Source: Phycisphaerales bacterium (GTDB lineage Bacteria; Planctomycetota; Phycisphaerae; Phycisphaerales; UBA1924). From it: DNA of 64,000 nucleotides. The notes beneath the pieces are model-generated. The model made no database searches and was not told the origin of the DNA. It worked only from the letters and a program-made list of their open reading frames with translations. The stretch lies in the NCBI GenBank assembly GCA_050485765.1, contig JBJHBZ010000013.1, forward strand, positions 5,272 to 69,271, given 5' to 3'. The position numbers and the translations under genes were made by a program. Of the stretch, positions 1 to 64,000 are shown piece by piece (positions within the stretch are counted from its first letter, which is position 1; each line of letters begins with the position of its first letter).

Positions 1-8
1 GCGAGCCG

Positions 9-1715
9 GTGCACAACGCTCAGGGCCCGGGGGTGCTGGACCTGCCGGAAGGGTCGCAGCGTGCGGTTGTCTGGACGCCCGCCGGTGTGCGCCTGCTGGA
101 CGACCTGGTGGCGAACCCGCAGGGCTGGACGCTGACGCGGGCGGTGGACATCAACGAGGCGGGGATGATCCTGGCCGAGGGTCGGTACGGGACGGGATGC
201 CGCCGGATGGTGCTGCTGGAGCCAGCGGGCGCGGACGCGGACGGCGACGGCGCGATCACCGGCAACGACGTGTTCCAGCACATCCAGGACGTGATCGAGA
301 ACTCGGCGCGAGCCGACGTGACGGGCACGGGCGAGGTGACCCCGGAGGACACGATCGCGTTCTTAATGATGCACGGCGAGCAGGACACGGGCGCCGTGGC
401 GGGCTCGGACCTGCCGTCGATCGATGACGGGTGCGGGACGGTGTGGGCGGTGACCAATGCGATCGGGGTCGCGCCGCGAGTGATCGCGGCACTGACGGAC
501 GGATCGCAGCCGAACGGTGATCAGGCCGATGACATGCGGGGATGCAAGACCTGTGAAGAATACAACCGCACGTACCCGGGCACGTATCACTGGCGCTGCA
601 ATCCGCAATGCTATGGATGCCCGGGCGATGACCCGAACAACCCGCATGCGCCCAACGGGGCTCCCGGATTCCCCGGGAGCGACCCCAACAACCCGCATTC
701 ACCTCATGGAGGCCCGGGCGGTGACGCAGCTCCCGGGAGCAATGGCAACGGTGGCAAGGGGGGAGACGGCGCTCCGGGCACGAAGGCTGATCCGATCATG
801 GATACACCGGCCACAAAAGGCGGTGACGGCGGGGCGGGCGGAAATGGGAGCGGTACTGGTCGCGGTGGGGACGGTGGTAGCGGCGGACAAGGCGGCAACG
901 GCGACCTTGACAGCCCTGGTGCTTCCGGAGGCGACGGAGGCAAAGGGGGAGAAGGAGGCGCAAACGGAGCTGGTGGGAACGGTGGCCGTGGCGGTCCTGG
1001 TGGGGAAGGTGGTGGTACTGCGATCGGCGGAGATGGCGGCAATGGTGGACACGCCGGCGATGGCAATCGGACCGGACGGGGAGGAAATGGCGGCGCAGGC
1101 GGACATGGGATCAACGGCGGCCATGGCGGACACGGTGGTGATGGCGGCAACGGCGGAACCGAAGGCCCCACAAACACACGAGGTAATGGAGGCAACGGAG
1201 GTGACGGCGGAGCTGGTGGGCCGTCCTATGGAAATCATCCAGGAGGTTCGGGCGGTGACGGCGGACACGGTGGAAACGGGCGGTCAGCCGGAGGCGGTGG
1301 AAACGGTGGTCACGGAGGTGGTGCCAACACACATCCCGATGGACAAGGCGGCAGCGGCGGGCAAGGTGGCGATGGAGGTGACGGAACCCAGAATGGCGGA
1401 CGCGGTGGGACCGGCGGAAGAGGTGGCAGCAGCACCGGCAACGGCGGCGATGGGGGTAACGGGGGAGAAGGCGGCCATGGACAGCACACTGGCGGTGACG
1501 GGGGAAATGGCGCGAACGGTGGAAATGGCACCGACTCGGGCGGAGATGGCGGGCATGGCGGACGAGGAGGTGGCGGAAGTGTTCACAGTGGAAACGGCGG
1601 AAATGGGGGGAACGGTGGAACCAGCGGACCAGACGGCCAACCGGGTACCGGCGGCAACGGCGGCCCGAAAGGCAACGGGCCCGGTGGTCAGCCGGGGACA
1701 CCCGGCAGCCCTTGA
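9..1715 (+). CDS. Surface/secreted glycine-rich repeat protein, probably 5'-truncated by the window edge. It has a HAF-like repeat, an Asp-rich Ca-binding-like segment, a Cys/Pro-rich linker and a ~330-aa GGxGGxGG tract.
   Basis: The frame stays open to nt 3. Motifs: [14 protein letters not shown] (HAF-type repeat), [13 protein letters not shown] (EF-hand/dockerin-like), [24 protein letters not shown]. From about nt 720 there are dozens of GG[NDHAS]GG units (PGRS-like). The antisense Pro-rich ORFs mirror this repeat. Confidence 0.6.
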
Positions 1716-1991
1716 ATGATGCCTCGCACATAACCCTGAGAGCATGAAGAACATGAGATCGCACGCTTCGTGACACCACTCGCCCCGGGCCTTGCTCGGG
1801 GCGTTTTCTTTCGTGCCGTCGCTCGCGTGCGGGAACTGTCCGCGACGGGGGGCGGAGAGTGGGCAGGGGGAACGCCGGGCCGACGCCCGGGGCGCGGTTC
1901 GGCTAGGCTTAGAGCCCGGCGAATCGAGCGGGCGGAGGGGTGTGTGTGACGGCTTTCGGCGCGGCCGCCGGGACCGGAGAGGTGCAGACCG

Positions 1992-3149
1992 ATGAGCGTG
2001 AGCAGCGACACCCAGACCGACGCCTCGCACGTGGGGCACGTGGTTCTCCCGGGTGAGAAGAGCCAGGACCCCCACGCGACGCGCTGGGGCAAGTTCCTGC
2101 TGGCGACGATCAAGTTCGAGGCGTCGGACCTGATCATGAAGAGCGACCAGAAGCCGAAGATCCGGCTCAAGGGCTCGCTGAAGCCGCTGGACACCGAGGT
2201 GGTGACGGCTTCGGAGTTCCGGTCGATCGCCGAGCACATCCTGACACCCGAGCAGTTCGACGACCTGCACAAGTTCGGGTCGGTCGACTTCGCGTACGAC
2301 TACGACGACGTGAACCGGTTCCGCGTGAACCTGTTCATGGCCAAGGGCAAGCTGAGCGTGGCGGCGCGGCGGATCACGGCGAACATCATGCCGTTCGAGA
2401 AGCTGCACCTCCCGCCGATCATGGCCGACATCGCGATGCAGCCGCAGGGCATCGTGCTGCTCTGCGGCGTGACGGGCTCTGGTAAGTCGACGACGATCGC
2501 GTCGATGCTCGACTACGTGAACGAGCGGAAGCCCGTCCACATCGTGACGATCGAGGACCCGATCGAGTACGTGTTCACGGACAAGAAGGCGACGATCAAC
2601 CAGCGTGAGATCGGGATCGACTGCCTGGACTTCAAGGTCGCGCTCCGGGCGCTGGTGCGTGAGAACCCGGACATCGTGCTCGTGGGCGAGATGCGGGACA
2701 ACGAGACGTTCGAGGCGGCGCTGCACGCGGCCGAGACGGGGCACCTGGTCTACGGGACGATCCACGCGTCGAGCACGACGCAGACGTTCAGCCGCATTTA
2801 CGGGTTGTTCGAGCAGGAAGAGGTGGAGCAGGTCCGGCGGATCCTGGCGTACCAGATGCGTGCGTTTGTGTATCAGAAGCTGCTGCCGACGCTGCACGAG
2901 AACATCCACCGGATCCCGGCGCTGGAGATCCTGATCAACAACTCGATCGTGTCGAAGTTTGTGCTGGAGGAGCGCGAGGGCGAGCTCCGGGAGTATCTGA
3001 ACACGATCGAGGCTCGCCAGGCTGGGAACAAGGACTTCAACCAGTCGCTGGTGGAGCTTGTGGAGCAGGAGTACATCCATATGCGTGTGGCGTTGGACGC
3101 GTCGCCGAACGTGGACGACCTGCAGATGCGTTTGAAGAAGCTGAAGTGA
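1992..3149 (+). CDS. pilT: Type IV pilus retraction-type ATPase (PilT/PilU family)
   Basis: Walker A GVTGSGKSTT, Asp box VTIEDPIEY, Walker B PDIVLVGEMRD, His box TGHLVYGTIHASS. Length 385 aa. Confidence 0.85.
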   Translation: MSVSSDTQTDASHVGHVVLPGEKSQDPHATRWGKFLLATIKFEASDLIMKSDQKPKIRLKGSLKPLDTEVVTASEFRSIAEHILTPEQFDDLHKFGSVDFAYDYDDVNRFRVNLFMAKGKLSVAARRITANIMPFEKLHLPPIMADIAMQPQGIVLLCGVTGSGKSTTIASMLDYVNERKPVHIVTIEDPIEYVFTDKKATINQREIGIDCLDFKVALRALVRENPDIVLVGEMRDNETFEAALHAAETGHLVYGTIHASSTTQTFSRIYGLFEQEEVEQVRRILAYQMRAFVYQKLLPTLHENIHRIPALEILINNSIVSKFVLEEREGELREYLNTIEARQAGNKDFNQSLVELVEQEYIHMRVALDASPNVDDLQMRLKKLK

Positions 3150-3186
3150 TCGCCGTCGTCGCGCAGGGGCTGCGTGCCTTGGTGTC

Positions 3187-5022
3187 GTGTCGTCGGTTTG
3201 TGAGGCTCGCCGCCAGTGTGGGCGGGCCGGGGGTGCCGAGAACGTGATCGAGCAGACAGTGGCATCGTTGTGGTCGCCCGGGTCCGTCGTCGGTTTTTCG
3301 ACGCTGGCGGCCGAGGGGTACGTGCTGGTCTCGTGGTGGAAGCCGTTCATACTGCTGCTGCCGCTCCTGGTGTGGGGGTACATCGTTTCGACGGTGTACG
3401 ACAAGCACGCGGCCCGCTTCCACCTCCCGCGGGAGCAGTGGAACACGATGCACCTGTGCGTCGGGCTGGCGGGCGTGATCGTGCCGCTGCTGATCCCGAT
3501 CGCCGCCTGGTGGGGCGTGATCGTGGCGCTGGCGGCGCAGGTGGCGATCCTGAGCGTGAGCATCTTCAGCTACCCGCTGGTGGCGAACAAGGACGAGCGC
3601 GTGCCGGAGCGGCACCGCGTCAAGTTCAGCCTGGCCGAGGCGCTGGCGGCGCGCCGGGCCAAGTCGGCGGCTGCCAAGAAAGACGCCCAGACCAGCGAGC
3701 TCGACATCACGGACGCGGACAAGATGCGCCTGCCCCCGCCGGAGCGTGAGACGCCGGAGTTTGACCTCCGCGTCGCGGCCGAGCGCGTGGTGCTGCGGGG
3801 CAAGGAGCTCCGGGCGAGCCAGGTGGATGTCCTCCCGGCGAAGGACGGGTCGTACGTGCCGAGCTACCTGATCGACGGCGTGCGTCAGAACGGCGAGGCG
3901 ATGCCGGCGCAGCAGGCCGTCCCGATCATCGACTTCTGGAAGCGGGTCGCGGGGATGGACACGCAGGAGCGTCGCAAGCGCCAGAGCGGGTCGTTCAAGG
4001 TCCGTCGCGACACGGACACGACCGACGTCTACGCGAGCAGCAGCGGGACGCAGGGCGGCATGCGCCTGACGATGCAGTTCGACCAGGCGAAGGCGGTCCG
4101 AAAGCCGATCGAAGATCTTGGCCTGCTCGATCCGCAGCTCGACGCGGTGCGGGGGCTGGTCGCCGAGCCCGGCGGCGTGGTGCTGCTGGCGGCAACGCCC
4201 GACCAGGGCTCGACGACGACGGTCTACGCGATCACCAAGCTGCACGACGCGTACACGTCCAACGTGCAGACGGTGGAGCCGGAGCGGACCGAGTCGATGC
4301 TCGAGGGCGTGCGTCAGAACGTCATCGACCCGCTGAACCCGGACCAGGACTTCGCGAAGACGGTGCGTTCGATCCTGCGCCGCGACCCGGACGTGGTCTC
4401 GGTCGCGGCCGTGCCGGACGCCGAGACGGCGCGGGAGATCGCCTCGGGCGACCTGGCCCGCTCACGGGTCTACGTCGCGCTCCGGGCGGACTCGGCGCTC
4501 GCGGCGATCCAGCTCTGGGTCAAGAGCGTGGGCGACGCCGAGAAGGCGAGCGCGCACCTCAAGGGCGTGATCGCGCAGCGTCTGGTGCGTCGCCTGTGCG
4601 TCAACTGTCGCCAGCCGTACCAGCCCAGCCCGGACATGCTGAAGAAGCTCGGGTTGCCCGTCGACCGGGTGAAGCAGCTCTTCAAGAAGGGCGGGCAGGT
4701 GATGATCAAGAACAAGCCGGAGATCTGCCCGGTCTGCAACGGCGTGGGGTACATCGGGCAGGCCGGCGCGTTCGAGGTCTTCCCGCTGGGCGACGCCGAG
4801 CGGAAGCTGATCCGCGCGGGCGACCTGAGCGGTCTGAAGGCGGAGCTCCGCAAGCGCCAGCTCCCGACGATCCAGCAGGCGGCGTTGCGCCTGGCGGTCG
4901 AGGGTGTGACGAGCGTGGAAGAGGTCGGGCGTGCGACGGCCCCGCCGGCGCCCTCGGGGGGCGCCTCCCGCGGCAAGCCCCAGCCGCCGCCGATGCCCAA
5001 GGCCGCGACGCCCGCCAACTGA
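3187..5022 (+). CDS. Membrane-anchored GspE/PilB-family protein with degenerate ATPase motifs (predicted pseudo-ATPase)
   Basis: The N-terminus has 3-4 hydrophobic helices (FILLLPLLVWGYIVSTVY; LCVGLAGVIVPLLIPIAAWWGVIVALAAQVAILSVSIF). A GspE N2-like segment is present (YLIDGVRQNG...MDTQERRKRQSGSF). The tetra-Cys motif is retained (CVNCRQPY...CPVCNGVGYIGQAGAFEVF). Walker A is ATPDQGSTTT, Walker B is DPDVVSVAAVPD, and the His box is RSRVYVALRAD. GTG start at 3187; in-frame alternative GTG at 3244. Confidence 0.7.
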   Translation: MSSVCEARRQCGRAGGAENVIEQTVASLWSPGSVVGFSTLAAEGYVLVSWWKPFILLLPLLVWGYIVSTVYDKHAARFHLPREQWNTMHLCVGLAGVIVPLLIPIAAWWGVIVALAAQVAILSVSIFSYPLVANKDERVPERHRVKFSLAEALAARRAKSAAAKKDAQTSELDITDADKMRLPPPERETPEFDLRVAAERVVLRGKELRASQVDVLPAKDGSYVPSYLIDGVRQNGEAMPAQQAVPIIDFWKRVAGMDTQERRKRQSGSFKVRRDTDTTDVYASSSGTQGGMRLTMQFDQAKAVRKPIEDLGLLDPQLDAVRGLVAEPGGVVLLAATPDQGSTTTVYAITKLHDAYTSNVQTVEPERTESMLEGVRQNVIDPLNPDQDFAKTVRSILRRDPDVVSVAAVPDAETAREIASGDLARSRVYVALRADSALAAIQLWVKSVGDAEKASAHLKGVIAQRLVRRLCVNCRQPYQPSPDMLKKLGLPVDRVKQLFKKGGQVMIKNKPEICPVCNGVGYIGQAGAFEVFPLGDAERKLIRAGDLSGLKAELRKRQLPTIQQAALRLAVEGVTSVEEVGRATAPPAPSGGASRGKPQPPPMPKAATPAN

Positions 5023-5100
5023 TTCGATGACACGGGCCCCCGCGGGCGAGCCGCGTGCCCTGCCCGCCCCAACACGGGGCGGCCTGATGGAGACGGACGG

Positions 5101-6891
5101 ATGATCCTGAATCTGATCGTGATCGGCGCGGTGCTGGGCATCGGGTACGTGTGGGTGACCCGGGGCTTTTTCAGTGCGCTGCTGCACCTGATCTGCGTGA
5201 TCATCGGCGGCGCGATCGCGCTGGCGGTGTGGGAGCCGCTGGCGTACCTGATTGTCAACAACGTGCCCGAGAGCGGGTTCTTCACCTTCCTGGAAGGCGT
5301 CGCGTGGGGCGCGGCGTTGATCCTGCCGTTCGCGATCGCGACCGCGCTCCTGCGTCTGGCGGTCGACTCGGCGGTGCCGGCGAACGTCAAGGTGCCGGCG
5401 GTCGCCGATTACGTCGGGGGCGGGGTCTGCGGCGGGATCGCCGCGGTGCTGACCATGGGCATCGTCATCACCGGCGTCGGGCACACGCGGGTCGCGTCGG
5501 AGTTCTTCGGCTACAAGCCGCTGAGCACCACCGTCAGCGGGCTCACGCAGGAATCCAGCCTCTGGCTCCCGGTCGACCGGATCACCGGGGCCGTCTACGG
5601 GCACCTCTCGAGCGGCGTGTTCAGCACGACGCAGCCGCTGAGCACCTGGCACCCGGACTTCGCGACCGCGCCGGCCGCGATGCGCATGAGCCTGGGCGAC
5701 GGGAAAGGCCGCAACGTCATGCCGCCGAGCGCGGTCCGCGTCATCTCGTCGTGGACGCTCGGCAAGGACGACGCGCAGACGACCCTCCGCGACCTGATGC
5801 GGGATGAGTGGAGCCCCGCGACGCAGAACCCGCAGCGCGTCAACGGCGAGCCCTTCAACCCGCAGAGTCATATCGTGGGGTACATGCTCCGCATCGGGCC
5901 GGAGGCGCGGGAGACCCGGGGCAACGTCGTCGTCAGCGAGGGGCAGATCCGCCTGGTGACGCGCAACCGGCGGACGGGCTCGAGCATGGCGGTGCACCCG
6001 ATCGCGGCCGTCAGCCCGGCGGCGGGCGAGACCAACCCGCCCGTCTACGGCCGCTGGCGGTTCGACGGGAACTTCCACCTGACGAGCGTGGGCGGGGCCG
6101 CCGAGACGCTGATGGGCTTCGAGTTCGTGGTGGAGCCGGGGTACGAGCCGATCGGTCTGACGATCAAGAACACGCGGCTCCCGCTGCGCGGGCTCGAGCC
6201 GCTGGCGTTTACGAGCTATCAGGAGCGTGACCGCGCGATCCGGACGGGGGCGTTGCTCGCGGGGGCCGGCGAGGCCGGCGAGTTCGACGCCTCCGAGGCG
6301 AACCGCGTCTCGACCGGGACGCCGGGCGCTGGTGAGCAGGGGAGCGGTGTGGTGGTCGGGCGGACCCTGCCGAACCGCCTGGTGATCCAGCGCGGGACGC
6401 ACCGGAGCCTGGAGATCGACGGGAACGAGATCATCCGCGGCGTGCAGGCGTTCAACCCGAACGAGTTCCAGCGTGCCGCCAGCATCCCGATGAACCTCCA
6501 GATCCGCCAGTTCCGCACCACGCCGGACACGACGCTGGTGCAGGTCGACGTGAGCCTGCGTTCGCGTCAGAGCCTGCTGGGCCAGGCGGCGGCCGCGGCC
6601 GAGCGCGTCGTCCCGCCCGAGCTGATCGACACCAACGGGAACCGGTACCAGGCGATCGGGTACGTCTACCGCGACCAGTCGATCGTGCGCCTGCGGTACA
6701 CGCCGGACCGCCCGATCCGCGGGCTGACCGAGCTCGAGGGCGACGGCGTCGGGCTCAGCCGCTCCGCGGCGGGCCAGGAGCTCACGCTGATCTTCCTGGT
6801 CAGCACCGGCGTCAACGTCGAGCGCTTCGTGATCGGCAACACCGTGATCGCCGAGTACGAGCCGCCGATCGACGCCAGCGGGCGACGCTGA
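5101..6891 (+). CDS. Integral membrane protein with a CvpA-like N-terminal multi-TM region and a large beta-rich C-terminal domain of unknown function
   Basis: N-terminus MILNLIVIGAVLGIGYVWVTRGFFSALLHLICVIIGGAIALAVWEPLAYLIV plus 2-3 more hydrophobic segments. GC3-rich codon usage. Last gene before a strong terminator. Confidence 0.6.
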   Translation: MILNLIVIGAVLGIGYVWVTRGFFSALLHLICVIIGGAIALAVWEPLAYLIVNNVPESGFFTFLEGVAWGAALILPFAIATALLRLAVDSAVPANVKVPAVADYVGGGVCGGIAAVLTMGIVITGVGHTRVASEFFGYKPLSTTVSGLTQESSLWLPVDRITGAVYGHLSSGVFSTTQPLSTWHPDFATAPAAMRMSLGDGKGRNVMPPSAVRVISSWTLGKDDAQTTLRDLMRDEWSPATQNPQRVNGEPFNPQSHIVGYMLRIGPEARETRGNVVVSEGQIRLVTRNRRTGSSMAVHPIAAVSPAAGETNPPVYGRWRFDGNFHLTSVGGAAETLMGFEFVVEPGYEPIGLTIKNTRLPLRGLEPLAFTSYQERDRAIRTGALLAGAGEAGEFDASEANRVSTGTPGAGEQGSGVVVGRTLPNRLVIQRGTHRSLEIDGNEIIRGVQAFNPNEFQRAASIPMNLQIRQFRTTPDTTLVQVDVSLRSRQSLLGQAAAAAERVVPPELIDTNGNRYQAIGYVYRDQSIVRLRYTPDRPIRGLTELEGDGVGLSRSAAGQELTLIFLVSTGVNVERFVIGNTVIAEYEPPIDASGRR

Positions 6892-6931
6892 GCCACGACC
6901 GCGGCGCACGCCGCGATCGCAACGACCCATG

Positions 6932-6964
6932 AAAAACGGGCGGCCCCGCGGGGTCGCCCGTTTT
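6932..6964. terminator. Bidirectional intrinsic terminator between convergent genes 5101..6891 and rplI
   Basis: GAAAAACGGGCGGCCCCGCGGGGTCGCCCGTTTTGTG: a GC-rich hairpin of about 11-12 bp with an A-tract on one side and a T-tract on the other. Confidence 0.7.
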
Positions 6965-6993
6965 GTGTCATGCTTTGAACCAACACCCGGGAT

Positions 6994-7620
6994 TCAGAGC
7001 TCGTCTTCCGGACGGCTGCGGGCGGCCGGGGCCTGCGGCGCGCCGGCGGCTGCGGGCTCGGCGCCGGCTTCGGCGTTCCGGTCGCGACCGCGACGGCGCG
7101 ACTTGTCGACCAGGTTGCCCTCGTTGTCGAACTCCATCTCCTCCCGCTCGTCCTCCTGGAGCGTGCGGTCGGGGACGACGTGGATCTTGACCGTGCCCTC
7201 GAGGTCGTTGGCGAACTTCACCGTGACCTCGTACGCGTCGATCCGCTTGATGCTCCCCGGGAGGCGGACCTCGCGCGGGCGGACGGGGAAGCCGAGCTGG
7301 GTCAGCGCCTCGGCGATGTCGTTCTGCGTGACGCCGCCGTAGAGGATGCCCTGGTCGTTGCAGGCGCGCTGCATCGTGACGTCGAGCCCGTCGATCTTCT
7401 GGATTGCCTCTTCGCGCTTCTTGCGGAGAGCGGCGACTTCCTTCTCGGCGTCGGCCCGCTTGGCGGCGAGGCTCTGGATCAGGTCATCGCTCGGCTTGGT
7501 CGCCATCCCACGCGGGAGCAGGAAGTTGCGGGCGTAGCCCAGGCGGACGTTGACCACGTCGCCCACGATGCCGAGGTTGTCGACGTTCTCGGTCAGCAGC
7601 AGCTTGACGTTCTTGCGCAC
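6994..7620 (-). CDS. rplI: 50S ribosomal protein L9 with an acidic/Ala-rich C-terminal extension
   Basis: N-terminus VKLLLTENVDNLGIVGDVVNVRLGYARNFLLPRGMA matches the L9 signature. Confidence 0.9.
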   Translation of the reverse strand: MRKNVKLLLTENVDNLGIVGDVVNVRLGYARNFLLPRGMATKPSDDLIQSLAAKRADAEKEVAALRKKREEAIQKIDGLDVTMQRACNDQGILYGGVTQNDIAEALTQLGFPVRPREVRLPGSIKRIDAYEVTVKFANDLEGTVKIHVVPDRTLQEDEREEMEFDNEGNLVDKSRRRGRDRNAEAGAEPAAAGAPQAPAARSRPEDEL

Positions 7621-7772
7621 GTCGCTGTCCTTTCTCGCCGCGAGCCCGGAAGCCCGATCCGGCGGGGAAAGTTGAGGAGCCGAGCCCGAAACACGCCAAC
7701 GCGGCGTGCGGGCGAAGCCCCAACGAGGGGTCCAGAGGATAGGCGGGCTCGGAGGAGGGGAAGGGAGGGAAG

Positions 7773-7959
7773 GAGCACTGACCTCTCAGAAGAGGTCAGT
7801 GGCACAAGGGGCACCAGGGGCGAGAAAACATGTGCCACTGACCTTGTCCGCAAGGTCAGTGCTCCGGGCCGCCCTCTGGACCCTCTCGATCCTCGTTGTG
7901 GGAGGGGCGGAGAGAGAGGAGCCGGGGAGCACTGACCTCTCAGAAGAGGTCAGTGGCAC
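7773..7959. repeat. REP/BIME-like cluster: three 33-nt palindromic units at 7773..7805 (+, type A), 7832..7864 (-, type B) and 7927..7959 (+, type A)
   Basis: Type A is GAGCACTGACCTCT-CAGA-AGAGGTCAGTGGCAC. Type B, read on the opposite strand, is GAGCACTGACCTTG-CGGA-CAAGGTCAGTGGCAC. Each has an 11-bp stem and a 4-nt loop. Confidence 0.9.
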
Positions 7960-7983
7960 AGGGGCTCACGCCGGGCGTAGGGA

Positions 7984-8469
7984 TCAGAACGGGATGTCGT
8001 CGTCGGCAAAGTCGTCGGCCGGGGCGGAGCGGGCGCCCGCGGGGGCGTCGTCCTCGTAGCGTTGCCCCCCACCGCCGCCGCCGCCTCGGCTTCCGCCGCG
8101 GTTGCCGCCGCCGCCACCCCCGCCGCCCTGCCCGCCGCCGGAGTCGACGAACTGGAAGCTCTCGACGACAACGCGGAGCTTGGACTGCTTGGTGCCGTCC
8201 TTGGACTCCCACTGATCGAGCTTGAGTCGTCCTTCGATGAAGACGGGGCGCCCCTTGGCGAGGTACTGGGCCATGACCTCGGCCGTGCGGCCCCAGGCCT
8301 CACAATCGACGAACGTGACCTCCTCGCGGCTCTCGCCGGAGGCGGTCTTGTACCGGCGGTTGACCGCCAGCCCGATGTTCGCCACCGCCTGGTTCCCGCC
8401 CGTGTGGCGGACCTCGACGTCCCGCGTCAGGTTGCCCATGAGCAGGACCTTGTTGTAGCTGCCGGCCAT
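7984..8469 (-). CDS. ssb: Single-stranded DNA-binding protein
   Basis: MAGSYNKVLLMGNLTRDVEVRHT... OB fold, Gly-rich linker and C-terminal DDDIPF. Start placed at the MAGSYNKV Met (8469), not the upstream Met of the ORF track. Confidence 0.9.
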   Translation of the reverse strand: MAGSYNKVLLMGNLTRDVEVRHTGGNQAVANIGLAVNRRYKTASGESREEVTFVDCEAWGRTAEVMAQYLAKGRPVFIEGRLKLDQWESKDGTKQSKLRVVVESFQFVDSGGGQGGGGGGGGNRGGSRGGGGGGGQRYEDDAPAGARSAPADDFADDDIPF

Positions 8470-8564
8470 CTCGGTGCTCCCTTCCGGGCGGCGCGGGGAA
8501 CCACGCCCCACGCCGCGTGCCTGAGTCTACACGCCCCCGACCGGGACGCCCGACGCCAGCCCGA

Positions 8565-9095
8565 TCAGGCCTTGAGCTCGTCCGAGCCCTCGGCGACCTC
8601 GCCCGAAGCCTCGACCGGGGCCTCGCCCTCGTCCGGGGCTTCCTCGCTCTTGGGCTCGGGGGGCGCGCCGAGGCTGACGGTCTGGCGACCCTGCTCGGCT
8701 TCGCCCGCGCGGTCGGCGCGCATCTTGGCCTCGGCCTCCAGGTCGCGACGCCCGTCGGCCGCCTTCATCTGGTCGACCGACAGGTGGTCGGCCCGGAGGA
8801 TCATCACGCGCATGATCCGCTCGGAGAGGTTCACGTCGCGGTCGATCGACTGCACGCGCGACGGCTCGATCGCGACGTAGCACAGGATGTACACGCCGCG
8901 CTTCTGCTTGTCGATGTCGTAGGCGAGGCGGCGCTCGTCCCACTTGCGCATCGCGAGGCGCTCGGCCCCGGCGCGCTCGAAGATGGTGTCGATGTGCTCG
9001 ATGATCCCCGCCAGGTCCGTCGCCTCCTGCTGGCTGATCAGGAACATCACCTCATAGTTCACGGTCTTGGTCGCGGCCGGAGCTTCCGTCGTCAT
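8565..9095 (-). CDS. rpsF: 30S ribosomal protein S6 with an acidic C-terminal tail
   Basis: NYEVMFLISQQ...RKWDERRLAYDIDKQKRGVYILCYV...RIMRVMILR is typical of S6. It lies directly upstream of ssb. Confidence 0.85.
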   Translation of the reverse strand: MTTEAPAATKTVNYEVMFLISQQEATDLAGIIEHIDTIFERAGAERLAMRKWDERRLAYDIDKQKRGVYILCYVAIEPSRVQSIDRDVNLSERIMRVMILRADHLSVDQMKAADGRRDLEAEAKMRADRAGEAEQGRQTVSLGAPPEPKSEEAPDEGEAPVEASGEVAEGSDELKA

Positions 9096-9236
9096 GGTCT
9101 TCCCTTACTTGCTTCCGCTCAAACACGGGCCCACAAGCCCGCGAGTGTGGTCAAAAAATCGCATCCATACCGAGGCGCACACGCGCCCCATCTGGCATTC
9201 CTTTTGTCTCAGCCCTCTCTGCCTCTGTCTCTGCTC

Positions 9237-9278
9237 TAGTGCCTAGTGCCTAGTGCCTCGTGCCTCGTGCCTCGTGCC
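9237..9278. repeat. Heptanucleotide tandem repeat (TAGTGCC)x3 (TCGTGCC)x3
   Basis: Read directly from the sequence: six contiguous 7-nt units between the pth stop (9289) and the rpsF start (9095), preceded by a CT-rich tract at 9216..9236. Confidence 0.9.
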
Positions 9279-9288
9279 TTCCGTCAAC

Positions 9289-9924
9289 CTACACCCCCCA
9301 CCCGGGGTCCGTCTCCGCGGGCCTGGCGTTCCAGCCCGACGGGCCCGACTGGGCCGCCCCGTTGAAGGCGTTCATCGCGGCATCGACGCCCTCGCTCGCG
9401 AACCGCTCGGCCGCGTCGGCCGCCCGGTCGAGCGCGGGGGCGAGCGCCCCCAGCTCCGCCTCCGTGAACTTGCCCAGGACCCAGTCGGCCCGCGCGATCG
9501 GCGCCGGCGGCTCCCCGATCCCCACCCGGAGCCTTGGGTACCGCTCCGATCCCAGCACGCGCTGGATGTCGCGCAGCCCGTTGTGCCCGCCCGCCCCGCC
9601 GGAGGCGCCGAGCTTGATCACGCCCGTCGGGAGCGCGACCTCGTCGACGATCACCAGCATCTGCGTCTGCGGGTCGAGCTTGTAGAACTGGCAGGCCTCC
9701 AGCACGCTCTTGCCCGAGAGGTTCATGTAGGTCGTGGGCTTGACGAGCAAGCACCGGCCCGCGCCGGGGAGCGGGGCCTCGACGACGCCGGCGTGGAAGC
9801 GCGAGCGGAGCGGCTCGCCCGGCGCGTGCCGAGCGATCAGCCGATCGATGACCATGAAGCCCGCGTTGTGGCGGGTCTCGTGGTACTCGCGTCCCGGGTT
9901 GCCGAGGCCGACGATGAGTCGCAT
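9289..9924 (-). CDS. pth: Peptidyl-tRNA hydrolase
   Basis: MRLIVGLGNPGREYHETRHNAGFMVIDRL signature. Confidence 0.9.
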   Translation of the reverse strand: MRLIVGLGNPGREYHETRHNAGFMVIDRLIARHAPGEPLRSRFHAGVVEAPLPGAGRCLLVKPTTYMNLSGKSVLEACQFYKLDPQTQMLVIVDEVALPTGVIKLGASGGAGGHNGLRDIQRVLGSERYPRLRVGIGEPPAPIARADWVLGKFTEAELGALAPALDRAADAAERFASEGVDAAMNAFNGAAQSGPSGWNARPAETDPGWGV

Positions 9925-9950
9925 GGGTGTTCACGCACGAGCCGCGGGGC

Positions 9951-10589
9951 TCAGGCCTCGTCCTTCTTTTTCTCGGTAATGACTTCCGGGGCGGCCTGGC
10001 CGTCGACGGTCGCCTCTTCGCCGGTCGATTCCTCGCCCTTGACGGTGACGGTCGCGACGATCGCGTCCGGGTCCGACACGAGCTTCATCGAATCGAGCGG
10101 GAGCTTGATCTGCGAGGCGTGCAGCGACTCGTGCGCGTCCAGGTCGCTCACGTCGACGTCGATCTCTTCGGGGATGTTGGTCACGGCGCACTCGATGGTG
10201 ACCTGCGTCGTCGGGTGCATGAGCACCGCGCCGGCGGTCTTGAGGCCCTTGGGCGTACCGACGAGGTGGACGTGGACGTTGGTCTCGACGCGCTCGTTGA
10301 GGTTCACCAGCGCGAAGTCGGCGTGGATGATCTCGGTGCCGAGGTGGTCGAACTGGAGGTCCTTGACAAGCACGGTCTCCTTGCGACCGTCGAACTCGAT
10401 GTTGAAGACCTTCTCGCCGCGCTCGATGTGCTGGACCGCCAGCTTGCGGTCGATCGCGACGGGGATCGGCGTCTCGCCGTGCCCGTAGACGATCGCCGGC
10501 AGACGCCCGCCGGCGCGGAGGCGCTGGGCGTAACGCGAGCCGAGGCGCTCGCGGCGCTCGGCGGTCAGGGTCGTGGTCTCGTGCTGCAT
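9951..10589 (-). CDS. rplY: 50S ribosomal protein L25 / general stress protein Ctc
   Basis: RLRAGGRLPAIVYGHGETPIPVAIDRKL plus the long Ctc-type C-terminal domain. Sits in the classic prs-ctc-pth order. Confidence 0.85.
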   Translation of the reverse strand: MQHETTTLTAERRERLGSRYAQRLRAGGRLPAIVYGHGETPIPVAIDRKLAVQHIERGEKVFNIEFDGRKETVLVKDLQFDHLGTEIIHADFALVNLNERVETNVHVHLVGTPKGLKTAGAVLMHPTTQVTIECAVTNIPEEIDVDVSDLDAHESLHASQIKLPLDSMKLVSDPDAIVATVTVKGEESTGEEATVDGQAAPEVITEKKKDEA

Positions 10590-10661
10590 GGTTCGCTTCC
10601 TTCTCTAGCCCGTCGGCGACGCTCGCCGGCGCGGTTGGTGCTTCAAAATCTCGATCCGATG

Positions 10662-10702
10662 GTGTTCTTCGATCTCTCGGTGGGACGGGCGTCCCGCCCG
10701 TC
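10662..10702 (+). repeat. Partial third copy of the family-2 structured repeat (core CGGTGGGACGGGCG-TCC-CGCCCGTC)
   Basis: Shares the 14-nt CGGTGGGACGGGCG core and the GACGGGCG/CGCCCGTC hairpin with the copies at 40301 and 41141. Only the loop differs. Confidence 0.6.
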
Positions 10703-10728
10703 TCTTCCGCATCCCTCTCGTTTCTTGG

Positions 10729-11712
10729 CTACCGCTTTGTCCCCGCCGTCTCATGGAACAGCGCGCTCACCGACTGGTTGTGGTGGATCCGGTGGATCGC
10801 CTCGCCCAGCAGCTCGCCCACGCTCAGCTCCACGACCTTGTCCTGGATCGGCGCGTACCGATCGCCGCCGGGGATCGTGTCGGTCACGACCACGCGGCTG
10901 ATCGGGCTGTCGGCCAGGCGCTGCATCGCCATCCCGACCAGCACCGGGTGCGTGGCGGCCGCGATCACGTCCGTCGCGCCCTTGTCCATCACAAGCCGCG
11001 CCGCCTCGCAGACCGTGCCGGCCGTCGAGATCATGTCGTCGAACATCAGGACCGTCTTCCCGCGCACGTCGCCGATCAGGTTCCCCGTCTCGACCGTATC
11101 GCCGGTGATCCGACGCTTGTTGATGATCGCCAGGTCCGCGCTCAGCAGGTTCGCCATCCCCTCGGCCACCTTCACGTTCCCCACGTCCGGGCTCACCAGG
11201 CAGAGGTCGCCCAACTCCTCGCGGATCGCGTGGAAGTGCTTCAGGAACACCGGCGTCGCCGAGAGGTGATCCATCGGGATGTCGAAGAACCCCTGGATCT
11301 GCGCCGCGTGCAGGTCGATCGCCAGCACGCGGTCGGCACGCGCGGCCGTGATCATGTTCGCGATCAGCTTCGCCGTGATCGGCACGCGCCCCTCGTCCTT
11401 GCGGTCCTGACGCCCGTACCCGAAGTAGGGCATCACGACCGTCACCCGGCGCGCGCTCGCGCGACGCAGGCAGTCGAGGAAGATCAACAATTCCATCACG
11501 TTGTCGTTCACCGGCGCGCACGTCGAGATCAGCACGAAGCAGTCGCGCCCGCGCACGTCCTCTTCGAGCTTGACGAACAGCTCGCCGTCCGGGAACTCCA
11601 TCGTCTTCGCCGCGCCCAGGGGGAGGTCCAGGTGTGCGCACACGCGCTGCGCCAGGTGCTTGGCGTGACGCCCCGCGAAGACCTTCAGATCGTTCGCATC
11701 GCTCCGGCTCAC
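10729..11712 (-). CDS. prs: Ribose-phosphate pyrophosphokinase
   Basis: FPDGELFVKLEEDVRGRDCFVL, YFGYGRQDRK and DLHAAQIQGFFDIP motifs. Confidence 0.9.
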   Translation of the reverse strand: MSRSDANDLKVFAGRHAKHLAQRVCAHLDLPLGAAKTMEFPDGELFVKLEEDVRGRDCFVLISTCAPVNDNVMELLIFLDCLRRASARRVTVVMPYFGYGRQDRKDEGRVPITAKLIANMITAARADRVLAIDLHAAQIQGFFDIPMDHLSATPVFLKHFHAIREELGDLCLVSPDVGNVKVAEGMANLLSADLAIINKRRITGDTVETGNLIGDVRGKTVLMFDDMISTAGTVCEAARLVMDKGATDVIAAATHPVLVGMAMQRLADSPISRVVVTDTIPGGDRYAPIQDKVVELSVGELLGEAIHRIHHNQSVSALFHETAGTKR

Positions 11713-12536
11713 GCGTCACCTCCCCCACCACCAGCCCCACCGCCGCCAGCACGCCGCGACCGGTAGATCCGGTCCACCTCGGCGAGCTGCTCCAGTGTGT
11801 TGATGCTCAGGATGTCCTCGGCCGGGACGGCGTCGATCACCTCCACGCGCCCGCCACCCGCCAGCAGGATCGCCGGCACATCCGTCACGTAATACTCGCC
11901 GGTCGTCTCGTTCTTGGTCACGCGTTCCAGAGCCTTGAACAGGCCCGCGACGCCGAAGATGTAGTAGCTCGGGTTCACCTCGCGGATCGCCAGCTCCTCC
12001 GGCGTCGCGTTCTTCTGCTCGACGATCCGCGCGAACCGCCCGTCTTCACCGCGCACCACGCGCCCGTACCCCGTCGGGTCGTCGAGACGCGCCGTCGCGA
12101 GCGTGCCCGCGGCCTGCGTGCTCCGATGAAGCTCCAGCAGCGTCCGCAGCGTCTCGGGCCGGATCAGCGGCCCGTCGCCGCAGAGCACGAACGCGTCCCC
12201 AGCGCCCCCGCTCGCCAGCTCGCGCTCGTACGCGCCGCGTGCGCACATGACGGCGTGCCCGGTACCGAGCTGCTCGTCCTGCACGGCATACTCCACCCGG
12301 TCGCCGTACCCCGCGCACGCCTCGCGCACCAGCTCCTGCTTGTACCCCACCACGACGACCACGCGCCCGCACCCGGCTTCGAGGCAGGCGTCGATCACAG
12401 CGCACACCATCGGGCGACCGCCCACGGGGTGGCAAACCTTCGGGAGGTCGGACTGCATCCGCGTGCCCTTGCCGGCGGCGAGGATGATCGCCGACAGCGG
12501 GCGGGCGGAACCGGTCTGTTCAGGCGTCGGCGTCAT
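11709..12536 (-). CDS. GlmU-like sugar-1-phosphate nucleotidyltransferase (N-terminal pyrophosphorylase domain only; no left-handed beta-helix acetyltransferase domain)
   Basis: AIILAAGKGTRMQSDLPKVCHPVGGRPM signature. Only ~275 aa, ending in a poly-Gly tail. Overlaps prs by 4 nt. Start set at MTPTPE (12536) because the longer ORF would run through tRNA-Gln. Confidence 0.7.
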   Translation of the reverse strand: MTPTPEQTGSARPLSAIILAAGKGTRMQSDLPKVCHPVGGRPMVCAVIDACLEAGCGRVVVVVGYKQELVREACAGYGDRVEYAVQDEQLGTGHAVMCARGAYERELASGGAGDAFVLCGDGPLIRPETLRTLLELHRSTQAAGTLATARLDDPTGYGRVVRGEDGRFARIVEQKNATPEELAIREVNPSYYIFGVAGLFKALERVTKNETTGEYYVTDVPAILLAGGGRVEVIDAVPAEDILSINTLEQLAEVDRIYRSRRAGGGGAGGGGGDA

Positions 12537-12648
12537 GCTCGTGTGCGCGAGCGATCGGGAGCAGGAGCCCTCGGCGTTCAAACGATCCGGCGACGCGAGC
12601 CGCGGACTCAGCAGGCGTGCGCCCCAGCCCGGCGAAGGGCGAGGGCAA

Positions 12649-12720
12649 TAGCCCGACAAGGATTCGAACCCTGACCCCCAGTACCAAAAACTGGTGTGCT
12701 AGCCATTACACTATCGGGCC
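12649..12720 (-). tRNA. tRNA-Gln (anticodon UUG)
   Basis: The reverse complement GGCCCGATAGTGTAATGGCTAGCACACCAGTTTTTGGTACTGGGGGTCAGGGTTCGAATCCTTGTCGGGCTA folds as a cloverleaf. The anticodon loop is TT-TTG-GT, the T-loop is GGTTCGAATCC, and no CCA is encoded. Confidence 0.85.
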
Positions 12721-13126
12721 GAGGTCCGCCGCCGAGGGTTGCGGGTGCGTCATGCCCCGCGTGTCGGCGTTGTTCGCGTGGATCGTTCGATCGCCCGAGG
12801 CGTGTGTTGCCCGGGGATCGTGCGCTGCCTCCGTGTGCTGTGGGCCGCGCGGGTTTGAAGCCGCACGGTGCCGAACCGTCGATACCGAAGATCGCGGTCC
12901 GACGCCGACCGGGACAACCCCGGGTCCGCACGCGAAGGCCGCGGCTGAGCGAACGCCCCGTCCCGAATCGAGACGAACACGCACGCCTGGGCTGGACCCC
13001 CCTCCGCCGCTCGGAGGCAAGACCCATGCCGCGCCTCAGCCGGGAAGCTCTCGCTCCGCCGGCGTCCGTCGCGGACGGCCCAACTCGATGCCCGGAAGCA
13101 TAGCCCGCCGCTTTTCAGAAGAACAT

Positions 13127-13399
13127 GTGCCACTGACCTTGTCCGCAAGGTCAGTGCTCCAGGCCGCCCTCCTCGACCCTCGTTATGGGAGGAGCGGAGA
13201 AGCACAAGGCGGGGGAGCACTGACCTCTCAGAAGAGGTCAGTGGCACGGGGGGAGAAACACATGTGCCACTGACCTTGTCCGCAAGGTCAGTGCTCCGGG
13301 CCGCCCTCTTTGGGCTCTTTCCCGCTCGCTTCGAAGAGGAGCGTGAGAAAATGGGGAAGAGATGGGGAGCACTCACCTCTCGGAAGAGGTCAGTGGCAC
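13127..13399. repeat. REP/BIME-like cluster: four 33-nt units at 13127..13159 (-, B), 13215..13247 (+, A), 13264..13296 (-, B) and 13367..13399 (+, A, one stem mismatch)
   Basis: Same consensus as at 7773..7959. The B(-)/spacer/A(+) composite occurs twice here and once at 7832..7959, and every spacer starts C[GA]GGCCGCCCTC. Confidence 0.9.
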
Positions 13400-13427
13400 A
13401 TCGAGTCTCACACCCCGTCCATGCCCG

Positions 13428-14087
13428 TCACCCGCCCAGCATCTTGCGGACCGTCTCCACCTGATCCCGGTTCACGGCGTGCGGCTCGCCGGGGTAGCGT
13501 TTGACCGTCACCTTCGCCCCCAGCCGCTCCAGCACGTCGGCCGTGGTTTCCACGCGGGACCAGGGGACGTGCGGGTCCGGGTCGTTGGCCCCCAGGAAGA
13601 CGGGGGTGCCCTGGAGATCGCCCTGGAGGGCGTTGAAGTCGGTGCCTTCGGGGCCGATGAGCCCCCCGGTGAGGGCCGCGACGAGGGCGTAGCGCCTCGG
13701 GAAACGGGCGGCGTGGTCGCTCGCGACGCACGCGCCCTGGCTGAACCCGATCAGCACGACCCGCTCGCTCGGAACGCCCAGGGCGTCGAGCTGCCCGAGG
13801 ATCGACTCCAGCACGGCGTGGACCGAGGCGATGCCTTCGCGGTTCGCCTCGCCGGGGGCCATGAAGGACTGGGGGTACCACGTGTGCCCGCTCGCCTGCG
13901 GGGCGAGGGCGGCGAGGGCGGGCAGGTCGAGGGCGCGGTGGAGGCTGAGCATGTCCTCGGCCCGCCCGCCGCGACCGTGGACCATCACCGCGACCCGCTC
14001 GGCCCGGTCGAGCCCGGGCCCGGCGTGGAGGACGGGCTGGCCGGCGTGCGGGCCGCCGGCGGGGGTGGTGTCGATGGTGTGCGCCAT
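13428..14087 (-). CDS. Alpha/beta hydrolase, phospholipase/carboxylesterase family
   Basis: HGRGG oxyanion region, nucleophile elbow GFSQGA, and a C-terminal D...H (DPDPHVP...GEPHAV). Confidence 0.75.
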   Translation of the reverse strand: MAHTIDTTPAGGPHAGQPVLHAGPGLDRAERVAVMVHGRGGRAEDMLSLHRALDLPALAALAPQASGHTWYPQSFMAPGEANREGIASVHAVLESILGQLDALGVPSERVVLIGFSQGACVASDHAARFPRRYALVAALTGGLIGPEGTDFNALQGDLQGTPVFLGANDPDPHVPWSRVETTADVLERLGAKVTVKRYPGEPHAVNRDQVETVRKMLGG

Positions 14088-14142
14088 GACGGGACGGTAT
14101 CCGGGATCGGGAGAGGAGAGGGAGGAGAGGTGGAAGACGGGG

Positions 14143-14175
14143 GAGCACTGACCTCTCGGAAGAGGTCAGTGGCAC
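14143..14175 (+). repeat. Solitary REP unit (type A, loop CGGA)
   Basis: GAGCACTGACCTCTCGGAAGAGGTCAGTGGCAC, between the MoxR gene and the hydrolase gene. Confidence 0.9.
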
Positions 14176-14198
14176 AGGAGCATCCAAAGAGGGGCGAG

Positions 14199-15260
<1,062 letters not shown>

Positions 15261-15303
15261 CGCGTCCTTTGCGGGGGTCGGCGGGTGGCTCGGGGTGATG
15301 GAA

Positions 15304-15377
15304 AGGCCGCGGTGGGATTCGAACCCACGAATGACGGATTTGCAATCCGTTCCCTTAGTCCACTTGGGTACGCGGCC
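15304..15377 (-). tRNA. tRNA-Cys (anticodon GCA)
   Basis: The reverse complement GGCCGCGTACCCAAGTGGACTAAGGGAACGGATTGCAAATCCGTCATTCGTGGGTTCGAATCCCACCGCGGCCT has a 7-bp acceptor stem, anticodon loop TT-GCA-AA and discriminator U. Confidence 0.85.
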
Positions 15378-15507
15378 GGATTCGTCCCCCGTCACCGGCG
15401 GGTTTCGCTGGCGTGCGGGATGCGGACGCTACGATCATTTGAGGTCGGCGTCAACAGGACCGCCCGCCCGCCCGGGGTCGCCCGGCGGGCCGCGCACGGA
15501 GAGCGCC

Positions 15508-16599
15508 ATGCTCGGACCGCACCATCCCGCCCCGCTGGCCCGCCTCGCGGCTTGCGGGCTCGCCCTGCTCGCCCTGCCCGCGCTCGCCCTCGACGACGGG
15601 CCCGACCCCGCCCAGGACCCCGTTCTCGGGGAGGAACGGGTCGACGAGATCCGGATCGAGCTCGAACGTCGGAGCCTGCCGGCGGGCGAGGTCCCCCCCA
15701 CGCCCCGCCCGGGCGTCGCGCCCCGTCCGCGGATGCGGGCCGACCTGAGCGAGATCCCGGGGCTGGAGGAGACCCTGGGCGTCCCGCGCGGGCGCCTGCT
15801 CCCGGAGGCGACGTTCCTCGTTCGGCGTCAAGGGACCCTGCTCAAGGCGCCCAGCGGTGAGCGGGTCTTTGTGTTCCTGGATCAGATCGAGGACCGCCCG
15901 GGGCAGTCGGTGCCGCTGCGCCCGATGGTGCTGATCCCCTGCGCGACGCTGGAGCGGATGGAGCGGTTCGCAACCGGGGACGCGGGGCTGGAGTACTTCA
16001 CCGTTTCCGGGGAGGTGTTTCAGTACCGGGGTCGGAACTACCTGCTGCCGACGGCGTTCAGCGCGAGCCCGCTGGAAGAGGCGATGGGCGAGATCGGGGC
16101 GCGTCGGGAGAGCGGGCGGGCCCCCGGGACGCCGCCGACCGAGGGCGAGCCCGTGCCCCCGTCTCCGGAGCCGGACCCGGACGTGCAGGCGCTGATCCGC
16201 GACCTGGAAGCGCGTCGCGAGACGGCCCGCGGGCTGAGCGTCGAGGCGATCGAAGAAGAAGCTCGCCAGCTCGGGGAGCGTGGTCGGGCGGCGGTCGCGG
16301 CCGAGCTCGGGTGGAGCGAGGGGGACACGCTGCTCCGTCGTCGCGGTCGCCTGACGCGACTGGGCGGCGGGGAGTGGGCGTTTGTGACCGATTCGAGCGC
16401 GCGCGGGACGCGGACGGAGGCCCCGCTGATCCTGACGCCTTCGCTGGCGTTGTTGCGTCTGGAGGCGTTGGGTGCTCGAACGGGGGAATCGTTGTCGATC
16501 GAGTTGTCGGGCCGGGTGCTGACGTACCGGACGCGGGCGTACGTGGTCCCGACGTTGTTTGTGATCCGCCCCGGGTCGGAGCTGGGGCCGTTGCAGTAG
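15508..16599 (+). CDS. Secreted hypothetical protein with an internal domain duplication
   Basis: Signal-peptide-like N-terminus (LARLAACGLALLALPALALDD). Two related ~100-aa modules each end in ...SG.V..YR.R.Y..PT.F. Confidence 0.55.
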   Translation: MLGPHHPAPLARLAACGLALLALPALALDDGPDPAQDPVLGEERVDEIRIELERRSLPAGEVPPTPRPGVAPRPRMRADLSEIPGLEETLGVPRGRLLPEATFLVRRQGTLLKAPSGERVFVFLDQIEDRPGQSVPLRPMVLIPCATLERMERFATGDAGLEYFTVSGEVFQYRGRNYLLPTAFSASPLEEAMGEIGARRESGRAPGTPPTEGEPVPPSPEPDPDVQALIRDLEARRETARGLSVEAIEEEARQLGERGRAAVAAELGWSEGDTLLRRRGRLTRLGGGEWAFVTDSSARGTRTEAPLILTPSLALLRLEALGARTGESLSIELSGRVLTYRTRAYVVPTLFVIRPGSELGPLQ

Positions 16600-16657
16600 C
16601 GCCGCGTCCGGGTCGGGGGCGCCCGGTCTGGTCGCGGGGCGTGGCTGGGAGGCGTGG

Positions 16658-18187
16658 ATGCGTCGGATGATGATCTGGGCGTGGTGTGCGGGCGTTTCGG
16701 TGCTGGCGTCGGGCGTGGCGTGGGGGCAGGCGACGCCGCGGAACGTCGAGGGCGGGCTGCGGACGGGTTGGACGGCTTCCAACTTCGATGGGTGGTCGCT
16801 GCAGGAGCGGATGTCGCACCACGGCGTCGCGGGGCTCCAGATCGCGGTGATCGAGAACGGTCAGCTCGCGTGGACGCGGGCGTACGGGCTGGCGGATCGG
16901 GAGCGCGAGGTCGCGGCCGACACCGGGACGCTGTTCCAACTCGGCCAGCTCAGCATGCCGCTGGCGGCGGTGCTGGCGCACGACCTGCACGAGGCGGGCG
17001 TGCTGGACCTGGACGCGCCGGCGAACACGCAGTTCCGCGGGTGGCGGATCCGGACGGGGATCGGGGAGGCGTCGGACGACGTGACGCTGCGGAAGGTGCT
17101 GAGCCACACGGGGGGGCTGGACGAGGTGCGGTTCGGCGGCGCGTGGGGCGAGATGCTGGTGCCGCGTCTGATCGACAATCTGGAGGGCCGCCCGCCGGCG
17201 AACAACCCGCCGGTCCGCCAGGTGCGGGCGACCGGGGACTGGCGGTTTTCGGCGGGCGGGTACGCGGTGCTGCAGCGTGCGATCGACGATTCGGCGAGGG
17301 TCGCGTTCGAGCGCGTGCTGCGCGATCGTGTGCTGGATCCTTTGGGGATGTCGCGGACGACGCACTGGCTGGGCCCGACGCGGACCGCGCCCGCCGGGGG
17401 CGCGCGCGGGCACGTGGTCGGGGATACCGACGCCGAGGGGCTCGAGGGCGTGAACTGGTTCGAGGGTGACGCGCACGTGTACGCGGCTTCGGCGGCGATG
17501 GGCATGTGGTCGACCGCGGGCGAGTACGGCGCGTTCGGCGCGAGCCTGCTCCGCGCGATCGGCGGGCGCGAGGGCGAGGTGCTCGACCCGGACACCGCCC
17601 GGCGTCTGCTGGAGCCGGCGGCCCGCGACGTCGCCCCGCTCGACCCGCTCCGCCCCAGCGGCGAAGACTGGATCGTCGATTGGGGTGAGGGCTTCTCGAT
17701 CGTCCGTCGCCCGGGGGCGGGCGAGGACGAAGTCTTCCTCGTGCATCGCGCGCAGACGCCGGGCTTTACGGGGCTGGTCGTGCTCTCGCCGGGCTCGCAG
17801 GGGGGCGTGGTGGTGCTGGCGAACCAGTTCGAGGCCGAGGGGCTGTTGTGGGAGGTGGCGTACTCGGTGGCTCGCGCGGGGGGTTGGCGCGGGTTCGAGC
17901 GTCCGGACGTGCAGGACGTCCACCTGTGGCTGCGCGATTTTGAGGAGGCCGAGTCGGTCTCGCTGGTGGGCTCGTTCAACGATTTTCGCGCGGGCGAGAT
18001 CGTCTGCACGCAGTCGCTGGACGGGACGTGGCGGGTGACGGTCTCGCTCCCGCCGGGGACGTACCGGTACGGGTTTATGGTCGACGGCGAGTTCGTCGGG
18101 GACACGCGGAACCCGATCACGGAGCGCGGGCCGGACGGGACGGTGTATTCGCGGCTGGTGGTGCAGGCGTTCCGTGAGTTGGAGTGA
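16658..18187 (+). CDS. Beta-lactamase/serine-hydrolase-fold protein (active-site motif degenerate) fused to a C-terminal AMPK-beta/CBM48-like domain
   Basis: Signal peptide present. Family context TLFQLGQLSMPLAAVLAHDLHEAGVLDLDAP and LSHTGGL. The C-terminus is VSLVGSFNDFRAGEIVCTQSLDGTWRVTVSLPPGTYRYGFMVDGEF. Confidence 0.65.
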   Translation: MRRMMIWAWCAGVSVLASGVAWGQATPRNVEGGLRTGWTASNFDGWSLQERMSHHGVAGLQIAVIENGQLAWTRAYGLADREREVAADTGTLFQLGQLSMPLAAVLAHDLHEAGVLDLDAPANTQFRGWRIRTGIGEASDDVTLRKVLSHTGGLDEVRFGGAWGEMLVPRLIDNLEGRPPANNPPVRQVRATGDWRFSAGGYAVLQRAIDDSARVAFERVLRDRVLDPLGMSRTTHWLGPTRTAPAGGARGHVVGDTDAEGLEGVNWFEGDAHVYAASAAMGMWSTAGEYGAFGASLLRAIGGREGEVLDPDTARRLLEPAARDVAPLDPLRPSGEDWIVDWGEGFSIVRRPGAGEDEVFLVHRAQTPGFTGLVVLSPGSQGGVVVLANQFEAEGLLWEVAYSVARAGGWRGFERPDVQDVHLWLRDFEEAESVSLVGSFNDFRAGEIVCTQSLDGTWRVTVSLPPGTYRYGFMVDGEFVGDTRNPITERGPDGTVYSRLVVQAFRELE

Positions 18188-18213
18188 GCGTTGCGGGTAT
18201 GGGTCGGGAGCCG

Positions 18214-18246
18214 GAGCACTGACCTTGCGGACAAGGTCAGTGGCAC
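18214..18246 (+). repeat. Solitary REP unit (type B) between convergent genes
   Basis: GAGCACTGACCTTGCGGACAAGGTCAGTGGCAC. Confidence 0.9.
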
Positions 18247-18261
18247 GGGTGTGAGGCGGTT

Positions 18262-18615
18262 TTAGAGGCGGGTCGCGACGATTTCGTCGATCGTCGGGAG
18301 CCATCGTCGCGCGGTGGCGAGGTCGAATTTGTGCGGGAGCTCGCCGGCGGGGAGTGCGGCTTCGGCTTTATGTTCGAGGACGCAGGCGAGGACGGCTTCG
18401 ACGACGCGGCTGGGGCTGACGGCGCCGCCGGACCAGTGGTCGTGGTCGGCCCAGTCGAGGCGGACCTCGTGCCGGGTCTGGGTGACGGTGGCGCGGTCGG
18501 GGCGTCCGGCGGGATCGCGGGCGACGTCGCTGATGCGGACCTGGTAGACCCAGCCGTGGGCGGTTTCGGTTTCCTGCTGGACCTCGACGTGGGGCATGCC
18601 CTCGGCTCCCTGCAT
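18262..18615 (-). CDS. Hypothetical protein (117 aa)
   Basis: ORF with ordinary amino-acid composition and GC3 bias. No recognisable motif. The start could be the internal MPHVEV. Confidence 0.4.
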   Translation of the reverse strand: MQGAEGMPHVEVQQETETAHGWVYQVRISDVARDPAGRPDRATVTQTRHEVRLDWADHDHWSGGAVSPSRVVEAVLACVLEHKAEAALPAGELPHKFDLATARRWLPTIDEIVATRL

Positions 18616-18766
18616 CCGCGGGCCCGGGGGTCGGAGGCGTCCGGGAAACCCTCTGCCGAGCGGGCGGTAGATGACACCGCTAGCGTAGCACGGGGGGCGT
18701 CCCGGTCGTCCTCAGCCACCACGGACCCGCTCGCCCTTCGGGCGAGCGTCGGAGTTGTTCGCACCG

Positions 18767-20095
18767 ATGTACATCTTCGAGATCATCCGCCTTGGGTTGA
18801 ACGACCTGCGCTTGCACCTGTTGCGGAGCGTGCTGACGGCGCTGGGGATCATCCTCGGGGTGGCGGCGGTCATCACGATGGTGTCGATCGGTGAGGGTTC
18901 GAAGCTGGAGGCGCTGGCGACGATCGAGCGTCTGGGGGCTCGGAACACGATCCTCCGGAGCCAGAAGCCGCCGGAGTCGAGCCAGCAGCAGGGCGGGCAG
19001 CAGGCGGGTTGGCTGACCCGGTTCGGGATCACCCGGGACGACATGGCGCTGATCGAGGCGAACTTTCCCGATGCGACGTGGATCGTGCCGGTGAAGGCGG
19101 TCGGGGGCGAGATCCTGCGGGAGAACCGTCGCCAGGTGAGCCAGGCGTTCGGGACAACGCCGGAGTTCCCGCTGGTGAGCAGCGTGCGCGTGGAGCGGGG
19201 TCGGTACCTGACCAACGCGGACATGGAGAACCGCTCGGCGGTGCTGGTGATCGGCTCGGAAGTCGCGAAGGAGATGTTTCCTTTCGACGACCCGATCGGG
19301 CAGACGCTGCGGATCGACGAGCAGGCGTTGCAGATCGTCGGGGTGCTCGCCCCGGTGGGGCTGAGCGGGGGCTCGGGGGCGGCGCTGATCGGGCGGGACC
19401 TGAACCTGGACGTCCACATGCCGATCACGACGGCGCGGGCGATGTTCGGCGACCTGATCGCGCGCCGGTCGGCCGGGAGCTTTGAGGCGAACGAGGTCGA
19501 GATCTCCGAGATCTACCTGACCAGCCCGGACCGGGACCGGGTGCTGGTGGACGCGCAGCGTCTGCGACGCCTGATGTCGATCCGGAGCGCGGGGATGAGC
19601 GACCTGGGCGTGATCGTGCCCTACGAGCTGCTCGACAAGGCGCGCCGGGACGCGCTGACCTGGAACCTGGTGCTCGGGGCGATCGCGGGGATCAGCCTGC
19701 TGGTCGGCGGGATCGGGATCATGAACATCATGCTCGCGACCGTCACGGAGCGGACGCGGGAGATCGGCATCCGGCGAGCGCTCGGCGCGACACGGGGGAA
19801 CATCACCGCCCAGTTCCTGGTCGAGACGGGCGTGCTGAGCGCGCTGGGCGGGCTGATCGGCGTGGCGCTGGGGATCGGGCTCAGCATCGCGATCGAGTTC
19901 GCTGTCCCGCTGCTGCCCGACGCCCCGGTGATCGGGCGGTTCTTCGATCGCGATGCGGCGTTGCCGACGGCGATCACGACGTGGTCGATCGCGCTCTCGT
20001 TCGGGGTGGCGACGCTGATCGGGCTGGTCTTCGGGATCTACCCCGCGATGCAGGCCGCCAAGCAGGACCCGATCGTCGCCCTGCGCCACGATTGA
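18767..20095 (+). CDS. ABC transporter permease, MacB/FtsX (LolC/E-like) family
   Basis: N-terminal TM (LRSVLTALGIILGVAAVITMVSIGEG), a periplasmic domain, and a C-terminal FtsX-type 3-TM block with TERTREIGIRRALGA. An alternative TTG start lies at 18755. No adjacent ABC ATPase gene. Confidence 0.8.
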   Translation: MYIFEIIRLGLNDLRLHLLRSVLTALGIILGVAAVITMVSIGEGSKLEALATIERLGARNTILRSQKPPESSQQQGGQQAGWLTRFGITRDDMALIEANFPDATWIVPVKAVGGEILRENRRQVSQAFGTTPEFPLVSSVRVERGRYLTNADMENRSAVLVIGSEVAKEMFPFDDPIGQTLRIDEQALQIVGVLAPVGLSGGSGAALIGRDLNLDVHMPITTARAMFGDLIARRSAGSFEANEVEISEIYLTSPDRDRVLVDAQRLRRLMSIRSAGMSDLGVIVPYELLDKARRDALTWNLVLGAIAGISLLVGGIGIMNIMLATVTERTREIGIRRALGATRGNITAQFLVETGVLSALGGLIGVALGIGLSIAIEFAVPLLPDAPVIGRFFDRDAALPTAITTWSIALSFGVATLIGLVFGIYPAMQAAKQDPIVALRHD

Positions 20096-20172
20096 GCCCG
20101 CTCGGGCGGCGGCCCCGCGGAGCTCCTACCATGCGGACCACCCGTTTCCGTCTGGTTTTGGAGTTTCTCGCG

Positions 20173-20736
20173 ATGAAAGCAACCGATCTCCGTCAGGGCC
20201 TCGGCGTCAAGATCGACGGCAAACTGGCCGTCGCCACCGGTGTCGAGCACCGCACCCCCGGCAACCTCCGGGCCTTCATCCAGCTCAAGTACCGCGAGAT
20301 CGTCTCCGGGAAGACGCTCGAGAAGCGTCTGTCCTCCAGCGACGACATCGAGGTCGTCGAGCTCGACCGGCGGACCATGGAGTACCTCTACTCCGACAAC
20401 AACGGCGCCGTCTTCATGGACAGCGAGAACTACGACCAGATCACCATCCCCGCTGAGGTCCTCGGCGACGCGCTGCTCTACCTCCGCCCCAACACCGAAG
20501 CCACGGTCCTCTGCAACGAGGGGAACCCGATCACGATCGAGCTTCCCTCGGCCGTCGAGCTGACGATCACCGACACGCCCCCGGGCATCAAGGGCGCGAC
20601 CGCGACCAACCAGCTCAAGGAAGCGACGTGCGAGACGGGGCTCAAGACCCGCGTCCCGCCGTTCATCAACCCGGGCGAACTGGTCCGCATCTCAACGGCC
20701 GACGGGTCGTACATGGCCCGCGCCAAGGGCGACTGA
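20173..20736 (+). CDS. efp: Elongation factor P family protein (non-canonical tip loop)
   Basis: Three-domain EF-P pattern (MEYLYSDNNGAVFMDSENYDQI; DTPPGIKGATATNQLKEATCETGL). The loop reads TPGNLRA instead of KPGKGQA. Confidence 0.85.
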   Translation: MKATDLRQGLGVKIDGKLAVATGVEHRTPGNLRAFIQLKYREIVSGKTLEKRLSSSDDIEVVELDRRTMEYLYSDNNGAVFMDSENYDQITIPAEVLGDALLYLRPNTEATVLCNEGNPITIELPSAVELTITDTPPGIKGATATNQLKEATCETGLKTRVPPFINPGELVRISTADGSYMARAKGD

Positions 20737-20784
20737 GATTGCCCCGCCCGGGAGGGCGGCCTGCACTGCCCACACGAGTTCCCG

Positions 20785-20819
20785 ACACGGGCCGCTCCAC
20801 AGAGCGGCCCGTGTTGTTG
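20785..20819 (+). terminator. Intrinsic terminator downstream of efp
   Basis: ACACGGGCCGCTC-CACA-GAGCGGCCCGTGT followed by TGTTG. Confidence 0.6.
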
Positions 20820-20959
20820 ACCCAGCCGCCCGCTGCCCGGGGGGCGGGGTGTGGGGTGTGGGCGACCGCATAAACCCCGCCTGAGCGTTGTTGGTACAAC
20901 AATTCAGCGGCGGCCGCGCTGAGGGGGCTTTCGGTACGCCGGATCCGTTCGGAGGTTGC

Positions 20960-22846
20960 ATGAAGGTCCGCGGGCGCACGATCGTGATCTGGCTGGTGGT
21001 GTTGTTCACGTTCGCCGGCGGGACGGCCGTCTGGTTGCGGTACGCCGGCGGTCTGCAACGCCTCCAGCTCATGACCACCGGGCTCGACGACTGGATCGGG
21101 CGTCAGATCGTCAACATCGCCAACGCGTATCTGGTCCCGCAGATCGCGTTTGAGCGTCTTGAGTACCGCGCCCCGGCGACCGTCGTGCTCACCGGCGTCA
21201 CGTTCACCGCGCCCGACGGCACCCGCGTGTTCGACGTCGGCTCGCTCACGATCGAGCTGGCCGAGGTGCCCAGAATCGGGCGCCCCATCGCGATCGCTTC
21301 GCTCATCATCGAAGACGGCGAGGTGAATCTGATCCAGAACGAGGACGGCGACGGGTTCCGCGGGCTCCAGCCGCTGGTCAAAGGGCAACAGGAACGCGAG
21401 CGCGCCGCCGATTCGCCCGCGACCAACCTGAGCGACGTGCTCGAACTCCGCCAGGTCCGGATCATCAACGGCGGGCTCCGCCTGGATATGGGCCAGGGTG
21501 ACCCGATGGTCCTGCGCGAGCTCGAGCTTGCGCTCGACATCCGCCCGCTGGAGAGCGAAGCCACCCGGACACGCGAGGCGGACGATGCGCCGACCAGCGG
21601 CGAGCGCCCGCGTCCGAGCGGGCCGGGGTGGTACGAGATGGCGCTGGACACGGGGCGTCCGCCGAACGCGGTGATCCAGGCGGACGCGCGGCTGAACATC
21701 GACACGTTCGAGGTGGACCTGGCGTCGTCGACGATCACGCTGGATGTGACCGAGCAGTCGATGGAGGCGCTGCCGCCGCAGATCCAGTCGATCCTGCGCG
21801 AGTATCAGGCTCGGGGGATGCTGCGGATCGAGGCGTCGGGGCGTGTGCCGTTGCAGGACCTGAACGCCGGCAGCGCGAAGACGACGGTGACGCTGAACAA
21901 CTTCAACATCACGCAGGGCGAGTTCCGGCTGCCGATCGATCGGCTGAGCACGGAGGCCACGCTTGAGAGCGGGGTGGTGCGGATCGGGAGCGGGGTGATC
22001 CGCATGCTGGGCGGGTCGATCGCGTTCCGGGGTCGCTTGCCGCTGGAGGCGGACCAGCGGGCCGAGTTTGACTGGACGGCGAACCGGCTGGAACTGGAGA
22101 ACCTGCTCGCCGCACGGACCGCGACGACAACGACACCGGCGAATCCGAACGCGACGGTCGAGGCGCCCGCGTCGCCGAACGCGACGGACGGCGGCTCATC
22201 CGCCGGTGAGACGCGGTCGCCCGCGCCGACGCGCTCACGACTCGCGGGACGGCTCGCGGGGGAGGGCGTCGCAACGGTCGACCCGCGAAAGATCCCGGAC
22301 TCTCTCGCCGGAGACGGCGCGATCGAGATCAGCGACGGACGGTTGCTGATGATCCCGGGCCTGACCCAGCTCGCGCAGGTGATGAACGTCGGTCAGCGCC
22401 TGATCGGGGATACGAGCCGCAATCACCGCCTGGCGGCGCGGTTCGAACTGACGCCCGAGGGCGTCCGTGTCAATGAGAGCACGCTGATCACGAATGCGCT
22501 GGCCGCGCGCGCGACGGGGATGATCAGCTACGAGGGCGTGCTGGATATGTCGGCGAACGCCGGGCCTCTGGAGCGCGTGCAGGCGGCGCTCGGGCCGATC
22601 GGGGACGTCTTCGGGAGCATCACCGACCGGCTCGTGACGTACCGGATCCGCGGGCCGATGGGCGAGCCGAGCGTGAGCGTCGTCGCGGGGCGCGGCGACC
22701 AGCACCGCGCCGAGCGCGAGCGTCAGCGGACCGGGCAGCCAAGCCCCGAGCCGACCCCGGAACCGGCCCCCGAGCCACCATCGGAGCCCACGCCGGAAGC
22801 GGAACCCCCGGCGTCGGCTCCACCTTCACGCGGTGCAGAGCGATGA
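20960..22846 (+). CDS. Large membrane-anchored protein, possibly AsmA/TamB-like, with a Pro/Glu-rich tail
   Basis: N-terminal TM (IVIWLVVLFTFAGGTAVWL) followed by a long beta-rich body. The functional call is weak. Start at MKVRG (20960). Confidence 0.5.
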   Translation: MKVRGRTIVIWLVVLFTFAGGTAVWLRYAGGLQRLQLMTTGLDDWIGRQIVNIANAYLVPQIAFERLEYRAPATVVLTGVTFTAPDGTRVFDVGSLTIELAEVPRIGRPIAIASLIIEDGEVNLIQNEDGDGFRGLQPLVKGQQERERAADSPATNLSDVLELRQVRIINGGLRLDMGQGDPMVLRELELALDIRPLESEATRTREADDAPTSGERPRPSGPGWYEMALDTGRPPNAVIQADARLNIDTFEVDLASSTITLDVTEQSMEALPPQIQSILREYQARGMLRIEASGRVPLQDLNAGSAKTTVTLNNFNITQGEFRLPIDRLSTEATLESGVVRIGSGVIRMLGGSIAFRGRLPLEADQRAEFDWTANRLELENLLAARTATTTTPANPNATVEAPASPNATDGGSSAGETRSPAPTRSRLAGRLAGEGVATVDPRKIPDSLAGDGAIEISDGRLLMIPGLTQLAQVMNVGQRLIGDTSRNHRLAARFELTPEGVRVNESTLITNALAARATGMISYEGVLDMSANAGPLERVQAALGPIGDVFGSITDRLVTYRIRGPMGEPSVSVVAGRGDQHRAERERQRTGQPSPEPTPEPAPEPPSEPTPEAEPPASAPPSRGAER

Positions 22847-23427
22847 TCCCCGGGCCGGACCTCATCCTGCTCGGGCTCCGCGGCTCCGGCAAGACGACCC
22901 TCGCCGCCCGGCTCGGGCGGGAGCTGTCGCGTCCTGTGATCGACCTGGACGAGCGTACGCCGGGGTATGCCGGGTGCGCGACGGTCGCCGAGACGTTCCA
23001 GCGTCTGGGCGAGCCGGGGTTTCGGGACGCCGAGGCCCGGGCGCTCGCCGACGTGCTCGACGCGCAGGACGCGGACGCGCCGCGGGTGATCGCGCTCGGC
23101 GGCGGCACGCCCACCGCGATCACGCTGGACGGGCGGCGGGCGGCCGACCTGCTCCGCGAGGCGCAGCAGGCGGGCCGGTGCGTGGTGGTCTACCTGCGCC
23201 TGACGCCGGGCGCGCTCCGGGCACGCCTGCACGGCTCGGACAACACGCACCGCCCGCCGCTGATCGCCGCGAGCGCGACGGAAGAGGTTGAAGCGGTGTT
23301 CCTGGCGCGCGATCCGCTATACCGGAATCTGGCGGGTGCCGTACTCGAGACGGACACGATGGACGAGCCGGCCGCCACGCGCGCGGTGATCGTGGCGCTG
23401 CACGATGTCTCGAATCGCCAAGCGTAA
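22843..23427 (+). CDS. aroK: Shikimate kinase
   Basis: LILLGLRGSGKTTLAARLGRELSRPVIDLDE (P-loop plus DxD), GGG motif. Overlaps the upstream gene by 4 nt. Confidence 0.8.
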   Translation: MIPGPDLILLGLRGSGKTTLAARLGRELSRPVIDLDERTPGYAGCATVAETFQRLGEPGFRDAEARALADVLDAQDADAPRVIALGGGTPTAITLDGRRAADLLREAQQAGRCVVVYLRLTPGALRARLHGSDNTHRPPLIAASATEEVEAVFLARDPLYRNLAGAVLETDTMDEPAATRAVIVALHDVSNRQA

Positions 23428-23456
23428 ACGCGGGCGAGACCTTGCGGGCGTGTGCG

Positions 23457-25034
23457 CTACGGCAACGCGATCGTCACGCCGGAGCTGATGACGCTGTACG
23501 CCGCCCCGTTCGGCGAGCGATACTCCCCGGCGTACAGCCCGAAAACCAGGTGGTACCCGTCCCTGGAGGGGGTCGCTTCTCTGGACTCGGTCAGGATGAC
23601 CGTTCGGCCGCCCACAGTCAGCGTCTGCTCGACGCCGCGGACGTGCGACATCGCTGCCGGACGGTTGCCGGCGTACGCGATGAACCAGACAGCGTCGCCC
23701 GGCGCGTGCTGCCCGGTCTGAAACGATCGGTTCAAGCTGGATCTTGCCGCGGCGTGCCCGGCGGGGGCGAGGACGGGCCCGAGCGTGCTTCGCGTGTGCG
23801 CGATCGAGCGTGCAAAGAGGGCGCGGGCAGGTTCTTCCTCGATCTCCGCGTTGACGAACAGGCCGGCGAGTCGCTGCATGTATCCGGTGTAGCGATCGGG
23901 GTCCCGCAGCCTGTCACCTGCGCAGGGGTTGCACCGCTCGGTGACGTAGCGGAAGATCGGCTCGCGGAACCCGCCACCGATTTCGCGTGTGCCGACCTGT
24001 CGGCGGGCAGTGATCTCGCCGGTGCCGCGGCAGGCCTGGCAGATCACGATGCGCCCGAGACTGCCGACCGCGCGCATCAGGTCGCGGGCGTCCGCCCCGC
24101 CGTCGGGCGTCACGCTGGGCAGCGGCGGCGGCGAGGGGATCGTGGGTGTCGGCTGGGGTGGTGATGGATGGATTGGGATCGTCTGGGTCGGCGTCGGCGG
24201 GCGAAACGCCGGGGGCCGCTCCTCATCTTCTTCCACCGTCGGGAGTCCTTGAGGCTGCGGCGCGTGACCCGGGCGCGCCACGGCTCGGAAGGTCACCGGC
24301 TCCGAGCGCTCCGCGGAGACCAAGGCTTGGACGTGTCGCGACTTGATCCCGAAGAACTGGCTCTCGCCGACGCGCCAGCGCCACGTGCTGACCGCGAGCA
24401 CGCGTCCTTCCGCGTCGACCAGCGGGCCGCCGGAGTTGCCGGTGTTGATCGCGGCATCGGTCTGCAGCCACCTTGTGCCCTGCCCCAGCATCCCGAGCCC
24501 GGAGGAAACCCGCTTTAACTCGGCGTCGGAGCGGTACGCGTTGACGACGCCGCGGGTGATGGTGAAGCCCAGGCCCATCGGGAACCCACCCGCCCAGACC
24601 TCGTCGCCCTGGGCCGCCTCTCCCTCGCGCAGGCTCAGCCCGCGGATACGGACCAGCGCGCCCGCGTCCAGCGGGCGGAGCAGGGCGAGGTCTGTCCGCG
24701 ACTCGATCGCCCAAAGCTCCACCGCGACCGGATGATCCAGCTCCGTAAAGAGCACACTGGCCCGCACGCCCCCGACGACAACGTGCAGGTTGGTCACGAT
24801 GTACCCGGTCTCCGCGTGCAGGAACCCCGACCCAGTCGAGCGCTCGCGCCCGCTTTCATCAAAAACCTGAATGAGGCAGACCGAGTCGCGCATCGCTTCG
24901 ACCGGGGGGGAGCCCGCGCGAACAGAGCCAAGGCCCGCGAACGCCGCACTGCGACTATCGAGCCCCGGCATCAGAGCCAGCAGCAACCAGACGGCCACGC
25001 CGGGCCACCATCCCACGGGCTTCGGATCGGGCAT
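23457..25034 (-). CDS. Trypsin-like (S1/HtrA-type) serine protease fused via a Pro-rich linker to a CxxCxGxG zinc-finger-containing C-terminal region
   Basis: Catalytic context TNLHVV (His), DLALLRP (Asp) and NTGNSGGPLVD (Ser). Then PTPTQTIPIHPSPPQPTPTIPSPPPLP, CQACRGTGEI....CNPCAGD and about 170 further aa. An alternative upstream start lies at 25070. Confidence 0.7.
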   Translation of the reverse strand: MPDPKPVGWWPGVAVWLLLALMPGLDSRSAAFAGLGSVRAGSPPVEAMRDSVCLIQVFDESGRERSTGSGFLHAETGYIVTNLHVVVGGVRASVLFTELDHPVAVELWAIESRTDLALLRPLDAGALVRIRGLSLREGEAAQGDEVWAGGFPMGLGFTITRGVVNAYRSDAELKRVSSGLGMLGQGTRWLQTDAAINTGNSGGPLVDAEGRVLAVSTWRWRVGESQFFGIKSRHVQALVSAERSEPVTFRAVARPGHAPQPQGLPTVEEDEERPPAFRPPTPTQTIPIHPSPPQPTPTIPSPPPLPSVTPDGGADARDLMRAVGSLGRIVICQACRGTGEITARRQVGTREIGGGFREPIFRYVTERCNPCAGDRLRDPDRYTGYMQRLAGLFVNAEIEEEPARALFARSIAHTRSTLGPVLAPAGHAAARSSLNRSFQTGQHAPGDAVWFIAYAGNRPAAMSHVRGVEQTLTVGGRTVILTESREATPSRDGYHLVFGLYAGEYRSPNGAAYSVISSGVTIALP

Positions 25035-25112
25035 CGCATCCTCCCACAGGAGTATACGGATGCCGAACAATCATGCAACGAGGGGCTCATCCATTCGGCG
25101 GGATCGGGGGTT

Positions 25113-25769
25113 TCAACCCGCGTCGGCGCGTCGGACGGCTTCGCAGAAGGCCTCGATCCTGGACGGGTCCTTGACGCCCGGTTCGCGCTCCACGCCGCTC
25201 GAGACGTCGACGGCGTAGGGGCGGACGGCTCGGATCGCCTCGCCCACGTTCTCCGGGGTGAGGCCGCCGGCGAGGATCAGGCGGGAACTCAGGCCCGCGA
25301 CCGCGTCCGCGACGGTCGCCCAGTCGAGCGGCTCGCCGGAGCCGGGGGTGGCGCCATCGATGAGCACGGCTTCCACGTCCGGCATCGCGCTCCAACGCTC
25401 GACTTCGCCGCGCAGCCACGAGCCGCCTTTGGCCGGATCGAACCGCACGGCCTTGATCGCGGGCCCGCACGCCTCGACCGTCTTGGCGTCCTCGTCCCCG
25501 TGAAGCTGCGTGTGCACCGTGGGGCAACGCTGCTCGAGCTCGCTGAAGGCGTTCACATCGGTCACGGCGTAGACGCCGACCGACGCGACGAACGGGGGGA
25601 GCGAGGCCATCACTTCGAACGCCTCGTCGGGGTCGATGAAGCGTTTGCTCCCGCGGACGAAGACGAAACCAACGGCGTCGGCGCCGGCGTCGCCGGCCGC
25701 GCCGGCGGTCTCGGCGTCGCGCACGCCGCAGATCTTGATCCGTGTCCGCCCCGTTCGATCACCGCCCAT
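25113..25769 (-). CDS. trpF: Phosphoribosylanthranilate isomerase
   Basis: RIKICGVRDAETA...GADAVGFVF...SKRFI and LAGGLTPENV motifs. Confidence 0.85.
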   Translation of the reverse strand: MGGDRTGRTRIKICGVRDAETAGAAGDAGADAVGFVFVRGSKRFIDPDEAFEVMASLPPFVASVGVYAVTDVNAFSELEQRCPTVHTQLHGDEDAKTVEACGPAIKAVRFDPAKGGSWLRGEVERWSAMPDVEAVLIDGATPGSGEPLDWATVADAVAGLSSRLILAGGLTPENVGEAIRAVRPYAVDVSSGVEREPGVKDPSRIEAFCEAVRRADAG

Positions 25770-25935
25770 GGCGTCACCCGCTTTCTGTCGCTGTTTGGAG
25801 AGCGCGGGATGTTAAGTGGGTCGGCGTGGGGCGTGCCGGGGCGCGCGATGAAAAAGACGCGGCCGCCCTGGGATAGGGGCGGCCGCGAGGCGCAACACGA
25901 GTTGACAAGACTCAAGACATGACGAAGGCGTCGTC

Positions 25936-26685
25936 TCAGCGACGGCGCCGGGCGGCGAAGAGGCCGCCGGTGAGGAGCATCGCCATCCCACTGGGTGCGG
26001 GGACGACGACGTACTCAAGGAGGAAGGTGCCCTGGACGATGCCGAGGCCGGTGCCGCTGTTGTTCAGGGCGACGCCGAGGCTGCCGGTCCAGTACCCGTC
26101 GCCGTCGACGGGGACGATGCTGAGGATGTCAAAAAACCCGCCGAGGGGGAGGTTGCCGGCGGCATTGAAGAGGTACCAGCGGGCGCTGGTGATGATGACG
26201 GGGTTGTCGTTGATCAGGGGCGAGCCGCCGGCGTTCACGCCCATGAACTGGCCCGCGCGGGTGGCGGGGAGCCCGCCGAGGTTGAACCCGCCGGGGAAGA
26301 GGTTGGACCCGAGCAGGTCGAGCTGGAGGACACCGGTCTGTCCGAACGAAGAGGGGTTGGGGACGTCGGTGGAGAACGCCTCGCTGGCGGTGACGTTGCC
26401 GCCGCCGAGGCTCGGGCCGATGATCTGATCCACGAAATTGAACGTGGTGGCGGTGAGCCCGGTGCCCGCGATCGCGAGCCCGGCGGCGCTGCCGATCGCC
26501 GGCACGTGCAGGTACTGATCGCCCGCGAACGCCTTGGTGACGTTGGCGAAAACGGGGTCTTGGCTGATATCAATCAGCTCCACGCCCTGCACCGCCGAGG
26601 CCTGGATCGACCGGGCGTCGATCACGTTCGCCTGAGCCGCACCGGCCGCGCACGCGGCGACCGCCAAAACAGTGACGCGCTTCAT
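25936..26685 (-). CDS. PEP-CTERM sorting-domain secreted protein
   Basis: Signal peptide MKRVTVLAVAACAAGAAQA. C-terminal VPAPSGMAMLLTGGLFAARRRR (PEP-like motif, TM helix, Arg cluster). Confidence 0.8.
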   Translation of the reverse strand: MKRVTVLAVAACAAGAAQANVIDARSIQASAVQGVELIDISQDPVFANVTKAFAGDQYLHVPAIGSAAGLAIAGTGLTATTFNFVDQIIGPSLGGGNVTASEAFSTDVPNPSSFGQTGVLQLDLLGSNLFPGGFNLGGLPATRAGQFMGVNAGGSPLINDNPVIITSARWYLFNAAGNLPLGGFFDILSIVPVDGDGYWTGSLGVALNNSGTGLGIVQGTFLLEYVVVPAPSGMAMLLTGGLFAARRRR

Positions 26686-27154
26686 CTCGTCTCATCCTTT
26701 GTGCGTGATCCGAACGACGCCCTTCGCCTGATCAGTACGCGAAAGGCCCTGCCTCTCCACCCGGACACGCGCCGGGCATGGAGCGAACAACAAGCCGGAT
26801 CACCGCTCGGCCTTAAAACGCCGAGACAGTGGCACCCCCCCCCGGATCCAGCTGTACTGAGACATCCAAAAAGTCTCGATCACGCCGAAAACGGTGGAAA
26901 GCAACCGAATGCTACCACCCCATTCGCGGCCCGCAAGACCCAAAAACCGAAAATGCACAAAAAATCTTCGGGGTGGACTGGCTCCGATAATGAATCACTC
27001 TTTGTTCGGGTGTTATCGCGACCCAAATGCCCTAAAATCATGCCGAGCCGCGGGTTCTCAGACGATCGCCACCGAGCCCACCCCGGCTGCTGGGGCAGGA
27101 GCGGGATCAGGGCCGGAGGAAGGCGAGAGCGAGGGTCGATCGGGGTCTTCAGGC

Positions 27155-28276
27155 TCAGTGGCGTTCGTCGTCGGACTGGGGGGCGAGGTGCCACGCCTCG
27201 CTCGGCACGCCGTTGATCGTTATCCCGCCGAAGACGTTGTTTTTCGTCGCGGGGAGGAACGACTGCGGGAAGATCGGGGGTTGGTGGCTCGCCTTGTCGA
27301 GGGCTTCGACGTGCTCAGTGGCGAGCGTGACGTCCATCGCCGCGAGGTTCTTGTGGAGCTGGTCGAGCGTGCGGGCGCCGATGATGGTGCTCGCGACGGG
27401 TTTCTTTGCGAGGGTCCACGCCAGAGCGACGGCGGCCGGGGTGCTGCCGACGGTGCCCGAGACGCGCGTCAGCTCGTCGATGATGTTCAGCGCGCGTTCG
27501 TCGAGCTTGTTCGCGAGCCAGTCCTTGCGCTTCGCGTCGACGGATTCGAGGCTCTGGCCGCCGAGGTTGGCGCGCGTGTACTTGCCTGTGAGCAGCCCGC
27601 CCTTGAGCGGGCTCCAGGGCGTGACGCCCATGCCGAGCTCGTCGGCCATGGGGAGCAGCTCGTTCTCCGGGGTTCGTTCGATCAGGCTGTACTCGATCTG
27701 CAGCGCCACCGAGGGCGTCCACCCGCGGAACTGGGCGATCATCTGCGCTTGGGCGCACTTCCACGCGGGCGTGTCGCTGATGCCGAAGTAGCGGATCTTG
27801 CCGTCGCGGACCAAGTCGTCGATCGCGCGCATGGTCTCGTCAATGGGCGTGAGCGCGTCCCAGAAGTGCATCCAGTACAGGTCGATGTAGTCGGTCTGGA
27901 GCCGACGGAGGGACTGCTCGCAGGCGCTGACGATCGCTTTGCGGTGAGCCCCGCCGGCGTTGGGATCGCCGGGGTACATGTTGCCGAGGAACTTGGTGGC
28001 GACGACGAGGCGGTCGCGTTTGGCGTTGGTGGGCGTGTTGCTCTTGTGGGTGCGGAGGTAGTCGCCGAGGATCTTCTCGGAGTGCCCTTTGGTGTAGATG
28101 TTGGCGGTGTCGATGAAGTTCCCGCCGGCTTCGACATACGCGTCGAGCACGGCATGGGATTCTTCGACGCTGGAGCCGAAGCCCCAGTCCTCGCCGAAGG
28201 TCATCGTGCCGAGGCAGAGCGGGCTAACGCGGAGCCCGCTGCGCCCGAGGGTGACGTACCGGTCCAGCTTGGTCAT
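27155..28276 (-). CDS. Aldo/keto reductase
   Basis: LGRSGLRVSPLCLGTMTFG...AGGNFIDTANIYTKGHSEKILG...YIDLYWMH. Start at MTKLDRY (28276). Confidence 0.85.
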   Translation of the reverse strand: MTKLDRYVTLGRSGLRVSPLCLGTMTFGEDWGFGSSVEESHAVLDAYVEAGGNFIDTANIYTKGHSEKILGDYLRTHKSNTPTNAKRDRLVVATKFLGNMYPGDPNAGGAHRKAIVSACEQSLRRLQTDYIDLYWMHFWDALTPIDETMRAIDDLVRDGKIRYFGISDTPAWKCAQAQMIAQFRGWTPSVALQIEYSLIERTPENELLPMADELGMGVTPWSPLKGGLLTGKYTRANLGGQSLESVDAKRKDWLANKLDERALNIIDELTRVSGTVGSTPAAVALAWTLAKKPVASTIIGARTLDQLHKNLAAMDVTLATEHVEALDKASHQPPIFPQSFLPATKNNVFGGITINGVPSEAWHLAPQSDDERH

Positions 28277-28363
28277 CTCGCGGATGCTCCCATCGCCCGC
28301 GTGCGCGGGTGTTGATCGCCCCTGGGTCAAGCGTAGGGAGCGACAGCAACCCGTGGCACGGGT

Positions 28364-28918
28364 TCAGGGCTGATCGAGTCGTTGCTCGATGCGGGCGAGG
28401 CTGTCCCGGATGTCGCGGAGGATGGCGGTCGTGTCGTCGCTCTCGCCGAGCGAGGACGAGGGGGCCGAGCGGGTGCGCCGCGGCTCATCGTTGCCGTCTT
28501 CCAGGCGGTCGCGTTGTTTCAGGACGGCGTTGCGGAAGCCCTTCGCGTCGCGGATGCCGACGAGAAAGACCAGGGCCGAGATGCCCGAGCTCTGTCCGGC
28601 CGTCTCGACCATGATCGCCTCGACGTTGCACATCCGCATGATCGGGCCCTGGCGGATCGCCAGGTCGGTGATCTTGTCGAGCGGGATGGTCTTCTCGACT
28701 TTGTTGAACACGCCGCGTTTGACCACGAGCGTGCGCTCGTACAGCGTGCATTGGATGTTGTCGTACTCGATCTTGCGGAGCAGGTACGTCAGCGGCACAA
28801 GGATCAGCAGCAGCGGGATGCCGATGATCGTGCACGACAGCGCGATCGTGGTCGAGATCACGTAGTACCGGACGGCGTCGTCGAACTCCGCCTCGCGCAA
28901 GACACGCTCTTCGCTCAT
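28364..28918 (-). CDS. Membrane protein with a bacterial PH domain (YdbS/YdbT-like)
   Basis: Two N-terminal TM helices followed by CTLYERTLVVKRGVFNKVEKTIPLDKITDLAIRQGPIMRMCNVEAIMVETAG. Confidence 0.65.
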   Translation of the reverse strand: MSEERVLREAEFDDAVRYYVISTTIALSCTIIGIPLLLILVPLTYLLRKIEYDNIQCTLYERTLVVKRGVFNKVEKTIPLDKITDLAIRQGPIMRMCNVEAIMVETAGQSSGISALVFLVGIRDAKGFRNAVLKQRDRLEDGNDEPRRTRSAPSSSLGESDDTTAILRDIRDSLARIEQRLDQP

Positions 28919-28972
28919 GCCGATCCCCCCACTGGTGCTCGCCGCGCGGCTGGCGCGGGGCCGGAGTTGAGT

Positions 28973-31774
28973 TTACGGCCTGCCGTCGCGGGCCGCCTCG
29001 GCGAGCTTTCGCAGCTCGTCGAACGCCTGCATCGGGGTGATCTCGTCGAGCTTGAGCTCGCGGAGACGATCAATCGCGGGGTGCTGGAGGAACTCGGTGA
29101 ACAGGCCGAGCTGGTCGGGCTCGCGTCGCTTGGTGCGTGCGGCGGGTGCGGGCACGGGCGGAGGATGGTCGGCGCCGGCGTGCTGGTGGTGGACGGCGAG
29201 CGCATCGAGGACTTGCTTGGCGCGGTCGGTGACGCTCCGCGGCACGCCGGCGAGTCGGGCGACGTGGATGCCGTAGGACTGGTCGGTCCGCCCGGGCAGG
29301 ATGCGGTGGAGGAAGACGATCTCGCTGTGCGCGCCGTCGGGGTCGTGCTCGTCGGCGGCGCGGTCGACCTCGCGCACGGCGACGTGCAGGTTGCGCACGC
29401 GCCCGGGCAAGCGTTCTTCGAGCTCGGTCAGCTCGTGGTAGTGGGTCGCGAAGAGCGTCCGCGGCGGGTCGTCTCGGTCGGCGAGGTGCTCGGCGATCGC
29501 CCAGGCGAGGCTGAGCCCGTCGAGCGTGCTGGTGCCGCGCCCGATCTCGTCGAGCACGATGATCGAGCGCCCGGTCGCGTGGTTCAGGATGTTGGCGGTC
29601 TCGGTCATCTCGACCATGAAGGTCGACTGCCCGCGGTGCAGGGCGTCGTCGGCCCCGACGCGCGTGAAGACACGATCGGTCAGCCCGACCACCGCGTGGT
29701 CCGCGGGCACGAAGCTCCCCGCGTGCGCGAGAAGCACGAGCAGCGCCGTCTGACGGATGTACGTGCTCTTGCCGGCCATGTTGGGCCCGGTGATCAGCGC
29801 GACCGGGGCCTCGGGCGCGCCGTGCTCGTCGCTCGCGCCGAGCTCGGTGTCGTTGGGGACGAAGTTGTGCGCGAGCTTCTCGTCCAGCACGGGGTGGCGC
29901 CCGGCGCGGATGCGCAGCACCGGCTCGGCGACGACCTCGGGGCGCACCCACCCGCGCTTGGCGGCTTTGGTCGCGAGCGCGCCCAGCGCGTCGAGCTCCG
30001 CGGCGACCTCGCCGAAGTCCGTTGCCGGGCGCAGCTGCGCGCGCACGAGCTCGCACAGCTCGTCGAAGATCGCGCGCTCGCGCACCAAGGCCCGCTCGGT
30101 TGCGGTGGAGACCTTGTCTTCAAAGAGCTTGAGCTCGGGGGTGATGTACCGTTCGGCGTTTTTGAGCGTCTGCTTGCGGGTGAATGCCGCGGGGGCGCGC
30201 CGGGCCTGGGCCGCGGGGAGCTCGATGTAGTAGCCGAAGACTTTGTTGTACCCGACCTTGAGCGAGGGCAGGTCGTGCTCGGCGTGGAGGCGGGCCTGAT
30301 AGTCGGCGAGCCACTGCCCGGCGTCGCGCTCGAGGGCGCGGGCCTCGTCAAGCTCCGGGTCGACGCCGTCGCGGACGAAGCCGCCGTCGCGCAGGTGGGC
30401 CGGCGGGTGGTCGGCGCAGGTGTCGGTGATGCGGGCGGCAAGGGGCGCGACGGTCTCGCGCACCGCTTCCAGCCGCTCGGCGTGCGTGCGCAGCGCGGGG
30501 GCGTCGCGGACGATCTTGAGCAAGGGCTCGACCCTGGCGAGGCTCGAGCCGAACGCCGCCAGGTCGCGCGGGCCCGCGCGGCCGAGCGCCAGGCGTGCCG
30601 CCAAGCGGGGCACGTCCTGCACGCCCGACAGCGCCTCGCTCAGCTCCTGCGCGGTCCTTCGGTCTTCGACCAGCGTCGCGACGGCGCCTTGGCGTGCGTG
30701 GATCGCTTCCACCGTCCCGAGCGGGCGCACGAGCCACTCGCGCAGGAGGCGCTTGCCCATCGGCGTGCGGCACAGCCCCGGCGCGAGAAACAGGCTCAGC
30801 AGCGACCCCTCGCGATCGCCCTCACCCCCCGCGCGGTCCCCGGCACGGATCGTCCGCTCGACTTCCAGGCTGCGAAGGCTGATCGCGTCAATCACACACG
30901 AGCCCGCGGCGGCGGCGCGGCGCGGGGGCGCGAGGTGGCTGAGCGTCACGCGCGGGAGCTCGACCGTCGCGTCGCCGACGGCGTCGGGGTTGGCGGCGTG
31001 GTCGAGGGAGACCGTCTGCGTTTCCTTGAGATAGCGGAGCGCGGCGCCGAGCGGGGCGATGCACCCGTCCTCGTCGCTCATCCCGAAGCCGGCGAGCGTG
31101 CGCACGCCGTACTGCTCACGGATCGCCTCCATCGCCTCGGCGGGGCGGAACTGCCAGCTCGGGCGCGGGGTGGCGCTCACGCCCAGACGCTCGACGAGCT
31201 CGCTGACCCAGCCCGGCCTGGCACCGTCGGCGGGCTCCGGGTAGAGCAACTCGCTCGCGCCACGCCGGGCGAGCTCGTCGGCGAGCGAGACCGGGCCGGC
31301 GGAGGCGAGCTCGCCGATCGAGACCGAGCCCGAGGCGAGCTCGACGCACGCCAGCGCGTGCCCCACACCGCCCGAGCCGAGCGGGCAGACTGCGACGATC
31401 GCGCTGGTCGCGTCGTCGGGCAGGAGCGCGTCGTCGGCGAGCGTGCCCTGGGTGACGACGCGCGTCACGGCCCGGGCGACCACGCCCTTGGCGTCCTTGG
31501 GGTCCTGCACCTGGTCGGCGACGGCGACGCGGTACCCGGCCGCGAGCGCGCGCCGGAGGTAGGTCTCGAGCTGGTGATACGGCGCGCCGGCCATCGCCAG
31601 GTCGTTCTGGCGTTTGGTGAGGGTGAGCCCGAGGACGCGGGAGGCGGTCTTGGCGTCCTCGCCGAAGAGCTCGTAGAAGTCGCCCATACGGAAGAACAGC
31701 AGCGCGTCGGGGTGCCTCGCCTTGAACGCGAAGTACTGGCGCATCGCCGGGGTTTGTTTCGGGTCGCCCGCCAT
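28973..31774 (-). CDS. mutS: DNA mismatch repair protein MutS
   Basis: TPAMRQYFAFKARHPDALLFFRMGDFYELFGEDA and ITGPNMAGKSTYIRQ. Start at MAGDPKQ (31774); the ORF-track N-terminal extension is Arg/Ser-rich junk. Confidence 0.9.
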   Translation of the reverse strand: MAGDPKQTPAMRQYFAFKARHPDALLFFRMGDFYELFGEDAKTASRVLGLTLTKRQNDLAMAGAPYHQLETYLRRALAAGYRVAVADQVQDPKDAKGVVARAVTRVVTQGTLADDALLPDDATSAIVAVCPLGSGGVGHALACVELASGSVSIGELASAGPVSLADELARRGASELLYPEPADGARPGWVSELVERLGVSATPRPSWQFRPAEAMEAIREQYGVRTLAGFGMSDEDGCIAPLGAALRYLKETQTVSLDHAANPDAVGDATVELPRVTLSHLAPPRRAAAAGSCVIDAISLRSLEVERTIRAGDRAGGEGDREGSLLSLFLAPGLCRTPMGKRLLREWLVRPLGTVEAIHARQGAVATLVEDRRTAQELSEALSGVQDVPRLAARLALGRAGPRDLAAFGSSLARVEPLLKIVRDAPALRTHAERLEAVRETVAPLAARITDTCADHPPAHLRDGGFVRDGVDPELDEARALERDAGQWLADYQARLHAEHDLPSLKVGYNKVFGYYIELPAAQARRAPAAFTRKQTLKNAERYITPELKLFEDKVSTATERALVRERAIFDELCELVRAQLRPATDFGEVAAELDALGALATKAAKRGWVRPEVVAEPVLRIRAGRHPVLDEKLAHNFVPNDTELGASDEHGAPEAPVALITGPNMAGKSTYIRQTALLVLLAHAGSFVPADHAVVGLTDRVFTRVGADDALHRGQSTFMVEMTETANILNHATGRSIIVLDEIGRGTSTLDGLSLAWAIAEHLADRDDPPRTLFATHYHELTELEERLPGRVRNLHVAVREVDRAADEHDPDGAHSEIVFLHRILPGRTDQSYGIHVARLAGVPRSVTDRAKQVLDALAVHHQHAGADHPPPVPAPAARTKRREPDQLGLFTEFLQHPAIDRLRELKLDEITPMQAFDELRKLAEAARDGRP

Positions 31775-31862
31775 GGAGGCGCGAGCATAGGACGACGGGC
31801 GCGGCCGAGCGTTGGAGCCCGGCCGCGCCCGCCCGAGGACGCTTGCACGTGTCGACCGGGCC

Positions 31863-33662
31863 TCAGGCGGCCCGGGAGGGTCGGTCGTCTCGGTCCAGCA
31901 ACACCCGGCAGGTTTCCAGGAGCGCGGGCACGTCGATCGGCTTCGCGCCGTACTCGTTGCACCCCGCCTCCAGGCAGCGCAGGCGGTCTTCCTGCATCGC
32001 GTTGGCGGTGAGCGCGAAGATGGGGCCTTGCCAGCCGGCCTCTCGGAGCTCACGGGCCGCGGCGTAGCCGTCCAGCTCCGGCATCTGCATGTCGAGGATG
32101 ACCAGGTCGTAGCCCTCACGGCTCGCATGGGCCGCCAGGACACGGTCGACGGCCTGTCGCCCGTTGGTCGCCTCGTCGACCCGGAAGCCCGCCTTGCGGA
32201 GGTGGTGCCCGATGAGGCGTCGGTTGTCCTCGCCGTCGTCGGCCAGGAGCACGCGAGCGCCCATGGGCGATGCATGGTCGATGGGCGTGTCGCTCTCCGC
32301 CGGGCCCGTGTCTTCGAACTCGCCCGCGGCGAGCGGGGCCGCGATGCGGACGGTGAAGCGGCTGCCTCGCCCCGGTGTGCTGGTGACCGTCAGCGAGCCA
32401 CCCAGGAGTTCGGCGAGGTTACGGCTGATCGAGAGGCCGAGCCCCGTGCCACCGAAGCGACGCGTGGTCGTCGAGTCGGCCTGGCGGAACGGCTCGAAGA
32501 CCGCGTCGAGCCGGTCGGATTGGATCCCGATCCCGGTGTCTTCGACCTCGGCGATCAGCACCGGCTCCGGGGACGCCTCGTAGCGGGCTCGGATCACGAT
32601 CGATCCGGACTCGGTGAACTTCACCGCGTTGCCGACGAGGTTGGTCAGGATCTGGCGCACCCGCGTGGGGTCGGTCATGACGGCGGCGGGGAGCGACGCG
32701 TCGGGCTCGACGCGCAGCTCCAGGCCCTTGCTCTCGGCCCGGTGCCGAAGCATGCTGTCCACGTCTTCAAGCAGACGACGCGGGCTCGACGCGCGGTGCT
32801 CGATCTCGATCCGGTTCGCCTCGATCTTGGACAGGTCCAGGATGTCGTTGATCACCTCGATCAGGTGCTCGCCGTTGCGGCAGATCGTCTCGGCGTGCTC
32901 GGCGCATTCGGCCTCGCTCTGATCCCCCGAACGCAGCAGCTCGGCAAAGCCCAGGATCGCCGTCATCGGCGTCCGGATCTCGTGGCTCATCCCCGCGATG
33001 AAGTCGCTCTTGGCGCGGTTCGCGGCCTCGGCGGCCGCCTTCGCTTCCTCGAGCTCGCCCGTCCGCACCGCGACCAGGCGCTCCAGCTCGGCCTTCTCCC
33101 GCGACAGGCTCTCGGCCAGCTCACGCTCCAGACGCTTGGCGCGGAGGCTCACCGCGAACCCGTCCAGGTTGAACGCGAATTTCCAGGACCAGATGTTCAG
33201 CAGGACCAGGAAAACCGCCAGCAAGCGGTAGGCCGGCCAGATGAACATCACGATCGACATCGCGTACCCGCAGACCGCGCACCACAAAAAGACCTGCGCC
33301 AGGTCGTACATCTTGGTGTTGCGATCCGGAGGGGCCTCGGCGTAGTACGCGCGGCGCCAGAAGAGCACGATCTTCGCGTACGCTCCGATCACCCCCAGCG
33401 TAGCGACCACCAGCAGCGTCACCCAAGGCCAGTCCGTGCCGCCCTCGGCGGTCACGATGCAATGGGTCCGCGGCAGGTAGTTGCCGAAGTTGGTGAACAC
33501 GTCGAAGTCGCGCAAGCTCAGCCCGCCCGGCCCGGGGCCACCCACCGCCGTCGTCGCGGACATGGAAGCCGGGGCACACACACCGGTTTCCACGCCCGCG
33601 ACGGGCGGGACACCGGTGATCGGCACACCGGATTCGGGAGTCGAGCGACCGACGGATGACAT
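31863..33662 (-). CDS. Hybrid sensor histidine kinase / response regulator
   Basis: TM segments, H-box FIAGMSHEIRTPMTAILGF, N/G boxes (NLVGNAVKFT, DTGIGI, GGTGLGLSI) and a C-terminal receiver (VLLADDGEDNRRL...DLVILDMQMPELDG...ALTANA). Confidence 0.85.
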   Translation of the reverse strand: MSSVGRSTPESGVPITGVPPVAGVETGVCAPASMSATTAVGGPGPGGLSLRDFDVFTNFGNYLPRTHCIVTAEGGTDWPWVTLLVVATLGVIGAYAKIVLFWRRAYYAEAPPDRNTKMYDLAQVFLWCAVCGYAMSIVMFIWPAYRLLAVFLVLLNIWSWKFAFNLDGFAVSLRAKRLERELAESLSREKAELERLVAVRTGELEEAKAAAEAANRAKSDFIAGMSHEIRTPMTAILGFAELLRSGDQSEAECAEHAETICRNGEHLIEVINDILDLSKIEANRIEIEHRASSPRRLLEDVDSMLRHRAESKGLELRVEPDASLPAAVMTDPTRVRQILTNLVGNAVKFTESGSIVIRARYEASPEPVLIAEVEDTGIGIQSDRLDAVFEPFRQADSTTTRRFGGTGLGLSISRNLAELLGGSLTVTSTPGRGSRFTVRIAAPLAAGEFEDTGPAESDTPIDHASPMGARVLLADDGEDNRRLIGHHLRKAGFRVDEATNGRQAVDRVLAAHASREGYDLVILDMQMPELDGYAAARELREAGWQGPIFALTANAMQEDRLRCLEAGCNEYGAKPIDVPALLETCRVLLDRDDRPSRAA

Positions 33663-33803
33663 GTAAAAAATTTCGGTTTATCCGCGCCCTGGGTTGACTC
33701 AAAGACCCGAGTTCATCACCGAGATCGGGGCGGGGCATCCACCCGTCATCAGACATCCCCCGGTGTGATGCCCCGATGCGGAACCCGAGACCGAAAACCC
33801 CCG

Positions 33804-34388
33804 TCACCCCCCCGGAACACGGAAACACACGCTCAGCGCCGCATCCGACCGAACCGCCTCCAACAAGCTCGGCGCGTCGTGGTCCACCCGCACCCCGAGC
33901 CTCGCGGCCTCCCCCAGCATCGAATCTCGCGAGCCGGGATCCACCACCAGCACGCCCCGGGCCCCGACCGCCGCCCCGGCCATCAGGTCCGTCAAGCTGT
34001 CGCCCACGATCGCCGAGCGGGCGAGGTCCACCCGCGGGTGCTCCCGCGCCGCCTGGAGCAGCATCCCCGGGGCGGGCTTGCGCATCGGCCCCTCCGCGTC
34101 CGGGCAGAGGTAGATCGCGTCGACGTCGGCCCCTCGGCGACGCAGCTCCGCCCGCATCCGCTCGTGGACCGCTTCCACGGCTTCCCGCGTCACGCGACCC
34201 AGCGCGATCCCGCGCTGGTTGGTCACCACGACCAAGAACAGCCCCGCCGCCCGCAGCCGCCCGATCGCCTCCTCGGCTCCGGGGAGGAACTCGAACTCGT
34301 CCCAGGACTTCACGTAGTCCCCCGGCAAGCGCCGGTTGATGACGCCGTCGCGATCGAGGAAGACGGTGGTGAGTTCGGGCGTGGTCAC
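33804..34388 (-). CDS. gmhB: D-glycero-D-manno-heptose 1,7-bisphosphate phosphatase (HAD)
   Basis: VFLDRDGVIN, VVTNQRGIALG, GDSLTDLMAG. In-frame GTG start at 34388 just before the DxD motif. Confidence 0.75.
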   Translation of the reverse strand: MTTPELTTVFLDRDGVINRRLPGDYVKSWDEFEFLPGAEEAIGRLRAAGLFLVVVTNQRGIALGRVTREAVEAVHERMRAELRRRGADVDAIYLCPDAEGPMRKPAPGMLLQAAREHPRVDLARSAIVGDSLTDLMAGAAVGARGVLVVDPGSRDSMLGEAARLGVRVDHDAPSLLEAVRSDAALSVCFRVPGG

Positions 34389-34407
34389 GGGTTTATGATT
34401 GCCCCTG

Positions 34408-35079
34408 ATGCCGACGCGCGACGAGAACGGGCTGAGCGGATGGATCGAGGGCGAGCTGCGCGACGCGAGCGCGATGCTCGACGCCTGCCGCGCCGACGCC
34501 GACGGGCTCATCCGACTCGACGCCTTCGCCCGCCACCTCGCCGAGACGTTCCAACGCGGCGGGAAGGTCCTCGCCTGCGGCAACGGGGGCTCGGCCTGCG
34601 ACGCGATGCACTTCTGCGAAGAGCTCACCGGGCGGTACCGATTCAACCGCCCGGCACTCCCCGCGATCGCCTGCGCCGACGCGAGCCACATCACTTGCGC
34701 CGCCAACGACTTCGGCTACGACGCCGTCTTTGCGCGATGGGTCGAGGCGCTCGCCCGCCCGGGCGATGCGCTCGTCGTGCTCTCCACGAGCGGGAACAGC
34801 CGCAACATCATCGCGGCCGTGGACGCCGCCGAGGCGCGAGGCGTCACCACCGCCGCCTTCCTCGGGCAAGGCGGCGGCGCCCTCCGCGGACGGTGCGACT
34901 ACGAGTGGATCGTCCCCGCCCCCCACCACATTCCGGACGGCTCGGAGCGCAAAACCTTCTCCGACCGCATCCAGGAAGTCCACATGCTGCTGCTGCACGT
35001 GCTGGTCGGCGCGATCGAGCGTCACCGCTTCGGGGCGGACGGCGCGGAGCGCGACGCGGGGCACGTCGAGAGCCGCTGA
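34408..35079 (+). CDS. gmhA: Phosphoheptose isomerase (SIS domain)
   Basis: KVLACGNGGSACDAMHFCEEL...VLSTSGNSRNIIAAVDAAEARG. An alternative TTG start lies at 34399. Confidence 0.8.
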   Translation: MPTRDENGLSGWIEGELRDASAMLDACRADADGLIRLDAFARHLAETFQRGGKVLACGNGGSACDAMHFCEELTGRYRFNRPALPAIACADASHITCAANDFGYDAVFARWVEALARPGDALVVLSTSGNSRNIIAAVDAAEARGVTTAAFLGQGGGALRGRCDYEWIVPAPHHIPDGSERKTFSDRIQEVHMLLLHVLVGAIERHRFGADGAERDAGHVESR

Positions 35080-35381
35080 GCGTGGATCGTGCCGCGTGTG
35101 CGCCGTCGGCGCGCGGGCAGCCCCGGATCACACAATGACCCGGGGCCAGCGCCCGCAATCGGGGGCAAAGGTTGGATCGGGCGAGCGTGCCGCCCTGTCA
35201 AAACCGGGTGCTTCCATCCCGCCCACGGCGCTCACCGCGGGCCGCACCGGCTTCGCCCATCCGAACCGCCCCGCCCGGCGTCTTCTTCCCGCATGAAACA
35301 GCAAAAAAATCGCGCCCAAAGGCCCGAGAAACCCCTGCGCGCCCCACTCGACCCCTCATTTCTGGACGCCCGACGCGATGC

Positions 35382-36035
35382 TCAGCCCGGATCGCGACCG
35401 GATCGACGCGGGGCACGCGTCTTGGGCTCGCGCGGCTCCCCCTCGTCCACGCCGTCGGCGGACTTGGGCCCCGGCGTCACCACGGCCGTGAACCCGACCC
35501 ACGCCGTCCCCGGGCGACGCTTTTTCTCGTGCAAAAACTGATAGATGCCCTCGAGGCGTCGGTTGAGCTCGGCCAGTTCGTCGGGCAGGAGCCACGTGTT
35601 CCCGAACGCCGCGTGCGTGTCGCGCTCGAGGGTGGTGAGCTTCGCCTCGCCGCTCTCGACGCTGGCTCGGAAGAGTCGTTCGGTCTCGCGGAGCCCGCTG
35701 GCGAGGTTGTCGGCGATCGCGCGCCGCCGGGCCGTGCTCGGGTTGGCGGTGCAGGCGCGGAGGAACGTCCGCGGGGCGTGGTAGAGCGTCTCCTTGCGCC
35801 GCCCCTTGGGCACGACCGAGTGCGCCCGGATCAGCCCCACCTCCTCCAGGATCTTGACGTGCCGATACAGCGTCGTCGCCCGACGCCCCGTCTGCTCCGC
35901 GACCACCGCGACCGAGCACGGCCCCTCGGTCGCGATCACCTCAAACACCAGCCGACGAACCCCGGACCCCAGCGCCCGCAACTGCGGCAACGTCAACAGG
36001 TCGTCGGCATGGGGAACGTCATCGGCGGGAGGCAT
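35382..36035 (-). CDS. Winged-helix (ArsR-like) transcriptional regulator
   Basis: LRALGSGVRRLVFEVIATEGPCSVAVVAEQTGRRATTLYRHVKILEEVGLI. Start at MPPADD (36035). Confidence 0.6.
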   Translation of the reverse strand: MPPADDVPHADDLLTLPQLRALGSGVRRLVFEVIATEGPCSVAVVAEQTGRRATTLYRHVKILEEVGLIRAHSVVPKGRRKETLYHAPRTFLRACTANPSTARRRAIADNLASGLRETERLFRASVESGEAKLTTLERDTHAAFGNTWLLPDELAELNRRLEGIYQFLHEKKRRPGTAWVGFTAVVTPGPKSADGVDEGEPREPKTRAPRRSGRDPG

Positions 36036-36169
36036 GGGGGCTCCGGCAGCGGCGAGAAACGAGCGAGCGGAAAAGAGGATACCGCACGATCGCTGCCAGT
36101 ACGGGAGCGGAGCGTCAGCCTGAACGTCGAGGCGATGCCGGAGGATCATCTGTCAGCAAAGCAAAGGGA

Positions 36170-36904
36170 TCAATGCAAGGACGAGGTAGACGCAGGAGCT
36201 GCAGCAGTCTTTGCAGCTTGCATATCGCATACCAAGGACTGTGGACCCATACTTGCTCTATGTGAAAATTCAATAAGGCAGAGTGCCGTTTTAGGTGTTT
36301 GATTATTAAAAATTTTACGATAACGTTCTAATGCATTATTTGCAATTCGTGCCCGCTCCGCTTCCGGCCGACCTGTAGGCTTCAATTGAATTTTTACTGT
36401 TTGAGTATCCGATTCAACATCAATGGGATCTGATTCTACCATGGATGAGTATTGGATATTTCCCTCGTGATTATGGTCCATATGCCAAATTCCAACTCGC
36501 AAATCCATAATCGGCTGACGGAAAAAATTGCCAAGCACTACCGAGACGCTTCCGCCTGGCTCTTCTTCGTACGTCTGACCTTTTGGAAAAGAAACAATCG
36601 CCGCATAAGCAGCCCATCGGCTAAGCTTCTGTTCCTGCACACTGGCTTCCATGGCTTCAGCAGACCTGCGAGCAGCGTGGGCATTTTGAAATGCTGCCGA
36701 TGCCATATAAAGAGTCAATACCGAATAAATCACTGTGATCGGCACCAATAACCACGATGGCTTCTCCGGCAAATCGGTTATTAAAATATAGACTATCCAG
36801 ACAATCATTCCCGCAAGAATTAATAGGAGTACGAGATCGCCCCACCATCGGCGGAGCCGTTGGCTGAGGGTAAAGCCTGGGGGACTAGCAGTATCTTGGG
36901 GCAT
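36170..36904 (-). CDS. Orphan 2-TM membrane protein encoded in a low-GC islet
   Basis: Hydrophobic helices LVLLLILAGMIVWIVYILI and LLVPITVIYSVLTLYMASAAF. Local G+C falls to about 35 % (for example 36301..36360), far below its surroundings. No family recognised. Confidence 0.55.
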   Translation of the reverse strand: MPQDTASPPGFTLSQRLRRWWGDLVLLLILAGMIVWIVYILITDLPEKPSWLLVPITVIYSVLTLYMASAAFQNAHAARRSAEAMEASVQEQKLSRWAAYAAIVSFPKGQTYEEEPGGSVSVVLGNFFRQPIMDLRVGIWHMDHNHEGNIQYSSMVESDPIDVESDTQTVKIQLKPTGRPEAERARIANNALERYRKIFNNQTPKTALCLIEFSHRASMGPQSLVCDMQAAKTAAAPASTSSLH

Positions 36905-37045
36905 GCTTTAAGCGTACTCGAACCCCAGAAGCTACGCCGCCCACAGCTCTGTGGTGAGTACACAAAATGGCGAATCTGCTGGCAGTATCCGCGCCGGCTA
37001 TCGAGGGAAGCCAATTTAACTCGTACAACTGTACTCAGAAAAGCG

Positions 37046-37073
37046 AAAAAGCCCTGTCAATCAGGGCTTTTTC
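37046..37073 (-). terminator. Intrinsic terminator directly downstream of tRNA-Ala; the symmetric tracts could make it bidirectional
   Basis: AAAAAGCCCTG-TCAAT-CAGGGCTTTTT. Confidence 0.7.
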
Positions 37074-37080
37074 GTCAAAG

Positions 37081-37153
37081 TGGAGCGGAGGAGATTCGAA
37101 CTCCCGACCTCATCATTGCGAACGATGCGCTCTACCAACTGAGCTACCGCCCC
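37081..37153 (-). tRNA. tRNA-Ala (anticodon CGC)
   Basis: The reverse complement GGGGCGGTAGCTCAGTTGGTAGAGCGCATCGTTCGCAATGATGAGGTCGGGAGTTCGAATCTCCTCCGCTCCA carries the G3:U70 identity pair and anticodon loop TT-CGC-AA. Confidence 0.9.
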
Positions 37154-37549
37154 GATGTCGCCCGCCGCCCGGGGGATGCCCGTCGTCGGAGGCGGGGAGT
37201 CTAGGGCGGGTCCGGGCCGGAGCCAAGCCCGCGGGGCGTCCGGCACGTCGCGGCCGCCCTCCCTCGCCCCCACCACCCGCCCGCGGCTCGCCTTGGCCCG
37301 GACCGGGGCCGGACCCGGGGCCGGAACAGGCCTGACCGAACGCCGGGGGCCTCGCCGCCGGGGCCGGGGCGGGCGCGGATCCCCGGGCAAGGCTCTACCC
37401 CCGCGGGGGCGGATCGGCTAGGCTTATTGCGAGCGTATTCGCAGCTTGACCCCGCCCGCGCCCCGCCACGCCCCGCCTCCCCTCACGCCGAGCGGGCTCG
37501 GCACGGGAAAAGGGCGGGGCATCCCGGGGGCTGTTCGGAGCATGACACG

Positions 37550-38530
37550 ATGAAGGCTTGGGTGTTGATCGCGGTGATCCTCGGGCTCGCGGTGGGCGGG
37601 CTGGCGGCGTACTGGACGCGGGACGCCGCCCCGTCGCCACGCGGCGAGGGGCTGCGGGCGGTCGTCTCGATCGCGCCGCTCAAGGGCCTGATCGAGCCGC
37701 TGCTCCCGGAAGGGTCCGAGGTCGTCGTCCTGATCCCCCCGGGGGTGACCGAGCACGGGTACGAGCTGCGTCCCGGCGACGCGGCGGCCCTGGCGCGGGC
37801 GGACGTGGTCGCGCTGGTGGGCCTGGGCCTGGAGCCGCGGATCGAGCAGGTGCTGGACCGCCAGCCGAACCCGTCGCGCCTGACGCTGGTGATGGGCGAC
37901 ATGCTGGGGATCGTGCAGGACGGCGAGGGGCACACGCACGACCACTCGGCCCACGCGCACGACTGCGGCCTGTGCGCCCACGGGACCGACCCGCACCTCT
38001 GGCTGGACCCGGTGCTGACGCGCCGGTTCGTGGAGCGTGCGGCCGGCGCGATGTCGGCCGAGCTCGTTAGCCGAGGGCGTCAGAGCGACGGCGCGGGCGT
38101 GCTCGAGCGCGGGCGAGCACTGGTGGCGCAGATCGACGCGGTGGACGCGTCGTACCGCGAGCGTCTGGCGCCGGCCGAGGGCGCGGCGATCGTGACCCAC
38201 CACGCGGCCTGGGGTCGCCTGGCGGATCGGTACGGGCTGGTGCAGGCGGCGGTGGTGCGTCCGATCGAGAGCGCCGAGCCGACGCCGAGCGAGATCGCCG
38301 CGGCCGTGCGCGCGATCGAGGAGCGCGGCGCGAGGGTGCTGTTCATCGAGCCGCAGTTCTCGGATCGGGGCGCACGCCGGATCGCGGAACGGACGGGCAT
38401 CACCGTCGGGCAGCTCGACCCGCTCGGGAGCGGGGACTGGTTCGCGATGATGCGCCGGAATCTGGACGAACTCGAGCGCCTGCTCGTGCCCGAAGGCAAA
38501 CGGGCGGCCTCCATCGGCGGGGGCTCGTGA
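37550..38530 (+). CDS. znuA: Metal (probably zinc) ABC transporter substrate-binding protein
   Basis: Signal/TM N-terminus, His-rich loop GEGHTHDHSAHAHDCGLCAHGTDPHLWLDP, cluster-9 SBP layout. Start at MKAWVL (37550). Confidence 0.8.
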   Translation: MKAWVLIAVILGLAVGGLAAYWTRDAAPSPRGEGLRAVVSIAPLKGLIEPLLPEGSEVVVLIPPGVTEHGYELRPGDAAALARADVVALVGLGLEPRIEQVLDRQPNPSRLTLVMGDMLGIVQDGEGHTHDHSAHAHDCGLCAHGTDPHLWLDPVLTRRFVERAAGAMSAELVSRGRQSDGAGVLERGRALVAQIDAVDASYRERLAPAEGAAIVTHHAAWGRLADRYGLVQAAVVRPIESAEPTPSEIAAAVRAIEERGARVLFIEPQFSDRGARRIAERTGITVGQLDPLGSGDWFAMMRRNLDELERLLVPEGKRAASIGGGS

Positions 38531-39411
38531 GCGACGCCCCAGGCGAGCACGCCCCCGCGCTCCGCTGCCGCGGCGTGTCTTACACCTACCCCGGCGAGGG
38601 CGACCGCCCCACCGTCGCGATCCAGCGCGTCTCGCTCGACGTGCGCCCGGGCGAGCGCCTCGGCATCCTCGGGCCCAACGGCGGGGGCAAGAGCACGCTC
38701 CTCAAGCTCATCCTCGGGCTCCTGCGCCCCAGCGAGGGCGAGATCGAGGTTTGCGGGCTCGCGCCCGAGCGGGCGCGCAGCCGGGGGCTCGTCGGGTACG
38801 TCCCCCAGCGGGCCGAGGCGGGGTTTGATTTTCCGCTCAGCGTGCGCCAGGTCGTGGAACAGGGCGTGAGCCGCGGCGTCGCCGGGTGGCGGCGTTTGCC
38901 GGCGCAGGCGCACGAGCGGATCGACGCGGCGCTGGAGCTGGTCGGGATGCGCGAGCTGGGCGAGCGGCCGATCGGCTCGCTCAGCGGCGGGCAACGCCAG
39001 CGGGTGATGATCGCGCGGGCGGTCGCGGGCGAGCCGAGGGTGCTGCTGCTCGACGAGCCGACGGTGGGCGTGGACGTCGAGGGTCAGCAGCGGTTCGGGG
39101 CGTTGCTGGAGCGCCTGAGCGAGCGGGGGCTGACGGTGGTCGTGGTGACGCACGACCTGCGGACTGTGGCGGCCGGGTGCGACCGCGTGGCGTGCCTGCG
39201 CCAGACGCTGCACGCGCACGTCGACCCGCAAGGCCTGACGCCGGAGGTGCTGGCGGAGGTCTTCGCGCACGACGTCGAAGCGGCGTTCGGGCGGGTGCAT
39301 ATCGAGGCGCACCGGGCCGAGGATTGCCCGGGCCCGCACGTCCACACCCAACCCCACTCGCACGCGCACGGGCCGCACGAGACCGACGGGAAGCCCCATG
39401 CGCACGATTGA
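38527..39411 (+). CDS. znuC: Metal ABC transporter ATP-binding protein with a His-rich C-terminal tail
   Basis: GPNGGGKSTLLK, LSGGQRQRVMIARA, LLLDEPTVGVD. Tail HVHTQPHSHAHGPHETDGKPHAHD. Confidence 0.85.
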   Translation: MSDAPGEHAPALRCRGVSYTYPGEGDRPTVAIQRVSLDVRPGERLGILGPNGGGKSTLLKLILGLLRPSEGEIEVCGLAPERARSRGLVGYVPQRAEAGFDFPLSVRQVVEQGVSRGVAGWRRLPAQAHERIDAALELVGMRELGERPIGSLSGGQRQRVMIARAVAGEPRVLLLDEPTVGVDVEGQQRFGALLERLSERGLTVVVVTHDLRTVAAGCDRVACLRQTLHAHVDPQGLTPEVLAEVFAHDVEAAFGRVHIEAHRAEDCPGPHVHTQPHSHAHGPHETDGKPHAHD

Positions 39412-40297
39412 GTACCTGACCGACCCGGTGCTGCGCGGGTTTTACTGGCCGGGCGTGGGCGTCGGGCTCGCGATCGCCGTCATGGCCGCCCCGCTCAGTG
39501 TGCTGGTCGTTCTCCGGCGCCTGGCGTTCATCGGGCAGGGCGTGAGCCACGCGGCGTTCGGCGGCGTCGGGCTCGCCCTCTTCCTCGCCACGCTCGGGCT
39601 CGGCGCGATCGCGGGCGAGCCGGGGCGCACCCTCGTCGTCGTCGCGTTCTGCATCGGCGCCGCACTGCTGATCTCCTGGCTCGGCGAGCGCGGGCGCGCG
39701 GCCCGCCCGGATACCGCGATCGGCATCGTCCTTGTCGGCGCGATGGCGATCGGGTTCATCCTCCACCGCGCGGCCGTCGAACGCACGCAGGCCCAGGGCC
39801 TCCCGCAGCCGCCCGGACTGGAGGACGTGCTCTTCGGCGCGGTGCTCGGCGTCGGGCCCGCGGACGCCGCCCTCGCCTGGCTCGCGACGCTCGGCGTGCT
39901 CGCGACGCTCGTTCTGATGCGCCGCCCGCTGATCTTCTGGGCGTTCGAACCGGCGGCGGCCGAGGCGTTCGGCGTCCGCGTCCCCGCGATCCGGAACAGC
40001 GTCATGGTGCTGCTCTCGATCACGATCGTCATCGGGATGCAGCTCGCCGGCGTCGTGCTCGCGACCGCGCTGCTCGTGCTCCCGGGGGCGATCGCGCTGC
40101 GCCTCAGCGCCCGCCTCTGGCCCGTGCTCGCCTGGGCGTTCGCCTCCGGGCTCGTGGGCGTTGCGGGGGGTCTGGTGCTGAGCTTCGAGCTCGACCAGCA
40201 GCCGGGGCCGATGATCGTGCTGACGCTCGCCGCGATGTTTGCCCTCGCGACCTTCGCCGGACGCCGAACAGGGCGTCGAGAAACCACGCCTGCGTAG
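39398..40297 (+). CDS. znuB: Metal ABC transporter permease (ABC-3 family)
   Basis: Multi-TM protein in the typical znuA-C-B position; overlaps znuC by 14 nt. Confidence 0.8.
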   Translation: MRTIEYLTDPVLRGFYWPGVGVGLAIAVMAAPLSVLVVLRRLAFIGQGVSHAAFGGVGLALFLATLGLGAIAGEPGRTLVVVAFCIGAALLISWLGERGRAARPDTAIGIVLVGAMAIGFILHRAAVERTQAQGLPQPPGLEDVLFGAVLGVGPADAALAWLATLGVLATLVLMRRPLIFWAFEPAAAEAFGVRVPAIRNSVMVLLSITIVIGMQLAGVVLATALLVLPGAIALRLSARLWPVLAWAFASGLVGVAGGLVLSFELDQQPGPMIVLTLAAMFALATFAGRRTGRRETTPA

Positions 40298-40300
40298 GAT

Positions 40301-40438
40301 TGGGGAAGGCACGAGAGTGCCATTAGGTTGTGTTTGACGCAGCGGTGGGACGGGCGTCTCGCCCGTCATGGAGCGTCCGAAGAGACGGGCCAGAAGCCCA
40401 TCCCGCCAAGCTTCAGAAGACGGATTCGAGCCGTCGAA
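40301..40438 (+). repeat. Family-2 structured repeat, copy A (~135 nt)
   Basis: TGGGGAAGGCA...GTGTTTGACGCAGCGGTGGGACGGGCGTCTCGCCCGTC...AGACGGGCCAGAAGCCCATC..AAGCTTCAGAAGACGGATTCGAGCCGTCGAAC. Aligns almost end to end with copy B at 41141. Confidence 0.8.
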
Positions 40439-40494
40439 CAGAACCTCGTGCCCAACGCCTCGTGCCTCCCGCCTTCCGCCTCCCCGGAGAGACC

Positions 40495-40680
40495 ATGAAA
40501 GCCGAAACGATGCTGGCCGAGTTGAACCGCCTCCGCAAGGACCTCGACGAGGACCGCGGCGATATCGAGTGGCTGACGCTGCACCATGTCTTCTGCTTTG
40601 TCAGCTACAAGATGGGCGACTTCCAGAAGTACCTCGACGAGCAGGCCGCCAAGGGCGCGTTCGAGGATTTTGAGGACTGA
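40495..40680 (+). CDS. Small acidic hypothetical protein (61 aa)
   Basis: GGAGAG 5 nt before the ATG, GC3-rich codons and non-repetitive sequence (MKAETMLAELNRLRKDLDEDRGDIEWLTLHHVFCFVSYKMGDFQKYLDEQAAKGAFEDFED). Confidence 0.55.
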   Translation: MKAETMLAELNRLRKDLDEDRGDIEWLTLHHVFCFVSYKMGDFQKYLDEQAAKGAFEDFED

Positions 40681-40783
40681 GCCGCACGGCGTCGCGTGCG
40701 CCCGCCCGGGGCGACTCCCCCGGATGGGCGTGGGTGAGCCTGCGAGTGTGCAAAATTCTGCGTGGATGACGCATCTTTTGTTG

Positions 40784-40813
40784 TTGCGTGGTCGTATCCC
40801 TGTTCGATACAAT
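40784..40813 (+). promoter_or_regulatory. Sigma-70-like promoter candidate (TTGCGT-N18-TACAAT)
   Basis: Read in a locally AT-richer patch (40771..40820). No CDS follows it. Confidence 0.3.
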
Positions 40814-40819
40814 GTGTAT

Positions 40820-41140
40820 CGCGGGGAGCGTCCGGGCCGGGGCCGACGAAACACGTCGGTACAGCCGAGGGCCGAACCGCGACGACCGGGTTCGTGTGCA
40901 CGCGACCCCGGGCGATGAGCCGTGTGCGACGGTACACGGGAACAACCCCCGGCGGCCCGGCAACAGGGCCGAGCGACGGCTGGGAAGGCCCTTGCGTAAG
41001 GAGGTGGTCCAGTGTCGAATCATGCCTGTACGAGAGGGCTGCGTGGCTGACGCAGCATGACGGTGCTGCCGTCGATGCAGCCCATGCAAACGGAGAAAGA
41101 CTCCTACGGCCGCCGACGCCCAGCGTCGGCGGTTGTTTTT
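40820..41140 (+). ncRNA. Candidate ~320-nt structured non-coding transcript (class unknown)
   Basis: Bounded by the promoter-like element above and a strong intrinsic terminator at 41110..41140. Contains many local GC hairpins. The only ORFs are Arg/Pro-rich and implausible. Confidence 0.3.
41110..41140 (+). terminator. Intrinsic terminator
   Basis: CCGCCGACGC-CCA-GCGTCGGCGG followed by TTGTTTTT: 10-bp perfect stem. Confidence 0.75.
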
Positions 41141-41275
41141 GGGGAAGGCATTAGGCACTAGAGCCGTGTTTGACGGATCGGTGGGACGGGCGCCAGAGCC
41201 CGTCAGGAGCGTCGGTAGAGACGGGCCAGAGGCCCATCGCACCAAGCTTCTGAAGACGGATTTGCTCCGTCAAGC
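41141..41275 (+). repeat. Family-2 structured repeat, copy B
   Basis: GGGGAAGGCATTAGGCACTAGAGCCGTGTTTGACGGATCGGTGGGACGGGCGCCAGAGCCCGTC...AGACGGGCCAGAGGCCCATC..AAGCTTCTGAAGACGGATTTGCTCCGTCAAGC. The ends pair as TTGACGGA/TCCGTCAA. Confidence 0.8.
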
Positions 41276-41326
41276 TGCGCTTCAAGCCTCTCCCCTTGGC
41301 CGGCGCATACCTTTGCGCGTCGAGCG

Positions 41327-42382
41327 ATGACCGGAGGTGTGCGCATGGGTGATGTGGTGGAAACCGGCGGGACGGCGGAGATGGCGCTCGTGCGAGAGGT
41401 CACCTTTGACCGCGTGCGACAAGCGGCCCAGCGCCTCGGCGGCGTCGCGCACCGCACGCCGGTGCTCACCAGCGCGACGGTCAACCGTTGCGTGGGGGCG
41501 GAGGTGTTTTTTAAGGGCGAGTGCTTCCAGCGTGTCGGGGCGTTCAAGTTCCGCGGGGCGTACAACGCGCTCTCGGCCCTCGACGCCGACGCCCGCGCCC
41601 GCGGCGTGCTGACCTACTCCTCGGGCAACCACGCGCAGGCCGTGGCGCTCGCGAGCCGCCTGCTCGGGATCCCGGCGGTGATCGTGATGCCGAGCGACGC
41701 GCCGCCGGTCAAGCTCGCGGCGACGCGCGGCTATCTCGAGGGCACGCCGGGCGAGGTCGTGATCTACAACCGCGCCGAGACGACGCGGGAAGAGCTGGGA
41801 TCGGCGATCGCGTCCGAGCGCGGGCTCACGATCATCCCCCCCTACGACCACCCGGACGTGATCGCCGGGCAGGGCACGTGCGCGATGGAGCTGATCGAGC
41901 AGGTCGGCGAGCTCGACGCGTTGTACGTCTGCGTGGGCGGGGGCGGGCTGCTCGCGGGGTGCGCGACGGCCGCGAAGGCGATGCGCCCGGCGTGCGAGGT
42001 CATCGGGGCCGAGCCGGCGCTGGCCGACGACGCGGCCCGCAGCTTCGCGACCCGCACGCTGCACACCGTGCGCGACCCGGCGACCATCGCCGACGGCGCC
42101 CGCACGCCGAGCCTGGGGCGGTACACGTTCCCGGTCGTGCTCGAGCGGGTGGACCGGTTCGTGACCGTAAGCGAGGCGGAGATCGCCAGAGCCACGCTGT
42201 TTGTGATGGAGCGCCTGAAGGCGGTGGTCGAGCCGAGCGGGGCGCTGGGCGTGGCCGCCCTGTTCCGGGACGCCGCCCGCGACCCGGCGGCACTCCGCGG
42301 GCGGCGCGTCGGCGTCGTGCTCAGCGGAGGCAACTTGGACCTGGCGATCATCCCCGAGCTCCGTCGCCTCGCCGAGGGCTGA
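41327..42382 (+). CDS. PLP-dependent serine/threonine dehydratase family enzyme (threonine ammonia-lyase / serine-racemase-like, fold type II)
   Basis: HRTPVLTS...FFKGECFQRVGAFKFRGAYN (PLP lysine), SSGNHAQAVA, GGGGLLAG. The start may be the Met at 41345. Confidence 0.8.
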   Translation: MTGGVRMGDVVETGGTAEMALVREVTFDRVRQAAQRLGGVAHRTPVLTSATVNRCVGAEVFFKGECFQRVGAFKFRGAYNALSALDADARARGVLTYSSGNHAQAVALASRLLGIPAVIVMPSDAPPVKLAATRGYLEGTPGEVVIYNRAETTREELGSAIASERGLTIIPPYDHPDVIAGQGTCAMELIEQVGELDALYVCVGGGGLLAGCATAAKAMRPACEVIGAEPALADDAARSFATRTLHTVRDPATIADGARTPSLGRYTFPVVLERVDRFVTVSEAEIARATLFVMERLKAVVEPSGALGVAALFRDAARDPAALRGRRVGVVLSGGNLDLAIIPELRRLAEG

Positions 42383-42451
42383 GCCTGGGGTCCGCACGCT
42401 GGCTTCGTCCTTCGTCGATGCGCCACGCGGCCGCGCCGGGATCGGCGCAGC

Positions 42452-42478
42452 AAAAACCCGCGCACGGGGCGCGGGCTC
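42452..42478 (-). terminator. Intrinsic terminator downstream of rpsU
   Basis: The minus strand reads CCCGCGCC-CCGT-GCGCGGG followed by TTTTTGC. Confidence 0.6.
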
Positions 42479-42530
42479 CACGGTCATCGATCACGCGTCG
42501 CACGGGGAGCTCATCCCCGGCGGAGCGGAT

Positions 42531-42719
42531 TTAGAATTCGACCTTGTCGCGGCGGGTGACGGACTTGCGCGCGGCGCGACGGCGACGCTCGGAGGGCTTC
42601 TCGTAGAACTCCTTGCGCTTGATGTCCTTGGTCAGCCCTTCCTTCTCGCAGAGTTTCTTGAAGCGGCGCATCATCTGCTCGACGCTCTCACCGCCGCGGG
42701 CCTTGATCCGGATCGCCAT
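42531..42719 (-). CDS. rpsU: 30S ribosomal protein S21
   Basis: MAIRIKARGGESVEQMMRRFKKLCEKEGLTKDIKRKEFYEKPSERRRR. Confidence 0.9.
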   Translation of the reverse strand: MAIRIKARGGESVEQMMRRFKKLCEKEGLTKDIKRKEFYEKPSERRRRAARKSVTRRDKVEF

Positions 42720-42893
42720 GAACACTCCTCGCTCTGCCTGAAGGCCCGGCCCCGCCGGTCCATACCTGAAACATCGACGCAATGACCCGTCCGGCCCTCG
42801 GGCGGGGCGGGCTGCAAGTAAAGCCCCGCGGCCGCCCTGAATCAAGCCCCAGCGGACGAAGGCGACGCCCGGGCGAGCCCGGCGGCGGCTACC

Positions 42894-43760
42894 GTGATCG
42901 GCGTGCTCCTAGTCGACACCTACAACGTGCTCCACGTCACGGGCGTCCTCCCCCCGGAACTGGCTGGTCTGGAGCCGATGGGGCTTGCGGAGCTGATCGC
43001 CCGGAGCCGCTACCGCGCCCGGGAGGCTCGCCTGGTCTGCGACGGGGTGAAAGAGCGGGCGACGGCGGACGAGGACGCCGCGGGTGTTCCCGTCGACGCC
43101 CCCCGGCGACAGGTGACGGATCGGCTCCGGGGCAAGGGCGCCAAGGGCGGACGACGGGGCGGGGCGGGTGTCTCGGAGCCGGTCGCGGGCCCCGCCGCGG
43201 GCGGGCTGGGGCGGTGCGCGATCGTGTATGCGGGGGCGGGGCGGGAGGCCGACGACGAGATCGAGCGGATCCTCGCGGCTCACTCGGCGGCTCGGCGCGT
43301 GCTGGTGGTCTCCAGCGATCGGCGTCTGCGGCGTGCGGCGGGGCGAGCCGGGGCGGACTGGATCGACGCCCCCCGCTTTCTCGCCCAGCTCGTCCACGAC
43401 GCCGGGGCGGGACGCGGGGCGAGCCTGAGCGCGCGCCCGGCGTTCGCGGAGGAGGTCCCGCTGGACGGCGCGAGCGTCGGGCACTGGCTGCGGGAGTTCG
43501 GGCCCGGGGCGCAGGCGTTGATCGAGGCGGCCGGTCGCGAGCGGGCGGCCCGCGCGAGCCGCCCGCGAACGCCGACGCCCAAATCAAGCCCGCCGCCCCG
43601 GGCAACACCCCCGACGCGAGCGCCGAAGCGCGCGGGTTCGGGGCCGCCTCCCGAGCCCCCGCTCCCCCGCGGGCCCGCCCCGATCGACGAGGGCCTGCGC
43701 CGCCTGCTGGAAGAAGAATGGCGCGGCGCGGTCTCGCCGGACGATCTGGAGATGCAGTGA
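42894..43760 (+). CDS. NYN-domain YacP/Rae1-like ribonuclease family protein with an Arg/Pro-rich C-terminal extension
   Basis: LLVDTYNVLH, LVCDG, VYAGAGREADDEIERIL and VVSSDRRL follow the YacP pattern. Confidence 0.65.
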   Translation: MIGVLLVDTYNVLHVTGVLPPELAGLEPMGLAELIARSRYRAREARLVCDGVKERATADEDAAGVPVDAPRRQVTDRLRGKGAKGGRRGGAGVSEPVAGPAAGGLGRCAIVYAGAGREADDEIERILAAHSAARRVLVVSSDRRLRRAAGRAGADWIDAPRFLAQLVHDAGAGRGASLSARPAFAEEVPLDGASVGHWLREFGPGAQALIEAAGRERAARASRPRTPTPKSSPPPRATPPTRAPKRAGSGPPPEPPLPRGPAPIDEGLRRLLEEEWRGAVSPDDLEMQ

Positions 43761-44212
43761 TGGCTCGACGGCTTCGACCAACCCGGGCGATGAACCACGC
43801 GGCGGCGGTGCTGCTGCTCGCGATCGCGTGCGCCCTGCCCGCCTGCCAACGACCGACGATCCGCGAGCAGGGCGACGAGCGTTCGGTCTACGGCGTCTAC
43901 GCGAACGGGACGCTCGCGTCGCAGCTCCCCATGACGGCCCGCGTGCCGGGGGCGATCGCGGCGGCGGAGGAGACGCTCCGGCGGCGCGGGTACACGATCA
44001 CGCAGCGGGACGTCACCGACGAGCTCGGCGTGCTCCGGGCCGAGCCGCCGCACGCGGTGGTCCGCCGCCCGGTGACCGTCCGCGACCCGGTGACGGTGCG
44101 GGCGAAGCTGGAGTCGGGCGGGACGATGGTGACGGTGAAGGTGGGACGCTTCGGGAACGAGGCGGCAAGCCGGGCGATCCTGGATGAGACGCTGCGCCGG
44201 ATCGGGCTGTAG
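43760..44212 (+). CDS. Putative lipoprotein (hypothetical)
   Basis: Lipobox-like LAIACALPAC. ATGA overlap with the upstream gene. An alternative start lies at 43790. Confidence 0.5.
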   Translation: MARRLRPTRAMNHAAAVLLLAIACALPACQRPTIREQGDERSVYGVYANGTLASQLPMTARVPGAIAAAEETLRRRGYTITQRDVTDELGVLRAEPPHAVVRRPVTVRDPVTVRAKLESGGTMVTVKVGRFGNEAASRAILDETLRRIGL

Positions 44213-44230
44213 AGCTTCGGGCGGCGGAGG

Positions 44231-44788
44231 TTACGAGATCGGGCGGGCGGGGTGATTGGGGAGCGGGCGGTCGTCCCGATCCGGCTGGGCGGCCCGCCAG
44301 AGGTGGGCGAGCACGAGCCAGGCGAGCGCGACGAGCGCGAGCTGGGACCAGATCCATCGCCACGCCTCGGGGCGGAAGGCGGCGACGCCCGAGCCCGCGG
44401 CCCGCGCCTCGCCCCACTGCATCAGGAGGAAGAAGACCACCGCCATCGCCGCCCACACGCCGAGCACGATCGCGACGCATCGCGTGCGGCGGCGGGGCGT
44501 CAGGCTCCAGAGCAGGAAGACGAAGAGGGCGACGACGGTCGCGTCGATCGCGAAAGCCGCGGTGAGGAAAAGCCACTCCGGGGCCGAGGTGATCGCGAGC
44601 CCGAGGCCGACGACGAGGCGGATCGCCCAGCGGAGAATCTGAGCCACGAGGAACGCGAGCGGGAGCGCGAAGACCCACTGGGCCCACATGGGCAGGCGGC
44701 TCCACGACACGGTGATCGGGTTTCGCGCGTCCGGCCCGCTCTCGAAGCGGTCTTCGGTGGTCGCGGCGTGGCGTGATGGTTCATGCAT
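44231..44788 (-). CDS. Hypothetical integral membrane protein (4-5 TM)
   Basis: Repeated hydrophobic helices rich in Trp/Ala/Leu. No motif recognised. Confidence 0.5.
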   Translation of the reverse strand: MHEPSRHAATTEDRFESGPDARNPITVSWSRLPMWAQWVFALPLAFLVAQILRWAIRLVVGLGLAITSAPEWLFLTAAFAIDATVVALFVFLLWSLTPRRRTRCVAIVLGVWAAMAVVFFLLMQWGEARAAGSGVAAFRPEAWRWIWSQLALVALAWLVLAHLWRAAQPDRDDRPLPNHPARPIS

Positions 44789-44866
44789 GAAAACACCCCT
44801 CTCGGCCAGTGTACCGGAGGGGTGCGTGTGTTCAAGAACGGGCTTTCGATCGGGAGAACGCCGGGA

Positions 44867-45997
44867 TTACCGCTTGTCGATGGGCGTGTAGGCGACCTCG
44901 TGCGGGCCGACGTACTTGGCAGCAGGGCGGAAGAGGCGGTTGTCTTCGAGCTGCTCGAGGATGTGCCCGCACCACCCGCCGATGCGGCTCATCGCGAACA
45001 TCGGCGTGAACAGGTCGAGCTTGAGCCCGATGCAGTGGTACGTGGTCGCGGAGTAGAAGTCGACGTTGGGGTAGATCCCCTTGCTCGCGACCTCGCGCTC
45101 CATGATCTCTTCGATGCGGTGGCTCTTGGCGTAGAGCTCGCTGTTGCCGGTGTCCTCAGCCAGCTGCTTGGCGAGCTTCTGGAGGTCAGTCGCGCGCGGG
45201 TCCTTCGCCTTATAGACGCGGTGCCCGAAGCCCATGATCTTGTCCTTGCGCTCGAGCTTGCCCATGACGTACGCCTCGGCCTCGTCGACCGAGCCGATCT
45301 CGTTGAGCATGACCATGACGCCCTCGTTGGCGCCGCCGTGGAGCGGTCCGCGGAGGCTGCCGATCGCGCCGGTCAGGGCCGAGTAGACGTCGCTGAGCGT
45401 GCTGATGATCACCTTGGCGGCGAAGGTCGAGTTGTTGAACCCATGGTCGGCGTGCAGGATCATGCAGATGTCGAACGCGCGGGCCATGGTCTCGGTCGGC
45501 TTCTCGCCGTTGAGCATGTAGAGGAAGTTCTGGGCGAAGCTCAGGCTGGTGTCGGGCTTGATGAAATCCAGCCCGCGCCGGTGCCGATCGAAGTAGGCGA
45601 TGAGCGTCGGGGCGTGCCCGAGGATCGTGACGCTCTTGTGCCGGAGCACGTCGAGCTCGATGTTGTTGGGGTCCTTGTCGTCGAGGGCGAGGGCGCTGAC
45701 AAGGGTGCGGAGGGCGTGCATCGGGTGGGCCTCTTTGGGGAGGGCCTTGATGCGATCGATCATGGTCTGGGGGAGGGTGTAGGCGGCCCGGAGCTCTTTG
45801 TTGAAGGCGTCGAGCTCGCTCCGGGTCGGGAGCCGCTTGTTCCAGAGGAGGAAGACGGTTTCCTCGAAGGTGCTCTTGCTGCTGAGCTCGCCGATGGGGA
45901 TGCCGACATACTCGAGCACGCCCTTCTGCCCGTCGATGAAGGACATCTCGGTTTCGGCGGCCACGACGCCCTCGAGACCCTTGCTGTAGTCGCTCAT
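44867..45997 (-). CDS. gltA: Citrate synthase (short, ~376 aa type)
   Basis: LHADHGFNNSTF, GPLHGGANE, GFGHRVYKAKDPRA, NVDFYS. Start at MSDYSKG (45997). Confidence 0.9.
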   Translation of the reverse strand: MSDYSKGLEGVVAAETEMSFIDGQKGVLEYVGIPIGELSSKSTFEETVFLLWNKRLPTRSELDAFNKELRAAYTLPQTMIDRIKALPKEAHPMHALRTLVSALALDDKDPNNIELDVLRHKSVTILGHAPTLIAYFDRHRRGLDFIKPDTSLSFAQNFLYMLNGEKPTETMARAFDICMILHADHGFNNSTFAAKVIISTLSDVYSALTGAIGSLRGPLHGGANEGVMVMLNEIGSVDEAEAYVMGKLERKDKIMGFGHRVYKAKDPRATDLQKLAKQLAEDTGNSELYAKSHRIEEIMEREVASKGIYPNVDFYSATTYHCIGLKLDLFTPMFAMSRIGGWCGHILEQLEDNRLFRPAAKYVGPHEVAYTPIDKR

Positions 45998-46256
45998 GCA
46001 TCCTCCGACGCTGTCTGGTGTTGGGGTGTCGCGGGCGGGCGGCGGTGTGCGCCGACCGGTCCGCGGGATCAGGACGGGACTATAGGGACCGAGCCCGGCG
46101 GGACGCGCACGCCGCACGTCCCAGGCCCGGCGTGCCCCCAGCGGAGCACCGCTCTTTCGCCGATTCAGGCCCATCGGATGAGCCGAGGGGCGAGGGCGGG
46201 GGCTCTGGCGGGGTCGGCGGCCCGCGCCCCGAACGGGGGCCATAGGATGCCGTCAG

Positions 46257-47417
46257 ATGCTCCCCCTCCGCAGCGACCGAGCCCGATCGCGACCCCCCGT
46301 GGTCACGCCCCTGCTGATCGCCCTCACCCTGCTTTCCCAGATTTTCTATCTCGCCCTGGGCGAGCCGTACGAGAGCTGGCTGATCCTGAACACAGCGCGT
46401 CCCACGCTCTGGGGGTGGGTCGGGTACGCCTTCCTCCACGCGGGGATGCTGCACATTCTGGGAAACATGCTGTTTCTCTGGGTCTTCGGGCCGGACGTCG
46501 AGGACCGGTTCGGGCGGATCGGGTTTCTGCTGTTCTACCTGGTGTCCGCAGCCGTCGCGGGATGGGCGTTCGCGGCGTTCGACCAGGGCGGCCGCCTCGT
46601 GGGCGCGAGCGGCGCGGTCGCGGGGGTCACGGGCGCGTTCCTCGTGCTCTTCCCGCGCGTGCAGATCCGCATCCTGTTCCTGTTCATCATCATCGGGATC
46701 TTCTCGATCAAGGCCTGGTGGTTCATCGCGTTCAAGGTCGTCTACGACCTCATGGGCTTCAGCGTCGGACGCGGGAGCAACATCGCCTTCTCGGCCCACC
46801 TGGGCGGGTACGCGTTCGGGGCCGCGGTCGCGATGGCGCTGCTCGCGATGAAGATCGTCCCGAGGGAGCCCTACGACCTGCTCAGCCTGCTCAAGCACCG
46901 CTCGCGACGTCGCCAGTTTCAGGCGGCCGCGGGGATCGACACCGAGCGTCGTCGGCGGGTCGCGCCGGGCGCTTCACCCGCGGAGGACCGTCGCCCGCGC
47001 CCCAAGGCCGAGCCGAGCGAGCCGGACCCGAAGCTCACCGCCGCCCGGACGGCGGTCGCCGCGTCCGCCAGCGCGGGCGATTTCGAGCGAGCCGCGGACG
47101 CGTATCTCGAACTCCTCCGCGCCTTCGGCGCCACCCCCGGCGCGGTGACGATGTCCAAGGACGCGCAGCTCGGCATCGGCAACGCCCTGTTCCACCGGGG
47201 CGACCACGCGACCGCCGCCAAGGCCTACGAACGCTTCCTCGACGCCTACCCGCACGATTCGGAAACGCCGCGTGTCCGACTCCTGCTCGGCCTGCTCCTG
47301 GCGCGGTACCTCAACGACCCCGTCGCCGCCCGAGCCCAGCTCGTCCGCGCCAAAGAGTCCGCCCGCGACGCCGAAGACCGGCAGCTCGCCGAAACGCTGC
47401 TGACCGAGCTGGGATAA
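46257..47417 (+). CDS. Rhomboid-family intramembrane serine protease with a C-terminal TPR-like soluble domain
   Basis: FLHAGMLHILGNMLFLWVFG, GASGAVAGVTGAF (catalytic Ser) and a downstream AHLGGY (His). Confidence 0.75.
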   Translation: MLPLRSDRARSRPPVVTPLLIALTLLSQIFYLALGEPYESWLILNTARPTLWGWVGYAFLHAGMLHILGNMLFLWVFGPDVEDRFGRIGFLLFYLVSAAVAGWAFAAFDQGGRLVGASGAVAGVTGAFLVLFPRVQIRILFLFIIIGIFSIKAWWFIAFKVVYDLMGFSVGRGSNIAFSAHLGGYAFGAAVAMALLAMKIVPREPYDLLSLLKHRSRRRQFQAAAGIDTERRRRVAPGASPAEDRRPRPKAEPSEPDPKLTAARTAVAASASAGDFERAADAYLELLRAFGATPGAVTMSKDAQLGIGNALFHRGDHATAAKAYERFLDAYPHDSETPRVRLLLGLLLARYLNDPVAARAQLVRAKESARDAEDRQLAETLLTELG

Positions 47418-47428
47418 CCGCGACCTCG

Positions 47429-47980
47429 TCACTTCAGGGCGCGCTTGCCGCGGCGCACACGCTCGGCGTTCATCTTCGACATCGCCGCCGGGTGGTCCGC
47501 GATCAGGCGTACGAGCTGCGTCTTGCTGACCACCAAACGCAGCGCCGCCGTCTCCACGTCCCACGACGCCGCCTCCAGCACGTCCATCGCCTCGGCCAGC
47601 ATCGACGGGTAGTCCTTGTGCGACGGGCTGCACGAGATGCGACCCTTCCCACCACCCGCCTTGCCCGTCCGGCTCTTCCACAGCGCCGTGCGGCACTCGC
47701 CCAGCGGCACGCCCACGCGCACCTCCGTCGCCAAAGCCAGTCGAAGACGACGCAACGCCACGCGCTGGTTTTCCTGCGCGCTCCGGCGCTCGCCGGCCTG
47801 CGCGCTCACGCCGCTCTCGCGGTGCGTCAGCACCACCAGCGTCTGCACCTTGTTCCGGTGCTGACCGCCCGGGCCCCCGCTGCGTCCGCGCCCGAGGTCG
47901 CACAACGCCAGCAGCGCCTCGTCCGCCAGCGCGGCCGGGTGGACGGGCCAATCCTCCGGGCGGGGCTTCTCGATCAGCAT
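47429..47980 (-). CDS. GGQ-domain (class-I release factor / ArfB-like) peptidyl-tRNA hydrolase
   Basis: SGGPGGQHRNKVQT motif, basic C-terminal tail ERVRRGKRALK. At 183 aa it is longer than typical ArfB. Confidence 0.65.
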   Translation of the reverse strand: MLIEKPRPEDWPVHPAALADEALLALCDLGRGRSGGPGGQHRNKVQTLVVLTHRESGVSAQAGERRSAQENQRVALRRLRLALATEVRVGVPLGECRTALWKSRTGKAGGGKGRISCSPSHKDYPSMLAEAMDVLEAASWDVETAALRLVVSKTQLVRLIADHPAAMSKMNAERVRRGKRALK

Positions 47981-49080
47981 GCGGTCGTCGGCACGGGGGT
48001 GAGGGTGAGGTCGTCGCGCACGCCGGCGTCCAGCATCGCCCCGCCGAGGCCCGCGATCATCGCCGCGTTGTCCACGCAGTAGCGCATCTTGGGGATCCGG
48101 AGCTCGAGCCCCGCACGGCCGGCGAACGACGCGAGCTCGGCGCGGAGGCGCGAGTTGGCCGTCACGCCCCCGCCCGCGACCAGCGATCGCGGGCGCACGC
48201 CGCCCGCGTGCAGGTGCTCCAGCGCGCGCTCCAGTTTCATCACGACCGCGCGCGAGGCGGCCCGCTGAAAGCTCGCCGCCACGCCCGCCCGCTGGCGATC
48301 GCTCAATTCGTGCGCCTCGCGCGGGAAGCCGCCGCCCTCGTGCTTCGGGCGGGGCGTGCCGCGGACGGCGTAGAGCACGGCTGTCTTCAAGCCGCTGAAC
48401 GAGAAATCCAGCGAATCCGCGCCCAGGCGGCTCACAGGAAAATCGTGCGCACGATCGTCGCCCTCGCCCGCGAGCCGATCCAGGTTGGGCCCGCCGGGGT
48501 ACGCGAGCCCGAGGATCGTCGCGGCTTTGTCGTACGCCTCGCCGATCGCGTCGTCGATCGTCCGCCCGAGGCGGGAGAGCACGAGCGGCCCATCGAGGCG
48601 GTACGTCGACGTGTGCCCGCCGCTCACGACCAGCCCGAGCGCGGGGTAGGCGATCTCGCCCGGGTCGTCCTCGTCATCCACGAGAGCCGCGCCCCAGAGG
48701 TGCGCGTGAACGTGATCGACGCCGACGATCGGCAGGTGCGCTTCACCCTCACGCCCCGGGAGTGCCCACGCGAGCGCCTTCGCCGCCGCAACGCCGACGA
48801 GCAGGCTCCCGATCAGCCCGGGCCGGTGCCCGACGGCGACCGCGTCGACCTCGGCGAGGGTGACGCCCGCGCGATCGAGGGCCGCGCGGACGACGGGCGT
48901 GATGCGCTCCGCGTGCACCCGGCTGGCGATCTCCGGCACGACGCCGCCGTATTCGGCGTGCAGCTCCGCCTGCGTCGCGACGACGCTCGACCGCACGCGT
49001 CGCGAGCCCTCGACGACGCTCGCCGCCGTCTCGTCGCAGGAGGATTCCAGCCCCAGCACCAGTCGCGGACGCTCGCCCAT
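47974..49080 (-). CDS. tsaD: tRNA N6-adenosine threonylcarbamoyltransferase
   Basis: VLGLESSCDETAASVV, VDHVHAHL, SGGHT, GGVTANSRLR. Confidence 0.9.
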   Translation of the reverse strand: MGERPRLVLGLESSCDETAASVVEGSRRVRSSVVATQAELHAEYGGVVPEIASRVHAERITPVVRAALDRAGVTLAEVDAVAVGHRPGLIGSLLVGVAAAKALAWALPGREGEAHLPIVGVDHVHAHLWGAALVDDEDDPGEIAYPALGLVVSGGHTSTYRLDGPLVLSRLGRTIDDAIGEAYDKAATILGLAYPGGPNLDRLAGEGDDRAHDFPVSRLGADSLDFSFSGLKTAVLYAVRGTPRPKHEGGGFPREAHELSDRQRAGVAASFQRAASRAVVMKLERALEHLHAGGVRPRSLVAGGGVTANSRLRAELASFAGRAGLELRIPKMRYCVDNAAMIAGLGGAMLDAGVRDDLTLTPVPTTAC

Positions 49081-49084
49081 GCGC

Positions 49085-50815
49085 TCAATCGCCGCCGGGC
49101 TCGGGGGTGGCGTTGGCCTCGATCGGCTCGACGTCCGCGTCGATCAGCCAGCGCTCCAGGTTCGGGCCGGTGATGCGCAGCTCGCGGACGACATGGCCCT
49201 CGGCGTCGCGGATGACGACCACGCCGCCCTCGAGCTCGATCCCGTCGTCCCACAGGTCGCGGGCCGGGCGACGCTCCCCGCCCGCGGCGATGCGCTCCAA
49301 CTCCTGCACGCGGTTGTCGACGCGCCCCAGCTCGCGCAGCACGCGCTCGCGACGGAGCAGCATCTCACGAAGCTCGTCCAGCGCGATCGCGTCGCCACCC
49401 ATGCCGGGCTGGCCCGTCGGCGTCCACTCCCCGTCGTCGATCCGCCCTTGCACCGCGAGAACGGCGGCCGAAAGCTGCGGGTCGGCGAGCTCCTCCACCA
49501 CCCACGCCGGGTCGTCCCACCGCCCGCGCTCGCTCGCCTCGGTCGCCGCGGCGTCGGTGCGGATGATCTCCTGCTGAGCCCGCTGGCGCAGCAGACGCAC
49601 CGTCTGCTCGTCGCTGAGCGGCACAAAGAAGCCCTCGGTCGGGTCGACGCCCCACTCGGTCGCCCCGGGGTTGCGGTTGAGGCTGCGCCCGCTGGGGAGG
49701 TAGTAACGCTGTGTGGTGAACTTGAGCTGCCCGCCTCCGCCGCGGGGGAGGCGCTGCAGGCTCTGCACGCTGCCCTTGCCGAAGCTGCGCGTGCCCACGA
49801 CGATCGCGCGATCGTTCTCTGACAGTGCGCCAGCGACGATCTCGCTCGCCGAGGCGCTCTGCTCGTTGATGAGCACCGTCATGGGGAAGTACGGGAGCGT
49901 GCCCTCGCGGCTCGCGCGGCGCGTCTCGGTCTCGAACGCGCGCCCGCGCGTCGAGACGATGTCCCCCTCCTCCAGGAAGAGATTCGCGATGTTGACGGCT
50001 TCTTCCAGCCCGCCGCCGGGGTTCCAGCGGAGGTCGAGGATGAGCCCCCCGAGCCCGCCGGGCTGATCGCCGCCGAGCGCGGCGATCGCCTCGCGCAGGT
50101 CGCGATCGACCCGGGGTGTGAACTGGCTGAGGCGGACGTACGCGATCCCGCGTTCGGGGTCGATGACGTGGAGCCAGCGCCCGTCGTTGGCCGGGTCGCG
50201 GTGGAAGCCGGTGACCGAAAGCGTGCGCACAGGGGCCCGCGTCAGCGTGACCTCCAGCTCGCGCCCGGCGCGTTCGATGGTGAGCGTCACCGGCGTGCCG
50301 GCCTCGCCCTGGAGCAGCTCCACGCACTCCTCGGCCGAGCGTCCCTGCGTGCTCCGCCCGTCGATCTCGATCACGCGATCATCGGGCATGAGCCCGGCCG
50401 CGAGCGCGGGCGAACCCTCCAGCGGGCTGACGATCGCGAGCCACCCGTCGCGGACGAGCACGCGGGCGCCGATGCCGACGTACTCGCCGGTCAGGCGCTT
50501 GGTGAACTCGGCGGCGCGGGCGGGGGGGACGTACTCGGTGTACGGGTCGTTGAGGACGCCGAGCATGCCGTCGATCGCGCCGCGCTGCATCGCCTCGAGG
50601 TCGACCTCGTCGACGTACATGCGGGTGATGAGGCTCTCGACATCGATGATCGGGTCGAGGAAGGCGTAGCCGTTGGCCGGGCGGAGCGCCAGAGCGAGGG
50701 TCGAGCCGAGGACGGCGACCGCGAGGATGCCCACCAGAAGGCCCTGCATCCGCGCCCCGCCAGGTCGCCCGCGCCGCGAGCCCGTGGTTGCCGCATCCCG
50801 AACCGATCGACGCAT
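49085..50815 (-). CDS. Carboxy-terminal processing protease (S41) with a PDZ domain and a long C-terminal extension
   Basis: GIGARV..., PDZ GSPALAAGLMPDDRVIEIDG, ILDLRWNPGGGL, SASASEIVAGAL, GTRSFGKGSVQ. An alternative start lies at 50749 (MQGLLV). Confidence 0.85.
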   Translation of the reverse strand: MRRSVRDAATTGSRRGRPGGARMQGLLVGILAVAVLGSTLALALRPANGYAFLDPIIDVESLITRMYVDEVDLEAMQRGAIDGMLGVLNDPYTEYVPPARAAEFTKRLTGEYVGIGARVLVRDGWLAIVSPLEGSPALAAGLMPDDRVIEIDGRSTQGRSAEECVELLQGEAGTPVTLTIERAGRELEVTLTRAPVRTLSVTGFHRDPANDGRWLHVIDPERGIAYVRLSQFTPRVDRDLREAIAALGGDQPGGLGGLILDLRWNPGGGLEEAVNIANLFLEEGDIVSTRGRAFETETRRASREGTLPYFPMTVLINEQSASASEIVAGALSENDRAIVVGTRSFGKGSVQSLQRLPRGGGGQLKFTTQRYYLPSGRSLNRNPGATEWGVDPTEGFFVPLSDEQTVRLLRQRAQQEIIRTDAAATEASERGRWDDPAWVVEELADPQLSAAVLAVQGRIDDGEWTPTGQPGMGGDAIALDELREMLLRRERVLRELGRVDNRVQELERIAAGGERRPARDLWDDGIELEGGVVVIRDAEGHVVRELRITGPNLERWLIDADVEPIEANATPEPGGD

Positions 50816-50893
50816 CGCGCACCCGTCCTTTCCCAAGCCCGTTCCTGCCCCCATCGTACGGGGTGTGGTGCCCCGCCACTCGCCCCACCTACG

Positions 50894-52357
50894 ATGTCTT
50901 TCGGGCGATCGTTCGCCTCTTGCACGGGAGAGCACTTGGGCGGATCGAGTTTCGAGCAGCAGCGTCAGGGCATCCGGGTCATCGCGGAGAAGGCGGTCGT
51001 CGCGGCCGTCCGCCTGCCGGAGGACCGTTTCGACCCCAGCGACCCGTTCGGCGAGCTGCGCGAGCTGGCCCGCCAGGCGGGGGCCGAGGTCGTCGCCGAG
51101 CTCACCCAGAACCTCGACCGCCCCGTCGCGGGCACCTACATCGGCACCGGCAAGCTCGGCGAGCTGCGCGAGCTCTGCGAGCTCACCGGCGCGACGACCG
51201 TCATCTTCGACCACGAGCTGAGCCCCAAGCAGATCGCCGGCATCGAGAAAGTCGTCGAACGCAAGATCATCGATCGCTCCGAGCTCATCCTCGACATCTT
51301 CGCCGGGCGCGCCACCACGCGCGAGGCCCAGCTCCAGGTCGAGCTCGCCCAGCTCGAGTACACCTACCCGCGCCTCCGCGCGATGTGGACCCACCTCGAA
51401 CGCGTCGCCGGCGGCTCGCCCCAGGGCGTCGGCACCCGCGGGCCGGGCGAGCAGCAGCTCGAGATCGACCGGCGACTCGTCCAACGCAAGAAAACCCAGC
51501 TCCAACGCGAGCTCAGCGAGATCCAGGGGCGCAAAGCCCGCAGCGTCCAGAAACGCAAGCTCGATCACTTCACCGTCGGGCTCGTCGGCTACACCAACGC
51601 CGGCAAGTCCACGCTCTTCAATACGCTCACCGCCGGCGGCGCCTACGCCGACGACCGCCTCTTCGCGACGCTCATGACCCGCACCCGACAGTGGGATCTC
51701 GGCGGCGGGCTCGACGTCATGCTCAGCGACACCGTCGGCTTCGTCCGCGACCTCCCCCACCACCTCGTCGCCAGCTTCCGAGCTACGCTTGAAGAAGCGA
51801 CCCACGCCGACCTGCTGCTCGTCGTGCTCGACGTCGCGGACCCGGCGGCCGAGATGCAGCTCGAAGCCGTCCACCGCACGCTCGACGAGCTTTTCGACGA
51901 ACGCGACCGGCGCGAGCCCGGAGCACACCGCCCGGAGCGCGTCCTCCTGCTCAACAAAGCAGACCGACTCGCGGACAACAGCAATCTGCTCGTCTGGCAG
52001 CAACGCGTGCCGGGGTCGATCCCGCTGTGCGCGCTCCCGAACGAGCAGGGCATGCCGCGGATCGGCGCCGAGGCGCTGCTCGCCCGCGTGACGGCCGCCG
52101 CCAAGGGCGAGCTCCGCGAACGCGAGCTCCTCGTGCCGATGCGCGACAGCAAGACGGTCGCGACGATCGAGAACCGGGCGGAGATCCTGAGCCGCGAGTA
52201 CGAGGGCGGCACCGTCCGCTTCCGCGTCCGCATCGGCGACCGCCAGCTCGCCCAGCTCCGCGCCGCGGGCGCGGAGTTGCAAGTTGTCGGCGACCCCACC
52301 GCGGGGCAGACCCCAAGAAAACGCGGCTGGCAGGCCCAGGAACACACCGCCGAGTGA
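50894..52357 (+). CDS. hflX: GTPase HflX
   Basis: IDRSELILDIFAGRATTREAQLQVELAQLEY, GTRGPGEQQLEIDRR, GYTNAGKSTLFN, DTVGF. Confidence 0.9.
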   Translation: MSFGRSFASCTGEHLGGSSFEQQRQGIRVIAEKAVVAAVRLPEDRFDPSDPFGELRELARQAGAEVVAELTQNLDRPVAGTYIGTGKLGELRELCELTGATTVIFDHELSPKQIAGIEKVVERKIIDRSELILDIFAGRATTREAQLQVELAQLEYTYPRLRAMWTHLERVAGGSPQGVGTRGPGEQQLEIDRRLVQRKKTQLQRELSEIQGRKARSVQKRKLDHFTVGLVGYTNAGKSTLFNTLTAGGAYADDRLFATLMTRTRQWDLGGGLDVMLSDTVGFVRDLPHHLVASFRATLEEATHADLLLVVLDVADPAAEMQLEAVHRTLDELFDERDRREPGAHRPERVLLLNKADRLADNSNLLVWQQRVPGSIPLCALPNEQGMPRIGAEALLARVTAAAKGELRERELLVPMRDSKTVATIENRAEILSREYEGGTVRFRVRIGDRQLAQLRAAGAELQVVGDPTAGQTPRKRGWQAQEHTAE

Positions 52358-52373
52358 TGCACAAGCTCCAACT

Positions 52374-52636
52374 GTGCCACTGACCTCTTCCGAGAGGTCA
52401 GTGCGCCCCAGCTCCAACCCCTCCCACACTCCAGCAGCCCGCACCAAAGCGCAGCATCACAAGAGCATCAAGAGAACACAAGGGCGGCCCGGAGCACTGA
52501 CCTTGCGGACAAGGTCAGTGACACATATCCGCTGAGTTCCAACCGAGCTCCGCCTGTGCCACGGACCTCTTCCGAGAGGTCAGTGCTCACAACTCACCGC
52601 CCGGAGCACTGACCTTGCAGACAAGGTCAGTGGCAC
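52374..52636. repeat. REP/BIME-like cluster: four units at 52374..52406 (-, A), 52492..52524 (+, B), 52556..52588 (-, A, one mismatch) and 52604..52636 (+, B, loop CAGA)
   Basis: Same 33-nt consensus. It fills the whole hflX-lysS convergent intergenic region. Confidence 0.9.
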
Positions 52637-52654
52637 ATCACACATGCACGACGC

Positions 52655-54385
52655 TCACTCCCCCTCGCCGCGTCCGATCGGGCGCATCAGCGGGAACAGG
52701 ATCACGTCGCGGATCGTGCGCTCATTCGTCAGCAGCATGACCAGGCGGTCGATCCCGAGCCCCAGCCCGCCGGCCGGGGGCATGCCGACCTTCAACGCCT
52801 CGATGAAGTCCTCGTCGAACGTGCGGAACGTATTTTCCTCGTCGTCCAGCCCCGCAAGCTGCTGCTTGAAACGCTCGGCCTGCACGTCCGGGTCGTTCAA
52901 CTCCGTGTACGCCGGCCCGATCTCCATTCCGGCGATAAACAGGTCCCAACGCTCCGCGAGCGGGATCGCGTCCCCCTCGGTCCCCTTCTTGCCCTTGGTC
53001 AGCGGGCTCAGCGCGGCCGGGTAGTCGGTCACAAACGTCGGACGCGCCGGGTCGATCGACGCCTCCGCGACCTCCTCGAACAGCTCGTTCACGATCAGGA
53101 TCGGGTCCAGCGCCTGCCCCTGCTCGTTCTTGGTCTTCAGCTTGCGCTTCTCGGCTTCGCTGCGCGCACGATCGAAGTCATCAAACCGGAACCCCAGCGC
53201 ACGATCGAACAGCTCGGCGTACGTCACACGCTCAAAAGCACGCCCGTAATCGATCTTCAGCTCCCCGAACGGGAGCACCAGCGTCTCCGGCAGCTCGTCC
53301 TCGTCGGCCGGCTCCAGCACCGCGCACCCCTTGCCCGCGCCCGTCGTGTCCAGGTCGCGATCCTCCAGGATCACCACCCGCGCCAGCTCGCGGATCAGCC
53401 CCTCGGTCAGCGACATCATCGACCCGTAATCCCCGAAAGCCTCGTACACCTCGACGACCGTGAACTCCGGGTTGTGCGTCTTGTCGAGCCCCTCGTTGCG
53501 GAAGTTCCGGTTCAGCTCGTACACCCGCGCCATCCCGCCCACCAGCAGGCGCTTCAGATACAGCTCCGGCGCGATCCGCATGAACAGCTCGAGCCCCAGC
53601 GCGTTCATCGTCGTCCGGAACGGGCGAGCCGCCGCCCCGCCCGCCAGCGTCTGCAGCATCGGCGTCTCGACCTCGAGGTACCCGCGTTCGTCCAGATACC
53701 TGCGAATGCGGCTCACGATCCGGCTCCGAAGCGTGAACGTCCGCATCGTCTCCGGGTTCGACCACAAGTCCACATACCGCTTCCGGTACCGAAGCTCCAG
53801 GTCCTGCAGCCCCGCCCGCTTCTCCGGCGGCGGCGTCAGGCACTTGCCACCCGGAGCCGCGCCCTCCGCCCAGATCGTCACCTCCCCCGCGCGCGTCTTC
53901 ATCAGCGGGCCATGCACCACCACCAGGTCGCCCAGGTCCAGCTTCTTCGCGAGCGCGAAGCCCCGCTCGTCGCAGTCCCGCTTGCTCAGCGCGACCTGCA
54001 CGTCGCCCGTGTGATCGCGGACGTTGAGCCAGACCAGCTTCCCGTTGTCCCGGTGCAGCACGACCCGCCCGCCGACCGCGACCCGCGGGCGACGATCCTC
54101 CACCGGCGGCAACGCTGAATCGTCCAGCGACGGGTCCGCCTTCTTCGCCGCCGAGCGGGCCGACTCCGACACCTGGTGCTGCTGGTCGGCCGACTCGTCG
54201 TACCGACGCCTGGCCTCGGCGCACGAGGTCAGGTCCGGCGTGCGCACGCCGTACGGATCGAAACCGAGCGCCCCCACCGCCTCGCGGTTCGCTCGGCGTT
54301 GCAGCTCCAGCTTGTGCATCTCACCCGACGAATCGACGGGCGAATCCACGGGCAAAGACGACGGTGCGGCTGTGTCAGAGTCCAT
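52655..54385 (-). CDS. lysS: Lysine--tRNA ligase (class II)
   Basis: RYRKRYVDLWSNPETMRTFTLRSRIVSRIRRYLDERGYLEVETPML, NRNFRNEG, GLGLGIDRLVMLL. Start at MDSDTA (54385) or the MHKLEL Met downstream. Confidence 0.9.
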   Translation of the reverse strand: MDSDTAAPSSLPVDSPVDSSGEMHKLELQRRANREAVGALGFDPYGVRTPDLTSCAEARRRYDESADQQHQVSESARSAAKKADPSLDDSALPPVEDRRPRVAVGGRVVLHRDNGKLVWLNVRDHTGDVQVALSKRDCDERGFALAKKLDLGDLVVVHGPLMKTRAGEVTIWAEGAAPGGKCLTPPPEKRAGLQDLELRYRKRYVDLWSNPETMRTFTLRSRIVSRIRRYLDERGYLEVETPMLQTLAGGAAARPFRTTMNALGLELFMRIAPELYLKRLLVGGMARVYELNRNFRNEGLDKTHNPEFTVVEVYEAFGDYGSMMSLTEGLIRELARVVILEDRDLDTTGAGKGCAVLEPADEDELPETLVLPFGELKIDYGRAFERVTYAELFDRALGFRFDDFDRARSEAEKRKLKTKNEQGQALDPILIVNELFEEVAEASIDPARPTFVTDYPAALSPLTKGKKGTEGDAIPLAERWDLFIAGMEIGPAYTELNDPDVQAERFKQQLAGLDDEENTFRTFDEDFIEALKVGMPPAGGLGLGIDRLVMLLTNERTIRDVILFPLMRPIGRGEGE

Positions 54386-54573
54386 AAGACCCGATCCTAC
54401 GAGCCCACCCCCGACAAAACGCCCCAGAACCACGCGCGAGCCAACCCACCCCCATTTTTTCAACACGGCACTTGCCCGACCCGATATGTTAGTGTATACT
54501 AGCTAGTGATTGCTAACTATCTGCGGGCGAGTGGCTCGCAGGCGAGGACACCCCGACCCGAGAGGAACGCGCC

Positions 54574-54843
54574 ATGCTGCTGATCAAGCTTCTGAACCGT
54601 GCGAGTTACGCCCTGTGCCTGTTGGCGGTGGTCTTTGCCGCCGCCGGAGCGATCTGGGGCGTCTGGAACCCCGGGGCCGAGGGGGTGGCGTGGCGGAGCG
54701 TTGCGACGGCTCTGATCATCTGCGCCGCCGCCGGGGCCGTCATCGCCATCAACGGCATCCTCGGCGTCCGCATGATCCGCGAGCACGAAATGACCGCCTG
54801 GCTCCCCCTTGGCAAGACCGAGCCCGACAAGCCCTGCCGCTGA
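54574..54843 (+). CDS. Small hypothetical membrane protein (2 TM, 89 aa)
   Basis: Two hydrophobic helices, GAGAGG upstream of the ATG, and a TTGCCC-N17-TATACT promoter-like element at 54472..54500. Confidence 0.45.
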   Translation: MLLIKLLNRASYALCLLAVVFAAAGAIWGVWNPGAEGVAWRSVATALIICAAAGAVIAINGILGVRMIREHEMTAWLPLGKTEPDKPCR

Positions 54844-55074
54844 AAACCGCCGCAAAACAAAGCGCCCGGGCATCAAGTCACGTAAACCCTGAACAAACCG
54901 CAACTTCCACGTGAGAATCTGGCTGGACCTCGCGGCTTGCCCCGTCGTCCGGCGTGGTTCTCGGGCTCAGAACCCACGTCCGCGGTGGTTCTCAACCGCT
55001 CCGGGATCGGACAGTCTCCCTTTGGCGGGTGAACCGCCGCCGCCGCAGGGCGGCCGGGCAGGGGAGGGCGACCG

Positions 55075-55848
55075 ATGTCGGGCACGCAGGGGCACAAGGC
55101 GAGCAGGGCGACCGTCGCAGCCGCGTCGGCCGCCCTTGTCGTCCTGCTCAGCACCCCCGGGTGCGCCGCCCCTCCGGGCTCGCCCGCCCCCGGGCCCGCG
55201 CCGGCCCGCCCGGTCGCGATGCCGCACGTCACCTCCGGGGGCCCGACAGTGACGATCCGACGGGCCGAGACCCCGGACGATCGGGCGATGCTCCGCCCGC
55301 ACCAGCCGGCCCACGTCGCCGGCGCCGCCGCGATGGCGCTCGAGGAGGTCGTCTTCTACCAAGGCCGCCCGATCGCGGCGACGGTCCACCTCGGCGGGCC
55401 GACGCGCGACGTCGACGCGGTCATCCTCGCCCTGATGACCGACGAGTGCCACACGCGCTTCGCCCGCCTCTTCGTCGTCGGCTCGCGCGACCACTACCAG
55501 CTCGCCCGCCCCACCGGCCCGCGCCGTGAACGCCGAACCCCGCCGGAGCTCCGGCGCGAGTTGCAACGCCTGCACATCGATCAGCCCGGGCGCGACGCCG
55601 TCGAGGTTCTCGAAGCCCACGACCAGACCATCCTCGGGCGACGCTTCACCCGCGCCCGCCTGCGCCTGAACCTCTACCACTGGTACGAGACCACCAGCCT
55701 CGGGCCCGCGTGCTTCGAGCTCCAAGGGCACCCGCTCGACCCGAGCGACCCCGGCATGCCGCCCGTCCGACTCGTCGGCGAACGCCAGCTCTGCCCACCC
55801 GGCGGGCGCGCCACCGAGCAATGGGTCCGAGCGGCGGCGCGCCGCTGA
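55075..55848 (+). CDS. Putative lipoprotein (hypothetical)
   Basis: Lipobox-like VVLLSTPGC. No family recognised. Confidence 0.5.
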   Translation: MSGTQGHKASRATVAAASAALVVLLSTPGCAAPPGSPAPGPAPARPVAMPHVTSGGPTVTIRRAETPDDRAMLRPHQPAHVAGAAAMALEEVVFYQGRPIAATVHLGGPTRDVDAVILALMTDECHTRFARLFVVGSRDHYQLARPTGPRRERRTPPELRRELQRLHIDQPGRDAVEVLEAHDQTILGRRFTRARLRLNLYHWYETTSLGPACFELQGHPLDPSDPGMPPVRLVGERQLCPPGGRATEQWVRAAARR

Positions 55849-55946
55849 GCGGGCCGCGCACCACGCGCCGGCATCGCGCAAGCGCGCCCTGCGGCACAAG
55901 CTCAATCGCATGAAAGCACCCTCGATATTTCTGAGTTCTTTGTGGG

Positions 55947-56147
55947 TTGACCCTGCGTCGATCGCCGAATAATCTCTGACCGATGCCCCACGTGCAGTCC
56001 ACCAAAGCCACGAAAGTCAAAGCCAAAGACGCCGCGAGCGTCCGGGCTGTGACTCTGGCTTTGGTGGTTTCGATCGCGTAGCACGCGACGACCCAACCGA
56101 CCGAACGCCACGCACTCCCGGACCCGTGTCCGGGGGTGTTTTCGTTT
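55947..56147 (+). promoter_or_regulatory. Candidate promoter plus ~170-nt structured 5' leader of the lysW operon, ending in an intrinsic terminator (attenuator or riboswitch-like)
   Basis: TTGACC (55947..55952) and ATAATC/AATAAT (about 55968..55974). Rod-like hairpin with perfect 12-bp arms CCACCAAAGCCA (55999..56010) / TGGCTTTGGTGG (56056..56067) and inner helices AGTCA/TGACT and GACGC/GCGTC. Confidence 0.35.
56117..56147 (+). terminator. Intrinsic terminator 44 nt upstream of the lysW start codon
   Basis: CCCGGAC-CCGT-GTCCGGG followed by GGTGTTTTCGTTT. Confidence 0.55.
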
Positions 56148-56190
56148 GCACCCGTTCTCTTTTCCGCGACCCGCAACCAAGGAGCCCGCC

Positions 56191-56379
56191 ATGAGCGCGA
56201 CCGAGACTCAGATCCAGGCCATCTGCCCCGAGTGCGACGCCGTCATCACCTTCGATCGTCCGCCGCTGAACGGGCAGGTCGTCCGCTGCCCGGACTGCGG
56301 GGCGGAGCTGGAGGTCGTCTCGATCAACCCGATCCGCCTCGAGCTCGCGCCGGAGGTGGAAGAGGACTGGGGCGAGTAA
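56191..56379 (+). CDS. lysW: Amino-group carrier protein LysW
   Basis: CPECDAVI...CPDCGAELEVVSINPIRLELAPEVEEDWGE: zinc ribbon plus the hallmark C-terminal EDWGE. SD context AAGGAGCCCGCCATG. Confidence 0.9.
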   Translation: MSATETQIQAICPECDAVITFDRPPLNGQVVRCPDCGAELEVVSINPIRLELAPEVEEDWGE

Positions 56380-56455
56380 AGCCCCGCGCCCCTCTTCACC
56401 CCCACGACCACCCCACGCCCGCCCGCCCCGTTTGCACCACCCACCGGAGCCCGCC

Positions 56456-57364
56456 ATGCGCATCGCGATGACCTTCACCCGCCTGCGAACCGAGGAACGC
56501 CTGCTCCTCGACGCGTTCGAATCGCTCGGCGTCCGCGTCGACCCGATCGACCTCCGACGCGTCGTCTTCGACCCCGCACGCCTCGGCGAGTGGGCGTCCT
56601 ACGACGCGGTGATCGATCGATCGGTCAGCCTCACCGCCGGGCTCACGGCGGTCCGCGTTCTCGAAGGGCTCGGCCTGCGCTGCATCAACGCCGCCGACGC
56701 GATCGAGACCTGTTCCGACAAGCTCCGCACCACGATCGCGCTGCTCCGCGCGGGCGTGCCGACGCCGGGCGTGCGCGTCGCGATCGGGCCGGAAGCCGGA
56801 CTAGAGGCGATCGAGGCGATCGGGTACCCCGCGGTGCTGAAGCCGACCATCGGCTCTTGGGGGCGGCTCGTGGCGCGTGTGAACGACCGCGACGCGAGCG
56901 AGGCCCTGCTGGAGCACCGCGACACGCTCGGCTCCGCCCAGCAGAGCGTCGTCTACGCCCAGGAGCACATCGACAAGCCGGGGCGCGACATCCGCGTCTT
57001 CGTCGTCGGCGGCGAGGCGATCGCCGCGATCGTGCGCACGAGCGCGCACTGGGTGACCAACACCGCCCGCGGCGCGACGGCCGCCGGGCTGGAGCTCACC
57101 GACGACATGCGCGAGCTCTGCACCCACGCCGTCGCGTCGACCGGGGCCGACGTCGCGGCCGTGGACGTCCTCGAATGCCCGGCCCGCGGCCCGCTCGTCA
57201 ACGAGATCAACCACTCCATGGAGTTCCGCAACAGCATCACCACCACCGGCGTCGACATCCCGGCCCACGTCGCGCGCCACGTCGTGCAGATTGCCGAAGA
57301 TGCCCGCAACAGCGGCGCCCGTGCGCACGAGAGCGTGCGCCCCGAAGCCGGGGTGAGCGCGTGA
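56456..57364 (+). CDS. lysX: ATP-grasp ligase LysX (alpha-aminoadipate--LysW ligase; RimK family)
   Basis: GYPAVLKPTIGSWGRLVARV, YAQEHIDKPGRDIRVFVVGGEAIAAIVRTSAHWVTNTARG, VNEINHSMEFRN. Same GGAGCCCGCCATG start context as lysW. Confidence 0.9.
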   Translation: MRIAMTFTRLRTEERLLLDAFESLGVRVDPIDLRRVVFDPARLGEWASYDAVIDRSVSLTAGLTAVRVLEGLGLRCINAADAIETCSDKLRTTIALLRAGVPTPGVRVAIGPEAGLEAIEAIGYPAVLKPTIGSWGRLVARVNDRDASEALLEHRDTLGSAQQSVVYAQEHIDKPGRDIRVFVVGGEAIAAIVRTSAHWVTNTARGATAAGLELTDDMRELCTHAVASTGADVAAVDVLECPARGPLVNEINHSMEFRNSITTTGVDIPAHVARHVVQIAEDARNSGARAHESVRPEAGVSA

Positions 57365-58389
57365 GCCTGCGCGTCTCGATCATCGGCGGGAGCGGGTACA
57401 CCGGCGGCGAATTGCTGCGCCTGCTGCTCGCCCACCCGGGAGCGGAGATCGCGCAGGTCACCTCCCGCCGTCTCGCGGGGGAGCCGGTCGCGCGCACGCA
57501 CCCGAACCTGCGCGGGCACGTGGCGCACACGTTCTGCACGCCGGAGGAGGTCGAAGCGTGCGACGTGCTGTTTCTGTGCATGCCGCACGGGCAGGCGGCG
57601 GCGCAGGTCGAGCGCTGGCGCTCGATCGCGCCGCGGATCATCGATCTTTCGGCCGACCTGCGCCTGCGTGATCCCGCGTCGTACGAGCGTTGGTACAACG
57701 AGCCCCACCCCGAGCCGCGTCTCCTCACCGAGGCGGTGTACGGGCTTGCCGAGATCTCGCGCGACCGCCTGCCCAGCGCGACGCTCATCTCTGGCGTCGG
57801 GTGCAACGCGACCGCGATGACCCTCGCCCTCCTCCCACTCGCCCGCGCGGGTCTGATCCGGCGCGTAATCGCGGACGTGAAGGTCGGCTCCTCGGAAGCC
57901 GGCGCTGAGCCCGGCCCGGGCTCGCATCACCCCGTCCGTGCGCGCGCCGCCCGCACCTACAGCCCCAGCGGGCATCGGCATATCGCCGAAGTTCTGCAGT
58001 CGCTCGGCGAGATCGATCTCGACGCGACCGTCACCGCGATCGACATGGTTCGCGGCGTGCTCTGCACCGCGCACGTCGAGCCGACCGAACCCGTGACGAG
58101 CAAGGATCTCTGGAAGCTCTACCGCGCCGCCTACGCCGAGGAGCCGTTCGTGCGCCTCGTCGCCGAGCGGAGCGGACCGAGCCGCTTCCCGGACCCGCGC
58201 ACGCTCATCGGCTCCAACCACGCCGACGTCGGCTTCGCGATCGACGAACGCTCCGGGCGCATCCTCGCGCTGTGCGCGATCGACAACCTCGTCAAAGGCG
58301 CGGCCGGCTCAGCCATCCAGGCGATGAACGTCGCGATGGGGCTCCCCGAAACCTCCGGGCTCACCTTCCCCGGCCTGCACCCCGCCTGA
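57361..58389 (+). CDS. lysY: LysW-aminoadipyl-phosphate reductase (ArgC family)
   Basis: VSIIGGSGYTGGELLRLL, GVGCNATA (active-site Cys). GTGA overlap with lysX. Confidence 0.85.
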   Translation: MSLRVSIIGGSGYTGGELLRLLLAHPGAEIAQVTSRRLAGEPVARTHPNLRGHVAHTFCTPEEVEACDVLFLCMPHGQAAAQVERWRSIAPRIIDLSADLRLRDPASYERWYNEPHPEPRLLTEAVYGLAEISRDRLPSATLISGVGCNATAMTLALLPLARAGLIRRVIADVKVGSSEAGAEPGPGSHHPVRARAARTYSPSGHRHIAEVLQSLGEIDLDATVTAIDMVRGVLCTAHVEPTEPVTSKDLWKLYRAAYAEEPFVRLVAERSGPSRFPDPRTLIGSNHADVGFAIDERSGRILALCAIDNLVKGAAGSAIQAMNVAMGLPETSGLTFPGLHPA

Positions 58390-58428
58390 ATTAACCCGGC
58401 CTGAACCCCGCAAACCCGCGAGAACACC

Positions 58429-59262
58429 ATGTCCACGATTGTCATCAAGATCGGCGGCGGCGAAGGGATCGATCCGGCGCAGGCCGCCCCGGAAATCGCC
58501 CAACTCGTCCGCGACGGACGCCGCGTCGTGCTCGTCCACGGCGGCTCACACGAGACAAACCAGCTCGCCGAAGCGCTCGCACATCCGACGCGAACGATCA
58601 CCAGCCCCAGCGGGCATACCTCGCGGCGCACCGACCGGCGCACGCTCGAGATCTTCAGCATGGCGTACTGCGGCCTGGTCAACACACGCGTCGTCGAGAG
58701 TCTTCGACGCGAAGGCGTTGACGCGATCGGGCTGAGCGGCATCGACGCCGGGCTCTGGATCGGCACACGCAAGAGCGCCATCCGCGCGATCGAGGAGGGG
58801 CGGACCGTGCTCATCCGCGACGATCTCTCGGGTAAGGTCGATCGGGTCAACGCCGAACTCCTGAACATGCTGCTGGATTCGGGACGCGTGCCGGTCCTCA
58901 CGCCGCCCGCGGTCACGCCCGACGGCATCGCGATCAATGTCGATGCGGATCGCGCCGCCGCCGCGACCGCCGGGGCATTGCAGGCGGATGAACTACTCCT
59001 GCTCTCCAACGTGCCCGGGCTCCTTCACGATCCGGCGGACCCGTCGTCACGGATCGCGAACGTCAATCCATCCACGCTCGAAGCCGCACGCTCGCACGCA
59101 CGCGGGCGGATGAAGAACAAGGTCCTCGCGGCCGAAGAAGCGCTCGGCGCGGGCGTGCCGCGCGTTGTGATCGCCAGCGCGACACGCGACCGCGCGATCG
59201 CGCACGCCAGGCTCGGCGACGGCACCATGTTCATCAACACGCCGAGCGAGGTGACCGCGTGA
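58429..59262 (+). CDS. lysZ: LysW-aminoadipate kinase (ArgB / amino-acid kinase family)
   Basis: IVIKIGGGEG...VVLVHGGSHETNQL and NVDADRAAAATAGAL. Confidence 0.85.
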   Translation: MSTIVIKIGGGEGIDPAQAAPEIAQLVRDGRRVVLVHGGSHETNQLAEALAHPTRTITSPSGHTSRRTDRRTLEIFSMAYCGLVNTRVVESLRREGVDAIGLSGIDAGLWIGTRKSAIRAIEEGRTVLIRDDLSGKVDRVNAELLNMLLDSGRVPVLTPPAVTPDGIAINVDADRAAAATAGALQADELLLLSNVPGLLHDPADPSSRIANVNPSTLEAARSHARGRMKNKVLAAEEALGAGVPRVVIASATRDRAIAHARLGDGTMFINTPSEVTA

Positions 59263-60371
59263 GCGCCGGCAGACTCGCCATGACGGACAGCGTTCGAATC
59301 GTGCACGACCTGGTCGCGACGCCGAGCGTTTCAGGCGATGAGCACGCCGCGGCGCGGGTATTCGCGAGCCACGCCGAACGCCTCGGCATGACGCCCGAGA
59401 TCGACCAAGCGGGCAACGCCCTCGCGCACCGCGGCGCCCCGAACGCCCGCACGCACATCGTCCTGCTCGGCCACATCGACACCGTACCCGGACGCATCCT
59501 CGTGCGGATCGAAGACCGCGCCCTGCACGGACGCGGAAGCGTCGACGCCAAGGGCCCGCTCGCAGCAATGCTCGTTGCGGCGTCAAACGCCGAACTGCCG
59601 GAGGGCGTCCGTCTCACGGTGGCCGCGGCCGTGGGCGAAGAGACCGCCGGCTCGCCCGGGGCTCGGCACCTCGTGCACCAGTACCGACCCGACGCGTGCA
59701 TCATCGGCGAGCCGAGCGGGTGGGACGGCGTCACGCTCGGCTACAAGGGACGTCTGCTCGTCACCGCCAGCACAACACGCGAGCACGCGCACTCCGGAGG
59801 CCCCCAGCCGAGCGCCTGCGATGAAATCCACGATTGGTGGAGCCGTGTGCTGGATCTTGCAAACTCGTTTAATACGCCACACGAACGCGCGTTCGACCAG
59901 TTGCAGACTTCCCTCCGCAGCATCGCGAGCGAGGAAGACGCCTTCCACCAGCACGTCCGCGCGCACGCCGGGTTCCGCCTCCCGCTCACGCTCACACCCG
60001 CGCAGCTCCGCCAGCAACTCGTATCGATCGCGAGCGAGCACACCCGCCTCGAGTTCGACGGCATGGAGCACGCGTTCGCCACCGATCGAAACGACCCGGT
60101 CGTACGCGCCCTCTCCGGCGCGATCCGCCAGCACGACGGGCGCCCGCGCCCCAAGCTCAAGACCGGCACGTCCGACATGAACGTCGTCGCCCCGCACTGG
60201 CGTTGCCCCATCGCCGCCTACGGACCAGGCGACAGCTCGCTCGACCACACACCGCACGAACACCTCGACCTCGACGAGTACGAGCGCGCGATCCGTGTGC
60301 TCCGGACCTCGCTCGAAACGCTCGCGAACGAACTCGCCACACGCTCAGACACGCCGCAGAACGCTGAATAA
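59259..60371 (+). CDS. lysK: LysW-lysine hydrolase (M20 / ArgE family)
   Basis: LVATPSVSGDE, LLGHIDTVPG, GRGSVDAKGP, GEETAG. GTGA overlap with lysZ; an alternative ATG lies at 59280. Confidence 0.8.
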   Translation: MSAGRLAMTDSVRIVHDLVATPSVSGDEHAAARVFASHAERLGMTPEIDQAGNALAHRGAPNARTHIVLLGHIDTVPGRILVRIEDRALHGRGSVDAKGPLAAMLVAASNAELPEGVRLTVAAAVGEETAGSPGARHLVHQYRPDACIIGEPSGWDGVTLGYKGRLLVTASTTREHAHSGGPQPSACDEIHDWWSRVLDLANSFNTPHERAFDQLQTSLRSIASEEDAFHQHVRAHAGFRLPLTLTPAQLRQQLVSIASEHTRLEFDGMEHAFATDRNDPVVRALSGAIRQHDGRPRPKLKTGTSDMNVVAPHWRCPIAAYGPGDSSLDHTPHEHLDLDEYERAIRVLRTSLETLANELATRSDTPQNAE

Positions 60372-60386
60372 CCGGAGTTTCCAGAC

Positions 60387-61241
60387 ATGCCCGCCACCGC
60401 AGCCACATCGCGACCGCCGCCCACACCACGCGCGACGCACGACGGCCCGAGCCTCGTGCGCGACGGCGAGATCCTCGCACGCGGCCTGCCCATCGGGCAC
60501 CTCATCGCCAACCAGTCTTACATCGACGCGATCTTCTTCCAGCTCCAGGCCCGCGAGCCGACGCCGCTCGAACGCACCATGATGGACGCCTACCTCGTCG
60601 CGCTCTGCGAGCACGGTGTGACCTCTCCGTCCACGCACGGCCCGCGTGTCACCGCCAGCGTGCGCGCGCCATTTGCCGCGACCGCGGTGAGCTTCATCGC
60701 CACCGCGATGGGCCCCTATCACTTCGGCGCACTCGAACGCACGATGCACACCCTCCTCGAGCTCGACGCGACGGATGAAGACATACCGAGCTACATCGAT
60801 CGAAAGGCCGCCGAAGGGGAGCGAGTCTGGGGCTTCGGGCACCGCTTCCACAAGAGCACGGGCGAGCCTGACCCGCAGCAGGCGGCGCAAGAAGACGCCG
60901 ACCCGCGCGTGCGCGCACTGATCCGCCTGGCCGACGAGCTCGGGTGGCCGGGGCGCCATCTGCAACGTGTCCGAGAGCTCGGGCGCGCACTCCACGAACG
61001 CAAGCGCATCCCGATCAACATCGACGGCGTCGCCGCCGGCCTGCTGCTGGACATGGGCTTCGAGCCCGAAACCGCCCTGCTCTTTGTCATCCTCGGCCGC
61101 CTGCCGAACATCGCCCGCTTGCACGCCGAGGAGCAGCACGAAACCACCAATCGCTTCACGGCTCTCGCCACACGCGAAGACCCCGGATTCAACCGCACCA
61201 TCGACCGCGACCAGCACCACACCCGCGAGACCCGCCCATGA
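60387..61241 (+). CDS. Citrate-synthase-fold protein, short form (citryl-CoA-lyase-like)
   Basis: LCEHGVTSPSTH, GFGHRFHKS (compare GFGHRVYK in gltA at 44867..45997) and INIDGVAAGLL (compare NVDFYS). At ~284 aa it lacks the N-terminal third of a full citrate synthase. Confidence 0.65.
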   Translation: MPATAATSRPPPTPRATHDGPSLVRDGEILARGLPIGHLIANQSYIDAIFFQLQAREPTPLERTMMDAYLVALCEHGVTSPSTHGPRVTASVRAPFAATAVSFIATAMGPYHFGALERTMHTLLELDATDEDIPSYIDRKAAEGERVWGFGHRFHKSTGEPDPQQAAQEDADPRVRALIRLADELGWPGRHLQRVRELGRALHERKRIPINIDGVAAGLLLDMGFEPETALLFVILGRLPNIARLHAEEQHETTNRFTALATREDPGFNRTIDRDQHHTRETRP

Positions 61242-61846
61242 ACACCGCCACCATCGCAACAGCAACGACTGACCAAGCGCACGCGATCGCCGAGCTTTTT
61301 CCAAGCATCCGTCAGATCCAGAGCCCCGCGCTGCGCGCACAAGTCGAAGCCGTCTGGCAGGAAGCCATAGCGACGGGCAACGCCGGGCGAGGATGGACGT
61401 CCGACGAACTCCGCGAGCTGCCGTTCACGCTCCTCGCCGGCGCGACGCCGATGCGCTTCATCGAGCATCTCAACAGCTGCGCCGAGCAGTGCCTTGCGAT
61501 CGCCGGCGTGCTCCGATCGACCTTCATCGAACGGGTGCCGATCGACGACGACACACTGCTCGCGGGCGCGCTGCTCGCCGACGTCGGTAAACTGTTCGAG
61601 TTCGAACAATGTCCGGCACGCGGGCTGATCCAGGGCGAATCGGGGCGTCTGCTGCGCCACCCGTTCACCGGGGCCGCGCTCTGCCGAAAGCACAATCTAC
61701 CCGATACCGTCACGCACATCGTCGCGGCCCACAGCCACGAGGGCGACCGCATCCAGCGCTCGATCGAGTGCATCATCTTCCATCACGCCGATTTCATCGA
61801 TTTCGATATCGCCAAGGCCATCGCCGTGGGAGACAACGCGCGATGA
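61238..61846 (+). CDS. HD-domain protein
   Basis: LLADVGK...HPFTGAALC...AAHSHEG...FHHADFIDF gives an H..HD..D metal-ligand pattern. ATGA overlaps on both sides. Confidence 0.6.
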   Translation: MNTATIATATTDQAHAIAELFPSIRQIQSPALRAQVEAVWQEAIATGNAGRGWTSDELRELPFTLLAGATPMRFIEHLNSCAEQCLAIAGVLRSTFIERVPIDDDTLLAGALLADVGKLFEFEQCPARGLIQGESGRLLRHPFTGAALCRKHNLPDTVTHIVAAHSHEGDRIQRSIECIIFHHADFIDFDIAKAIAVGDNAR

Positions 61847-63837
61847 GCACGCACGCAGACCATCGCACCACCATCGAAAAGATCGTGGCGCGTCACGCGG
61901 CCGGGTGGCACGAATCACGTCCGCCGCGAGCAGGCGATTACGTGCGCATCCGCCCGCGTCACGTGATGACCCACGACAACACCAGCGCGGTCATCCCGAA
62001 GTTTCACGCGCTCGCGGGGCGCGACGCCCAGGTCCACGACTCGACCCAGCCCGTCTTCGCGATGGACCACGACATCCAGAACCACACGCCTGAGAACCTC
62101 GGAAAATACGCCCGAATCCGCTCATTCGCCGAGCGCCATGCGATCCGCTATTACCCGCCCGGGCGAGGCATTGCGCATCAGGTCATGATCGAAGAAGGCT
62201 TCGTCACCCCGGGCGCGATGATCGTCGCCTCGGACTCGCACGCCAACATGTACGGCGCGATCGCCGCGCTCGGCACGCCCGTTGTCCGCACCGATGCCGC
62301 CGCGATCTGGGCGACCGGCGAAACATGGTGGCAGGTCCCGCCCCAGGTCCGCGTCACGCTCCGCGGTCGACTCCGGCCCGGCGTAACCGGCAAGGACGTC
62401 GTCCTCGCCCTGTGCGCACGCTTCAACAGCGGCGAAACCCGCAACGCCGCGATCGAGTTCACCGGCGACGGCGTCGCGCACCTCACCATCGCCGACCGGA
62501 TGACCATCGCGAACATGACCACCGAATGGGGCGGTCTCGCCGGCCTCTTCCCTTTTGACGATCGCTTGTACCGCTGGCTGCTCGAGCGGGCCCGAGCACT
62601 CGCGGCCCATCACACACCGGCGTACACCGCAGCCGACGTTCACCAGTGGTGGACGCAGCGCACCGAACTCCATTCCGATCCCGGCGCGTCCTTCGTCCGC
62701 GAGATCGTGCTGGATCTCGCCAGCGTGACGCCGCACGTCACCGGTCCGAACAGCGTGACCACGGCCCGCCCCGTCGCCGACCTCGAGTCGCAGCGCACCC
62801 GCATCGACAAGGCGTACCTGATGAGCTGCGTCAACGCACGCCTCCCCGATTTCGAAGCCGCGGCCGCCGTCTTCGGCGACAGCCGGCGCGTCGCCCCACA
62901 CGTCCGCTTCTACATCGCCGCCGCCTCGAGCGAGGTCCAGCAACAGGCCGAGCGAAGCGGCGCGTGGCGCACGCTCCTCCGGGCGGGCGCGATCCCGCTC
63001 TCGCCCGGGTGCGGCGCCTGCATCGGTCTCGGCGAGGGCACGCTGGAACCCGGCGAAGTCGGCATCAGCGCCACCAACCGAAACTTCGAAGGACGCATGG
63101 GAGCGCGCGACGCCGATTGCTACCTCGCCAGCCCCGCCGTCGTCGCAGAGTCCGCGATCCGCGGGCATATCGCCTCGCCGCACGCCATAACCAGCGAGAT
63201 CATCGCCAGTTCTCACGAAGCGCCCCGCACCCACACCCCACACGCACCGGCACCCTCACTGATCGACGGCTTCCCCGCCTCCATCGACGCCCGCGCGATC
63301 CTGCTCCCGCTCGACCATATCAATACCGACGCCATCTACGACCGCGACGTCACCTACCGCGACGACCTCACGCGAGCGCAGCAAGCCGCCTGCGCGATGC
63401 GGAACTACGACCCCGATTTTCAGCGCATCGCGCACGCCGGCGACGTCCTGATCGCCGGTCACAACTTCGGCGCGGGCTCCAGCCGCGAGCAGGCCGCCAC
63501 GGCACTCCAGGCGTTCGGCATCCGCGCCATCATCGCCGCGAGCCTGAACCAGACCTACCAGCGCAACGCCCTCAACAACGCCCTCATCACCATCGAGTGC
63601 GAGCCGCTTGTCGACCACCTCCGCGCCACCATCGCCCGCACAGCCGCGGCCCGCACCGTCTACGCCCCTCCCGTCCGCATCGACTTCGCCGCATCCACCA
63701 TCGAGTGCGACGCCCGAACGTTCACGTTTCAACCTCTGACCGAGCCCGCGCAGCGTCTGATCGTCGCCGGCGGGCTCGAGTCGCTCCTCGCACGCCGCTT
63801 CCGTCAAACGCCGGAAGCCGCCGGAACGCTCGCATGA
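61843..63837 (+). CDS. Fused large+small subunit aconitase-family dehydratase, predicted homoaconitase
   Basis: HVMTHDNTS, DHDIQN, ASDSHANMYGA, SCVNARLPD, PGCGACIGLG and ATNRNFEGRMG (Fe-S cysteines). Then the swivel domain GHNFGAGSSREQAA on the same polypeptide (664 aa). Confidence 0.8.
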   Translation: MSTHADHRTTIEKIVARHAAGWHESRPPRAGDYVRIRPRHVMTHDNTSAVIPKFHALAGRDAQVHDSTQPVFAMDHDIQNHTPENLGKYARIRSFAERHAIRYYPPGRGIAHQVMIEEGFVTPGAMIVASDSHANMYGAIAALGTPVVRTDAAAIWATGETWWQVPPQVRVTLRGRLRPGVTGKDVVLALCARFNSGETRNAAIEFTGDGVAHLTIADRMTIANMTTEWGGLAGLFPFDDRLYRWLLERARALAAHHTPAYTAADVHQWWTQRTELHSDPGASFVREIVLDLASVTPHVTGPNSVTTARPVADLESQRTRIDKAYLMSCVNARLPDFEAAAAVFGDSRRVAPHVRFYIAAASSEVQQQAERSGAWRTLLRAGAIPLSPGCGACIGLGEGTLEPGEVGISATNRNFEGRMGARDADCYLASPAVVAESAIRGHIASPHAITSEIIASSHEAPRTHTPHAPAPSLIDGFPASIDARAILLPLDHINTDAIYDRDVTYRDDLTRAQQAACAMRNYDPDFQRIAHAGDVLIAGHNFGAGSSREQAATALQAFGIRAIIAASLNQTYQRNALNNALITIECEPLVDHLRATIARTAAARTVYAPPVRIDFAASTIECDARTFTFQPLTEPAQRLIVAGGLESLLARRFRQTPEAAGTLA

Positions 63838-64000
63838 CCGCGCCCCGACCCCGCATCGCGTTGCTCCCGGGCGACGGCATCGGCCCCGAAGTCCTGACGC
63901 CCGCCCGGCGCGTGCTCGACGCCCTCGCTTTCGACGCCGAGTATGTCCACGCCGACATCGGCTGGCGTTTCTGGCAGACCGAGGGCGACGCGCTCCCCGT
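63834..64000 (+). CDS. Isocitrate/isopropylmalate dehydrogenase family enzyme, predicted homoisocitrate dehydrogenase (3'-truncated by the window end)
   Basis: RIALLPGDGIGPEV N-terminal signature. ATGA overlap with the upstream gene. Confidence 0.7.
   Translation, partial: MTAPRPRIALLPGDGIGPEVLTPARRVLDALAFDAEYVHADIGWRFWQTEGDALP

What the first reader, a model, noticed from the sequence alone, without database searches (positions are those of the whole stretch)
1992..6891. Orphan three-gene module: active PilT-type ATPase, dead membrane-anchored GspE/PilB homologue and CvpA-like membrane protein
The three co-directional genes are separated by 37 and 78 nt and are closed by a strong bidirectional terminator (6932..6964). 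They pair a fully intact PilT-like motor with a paralogue-like partner that keeps the secretion-ATPase fold but cannot hydrolyse ATP by motif criteria. The third gene encodes a polytopic membrane protein with a large extracytoplasmic-looking beta-rich domain. No pilin, prepilin peptidase, PilC/GspF platform, PilM-Q or secretin gene lies nearby. The upstream neighbour is a glycine-rich surface protein. This does not match a canonical T4P, T2SS, Tad or competence locus. I infer that the anchored pseudo-ATPase could act as a stator or docking platform, replacing GspL/PilM-type anchors, for the PilT-like hexamer.
Basis: partly seen in the sequence, partly recalled or inferred. Interest (0 to 1): 0.75.

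Follow-up and report, generated by a model that had tools for sequence, protein, structure and literature searches.

The report
Planctomycete PilT, dead anchored ATPase, CvpA operon
A three-gene operon conserved across Planctomycetota pairs a working PilT-type motor with a membrane-anchored PilB/GspE-type ATPase that has lost its catalytic residues and a CvpA-family membrane protein, with no pilus genes nearby, and I found no description of this module in the literature I searched.

Summary
Three co-directional genes lie between two terminator hairpins: P1 (1992-3149), P2 (3187/3244/3259-5022) and P3 (5101-6891).

- **P1** is a PilT/PilU-family ATPase with every catalytic box intact.
- **P2** has three N-terminal transmembrane helices where GspE/PilB carry their N-terminal docking domain. 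It keeps a PilB/GspE core with the zinc site, but has lost the Walker A Lys, the Walker B Glu and the His-box histidines.
- **P3** is a CvpA-like four-helix membrane protein. Its roughly 460-residue beta-rich, probably periplasmic, domain has no relative in the PDB.

The module is conserved. In Phycisphaerales genomes P3 follows P2 in 76 of 76 loci and P1 directly precedes P2 in 64 of 72. No pilus or T2SS genes appear in about 1.2 Mb of flanks, in the rest of the window, or in the 10 kb upstream in a 99.6%-identical strain.

The same triad occurs in Sedimentisphaerales and other Planctomycetota. Some lineages keep fully intact P2 motifs together with a short CvpA. The dead P2 is therefore a decayed second motor, not merely an anchor.

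Best reading, unproven: one inner-membrane complex in which P1 is the only motor, P2 is a non-catalytic anchored adaptor and P3 is the periplasmic output. The physiological role is unknown. I class it as a new variant of a known kind; interest is moderately high.

The parts
1781..1803 (+). Terminator-like hairpin closing the upstream Gly-rich gene; marks the 5' boundary of the conserved operon block.
   Evidence: Hairpin with 10 pairs, 9 of them G-C, followed by a T run. The 99.6% identity to strain L175 begins at window position 1775.
1992..3149 (+). P1: PilT/PilU-family hexameric ATPase, 385 aa, with all catalytic motifs intact. Walker A at 2466-2492, Asp box at 2547-2570, Walker B at 2670-2699, His box at 2736-2771. 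The PilT AIRNLIRE motif is not conserved (IVSKFVLEE, 2946-2972).
   Evidence: TIGR01420 at 370.7 bits, above the 319.1 cutoff. Best PDB match is Aquifex PilT 2gsz at 1e-77. Motif coordinates, alignment. Median 78.5% identity across Phycisphaerales. dN/dS 0.05-0.07.
3187..5022 (+). P2: membrane-anchored PilB/GspE-family pseudo-ATPase. 611 aa from the first GTG; the probable true start is GTG 3244 or GTG 3259, giving 592 or 587 aa.
   Evidence: PF00437 at 8e-38. The GspE model aligns from position 114 to 486 only, and all GspE/PilB NCBIfam scores are far below their cutoffs. AF2 pLDDT 89. The soluble core matches PilF/PilB/GspE with target-normalised TM-score up to 0.86. dN/dS 0.21-0.25.
3340..3609 (+). 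P2 N-terminal anchor: three TM helices (3340-3399, 3448-3498, 3508-3582) with conserved cytoplasmic motifs DKHAARFHL (3400-3426) and NKDERVPE (3586-3609). Predicted topology is N-terminus out, C-terminus in.
   Evidence: Hydropathy, AF2 helices and the positive-inside count on 59 homologues. These are invariant or nearly invariant columns in alignment A2. No Pfam family covers this region.
4189..4491 (+). Degenerate catalytic boxes of P2. Walker A reads AATPDQGSTT (4189-4218, Lys replaced by Ser). Asp box reads TVEPERTE (4270-4293). Walker B reads DVVSVAAVPD (4390-4419, Gly-Glu replaced by Ala-Ala). His box reads SRVYVALRAD (4462-4491, no His).
   Evidence: Residue-by-residue alignment to GspE 4pht and 4kss. 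Family column counts: no Lys at the Walker A position in 121 sequences, and Lys in only 4 of 112 anchored cluster representatives.
4597..4737 (+). Retained tetracysteine zinc-binding motif of the PilB/GspE type: CVNC at 4597-4608 and CPVC at 4726-4737.
   Evidence: All four cysteines are invariant in A2.
5101..6891 (+). P3: CvpA-like four-helix membrane domain (aa 2-127, 5104-5481) followed by a roughly 460-aa beta-rich, probably periplasmic, domain (5482-6888).
   Evidence: AF2 pLDDT 94.2 and pTM 0.90. PF02674 at 16.5 bits, below its cutoff, but several homologues pass and NCBI names them CvpA family. The A1 profile hits a bona fide CvpA partner at 5e-18. Charge distribution fits an N-out, C-out topology. 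No PDB relative by fold or by sequence profile. dN/dS 0.23-0.38.
6932..6968 (.). Bidirectional intrinsic terminator between P3 and the convergent rplI gene (6994-7620, minus strand).
   Evidence: G+C-rich hairpin flanked by an A run and a T run, detected on both strands.

Best explanation
The three genes are one operon encoding an inner-membrane machine specific to Planctomycetota, built from type IV filament-type ATPases.

**Proposed arrangement in this genome and in Phycisphaerae generally.**
- P1, a PilT/PilU-family hexamer, is the only subunit able to hydrolyse ATP.
- P2 is a former PilB/GspE-like motor. It is held in the membrane by its own three TM helices instead of through a GspL/PilM-type partner.
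- P2 has lost catalysis but keeps its fold, zinc site and a conserved, altered nucleotide pocket. It now serves as a non-catalytic anchored ring or adaptor.
- P2 positions P1 at the membrane and couples it, through membrane-embedded and juxtamembrane contacts, to P3.
- P3 is a CvpA-family four-TM protein whose large domain faces the periplasm and is the output of the machine.

**Shown.** The domain identities, motif states, topology predictions, operon structure, selective constraint and conservation of the triad, and the absence of pilus genes in the sequence examined around it.

**Inferred.** That the three proteins form a physical complex, that P1 docks on P2, and that force or conformational change reaches the periplasm through P3.

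**Unknown.** The physiological output. My best guess is an envelope or surface process run from this module, not a fragment of a standard pilus or T2SS locus.
For: **Operon and selection.**
- Terminators bracket the three genes.
- In divergent relatives the genes overlap or abut: L085, L093 and L095.
- dN/dS is well below 1 for all three genes.

**Conservation.**
- In Phycisphaerales P3 directly follows P2 in 76/76 loci, and P1 directly precedes P2 in 64/72.
- The triad is also present in a Sedimentisphaerales genome (L089) and in two further lineages of unknown placement (L085, L090), where the flanking genes differ.
- The triad with an intact P2 occurs in L093, L095, L098 and L101. A P2-CvpA pair occurs in a Schlesneria-like planctomycete.

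**P2 as a decayed, still functional protein.**
- The Walker A Lys is absent throughout the clade, yet pocket residues such as G317, E340, R238/R239 and RRDPD are invariant.
- The N-terminal docking domain of GspE/PilB is replaced by a conserved TM anchor carrying invariant cytoplasmic motifs.

**No pilus context.** Flanks of 83 related loci (1.24 Mb) hold one pilin-like gene and almost no further secretion ATPases. The 10 kb upstream in a 99.6%-identical strain has none.

**Precedent.** An ATPase-dead PilT still supports PilU-driven pilus retraction (PMC6821130).
Against: - No interaction, structure of the complex or phenotype is available. Multimer prediction could not be run.
- P3 has only tiny cytoplasmic loops, so any coupling would have to pass through TM-TM contacts, which is untested.
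- One dead-P2 lineage (L092) and three Phycisphaerales loci have no PilT gene within 8 kb. P1 adjacency is therefore not obligatory.
- An ancestral pair of PilB-like and PilT-like motors is what one expects for a filament that extends and retracts. That favours a link to pilins encoded elsewhere.
- A canonical GspE/PilB gene lies 2 kb downstream of the triad in L085.
- I could not inventory whole genomes for PilC, PilQ, pilins or the prepilin peptidase.
Confidence: 0.5

Rival explanations
1. The triad is an accessory module of a conventional type IV pilus or T2SS whose pilins, PilC/GspF platform, PilM-Q and secretin are encoded elsewhere in the genome. P1 would be the ordinary retraction ATPase. 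P2 and P3 would recruit or regulate it at that machine, for example by competing with the real PilB for the platform.
For: - P1 passes the PilT/PilU family threshold.
- Ancestral triads have both a PilB-like and a PilT-like active motor, the classical extension and retraction pair.
- A canonical GspE/PilB gene lies 2 kb downstream in L085.
- Genes with a prepilin-type N-terminal methylation motif lie within a few kb in L090, L092 and L101, the last also a DUF1559 protein.
- A preprint states that Planctomycetes have type IV pili (bioRxiv 10.1101/817700). From my own knowledge, gene scattering is common in this phylum.
Against: - P2 lacks the N-terminal domain that tethers PilB/GspE to PilM/GspL, and carries its own anchor instead.
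- The constant partner across the phylum is a CvpA-like protein, not PilC.
- No pilus or T2SS core gene family was found in the window, in 1.24 Mb of relatives' flanks or upstream in the sister strain.
- The PilT AIRNLIRE motif is not conserved in P1.
Confidence: 0.3
2. P2 is not a passive scaffold. It still binds nucleotide or another ligand in its altered pocket and acts as a regulatory or sensing subunit, or it retains weak non-canonical catalysis. The machine would then have two functional nucleotide sites, as in the F1 alpha/beta arrangement.
For: - In most Phycisphaerales the Walker A Lys is replaced conservatively by Arg (107 of 121), and the Walker B acidic residue is kept (Glu 94, Asp 23).
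- Pocket residues G317, T319, E340 and the N2E arginines R238/R239 are invariant or nearly so.
Against: - In this window and its closest relatives even the Arg is Ser and the Walker B Glu is Ala.
- Across the wider clade the Lys position is Leu, Val, Gln, Met or Ile, and the Glu position is highly variable.
- The His-box histidines are absent throughout.
- Pfam T2SSE scores drop from 355-415 bits in intact forms to 123-158 bits in degenerate forms.
Confidence: 0.12
3. The three genes are neighbours without a shared function. The synteny would merely reflect a stable housekeeping region that also holds a sigma-70 gene, sodA and ribosomal protein genes.
For: In Phycisphaerales the whole block sodA-sigma70-triad-rplI-ssb-rpsF-pth is syntenic.
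Against: - The triad, or the P2-P3 pair, persists in lineages where all flanking genes differ: L085, L087, L089, L090, L093-L095, L098 and L101.
- The genes often overlap.
- In this window the unit is bounded by its own terminators.
Confidence: 0.03

Closest known systems
Type IVa pilus motor set PilB / PilT / PilC (often encoded as pilB-pilT-pilC)
   Same: It combines a PilB-type and a PilT-type secretion-superfamily ATPase with a polytopic inner-membrane protein in one operon. P1 is a PilT/PilU family member. The P2 core superposes on PilB/PilF with target-normalised TM-score up to 0.86.
   Different: - The membrane partner is a CvpA-like four-TM protein, not PilC.
- P2 has its own three-TM anchor instead of the N-terminal PilM-binding domains.
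- P2 is catalytically dead in this clade.
- No pilin, peptidase, PilM-Q or secretin genes are linked.
PilT-PilU dependency in Vibrio cholerae and Acinetobacter baylyi (PMC6821130, PMC6762196)
   Same: A catalytically inactive hexameric ATPase (Walker-mutant PilT) still supports the work of a second, active paralogue (PilU). This is the logic proposed here for dead P2 and active P1.
   Different: - There the dead ring is an engineered mutant of a PilT-type protein, and both rings are soluble.
- Here the dead protein is natural, PilB/GspE-type, membrane-anchored and fixed over a whole bacterial class.
- Interaction between P1 and P2 has not been shown.
T2SS GspE-GspL module (e.g. PDB 4pht)
   Same: The closest sequence match for the P2 core is GspE, including the zinc motif. 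In both cases the ATPase must be held at the inner membrane.
   Different: - GspE is tethered through its N1E domain to the bitopic protein GspL. P2 lacks N1E and is tethered covalently by TM helices.
- The TIGR02533 score is 170, against a cutoff of 630.
- The Walker A Lys is missing.
CvpA (E. coli colicin V production protein; Pfam PF02674)
   Same: It shares the four-pass inner-membrane N-terminal domain with a variable C-terminal part predicted to be periplasmic (bioRxiv 10.1101/2020.09.25.314492). Partner genes of P2 in other Planctomycetota pass the PF02674 threshold.
   Different: - P3 itself scores below the threshold.
- P3 carries a roughly 460-aa beta-rich domain with no PDB relative.
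- No association of CvpA with secretion-type ATPases turned up in the literature I searched.
DotB docking on the Dot/Icm inner-membrane ATPase complex; FtsEX / MacB-type mechanotransmission (from my own knowledge, not tested here)
   Same: These are precedents for two steps of the model. One is a PilT-like ring docking on another membrane-associated ATPase assembly. The other is cytoplasmic ATP hydrolysis being transmitted through TM helices to a periplasmic domain.
   Different: The protein families are unrelated apart from DotB. These are analogies only.

Membership tests
PilT/PilU family type IVa pilus ATPase (TIGR01420) - P1 | Whole-protein score above the curated NCBIfam cutoff | tested here: met
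   370.7 bits against a cutoff of 319.1, covering model positions 6-341 of 343.
PilT/PilU family type IVa pilus ATPase - P1 | Intact Walker A, Asp box, Walker B and His box | tested here: met
   GVTGSGKST, TIEDPIEY, DIVLVGEMRD and TGHLVYGTIHAS, aligned to Aquifex PilT.
Bona fide PilT (retraction ATPase) - P1 | C-terminal AIRNLIRE motif (defining feature taken from my own knowledge of PilT literature) | tested here: not met
   The aligned stretch reads IVSKFVLEE in the window, where Aquifex PilT reads AIRNLIRE.
Bona fide PilT (retraction ATPase) - P1 | Works with a type IVa pilus machine (PilB, PilC, PilM-Q, pilins) in the same genome | not testable with these tools
   None are linked within the window or within 8-10 kb in relatives. 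Whole-genome content could not be queried.
T2SS ATPase GspE (TIGR02533) - P2 | Score above the curated cutoff, with the N1E domain present | tested here: not met
   170.3 bits against a cutoff of 630.25. The alignment starts at model position 114, so N1E is absent and is replaced by TM helices.
Type IV pilus assembly ATPase PilB (TIGR02538) - P2 | Score above the curated cutoff, with the N-terminal GSPII/MshEN-type domains present | tested here: not met
   144.6 bits against a cutoff of 675.65. The alignment starts at model position 197.
Secretion-superfamily ATPase, catalytically competent - P2 | Walker A Lys, Walker B Glu and His-box histidines | tested here: not met
   The Lys is Ser, Gly-Glu is Ala-Ala and the histidines are Arg. 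No Lys is found in 121 family members.
PilB/GspE structural class - P2 | N2E plus CTE fold with the tetracysteine zinc motif | tested here: met
   Foldseek matches PilF/PilB/GspE at E=2e-33 with target-normalised TM-score up to 0.86. CVNC and CPVC are invariant.
Tad/Flp ATPase TadA (the name some databases give to P2 homologues) - P2 | Match to TadA-type models | tested here: not met
   No TadA model is among the NCBIfam hits of P2. The best hits are GspE, TfpB and PilB. The 'TadA' names are automatic annotations.
CvpA / Colicin_V family (PF02674) - P3 | Score above the Pfam gathering threshold | tested here: inconclusive
   P3 scores 16.5 bits against 29.3. Several orthologues carry precomputed PF02674 hits. 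Partner proteins in L095 (47.8 bits) and L093 (32.2 bits) pass. The P3 family profile hits the L087 CvpA at 5e-18.
CvpA / Colicin_V family - P3 | Four-pass inner-membrane topology with a periplasmic, variable C-terminal part | tested here: met
   Four helices at residues 2-127 in the AF2 model. Loop charges fit N-out, C-out. The topology expectation comes from bioRxiv 10.1101/2020.09.25.314492. This is prediction only.
Canonical T4P / T2SS / Tad / competence locus | Linked platform protein (PilC/GspF/TadBC), pilins and prepilin peptidase | tested here: not met
   None are present in the window ORFs scanned, in L001, L003 or L175, or in 83 loci scanned for extra ATPases and for the prepilin motif.
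Known anti-phage defence systems (PADLOC) | Match to a defence-system protein model | tested here: not met
   P1 gives only generic P-loop hits, and P2 and P3 give none.

The most novel reading that the evidence does not exclude
The triad is an autonomous inner-membrane machine that needs neither pilins nor a PilC-type platform. In it, type IV filament-type ATPases drive a CvpA-family protein. This would give the enigmatic, widespread CvpA family its first mechanistic partner. It would also provide a natural case of a motor ring turned into a non-catalytic stator for a paralogous motor, and possibly a role in envelope growth or division in Phycisphaerae (FtsZ-less, from my own knowledge). The only support for that last idea is that PBP2-type and MurD genes sit next to the triad in L089 and L090.
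Probability: 0.3. Interest if true: 0.85.

Novelty: new variant of a known kind. Interest (0 to 1): 0.68.

Why it matters
- **A new architecture for a well-studied ATPase family.** Secretion-superfamily ATPases are studied almost entirely as soluble rings that dock on PilC/GspF-type platforms through PilM/GspL-type tethers. Here a whole phylum carries a PilB/GspE-type ATPase with its own membrane anchor, constantly paired with a CvpA-family protein.
- **A natural comparison of active and dead forms.** In one class this ATPase has lost catalysis, while a PilT-type paralogue in the same operon stays under very strong constraint. That allows a direct test of how a dead ring can serve an active one.
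- **A route to CvpA function.** It gives a testable handle on CvpA, whose role has been unknown since its naming.
- **A candidate envelope machine in Planctomycetota.** Their cell biology is unusual and poorly understood.
- **An annotation correction.** Current database names for these proteins (TadA, PilB, GspE) are misleading.

Tried and rejected
- **'Just the end of a pilus locus'.** Rejected. The upstream 10 kb in a 99.6%-identical strain and in relatives holds sigma70, sodA, an esterase and similar genes. The downstream side holds ribosomal protein genes.
- **'The PilT gene joins only where the anchored ATPase is dead'.** I proposed this after finding L087. Rejected, because L093, L095, L098 and L101 have an intact P2 with a PilT-like gene directly upstream, and L092 has a dead P2 without PilT.
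- **Fold search of the P3 model against the PDB.** Nothing found; the best hit had E=8e-3 and TM-score 0.09. The sequence profile against the PDB also found nothing.
- **Second P3 profile search in the large protein collection.** It added no new distant members.
- **Metagenome scan with a broad 26-sequence alignment.** It failed because no stretch was conserved enough. Only about five of the 80 loci were anchored relatives.
- **Literature searches.** Searches for this module, for CvpA with PilT or Planctomycetes, and for a GspE pseudo-ATPase found nothing relevant.
- **PADLOC.** No defence-system match.
- **Pfam for the P2 anchor.** No family covers it.
- **Not possible with these tools.** Multimer structure prediction, and whole-genome inventories of pilus genes.

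Full report
**1. The observation.**

The window is about 69% G+C. The ORFs 1992-3149 (P1, 385 aa), 3187-5022 (P2, 611 aa from the first GTG) and 5101-6891 (P3, 596 aa) are on the + strand. All three have the composition of real genes, with GC3 of 0.94-0.96.

The stated gaps of 37 and 78 nt are right for the longest ORFs. Database gene calls and homologue N-termini point to a P2 start at GTG 3244 or GTG 3259, which gives a first gap of 94-109 nt.

A G+C-rich hairpin flanked by an A run and a T run sits at about 6932-6968 and is detected on both strands. It lies between P3 and the convergent rplI gene. A second terminator-like hairpin at 1781-1803 closes the upstream gene. The three genes therefore look like one bounded transcription unit.

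**2. The three proteins.**

*P1.* It exceeds the curated PilT/PilU threshold (TIGR01420, 370.7 bits against 319.1). It aligns end to end with Aquifex and Geobacter PilT (1e-77 and 1.5e-73). Walker A, Asp box, Walker B and His box are all intact. The AIRNLIRE stretch of PilT is not conserved; it reads IVSKFVLEE.

*P2.* It matches PF00437 (8e-38), but it aligns to the GspE model only from position 114 and to the PilB model only from position 197. All scores are far below the equivalog cutoffs.
- Aligned to GspE structures, GPTGSGKST reads ATPDQGSTT, VGEIRD reads VAAVPD and both His-box histidines are Arg. The CxxC...CxxC zinc motif is kept.
- Its AF2 model (pLDDT 89) shows TM helices at residues 27-53, 58-77 and 85-109, then a linker helix, then the N2E and CTE domains.
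- The soluble part superposes on PilF, PilB and GspE with target-normalised TM-score up to 0.86.
- Loop charges across 59 homologues fit an N-out, C-in topology.
- No Pfam model covers the anchor.

*P3.* It has four TM helices at residues 2-127 and a beta-rich domain of about 460 residues. The model is very confident (pLDDT 94, pTM 0.90).
- It has no PDB relative by fold or by sequence profile.
- Its own Colicin_V score is below threshold (16.5 against 29.3 bits).
- Several orthologues do carry PF02674 hits, and NCBI names them CvpA family.
- The P3 family profile hits genuine CvpA partner genes in other lineages.
[quoted passage not shown] The loop charges of P3 fit that topology.

**3. Conservation.**

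P2 has hundreds of full-length homologues at 50-58% identity, all named Phycisphaerales or Phycisphaerae where named at all. A scan of species-representative genomes found relatives in 268 genomes.

In the 82 non-redundant related loci retrieved by then (78 non-redundant loci from that scan plus four earlier ones):
- P3 directly follows P2 in 76 of the 76 loci with enough sequence downstream.
- P1 directly precedes P2 in 64 of 72. Four more loci have an insert of 0.8-6 kb. In one locus (L024) the ORF at the P1 position is split. Three have no PilT-like gene within 8 kb.

Median identity to the window is 78.5% for P1, 52% for P2 and 37% for P3. For comparison it is 75.6% for the neighbouring sigma-70 gene and 64% for ribosomal protein L9. 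Against the two closest relatives, dN/dS is 0.05-0.07 for P1, 0.21-0.25 for P2 and 0.23-0.38 for P3. The dead ATPase is therefore a maintained protein, not a pseudogene.

**4. Is it the edge of a pilus locus?**

No.
- In relatives the upstream genes are sodA and a sigma-70-family gene. The downstream genes are rplI, ssb, rpsF, pth, rplY, prs and a glmU-like gene, as in the window.
- A 99.6%-identical strain (L175) shows 10 kb upstream of P1: BatA/VWA, an alkaline phosphatase, an unknown gene, an esterase, sodA and sigma-70.
- Pfam scans of about 34 further window ORFs found only housekeeping families.
- In 1.24 Mb of flanks from 83 loci there is one prepilin-type N-terminus. Only one locus (L021) has an extra secretion-ATPase gene, a second PilT paralogue 38% identical to P1.

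**5. The wider family changes the story.**

An exhaustive profile search over 1.84 billion cluster representatives shows that the anchored family is large. Among the best 150 hits, 108 are anchored proteins of about 550-600 aa without the Walker A lysine. That position holds Leu, Arg, Val, Gln, Met or Ile, and the Walker B Glu position is equally variable. Four anchored proteins keep the lysine. The names available are all Planctomycetota: Phycisphaerae, Sedimentisphaerales and Schlesneria.

| Locus | Lineage | P2 motifs | PilT-like gene upstream | Downstream partner |
|---|---|---|---|---|
| L085 | most divergent P3, 26% identity | decayed (Walker B Gly-Glu kept) | yes, genes overlap | P3-like, 532 aa |
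| L089 | Sedimentisphaerales | dead | yes | P3-like, 589 aa |
| L090 | unnamed | dead | yes | P3-like, 713 aa |
| L092 | Phycisphaerae | dead | none within 8 kb | P3-like, 429 aa |
| L093 | unnamed | all intact | yes | CvpA, 390 aa |
| L095 | unnamed | all intact | yes | CvpA, 411 aa |
| L098 | Planctomycetota by neighbouring genes | all intact | yes | CvpA, 243 aa |
| L101 | Planctomycetota by neighbouring genes | all intact | yes | CvpA, 194 aa |
| L094 | unnamed | Walker A Lys kept, rest decayed | yes | CvpA, 191 aa |
| L087, L088 | Schlesneria-like (Planctomycetia) | all intact | none | CvpA, 244 aa |

The family profile aligns into the TM region of the intact proteins, so the anchors are homologous. 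The intact forms score 355-415 bits on the Pfam T2SSE model and the degenerate forms score 123-158 bits.

The most economical history is as follows. An ancestral planctomycete operon encoded a PilT-like ATPase, a self-anchored PilB-like ATPase and a CvpA-type membrane protein. In Phycisphaerae the anchored ATPase lost catalysis, and the periplasmic part of the CvpA-like partner grew from 191-411 aa to 429-713 aa. The number of lineages is small and they are not independent, so the association between these two changes is only suggestive.

**6. Mechanism.**

*Shown:* identities, motif states, predicted topologies, operon structure, selective constraint and co-inheritance.

*Inferred:* the three proteins form one inner-membrane complex. 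The N-terminal domain through which GspE and PilB are tethered to GspL and PilM is replaced in P2 by a covalent anchor. The cytoplasmic loops of that anchor (DKHAARFHL, NKDERVPE) are nearly invariant. They are candidate contact sites for P1, or for the small conserved cytoplasmic loops of P3 (RGFF and R85/D89/N95).

With P2 unable to hydrolyse ATP in this genome, the only motor is P1. The proposal is that a dead P2 ring positions P1 and couples it to P3, whose large domain faces the periplasm.

There is a precedent for a dead ring serving an active paralogue. PilU retracts pili only when PilT is present, even if that PilT carries Walker A or Walker B mutations (PMC6821130).

The altered P2 pocket is itself conserved: GRTT in most Phycisphaerales, with an invariant Gly, Asp-box Glu and N2E arginines. 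Ligand binding by P2 therefore cannot be excluded. In this window's subclade, however, even the Arg and the Walker B Glu are gone.

**7. The main rival.**

The main rival is that this is a dispersed accessory of a conventional pilus or T2SS.

*For it:*
- The ancestral pairing of a PilB-like and a PilT-like motor.
- A canonical GspE/PilB gene 2 kb downstream in L085.
- Genes with prepilin-type N-termini nearby in L090, L092 and L101.
- Planctomycetes are reported to have type IV pili (bioRxiv 10.1101/817700).

*Against it:*
- P2 has lost the docking domain.
- The constant partner is CvpA-like, not PilC.
- Linked pilus genes are absent.

I could not inventory whole genomes, so this rival keeps substantial weight. 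I give it 0.3, against 0.5 for the complex model.

**8. Comparison and novelty.**

By family, P1 is a PilT/PilU member. P2 is a PilB/GspE-class protein that fails every equivalog test and the catalytic test. P3 is a remote CvpA-family member with a new extracytoplasmic domain.

The module does not meet the definition of a T4P, T2SS, Tad or competence locus, and it matches no PADLOC defence system. I found no description of a self-anchored PilB/GspE family, or of a link between CvpA and secretion ATPases, in the literature searched. That search does not cover most subscription journals.

I rate it a new variant of a known kind: type IV filament-type ATPases in a new architecture with a new partner. 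It has a real chance of being an autonomous machine of a new type.

Noticed in passing
window 9-1715 (+), breakpoint near 1775: The Gly-rich ORF upstream of P1 gives a weak GC-type dockerin hit and is a variable insertion. A 99.6%-identical strain (L175) has the sigma-70 gene directly upstream of P1 instead, and identity begins at window position 1775, right at the terminator hairpin. The 89%-identity relative L005 carries a homologous piece between sigma-70 and P1.
   Followed up: partly
proteins P0288, P0290, P0294, P0302, P0307 and others: Proteins of about 1000 aa, with two GspE-like ATPase stretches and no TM helices predicted in the N-terminal 170-250 residues checked, rank among the best matches to the P2 profile. 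The aligned stretch has intact Walker motifs. They may be tandem double-ATPase relatives of this family.
   Followed up: no
L085 6968-8152: In the most divergent triad-bearing contig, a canonical GspE/PilB gene with an intact Walker A and an N-terminal GSPII-type domain lies about 2 kb downstream of P3. A 440-aa protein of unknown family sits between them, and the contig ends inside the gene.
   Followed up: partly
L089 11720-13870; L090 12105-13391: Peptidoglycan-synthesis genes directly follow the triad in two non-Phycisphaerales lineages: a PBP2/FtsI-type transpeptidase in L089 and MurD in L090. This is a possible hint of an envelope or division link, but it may be coincidence.
   Followed up: no
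L089, L094, L098, L101, upstream of the PilT-like gene: A hisF-type (His_biosynth) gene lies directly upstream of the triad in four otherwise different lineages.
   Followed up: no
L024 2194-3694; L021 7164-8435: In L024 the P1 position holds two overlapping partial PilT-like ORFs with low scores, which is either a frameshift or a pseudogene. In L021 a second PilT-family paralogue, 38% identical to P1, lies 2.6 kb downstream of P3.
   Followed up: partly
L018 (RHKP01000026.1), L064 (QWIH01000058.1): Two assemblies titled 'Cyanobacteria bacterium CYA' and 'Leptolyngbya sp. PLA1' carry the P2-P3 pair (L018 also P1) at the usual 50-52% identity. These contigs or bins are probably planctomycete, through co-culture, mis-binning or naming.
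   Followed up: no
window 28973-32275 (-) and 31863-33662 (-): The longest ORFs of the MutS gene and of the neighbouring hybrid histidine kinase overlap by about 400 nt. The MutS domains start at residue 175, so the first-start rule probably over-extends MutS.
   Followed up: no

Follow-up and report, generated by a model that had tools for sequence, protein, structure and literature searches.

Can a secretion-type ATPase lose its catalytic motifs, be fixed in the membrane and be retained as a functional protein? This question is raised by a gene in a window of 64 kb (the whole stretch of DNA that was analysed) from a Phycisphaerales bacterium. A preliminary description of the locus had taken the gene product to be a GspE/PilB homologue in which every catalytic motif is replaced and which begins with several transmembrane (TM) helices. 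Our analysis supports the view that the gene encodes a conserved membrane-anchored pseudoenzyme of the GspE/PilB family and is not a decaying gene. The reading frame and its main parts are as follows:

3187..5022, plus strand: membrane-anchored GspE/PilB-type pseudo-ATPase, ORF as listed, 611 aa
3754..4158, plus strand: N2 domain of GspE/PilB type, with ERRKRQSGS at 3967-3993 (phmmer and Foldseek alignments to EpsE/PilB/PilF)
4159..4938, plus strand: C-terminal RecA-like ATPase-fold domain (CTD) with remodelled motifs (alignments, conservation, ω)
4939..5019, plus strand: C-terminal tail, Pro/Ala-rich, of low confidence and unconserved (pLDDT 56-72; dN/dS about 0.5-1.0)

The family assignment is borne out by sequence profiles and by structure. 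Pfam T2SSE (PF00437) matches residues 222-581 of 611 with 130.5 bits (gathering score 24.9; E 8e-38) and is covered from position 35 to 369 of its 370 positions. The AF2 model (pLDDT 91) has the bilobed arrangement of N2 and RecA-like CTD, and Foldseek places PilF, PilB and EpsE at the top of its matches (E ~1e-33, TM-score 0.85, up to 0.86 when normalised to the target). In sequence, the best match among solved structures is the Vibrio GspE/EpsE 4pht (phmmer, E 1e-39). The protein stays below the cutoffs of the models for GspE (TIGR02533, 170.3 bits vs 630.25), PilB (TIGR02538, 144.6 bits vs 675.65), TfpB (NF053534, 146 bits vs 850) and PilT/PilU (TIGR01420, 23.3 bits vs 319.1). The TIGR02533 match begins only at profile position 114 of 486, so the N1 domain is absent, and when the first 194 aa alone were scanned against Pfam, the matches were at chance level only.

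The listed reading frame exists, but its first ~19-24 codons are probably untranslated: translation probably starts at GTG 3244 or GTG 3259 and not at 3187. The product from GTG 3244 begins with MIEQT..., comparable to MVEQS... of the orthologue P0003, and the product from GTG 3259 is the database protein P0001 of 587 aa. The DNA is about 70% GC, and the GC3 of the ORF (0.94) is like that of the neighbouring genes. As a side observation, this high GC content of the genome gives rise to many long spurious ORFs. The hydrophobic N-terminus is made up of the following elements, with residue numbers of the 587-aa form:

3337..3417, plus strand: TM helix 1, WKPFILLLPLLVWGYIVSTV..., running into a juxtamembrane motif (AF2 helix 27-53)
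3397..3426, plus strand: loop motif YDKHAARFHL between TM1 and TM2 (conservation, charge count)
3430..3489, plus strand: TM helix 2 (AF2 helix 58-77; W61 invariant; N62, H65 and G69 at least 90% conserved)
3511..3585, plus strand: TM helix 3, followed by the positively charged NKDERVPERHRVK (AF2 helix 85-109; Kyte-Doolittle peak 2.43)

The anchor thus belongs to the same polypeptide as the ATPase-like domains, as had been proposed, but the expected three to four helices come down to three, residues 27-53, 58-77 and 85-109, on which confident AF2 prediction and Kyte-Doolittle hydropathy agree. The TM region lies in frame with the ATPase domains and is no separate ORF. It is found in all 120 close homologues and in about 100 distant cluster representatives, and the BLASTP alignment to a relative with canonical motifs, P0261, runs unbroken from TM2 to the C-terminus. 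For TM1, the pLDDT exceeds 90 from residue ~30, the Kyte-Doolittle peak over 19 residues is 1.83, and W27, K28 and P35 are nearly invariant. In the loop YDKHAARFHL, H50 is invariant and D48, K49, A51, R53, F54 and L56 are conserved to at least 90%; its D-K-x-A core recurs in most of the wider clade. Counts of K and R are 0 for the N-terminus, 3 for loop 1, 0 for loop 2 and 5 after TM3. The three charges of loop 1 let us predict this loop to be cytoplasmic, and the five in NKDERVPERHRVK would place the ATPase-like domains in the cytoplasm.

All motif substitutions listed in the preliminary description were reproduced when the protein was aligned residue by residue to 4pht (phmmer) and to P0261 (BLASTP, 31% identity, E 6e-67), the two alignments from which the replacements are read. 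Walker A is changed from GPTGSGKSTT to ATPDQGSTTT (nt 4192-4221), with Ser in place of the Lys and only one of the three Gly left. The Asp box has turned from TVEDPIE into TVEPERTE (VEPERTE, nt 4273-4293), where the first Glu (E340) alone is kept and is invariant in the family; directly before it stands a family-specific HDAYTSNVQT (nt 4243-4272). In Walker B, VGEIRD has become VAAVPD (nt 4402-4419), the Glu giving way to Ala, and in the His box TGHLV.STLH is replaced by ARSRVYVALR (RSRVYVALRA, nt 4459-4488), which removes both His. A scan of the whole ORF for GK[ST] or G[KR][ST] found no such sequence, and the possibility of a functional P-loop elsewhere in the protein is thereby answered in the negative. 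Since the mutagenesis of the Walker A Lys and the Walker B Glu in GspE, PilB and PilT is established, the pseudo-ATPase is predicted to be unable to hydrolyse ATP.

Other parts of the module are kept, as the first description had also stated. The N2 arginine segment ERRKRQSGS is retained with R238 and R239 invariant over 120 homologues, and so is the tetracysteine motif (CVNC, 4597-4608; CPVCNGVG, 4726-4749), which is predicted to bind zinc and whose C447, C450, C490 and C493 are invariant in the same 120 sequences. Altogether 52 columns are invariant in this set, and the TM region contains several of these. Among these close relatives the window protein is an extreme. The Phycisphaerales consensus P-loop keeps G-R-T-T with Arg at the Lys position (107/120), an Asp lies within the P-loop in 103/120, and an acidic residue (E or D) occupies the Walker B position in 117/120; only the small clade of the window protein is without both the P-loop Arg and the Walker B acidic residue. 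Given G-R-T-T, the acidic Walker B, the first Asp-box Glu and the invariant N2 arginines of this consensus, most family members may be able to bind nucleotide and even to hydrolyse it slowly.

The gene shows the marks of selection and not of decay. Homologues are numerous (at least 893 with E<1e-10), and the Phycisphaerales subfamily alone is present in at least 313 species-level genomes. Complete chromosomes that contain the locus include CP054186.1, OZ244206.1, OZ244930.1 and JAHBWV010000001.1. No internal stop or frameshift was found in the orthologues of 87 loci; eight apparent stops proved to be tblastn over-extension past the true C-terminal stops. Pairwise dN/dS lies between 0.04 and 0.43 (73 pairs, distant pairs with saturated dS such as those against L001 being omitted), and these ω values are probably overestimates, as NG86 dS is compressed at 70% GC and a GC3 of ~0.94. 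Median ω by region (63 pairs) is 0.18 for the TM region, 0.22 for N2, 0.13 for the CTD and 0.14 for the former pocket residues, which means that the former ATP pocket is under a constraint equal to that of the rest of the domain. Within the small clade of the window protein ω is 0.22-0.30, near the top of the values seen in the family.

The loss of catalytic residues extends to a large clade of TM-anchored proteins across the phylum Planctomycetota. Grouped at 50% identity, this clade comprises at least 100 clusters, and 104/108 representative clusters miss the Walker A Lys. At this position the 108 full-length TM-bearing representatives carry L (32), R (18), V (17), Q (15), M (8), I (7), K (4), G (3), S (2) or T (2), so the residues that replace the Lys have no common chemistry; the positions of the Walker B Glu and of the two His are scrambled as well. 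By contrast, the P-loop Gly is kept in 108/108 representatives, the S/T after it in 103/108, the first Glu of the Asp box in 105/108 and all four Cys in 104/108. On the evidence of these sequences, catalysis is dispensable in the clade. The window protein has all traits of the clade, namely 2-3 TM helices with the D-K-x-A loop, HD[AP][YF]T before the Asp box and a CvpA-family gene directly downstream.

Four relatives with canonical motifs, P0238 (from a Schlesneria-like genome), P0256, P0258 and P0261, share with the window protein the 2-3 N-terminal TM helices, the linker, N2, the CTD and the Cys motif; the identity between such a relative and the window protein is 31% over ~500 residues. Unlike the latter they keep GPTGxGK[ST]TT, IE[DN]P[IV]EY, GEIRD and TGHxVF[ST]T[IV]HAN, and they are presumably active. 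A CvpA-family gene lies downstream in such canonical relatives and a PilT-like gene upstream of P0261, whereas P0258 has neither neighbour. In an NJ tree, which is rough and carries no support values, the basal TM-anchored members are catalytically canonical. TM anchoring therefore came first and motif loss later: in this Planctomycetota clade an anchor was fused to the ATPase, catalysis was then dropped, and the fold and a remodelled pocket were kept under selection. A full-text search found no literature on a TM-anchored pseudo-GspE family, and the degenerate forms mentioned in a review on PilB (PMC11656802) are GGDEF domains only.

The neighbourhood of the gene is as conserved as the gene itself and consists of these features:

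1781..1803, plus strand: GC-rich hairpin with T-tract, terminator-like (10-bp stem with 9 GC pairs, TTTTCTTT tail)
1992..3149, plus strand: pilT, canonical hexameric ATPase of the PilT/PilU family, 385 aa, four catalytic motifs intact (TIGR01420)
5101..6891, plus strand: CvpA-like partner, 596 aa (Pfam, AF2, gene order)
6948..6961, plus strand: hairpin behind the third gene, weakly terminator-like

The order pilT – pseudo-ATPase – CvpA-like gene is conserved: in 86/87 loci the pseudo-ATPase gene is directly followed by the CvpA-like gene, and in 77/87 it is directly preceded by pilT; about 10% of genomes have no pilT at the locus. The arrangement is also found in distant subfamilies and with a canonical TM-anchored relative. 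Terminator-like sites flank the trio, and none lies between the three genes on the coding strand. The hairpin at 1781..1803 follows a Gly-rich ORF (9..1715) and is for this reason the likely upstream boundary; the one at 6948..6961 overlaps a minus-strand hairpin (6949-6936), which itself follows rplI. The three genes form a conserved operon. One idea about it, that PilT is present only beside a dead GspE-like protein, is ruled out by the PilT upstream of the canonical P0261.

The upstream PilT is a regular member of its family (TIGR01420, 370.7 bits vs cutoff 319.1), with Aquifex PilT as best PDB match (1e-77), an identity of 73-98% across loci with one exception, and dN/dS of 0.01-0.15 in all pairs except one (0.34). 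The CvpA-like partner has four N-terminal TM helices (5104-5481) followed by a beta-rich domain of ~470 aa, which is predicted from loop charges to be periplasmic. Its match to Pfam Colicin_V is weak (E 6e-4, N-terminal 140 aa), and its homologues are labelled 'CvpA family protein' by NCBI. The AF2 model is confident (pLDDT 94, pTM 0.91), and Foldseek against the PDB returned nothing at E<1e-3. No further T2SSE paralogue was found in the window by tblastn. By Pfam, 20 further window genes have housekeeping functions only, and pilus or secretion genes besides the module are absent from the 64 kb. PADLOC matched neither the pseudo-ATPase nor the CvpA-like partner to a defence system and gave only generic P-loop matches for PilT.

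The reading that we favour, with some reserve, is that the pseudo-ATPase acts as a non-catalytic, membrane-integral scaffold or regulator together with PilT and the CvpA-like partner. It would be an integral inner-membrane protein with three N-terminal TM helices in N-out/C-in orientation, joined by a linker of ~55 residues to a cytoplasmic N2+CTD module of GspE/PilB type. Like its relatives it would oligomerise, probably as a hexamer, and within the membrane it may pair with the partner's four-helix domain of CvpA type. In the module it would then be the stationary part that docks or transmits without catalysis of its own, and ATP turnover would be supplied by the co-encoded canonical PilT. 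The contact proposed here with PilT or the CvpA-like protein is read from gene order only.

The pilT/CvpA-like neighbourhood points to an undescribed envelope module, and the fact that pilT is so often linked suggests a process powered by PilT, maybe independently of pili. A broader, tentative proposal, which we hold to be possible but rather unlikely, regards the trio as an unrecognised envelope machine of Planctomycetota, neither pilus nor T2SS. Here a ring of dead inner-membrane subunits (18 TM helices if hexameric) would surround or clamp the CvpA-type four-helix platform, and PilT, as the sole live motor, would drive conformational work through the ring to the large, structurally novel periplasmic domain of the partner. 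If true, the CvpA family, widespread but enigmatic, would thereby receive a functional context for the first time. We know of no molecular function assigned to CvpA, and the strict linkage of the pseudo-ATPase gene to a CvpA-family membrane protein offers a testable lead on it. Planctomycetota are abundant in the environment, and little is understood of the biology of their envelope.

Among known systems, GspE/EpsE (Vibrio EpsE; PDB 1p9r, 4ksr, 4pht) has N2 and CTD, the N2 arginine segment and the tetracysteine motif in common with the pseudo-ATPase and likewise acts at the membrane. However, GspE is soluble and tethered by N1 to the bitopic GspL, whereas the pseudo-ATPase has no N1, carries three directly fused TM helices, shows four non-canonical motifs and is without gspF, gspL, gspM or gspD neighbours in the window and the annotated related loci. 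PilB/PilF (PDB 5tsh, 5it5, 5oiu) provide the best structural matches, and the pairing with a PilT-family gene is as in type IVa pilus systems; differences are the missing N1/MshEN-type domains, the membrane-integral nature, the predicted loss of activity and the lack of linked pilC, pilM and pilin genes.

In the archaellum, the motor ATPase ArlI has a RecA/KaiC-like partner, ArlH/FlaH, which hydrolyses ATP poorly or not at all. By analogy, the pseudo-ATPase may be an impaired ATPase fold that forms a structural or regulatory ring beside an active ATPase of the secretion superfamily, but ArlH belongs to the KaiC-like branch, is soluble, retains Walker A and comes from another domain of life. 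VirD4/TrwB and FtsK/SpoIIIE may be seen as analogous in being hexameric P-loop ATPases with their own N-terminal TM anchors; they differ as catalytically active members of the FtsK/HerA clade that translocate DNA or substrates. To our knowledge, GspE, PilB, PilT and VirB11 have been described so far only as soluble hexameric motors recruited to the membrane by partners. The family is a natural experiment on what a PilB/GspE ring does beyond the use of ATP, be it scaffolding, docking or gating, and it offers a natural graded series from canonical proteins over the form with GRTT and Glu to the fully stripped form of the window.

An alternative that we judge unlikely is that the remodelled pocket still takes up ATP, ADP or some other phosphorylated ligand but does not turn it over. 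Whether the pocket is occupied would then set the shape of the ring and, through it, how active PilT or the CvpA-like protein is. The constraint on the pocket residues, equal to that of the CTD (ω 0.14), would fit, as would the almost universal P-loop Gly and S/T, first Asp-box Glu and N2 arginines, the consensus of Arg for Lys with an acidic Walker B residue in the immediate family, and the new HD[AP][YF]T motif adjoining the pocket. However, the Lys position is mostly hydrophobic in the wider clade (L, V, M or I in 64/108) and therefore ill-suited to phosphate, the P-loop Asp of 103/120 close relatives would repel it, and the window protein has Ser where the consensus has Arg and Ala at the acidic Walker B position.

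Somewhat less credible still is an accessory role for the module. The genes of a conventional type IV pilus or T2SS-like machine would then lie in another part of the genome, and the dead PilB-like protein would occupy the docking site of the motor, compete for it or tether PilT at the machine, and so tune pilus extension and retraction. A protein of GspE/PilB type does stand beside a true PilT-family protein, the pairing of PilB and PilT is generally known as type IVa pilus logic, and the ancestral module consisted of an active TM-anchored PilB-like protein and PilT. Nevertheless, PilC/GspF, PilM/N/O, a secretin, a prepilin peptidase and a pilin do not adjoin the module in the window or at L001, L003, L005, L088, L090 and L092, the N1 domain that couples GspE/PilB to GspL/PilM is absent, and the invariable partner is CvpA-like, a type of protein not known from any type IV filament system. 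At one further locus, L089, a single N_methyl protein is encoded 5 kb from the module.

We regard it as very improbable that the protein is still an ATPase which works through non-canonical catalytic residues. The fold is intact and E340, T319/T320 and R238/R239 are conserved, but the window protein has neither a Walker A Lys or Arg nor a Walker B acidic residue nor a His-box histidine, the Lys position varies freely across the clade, and single substitutions at catalytic positions are generally known to abolish the function of PilB, PilT and GspE. The study by Chiang et al. of 2008, cited in PMC11656802, is said to be an example of this.

Finally, we can practically dismiss the view that the gene is an artefact, be it a pseudogene in decay or a wrongly called ORF which has taken up the N-terminus of another gene: spurious long ORFs are common in such a high-GC genome and the ω of the window clade is at the upper end of its range, but the ORF is intact in 87/87 loci and its GC3 is as in the neighbours, invariant columns reach into the TM region, whose ω is low, P0261 aligns in one piece from TM2 to the C-terminus, and the AF2 prediction is confident throughout.

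The open reading frame claimed in the preliminary description is present in the window, at the centre of a set of three genes with the same orientation:

1992-3149, + strand: pilT, canonical (TIGR01420, 370 bits; best PDB match Aquifex PilT, 1e-77)
3187..5022, + strand: pseudo-ATPase of the GspE/PilB type
5101-6891, + strand: CvpA-like partner, 596 aa, directly downstream of the pseudo-ATPase

By sequence and fold the pseudo-ATPase belongs to the T2SSE superfamily, whereas its catalytic motifs depart from the family. The Pfam T2SSE profile is covered nearly completely (E 8e-38), and the NCBIfam models for GspE, PilB and TfpB all match, with scores well short of the equivalog cutoffs (GspE: 170 bits, cutoff 630); every curated threshold for GspE, PilB, TfpB and PilT is missed. 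It has neither the N1 domain nor the neighbouring genes by which GspE or PilB proper is defined. A phmmer alignment to Vibrio GspE (4pht, E 1e-39) reproduced, residue by residue, all motif replacements listed earlier, and the same replacements are seen against P0261, a membrane-anchored homologue with canonical motifs (BLASTP, 31% identity, E 6e-67). Coordinates of the motifs were checked by translation.

Motifs in canonical ATPases and in the pseudo-ATPase
Walker A: canonical GPTGSGKSTT, pseudo-ATPase ATPDQGSTTT
Asp box: canonical TVEDPIE, pseudo-ATPase TVEPERTE
Walker B: canonical VGEIRD, pseudo-ATPase VAAVPD
His box: canonical TGHLV.STLH, pseudo-ATPase ARSRVYVALR

A functional P-loop elsewhere had been named as a possible refutation. 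A scan of the whole ORF found GK[ST] or G[KR][ST] nowhere, and thus the P-loop has not been displaced to another site. As described, the protein keeps the N2 arginine segment and the CxxC...CxxCxGxG motif. Directly upstream of the Asp-box remnant lies HDAYTSNVQT (window 4243-4272), containing a family-specific motif HD[AP][YF]T, in which H329, D330, Y332 and T333 are invariant within the Phycisphaerales family. The motif is recognisable through most of the degenerate clade, while in canonical relatives no more than a partial xDAY/xDAF is present.

The N-terminal anchor is built in: transmembrane (TM) region and ATPase fold share one frame with no stop in between. The identical database protein P0001 (587 aa) begins at GTG 3259, and GTG 3244 yields MIEQT..., in agreement with the MVEQS... 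start of P0003, an 81% identical orthologue. Therefore, the first ~19-24 codons of the ORF are probably untranslated, which leaves the finding unaffected. An AF2 model built on an alignment of 120 homologues is confident (pLDDT 91, pTM 0.75) and contains three long N-terminal helices, consistent with hydropathy.

Long N-terminal helices in the AF2 model (587-aa numbering)
Helix 1: residues 27-53
Helix 2: residues 58-77
Helix 3: residues 85-109

They are followed by a linker of ~55 residues and an N2+CTD body that superposes on PilF, PilB and EpsE (Foldseek, E ~1e-33, TM-score up to 0.86). The K/R counts (N-terminus 0, loop 1 3, loop 2 0, post-TM3 segment 5) fit an N-out/C-in topology, in which both the cysteine motif and the ATPase-like domains would be cytoplasmic.

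A word-indexed search returned at least 893 homologues at E<1e-10, of which the best 120 are 49-89% identical, ~570-600 aa long and all from Phycisphaerales/Phycisphaerae MAGs. In a scan with one genome per species, relatives occurred in at least 313 genomes, the closest being Phycisphaerales DLM2.Bin69 (89% identity). There are 52 invariant alignment columns, several of them inside the TM segment and the juxtamembrane loop YDKHAARFHL. The consensus P-loop of the immediate Phycisphaerales family is LLAAPPDMGRTTTLY. Here the glycine preceding the Walker A lysine position is invariant, the lysine is replaced by arginine in 107/120 sequences, and an Asp lies within the P-loop in 103/120. Walker B reads VAE[LM]PD (E or D in 117/120), and Arg or Lys replaces each of the two histidines of the His box. 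The window protein and its two closest relatives are altered further (Arg to Ser, Glu to Ala or Thr).

When 1.84 billion cluster representatives were searched exhaustively with a profile, the family proved to reach far beyond this group, its named members all being Planctomycetota (Phycisphaerales, Sedimentisphaerales, unclassified Phycisphaerae and 'Planctomycetes', Schlesneria). Among 108 full-length, TM-bearing representatives, the Walker A lysine position is occupied by L32, R18, V17, Q15, M8, I7, K4, G3, S2 and T2, with the Walker B Glu and the two His positions scrambled as well. By contrast, 108/108 keep the Gly just before the lysine position, 103/108 the S/T just after it, 105/108 the first Asp-box Glu and 104/108 all four cysteines. 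Four TM-anchored members (P0238, P0256, P0258 and P0261) have fully canonical motifs. In a rough neighbour-joining tree without support values, rooted on soluble tandem ATPases, these four are basal and the degenerate forms all fall into one derived clade; membrane anchoring therefore likely came first, followed by a single loss of catalysis and a broad radiation. Soluble proteins of ~1000 aa with two separate profile matches each (P0191, P0192, P0198, P0204, P0206, P0211, P0218, P0224, P0225, P0237, P0243, P0246, P0255) show canonical motifs in the aligned stretch and look like tandem fusions of two GspE/PilB-type modules.

The three genes are separated by ~95-110 nt (pilT/pseudo-ATPase) and 78 nt (pseudo-ATPase/CvpA-like gene). 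No terminator-like site lies between them on the coding strand, and such sites flank the unit at 1781-1803 and 6948-6961. Across 87 loci, the CvpA-like gene follows in 86 and pilT directly precedes in 77.

Composition of loci of selected database homologues
P0142: PilT, pseudo-ATPase, 713-aa CvpA-like protein
P0152: PilT, pseudo-ATPase, 552-aa protein
P0261 (canonical): PilT-like, TM-anchored ATPase, 390-aa CvpA protein
P0238 (canonical, Schlesneria-like): TM-anchored ATPase, 244-aa CvpA protein, no PilT
P0258: neither PilT nor CvpA neighbour

Since pairing with the CvpA family reaches distant subfamilies and canonical TM-anchored relatives, the constant element of the locus is the CvpA four-helix domain. 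Partner length varies from 244 to 713 aa across lineages with this domain unchanged. The window's partner carries the NCBI name 'CvpA family protein' and matches Pfam Colicin_V weakly within its four N-terminal TM helices. Its AF2 model (pLDDT 94, pTM 0.91) adds a beta-rich domain of ~470 residues (~128-596), predicted to be periplasmic from our reading of loop charges. This domain had no PDB match below E 1e-3 and may comprise one or more new folds. The operon PilT has canonical catalytic motifs and is conserved very strongly; in an alignment to Aquifex PilT, the stretch opposite the PilT signature AIRNLIRE reads SIVSKFVLE, and the protein may be a specialised paralogue instead of a classical retraction motor.

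GspE, PilB and PilT cannot do without the Walker A Lys and the Walker B Glu. The pseudo-ATPase has lost both together with the two His-box histidines, and across the wider clade hydrophobic residues predominate at the lysine position; hence ATP hydrolysis is very probably absent from the window's protein. Selection acts on the fold, the putative zinc motif, the N2 arginines and part of the pocket; the protein is in all cases predicted to be membrane-integral and adjoins a CvpA-type membrane protein. These sequence features are most economically read as those of a non-catalytic subunit with a structural or regulatory role. Such a subunit would probably form an oligomeric ring, held beneath the membrane by its own helices and touching the CvpA-like platform, with energy supplied by PilT. 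We lean slightly towards this complete scheme, in which oligomer, contacts and cellular role are inferred. The nearest functional analogies may be the archaellum, where ArlH forms a ring of poor catalytic activity beside ArlI, the live motor, and VirD4 and FtsK, self-anchored hexameric ATPases of another clade.

The dN/dS analysis proposed earlier gave 0.04-0.43 for the pseudo-ATPase (NG86, 73 orthologue pairs, 70-96% identical) and 0.22-0.30 within the window's own small clade. In the same genomes, PilT showed 0.01-0.15 except for one pair at 0.34, and the downstream gene 0.09-0.68. Median values by region (63 pairs) were 0.18 for TM, 0.20 for linker, 0.22 for N2 and 0.13 for CTD. Residues of the former catalytic motifs gave 0.14, and therefore the pocket is remodelled and still constrained rather than drifting. 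Such a pocket could also serve a ligand-binding switch, which we consider a minor possibility next to the structural subunit. That the protein serves, as an accessory, a conventional pilus or T2SS machine from another part of the genome is quite unlikely. Its fold is that of such machines; neither the annotated loci nor the window contain linked genes for PilC/GspF, PilM/N/O, secretin, peptidase or pilin. The 64-kb window holds no second T2SSE paralogue. Residual non-canonical catalysis, for which the persisting Asp-box Glu might speak, is very improbable with Lys, Glu and both histidines gone. An artefact or pseudogene is hardly conceivable, as frameshifts or premature stops occur in 0/87 orthologous loci; the gene is conserved and not decaying, as had been proposed.

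Source annotations of the homologues are generic ('ATPase, T2SS/T4P/T4SS family', 'TadA', 'GspE/PulE family'), and our literature search found neither a TM-anchored or catalytically dead GspE/PilB clade nor a PilT-CvpA association described. The pseudo-ATPase is thus a widespread, well-supported and purely computational case of a membrane-integrated pseudo-motor. Its clade supplies a clear natural series for experiments, and the locus may offer a way into the function of CvpA.

Two MAGs labelled 'Cyanobacteria bacterium CYA' (L021, RHKP01000026.1) and 'Leptolyngbya sp. PLA1' (L067, QWIH01000058.1) carry the Phycisphaerales-type locus of pseudo-ATPase and CvpA-like gene at ~50-52% identity, with pilT detected in L021 and not in L067; these contigs are probably mis-binned or mislabelled. 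Ahead of the hairpin at 1781-1803 lies an ORF (9-1715, +, 568 aa) without a Pfam match, which has an Asp/Gly-rich N-terminal segment and an extremely Gly-rich body of GGxGG-type repeats; in related genomes a sigma-70 gene holds this position upstream of pilT. The remaining window genes are housekeeping (rplI-ssb-rpsF-pth-rplY-prs-glmU, mutS, gltA, aspS and others). At 56432-63837 (+), genes for a LysX/RimK-type ATP-grasp protein, an amino-acid kinase, an M20 peptidase, a short citrate-synthase-like protein and an aconitase-family protein form one run, reminiscent of a LysW-type gene cluster for lysine (via alpha-aminoadipate) or arginine biosynthesis.

Follow-up and report, generated by a model that had tools for sequence, protein, structure and literature searches.

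A 33-nt hairpin occurs four times, in the subtype order B, A, B, A, between positions 13127 and 13399 of a 64,000-nt stretch of DNA from an uncultured Phycisphaerales lineage, and the locus raises the question of what kind of element this hairpin is and how it came to be repeated. The whole stretch, referred to below as the window, is C13:5272-69271 of the host assembly G000 (3.21 Mb, 69% G+C, 66 contigs). An earlier note, made from the sequence alone, had listed 13 copies of the hairpin in the window and had interpreted them as REP/BIME-like. Our results support this reading: the family is found genome-wide, its location is extragenic, the RAYT gene of the genome is flanked by its hairpins, and its copies are polymorphic among relatives. 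We consider it very probable that the hairpins form a REP/REPIN population served by this RAYT; the catalytic steps are what we infer from the analogy with known systems.

The hairpin unit and its paired arrangement

The pattern CACTGACC-N10-GGTCAGTG, with up to two mismatches allowed, matched 13 sites in the window, against 0.03 expected from dinucleotide-preserving shuffles (at most one match per shuffle in 100 shuffles). The cores start at 7776, 7836, 7930, 13131, 13218, 13268, 13370, 14146, 18217, 52378, 52495, 52560 and 52607; all 13 copies of the earlier note were thus recovered, the coordinates given there including a flank of 3-4 nt before the core. In the following list the strand is chosen so that the 5'-GTGC head comes first, and the (-) type A copy at 7773 is the A(+) copy of the earlier note. 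G001 is a congener, which is dealt with below.

7773..7805, (-) strand: type A singleton beside a doublet; absent at the orthologous site of G001, where a family-2 element is found
7832..7959, (+) strand: doublet, B 7832-7864, 62-nt spacer starting GGGCCGCCCTC, A 7927-7959; between ssb and rplI
13127..13247, (+) strand: first doublet of the 13127-13399 locus, in which B (13127-13159) and A (13215-13247) enclose a 55-nt spacer
13264..13399, (+) strand: second doublet of this locus, in which B (13264-13296) and A (13367-13399) enclose a 70-nt spacer
14143..14175, (-) strand: type A, truncated doublet with the purine-rich half of the spacer upstream
18214..18246, (-) strand: type B singleton after a beta-lactamase-like gene, facing a convergent ORF
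52374..52524, (-) strand: doublet in flipped orientation, in which A (52374-52406) and B (52492-52524) enclose an 85-nt spacer that ends with AGGGCGGCC
52556..52636, (-) strand: doublet with only 15 nt of spacer between A (52556-52588, the CACGGACC variant) and B (52604-52636)

Folding and alignment of the copies agreed with the 11-bp stem and 4-nt loop described previously. In each hairpin a single-stranded 5' head, TGTGC, leads into a perfect 11-bp stem, and a CTCC tail follows; the 4-nt loop is YCKG when the head is read first and CRGA on the + strand of the earlier note. In the + sense of the earlier note the type A consensus is (G)GAGCACTGACC TCTCRGAAGA GGTCAGTGGCACA and the type B consensus is (C)GGAGCACTGACC TTGCRGACAA GGTCAGTGGCACA. 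The two subtypes (83 A and 79 B copies genome-wide) differ solely in two compensated base pairs beside the loop.

A genome-wide pattern search, which the earlier note had proposed, showed that the motif extends far beyond the window: 170 copies were found with up to two mismatches and 183 with up to three, about a dozen of the latter being spurious. All counts below refer, unless stated otherwise, to a set of 171 copies with conserved flanks. The k-mers of the family are the most frequent ones in the genome, level with those of a CRISPR repeat. The subtype cores CCTCT/AGAGG (A) and CCTTG/CAAGG (B) were described correctly, and both distinguishing pairs are Watson-Crick in 98% of the 171 copies. 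These loop-proximal pairs occur in two states only, C-G/T-A in type A (86-87 copies) and T-A/G-C in type B (79 copies). Stem pairs are standard in 97-100% of the copies, with the exception of the pair at position 4 of CACTGACC (87%), where a third covariation is seen: T-A in 128, G-C in 20 and the T.C intermediate in 16 copies. It must be noted that these numbers are counts of copies, not of independent events, since each state has probably spread by copying. The compensatory nature of the A/B difference, claimed in the earlier note, is borne out by the pair counts, which show that only pairing-competent stem variants propagate.

Strictly intergenic positions account for 145 of the 171 copies, against 22% non-coding DNA in the genome. 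The remaining 26 copies are situated within about 250 nt of the 5' ends of longest ORFs, or at ORF edges, and one of them is spurious. Genes were called as codon-usage-scored longest ORFs, and the caller accepted at least one antisense ORF (window 49085-52447), hence the genic/intergenic counts are conservative. The 26 "genic" copies are artefacts of over-extended ORF calls, and effectively all of the family is intergenic, with an enrichment between convergent genes. In the window, where neighbours were assigned with Pfam and Rfam, all 13 copies are intergenic, as reported. The 7.8-kb cluster as a whole lies between rplI and ssb, and the 13.1-13.4-kb cluster is flanked by a tRNA and an alpha/beta hydrolase gene; the same hydrolase gene and a co-directional MoxR-type ATPase gene enclose the copy at 14143. 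The convergent setting of the copy at 18214 and of the 52.4-kb doublets, and the co-directional setting at 14143, were confirmed. An Rfam search of the window at the gathering score returned three tRNAs only, with no family covering the hairpins. The earlier note would have given up its reading if copies had been equally frequent inside genes, or if the motif had been a known IS terminal repeat. Neither is the case: the copies avoid genes, and the family is not an IS end. These are high-copy extragenic palindromes within the 20-40-nt range by which REPs are recognised.

The hairpins are for the most part paired. The B(-)-spacer-A(+) composites reported at 7.8 kb and 13 kb, with spacers starting C[GA]GGCCGCCCTC, are present, and a genome-wide analysis of neighbouring copies yielded 31 B(-)A(+) and 26 A(-)B(+) pairs, that is, 57 heterotypic inverted doublets, the two arrangements being one object in two genomic orientations. 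Homotypic pairs are essentially lacking among the adjacent copies of the genome. The 57 doublets take up about 114 of the 170 copies, and 26 copies are singletons. A doublet reads 5'-TGTGC-[B stem-loop]-CTCC-spacer-GGAG-[A stem-loop]-GCACA-3', both heads pointing outward; doublets are 80-155 nt long and dispersed in the genome. Spacers fall in two classes, a short one of about 8 nt (14 doublets) and a long one of 55-87 nt (about 45 doublets), the latter being pyrimidine-rich, then purine-rich. Long spacers often start with GGCCGCCCT beside B, and a minority end with AGGGCGGCC beside A; otherwise spacers are poorly conserved. In tandem arrays (B A B A) the head-to-head junctions measure 13-30 nt. 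The alternation of A and B in inverted orientation agrees with the likeness to the E. coli Y/Z REPs pointed out in the earlier note.

When folded as single strands, the doublets gave one long hairpin with an internal loop at the A/B difference; energies ranged from -33 to -43.5 kcal/mol and z from -5.7 to -9.2, and none of 200 shuffles was as stable. The doublet between ssb and rplI (7832..7959) gave a single long hairpin of -43.5 kcal/mol (z -5.7). The corresponding values were -40 kcal/mol (z -5.7) for 13127..13247 and -42.5 kcal/mol (z -6.4) for 13264..13399, whose A hairpin (13367-13399) has one stem mismatch, CACTCACC. An inverted pair which folds into one long hairpin and is commoner than single copies has the geometry of a REPIN; the prevailing arrangement is a REPIN-like heterotypic inverted doublet. 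At least some of the singletons are truncated doublets, because the copy at 14143 retains half of a spacer and its orthologue in G001 is a full doublet.

The two ends of the doublet appear not to be equivalent. The sequence ATCCGGAT abuts the head in 20 of 82 type A and 2 of 79 type B copies, whereas chance would give about 0.2. This bias is a hint of end asymmetry and may recall the target sequence that is kept at one end of IS608-type elements.

As a separate observation, the orientation of the doublets was concordant with the sign of the local GC skew (±5 kb) in 43 of 56 cases (contig-flip permutation p 0.007), and in only 32 of 56 at contig scale; the strand bias is thus significant at the local scale only. 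No association of gene strand with skew was found.

The RAYT gene and the GTGC head

The earlier note had found no RAYT gene in the window, which was correct, and had suggested looking for one elsewhere. The only match of the genome to Y1 transposases (PF01797; NF047646) is on the minus strand of contig C12, at C12:15174-15713, and encodes a 180-aa product. This protein scored 96.8 bits with the NCBIfam model NF047646, "REP-associated tyrosine transposase" (cut-off 80), and only 17 bits with the IS200 model NF033573 (cut-off 55). The gene is bracketed by hairpins of the family:

L001 1166-1198 (B) and 1208-1240 (A): hairpins before the RAYT gene
L001 1270-1812: RAYT gene, with B+A pairs of the hairpin family on both sides
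L001 1835-1867 (A) and 1927-1959 (B): hairpins after the RAYT gene

A single-copy RAYT flanked by REPs of its own family is the defining arrangement of a REPtron. The protein can be aligned to E. coli TnpA-REP (4ER8) with an E value of 2e-6 and low identity. In this alignment H66-V-H68, W119-Q120, D126, R127, R130, Y141 and N145-P146 fall on the HUH, the head-contacting, the Y-motif Tyr and the N119 positions of the E. coli enzyme. Y141 is aligned to Y115 of the E. coli protein, which we take to be the catalytic tyrosine. The open reading frame is intact, the HUH motif and the tyrosine of the Y...NP motif are in place, and the score is above the curated cut-off, as expected of a RAYT. In the E. 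coli enzyme W94, Q95, E100, H101 and R104 contact GTAG, and the D and R which our protein has at the E100 and H101 positions are reported from subclasses with typical REPs (PMC6006769). Its motifs, EHVH / WQ / YVHENP, are class 2-like but agree exactly with none of the subclass signatures listed by Quentin et al.

REPs are defined by a GT[AG]G tetranucleotide located 0-2 nt 5' of the stem (PMC6006769, PMC3733652). The earlier note stated that the canonical GTAG head was absent, and in this it was right, yet it missed an invariant GTGC in the corresponding position. In at least 80% of the copies this GTGC adjoins the 5' side of the stem (TGTGC-CAC...), the strand being the complement of the one taken as + in the earlier note. 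Its position and its first three bases (GTG) agree with GT[AG]G; the fourth base is C.

GTGCCAC also begins the hairpins that flank three RAYTs of another genus (G022), in which the stems differ, e.g. CACCGACCG... and CACCAGTC... We surveyed heads at 64 loci of RAYT homologues (37-54% identity) with full flanks from other genomes, mainly of Planctomycetota, others being MAGs of Armatimonadota, Zixibacteria and Acidobacteriota. GTGCCAC flanked the gene at least once in 41 of the 64 loci, these statistics being motif positions, not explicit hairpin calls. The motif occurred 124 times near the gene (within about 250-300 nt), 52 times in the roughly four-fold larger remainder and three times inside the gene; the reversed, non-complemented motif used as control gave 5 occurrences near vs 35 far. 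On the strength of these flank counts, GTGC together with the CAC/GTG foot of the stem is the tag conserved in this RAYT clade.

Di Nocera et al. (2013) described GTAG and CGTC tags only (PMC3733652). A literature search for GTGCCAC with "palindromic" gave nothing relevant, which is weak negative evidence. It is conceivable, and we put it forward tentatively as a joint reading, that GTGC-CAC hairpins define a third REP tag superfamily, belonging to a RAYT clade centred on Planctomycetota with many genera and a few other phyla; that its doublets, which appear obligately heterotypic with compensated loop-proximal pairs, have A and B as functional left and right ends; and that one RAYT may serve several families. 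If this speculative reading were true, A and B would be the left and right ends of a mobile unit, as in IS200/IS605, and one RAYT could serve several stem families via the common head.

Turnover between relatives

The earlier note had also suggested looking for insertion polymorphism among relatives. In the congener G001 the flanking genes are colinear and 84-91% identical, and 107 hairpin copies of both subtypes are present. All five REP sites of the window differ from their G001 orthologues:

7.8 kb: extra A at 7773 and a doublet in the window; in G001 the doublet is shared and a family-2 element replaces the extra A
13.1-13.4 kb: two doublets in the window; in G001 one member of a different repeat of about 150 nt ("family-2")
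14.1 kb: truncated doublet in the window; complete B-spacer-A doublet in G001
18.2 kb: B singleton in the window; no copy in G001
52.4 kb: two doublets in the window; one doublet in G001

At 7832..7959 the hairpins of the shared doublet are 97-100% identical, and its spacer has diverged (about 60% identical). Doublet 13127..13247 is absent in G001, and the gap that corresponds to 13264..13399 holds the family-2 repeat instead. In the convergent gene gap at 52.4 kb the short-spacer doublet (52556..52636) is conserved in G001 and 52374..52524 is absent.

Variation was detected also at the level of strains, one doublet being missing in a metagenome contig. In this contig, from the soil-metagenome run X3 (flanks about 99% identical), 13122 is joined to 13260 without the 137-nt doublet unit; the two-doublet form is represented by a contig of run X1 which reads across its A-B junction. 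The X3 joint lies in a 38-nt direct repeat, which fits transposition and recombination alike, and some 30 nt of flanking sequence at 52.4 kb appear to have been duplicated along with the doublet. Whole doublets thus vary between the window and G001 (13 kb, 52.4 kb) or X3, with boundaries in repeated sequence and no clean empty site. Matches of at least 3 nt flank only one or two of 42 isolated doublets, not beyond chance; this absence of target-site duplication is what HUH/Y1 transposition would lead one to expect. Recombination or slippage between copies, rather than transposition, could account for the interspecific and strain-level differences.

The relation between RAYT and repeat family is less simple in the congener. 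The only detectable RAYT of G001 is 50% identical to that of G000, lies at a different locus, with family-2 repeats instead of CACTGACC hairpins on either side; the G001 site syntenic to the G000 RAYT contains an unrelated low-GC insert. G000 has 16 family-2 copies, but no second RAYT, and G001 has 34. Each of the two assemblies thus carries both repeat families and only one of the two RAYTs. With 107 copies as intact as those of G000 and a RAYT flanked by a different repeat, G001 does not demonstrate a one-RAYT-one-family link. It is possible that each assembly misses one RAYT (completeness is 95% for the G001 assembly and 97.6% for the other), that there was a recent loss in each, or that RAYTs of GTGCC-head repeats cross-serve families. 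We also asked whether the hairpins of G001 are more decayed than those of G000, as would follow from a long-standing loss of their RAYT, and this was rejected by the ratio of perfect copies to copies with at most one mismatch (0.56 vs 0.61). A window repeat of about 135 nt (40301/41141), labelled "family-2" as well, was considered as the RAYT-flanking repeat of G001 and rejected, being a different repeat; the 0.7 kb between its copies at 40301 and 41141 contains no RAYT-like frame.

Explanations and known systems

The mechanism that we propose draws on E. coli TnpA-REP and on the IS200/IS605 elements. The propagating unit would be the inverted B + A doublet, a non-autonomous element on which the single HUH/Y1 RAYT would act in trans. 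The enzyme may recognise the folded hairpin together with its head on single-stranded DNA, e.g. at replication forks, and would then cut and rejoin the DNA beside the head. Doublets would in this way be copied, moved or deleted in intergenic DNA, without target-site duplication. Selection for hairpin folding and for recognition by the RAYT would maintain the stem, and it is because of this selection that the A/B difference and the change of the third pair from T-A to G-C would be compensated. Some benefit to the host may accompany the spread of the doublets.

Among the alternatives we weighed the possibility that the hairpins are primarily regulatory elements of the host (terminators, stabilisers of mRNA 3' ends or protein-binding sites) and that the RAYT is domesticated or irrelevant. 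Such effects are known for E. coli REPs (PMC3733652), and several of our data are compatible with them: 37% of the placed copies are in convergent gaps vs 18% of the intergenic length, the stems are perfect and GC-rich, and at shared sites the hairpins are conserved (97-100%) despite diverged spacers and flanks. The terminator role suggested in the earlier note is without sequence support, as a T-run (T4 or longer within 14 nt) accompanies only 13 of the 171 copies, which rules out intrinsic terminators. Moreover, sites are freely gained and lost between the congeners, even inside a ribosomal-protein operon, unlike fixed regulatory sites, and the presence of the same sequence at 170 loci needs copying, not convergent selection. 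We therefore regard a primarily regulatory role as quite unlikely; regulation is more an addition to the main explanation than an alternative. The inverted ends, the length of 80-155 nt and the dispersed distribution would fit MITEs, i.e. deletion derivatives of an IS, whose TGTGCC...GGCACA ends would be recognised by a DDE transposase as terminal inverted repeats. Against this, target-site duplications were not seen, the only gene bracketed by the repeats encodes a Y1/HUH RAYT and not a DDE enzyme, and single hairpins and alternating tandem arrays are typical of REP/BIME elements, not of MITEs, so that this explanation seems very improbable.

It is also unlikely, in our view, that the family is a decaying relic with an inactive RAYT, in which variation arises solely by recombination, slippage and deletion between copies. 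The boundaries of the X3 variant and of the 52.4-kb difference in repeated sequence, the truncated doublet at 14.1 kb, and the 107 copies that G001 keeps without a cognate RAYT in its assembly are what one would expect of a relic. On the other hand, the RAYT gene has an unbroken reading frame in which every catalytic motif is retained, 90 of about 170 copies are free of mismatches at the 25 conserved (specified) positions of the 33-nt unit, and sites at 13 kb, 18.2 kb and 7773 are occupied in G000 and empty or otherwise occupied in G001, thus gains are needed too.

It is useful to compare the REP/REPIN population served by the RAYT, as we interpret it, with known systems. With the E. coli BIMEs and TnpA-REP (the REPtron) it shares extragenic palindromes of two alternating inverted subtypes and a single HUH/Y1 gene flanked by REP pairs, in whose product HUH, WQ and Y...NP align. 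It differs in having GTGC and perfect 11-bp stems instead of a GTAG head and a bulged stem, in that the subtypes differ by two compensated pairs and not in loop length, and in the absence of a recognisable IHF-type L motif, the spacer having GGCCGCCCT and the pyrimidine-then-purine design. The REPIN-RAYT system of Pseudomonas (Bertels and Rainey, 2011, PMC3116915; PMC3337134) is similar in the inverted doublet that forms a long hairpin and is the dominant unit, in the single-copy RAYT flanked by REPINs, and in an intergenic population numbering in the hundreds; unlike in Pseudomonas, the doublet partners are always of different subtypes, which results in the internal loop of the long hairpin, there are two spacer classes (about 8 nt and 55-87 nt), and the host belongs to Planctomycetota.

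In the survey of Di Nocera et al. (PMC3733652) dimers were formed only by partners differing at a few stem residues, and the preference for heterodimers was left unexplained. Our doublets resemble those heterodimeric families (P. aeruginosa GTAG-24, CGTC-2/3) in that the partners differ at few stem residues, but those carry a GTAG or CGTC tag, and GTGC(CAC) fits neither superfamily as defined. The IS200/IS605 elements (IS608, ISDra2) likewise have a HUH/Y1 enzyme, subterminal hairpins at both ends, no target-site duplication and one end abutting a specific sequence (ATCCGGAT at the A head in our case); here, however, the enzyme gene is single-copy, lies outside the repeated unit and scores poorly with the IS200 model. 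The class 3 TnpA-Y1 proteins of Planctomycetes and Acidobacteria (Quentin et al., 2018, PMC6006769) come from the same phylum and are encoded by Y1 genes with atypical flanking hairpins, but have Y----Q (YV[VI]xEQ), W[TA] and a CnGA foot, as opposed to WQ, YVHENP and GTGC.

In these terms we are dealing with an ordinary REP/RAYT system in a little-studied phylum, in which the GTGC-tag clade and the obligate A/B pairing are only mildly new. What is known of REP/RAYT systems comes almost entirely from Proteobacteria, and the present one is a complete system in an uncultured lineage of Phycisphaerales. It is a further, independent instance of the still unexplained tendency of REP doublets to be heterodimeric. 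Families of this kind would escape REP finders built on GT[AG]G, e.g. the rules given in PMC6006769. Hairpins of this sort also break short-read assemblies of such MAGs, and we saw metagenome contigs that end at them.

The RAYT gene and a second repeat family

The source genome, G000, has a single RAYT gene, which lies outside the window and has pairs of A and B hairpins on both sides (locus L001). At the syntenic site of the congener G001 there is instead an unrelated low-GC insert of ~800 nt. The RAYT gene of the congener, at locus L007, is bracketed by copies of a different element, the family-2 repeat, which also occurs in G001 (locus L112) at the same place as the intergenic gap that holds four hairpins in the window.

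C12:15174-15713 (L001 1270-1812), minus strand: sole RAYT gene of G000
L007 1286-1440 and 1998-2140: family-2 repeat, ~150 nt, GGTGCCCYGGARACG...GGAAAAGCTCCGCCGCGGCGGCTCCGCGTTTCC, on either side of the G001 RAYT gene
L112 (G001 orthologue of window 13109-13420): family-2 repeat

Although G000 carries 16 family-2 copies (e.g. C42:22970-23002), no RAYT matching family-2 was found in this genome.

Possible polarity of the doublets and heterotypic pairing in another genus

Genome-wide in G000, the palindrome ATCCGGAT adjoins the head in 20 of 82 A copies vs. 2 of 79 B copies, one example being the following.

L001 1826-1833: ATCCGGAT on the outer flank of a type A hairpin

Its role may be that of a favoured target or cleavage context by which one doublet end is marked. 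In 43 of 56 doublets genome-wide, the direction (B to A vs. A to B) was concordant with the sign of the local GC skew, taken at +/-5 kb (permutation p 0.007); with contig-scale skew there was no agreement, only 32 of the same 56 being concordant. Gene strand showed no association with GC skew in G000.

The lower stem CACTGACC/GGTCAGTG is present also in G022, a genome of another genus, combined with a different upper stem.

C1:332644-332719, C2:126638-126714, C3:175992-176074, L106 560-650 and 1287-1375: G022 hairpins with this lower stem

The G022 upper stem again exists in two compensated variants (T-A vs. C-G), which adjoin each other, and the hairpins flanking RAYT in G022 are heterotypic pairs too, thus heterotypic pairing recurs across genera.

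Gene order, assembly and other repeats

The REP cluster at window 7621-7983 lies between ssb and rplI, a gap usually occupied by rpsR (S18). The gene order in G001 is identical, its gap containing one doublet and a family-2 element; thus in both genomes the S18 gene is located elsewhere.

The hairpins at window 13152, 13263 and 14140-14177 coincide with end points of short-read metagenome contigs, and summed word depth rises there 30-100-fold (runs X1-X4). The A/B repeats break up assemblies of this lineage.

G000 contains other repeats as well. A structured repeat of ~135 nt (window 40301-40438 and 41141-41275), unrelated to the A/B hairpins and to family-2, encloses a palindrome, GACGGGCG-N-CGCCCGTC, of which the genome has 24 strict copies. 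At C38:126-4147 lies a CRISPR array with 62 or more repeats (...CCCCTCACGGGGGCGCGGATTGAAAC), and three more repeats are found at a contig end (C40:32-164). Heptamer microsatellites, (TAGTGCC)n with 3-7 units, occur at window 9237-9278 (C13:14508-14528) and at five loci on C3, C5, C8, C17 and C22.
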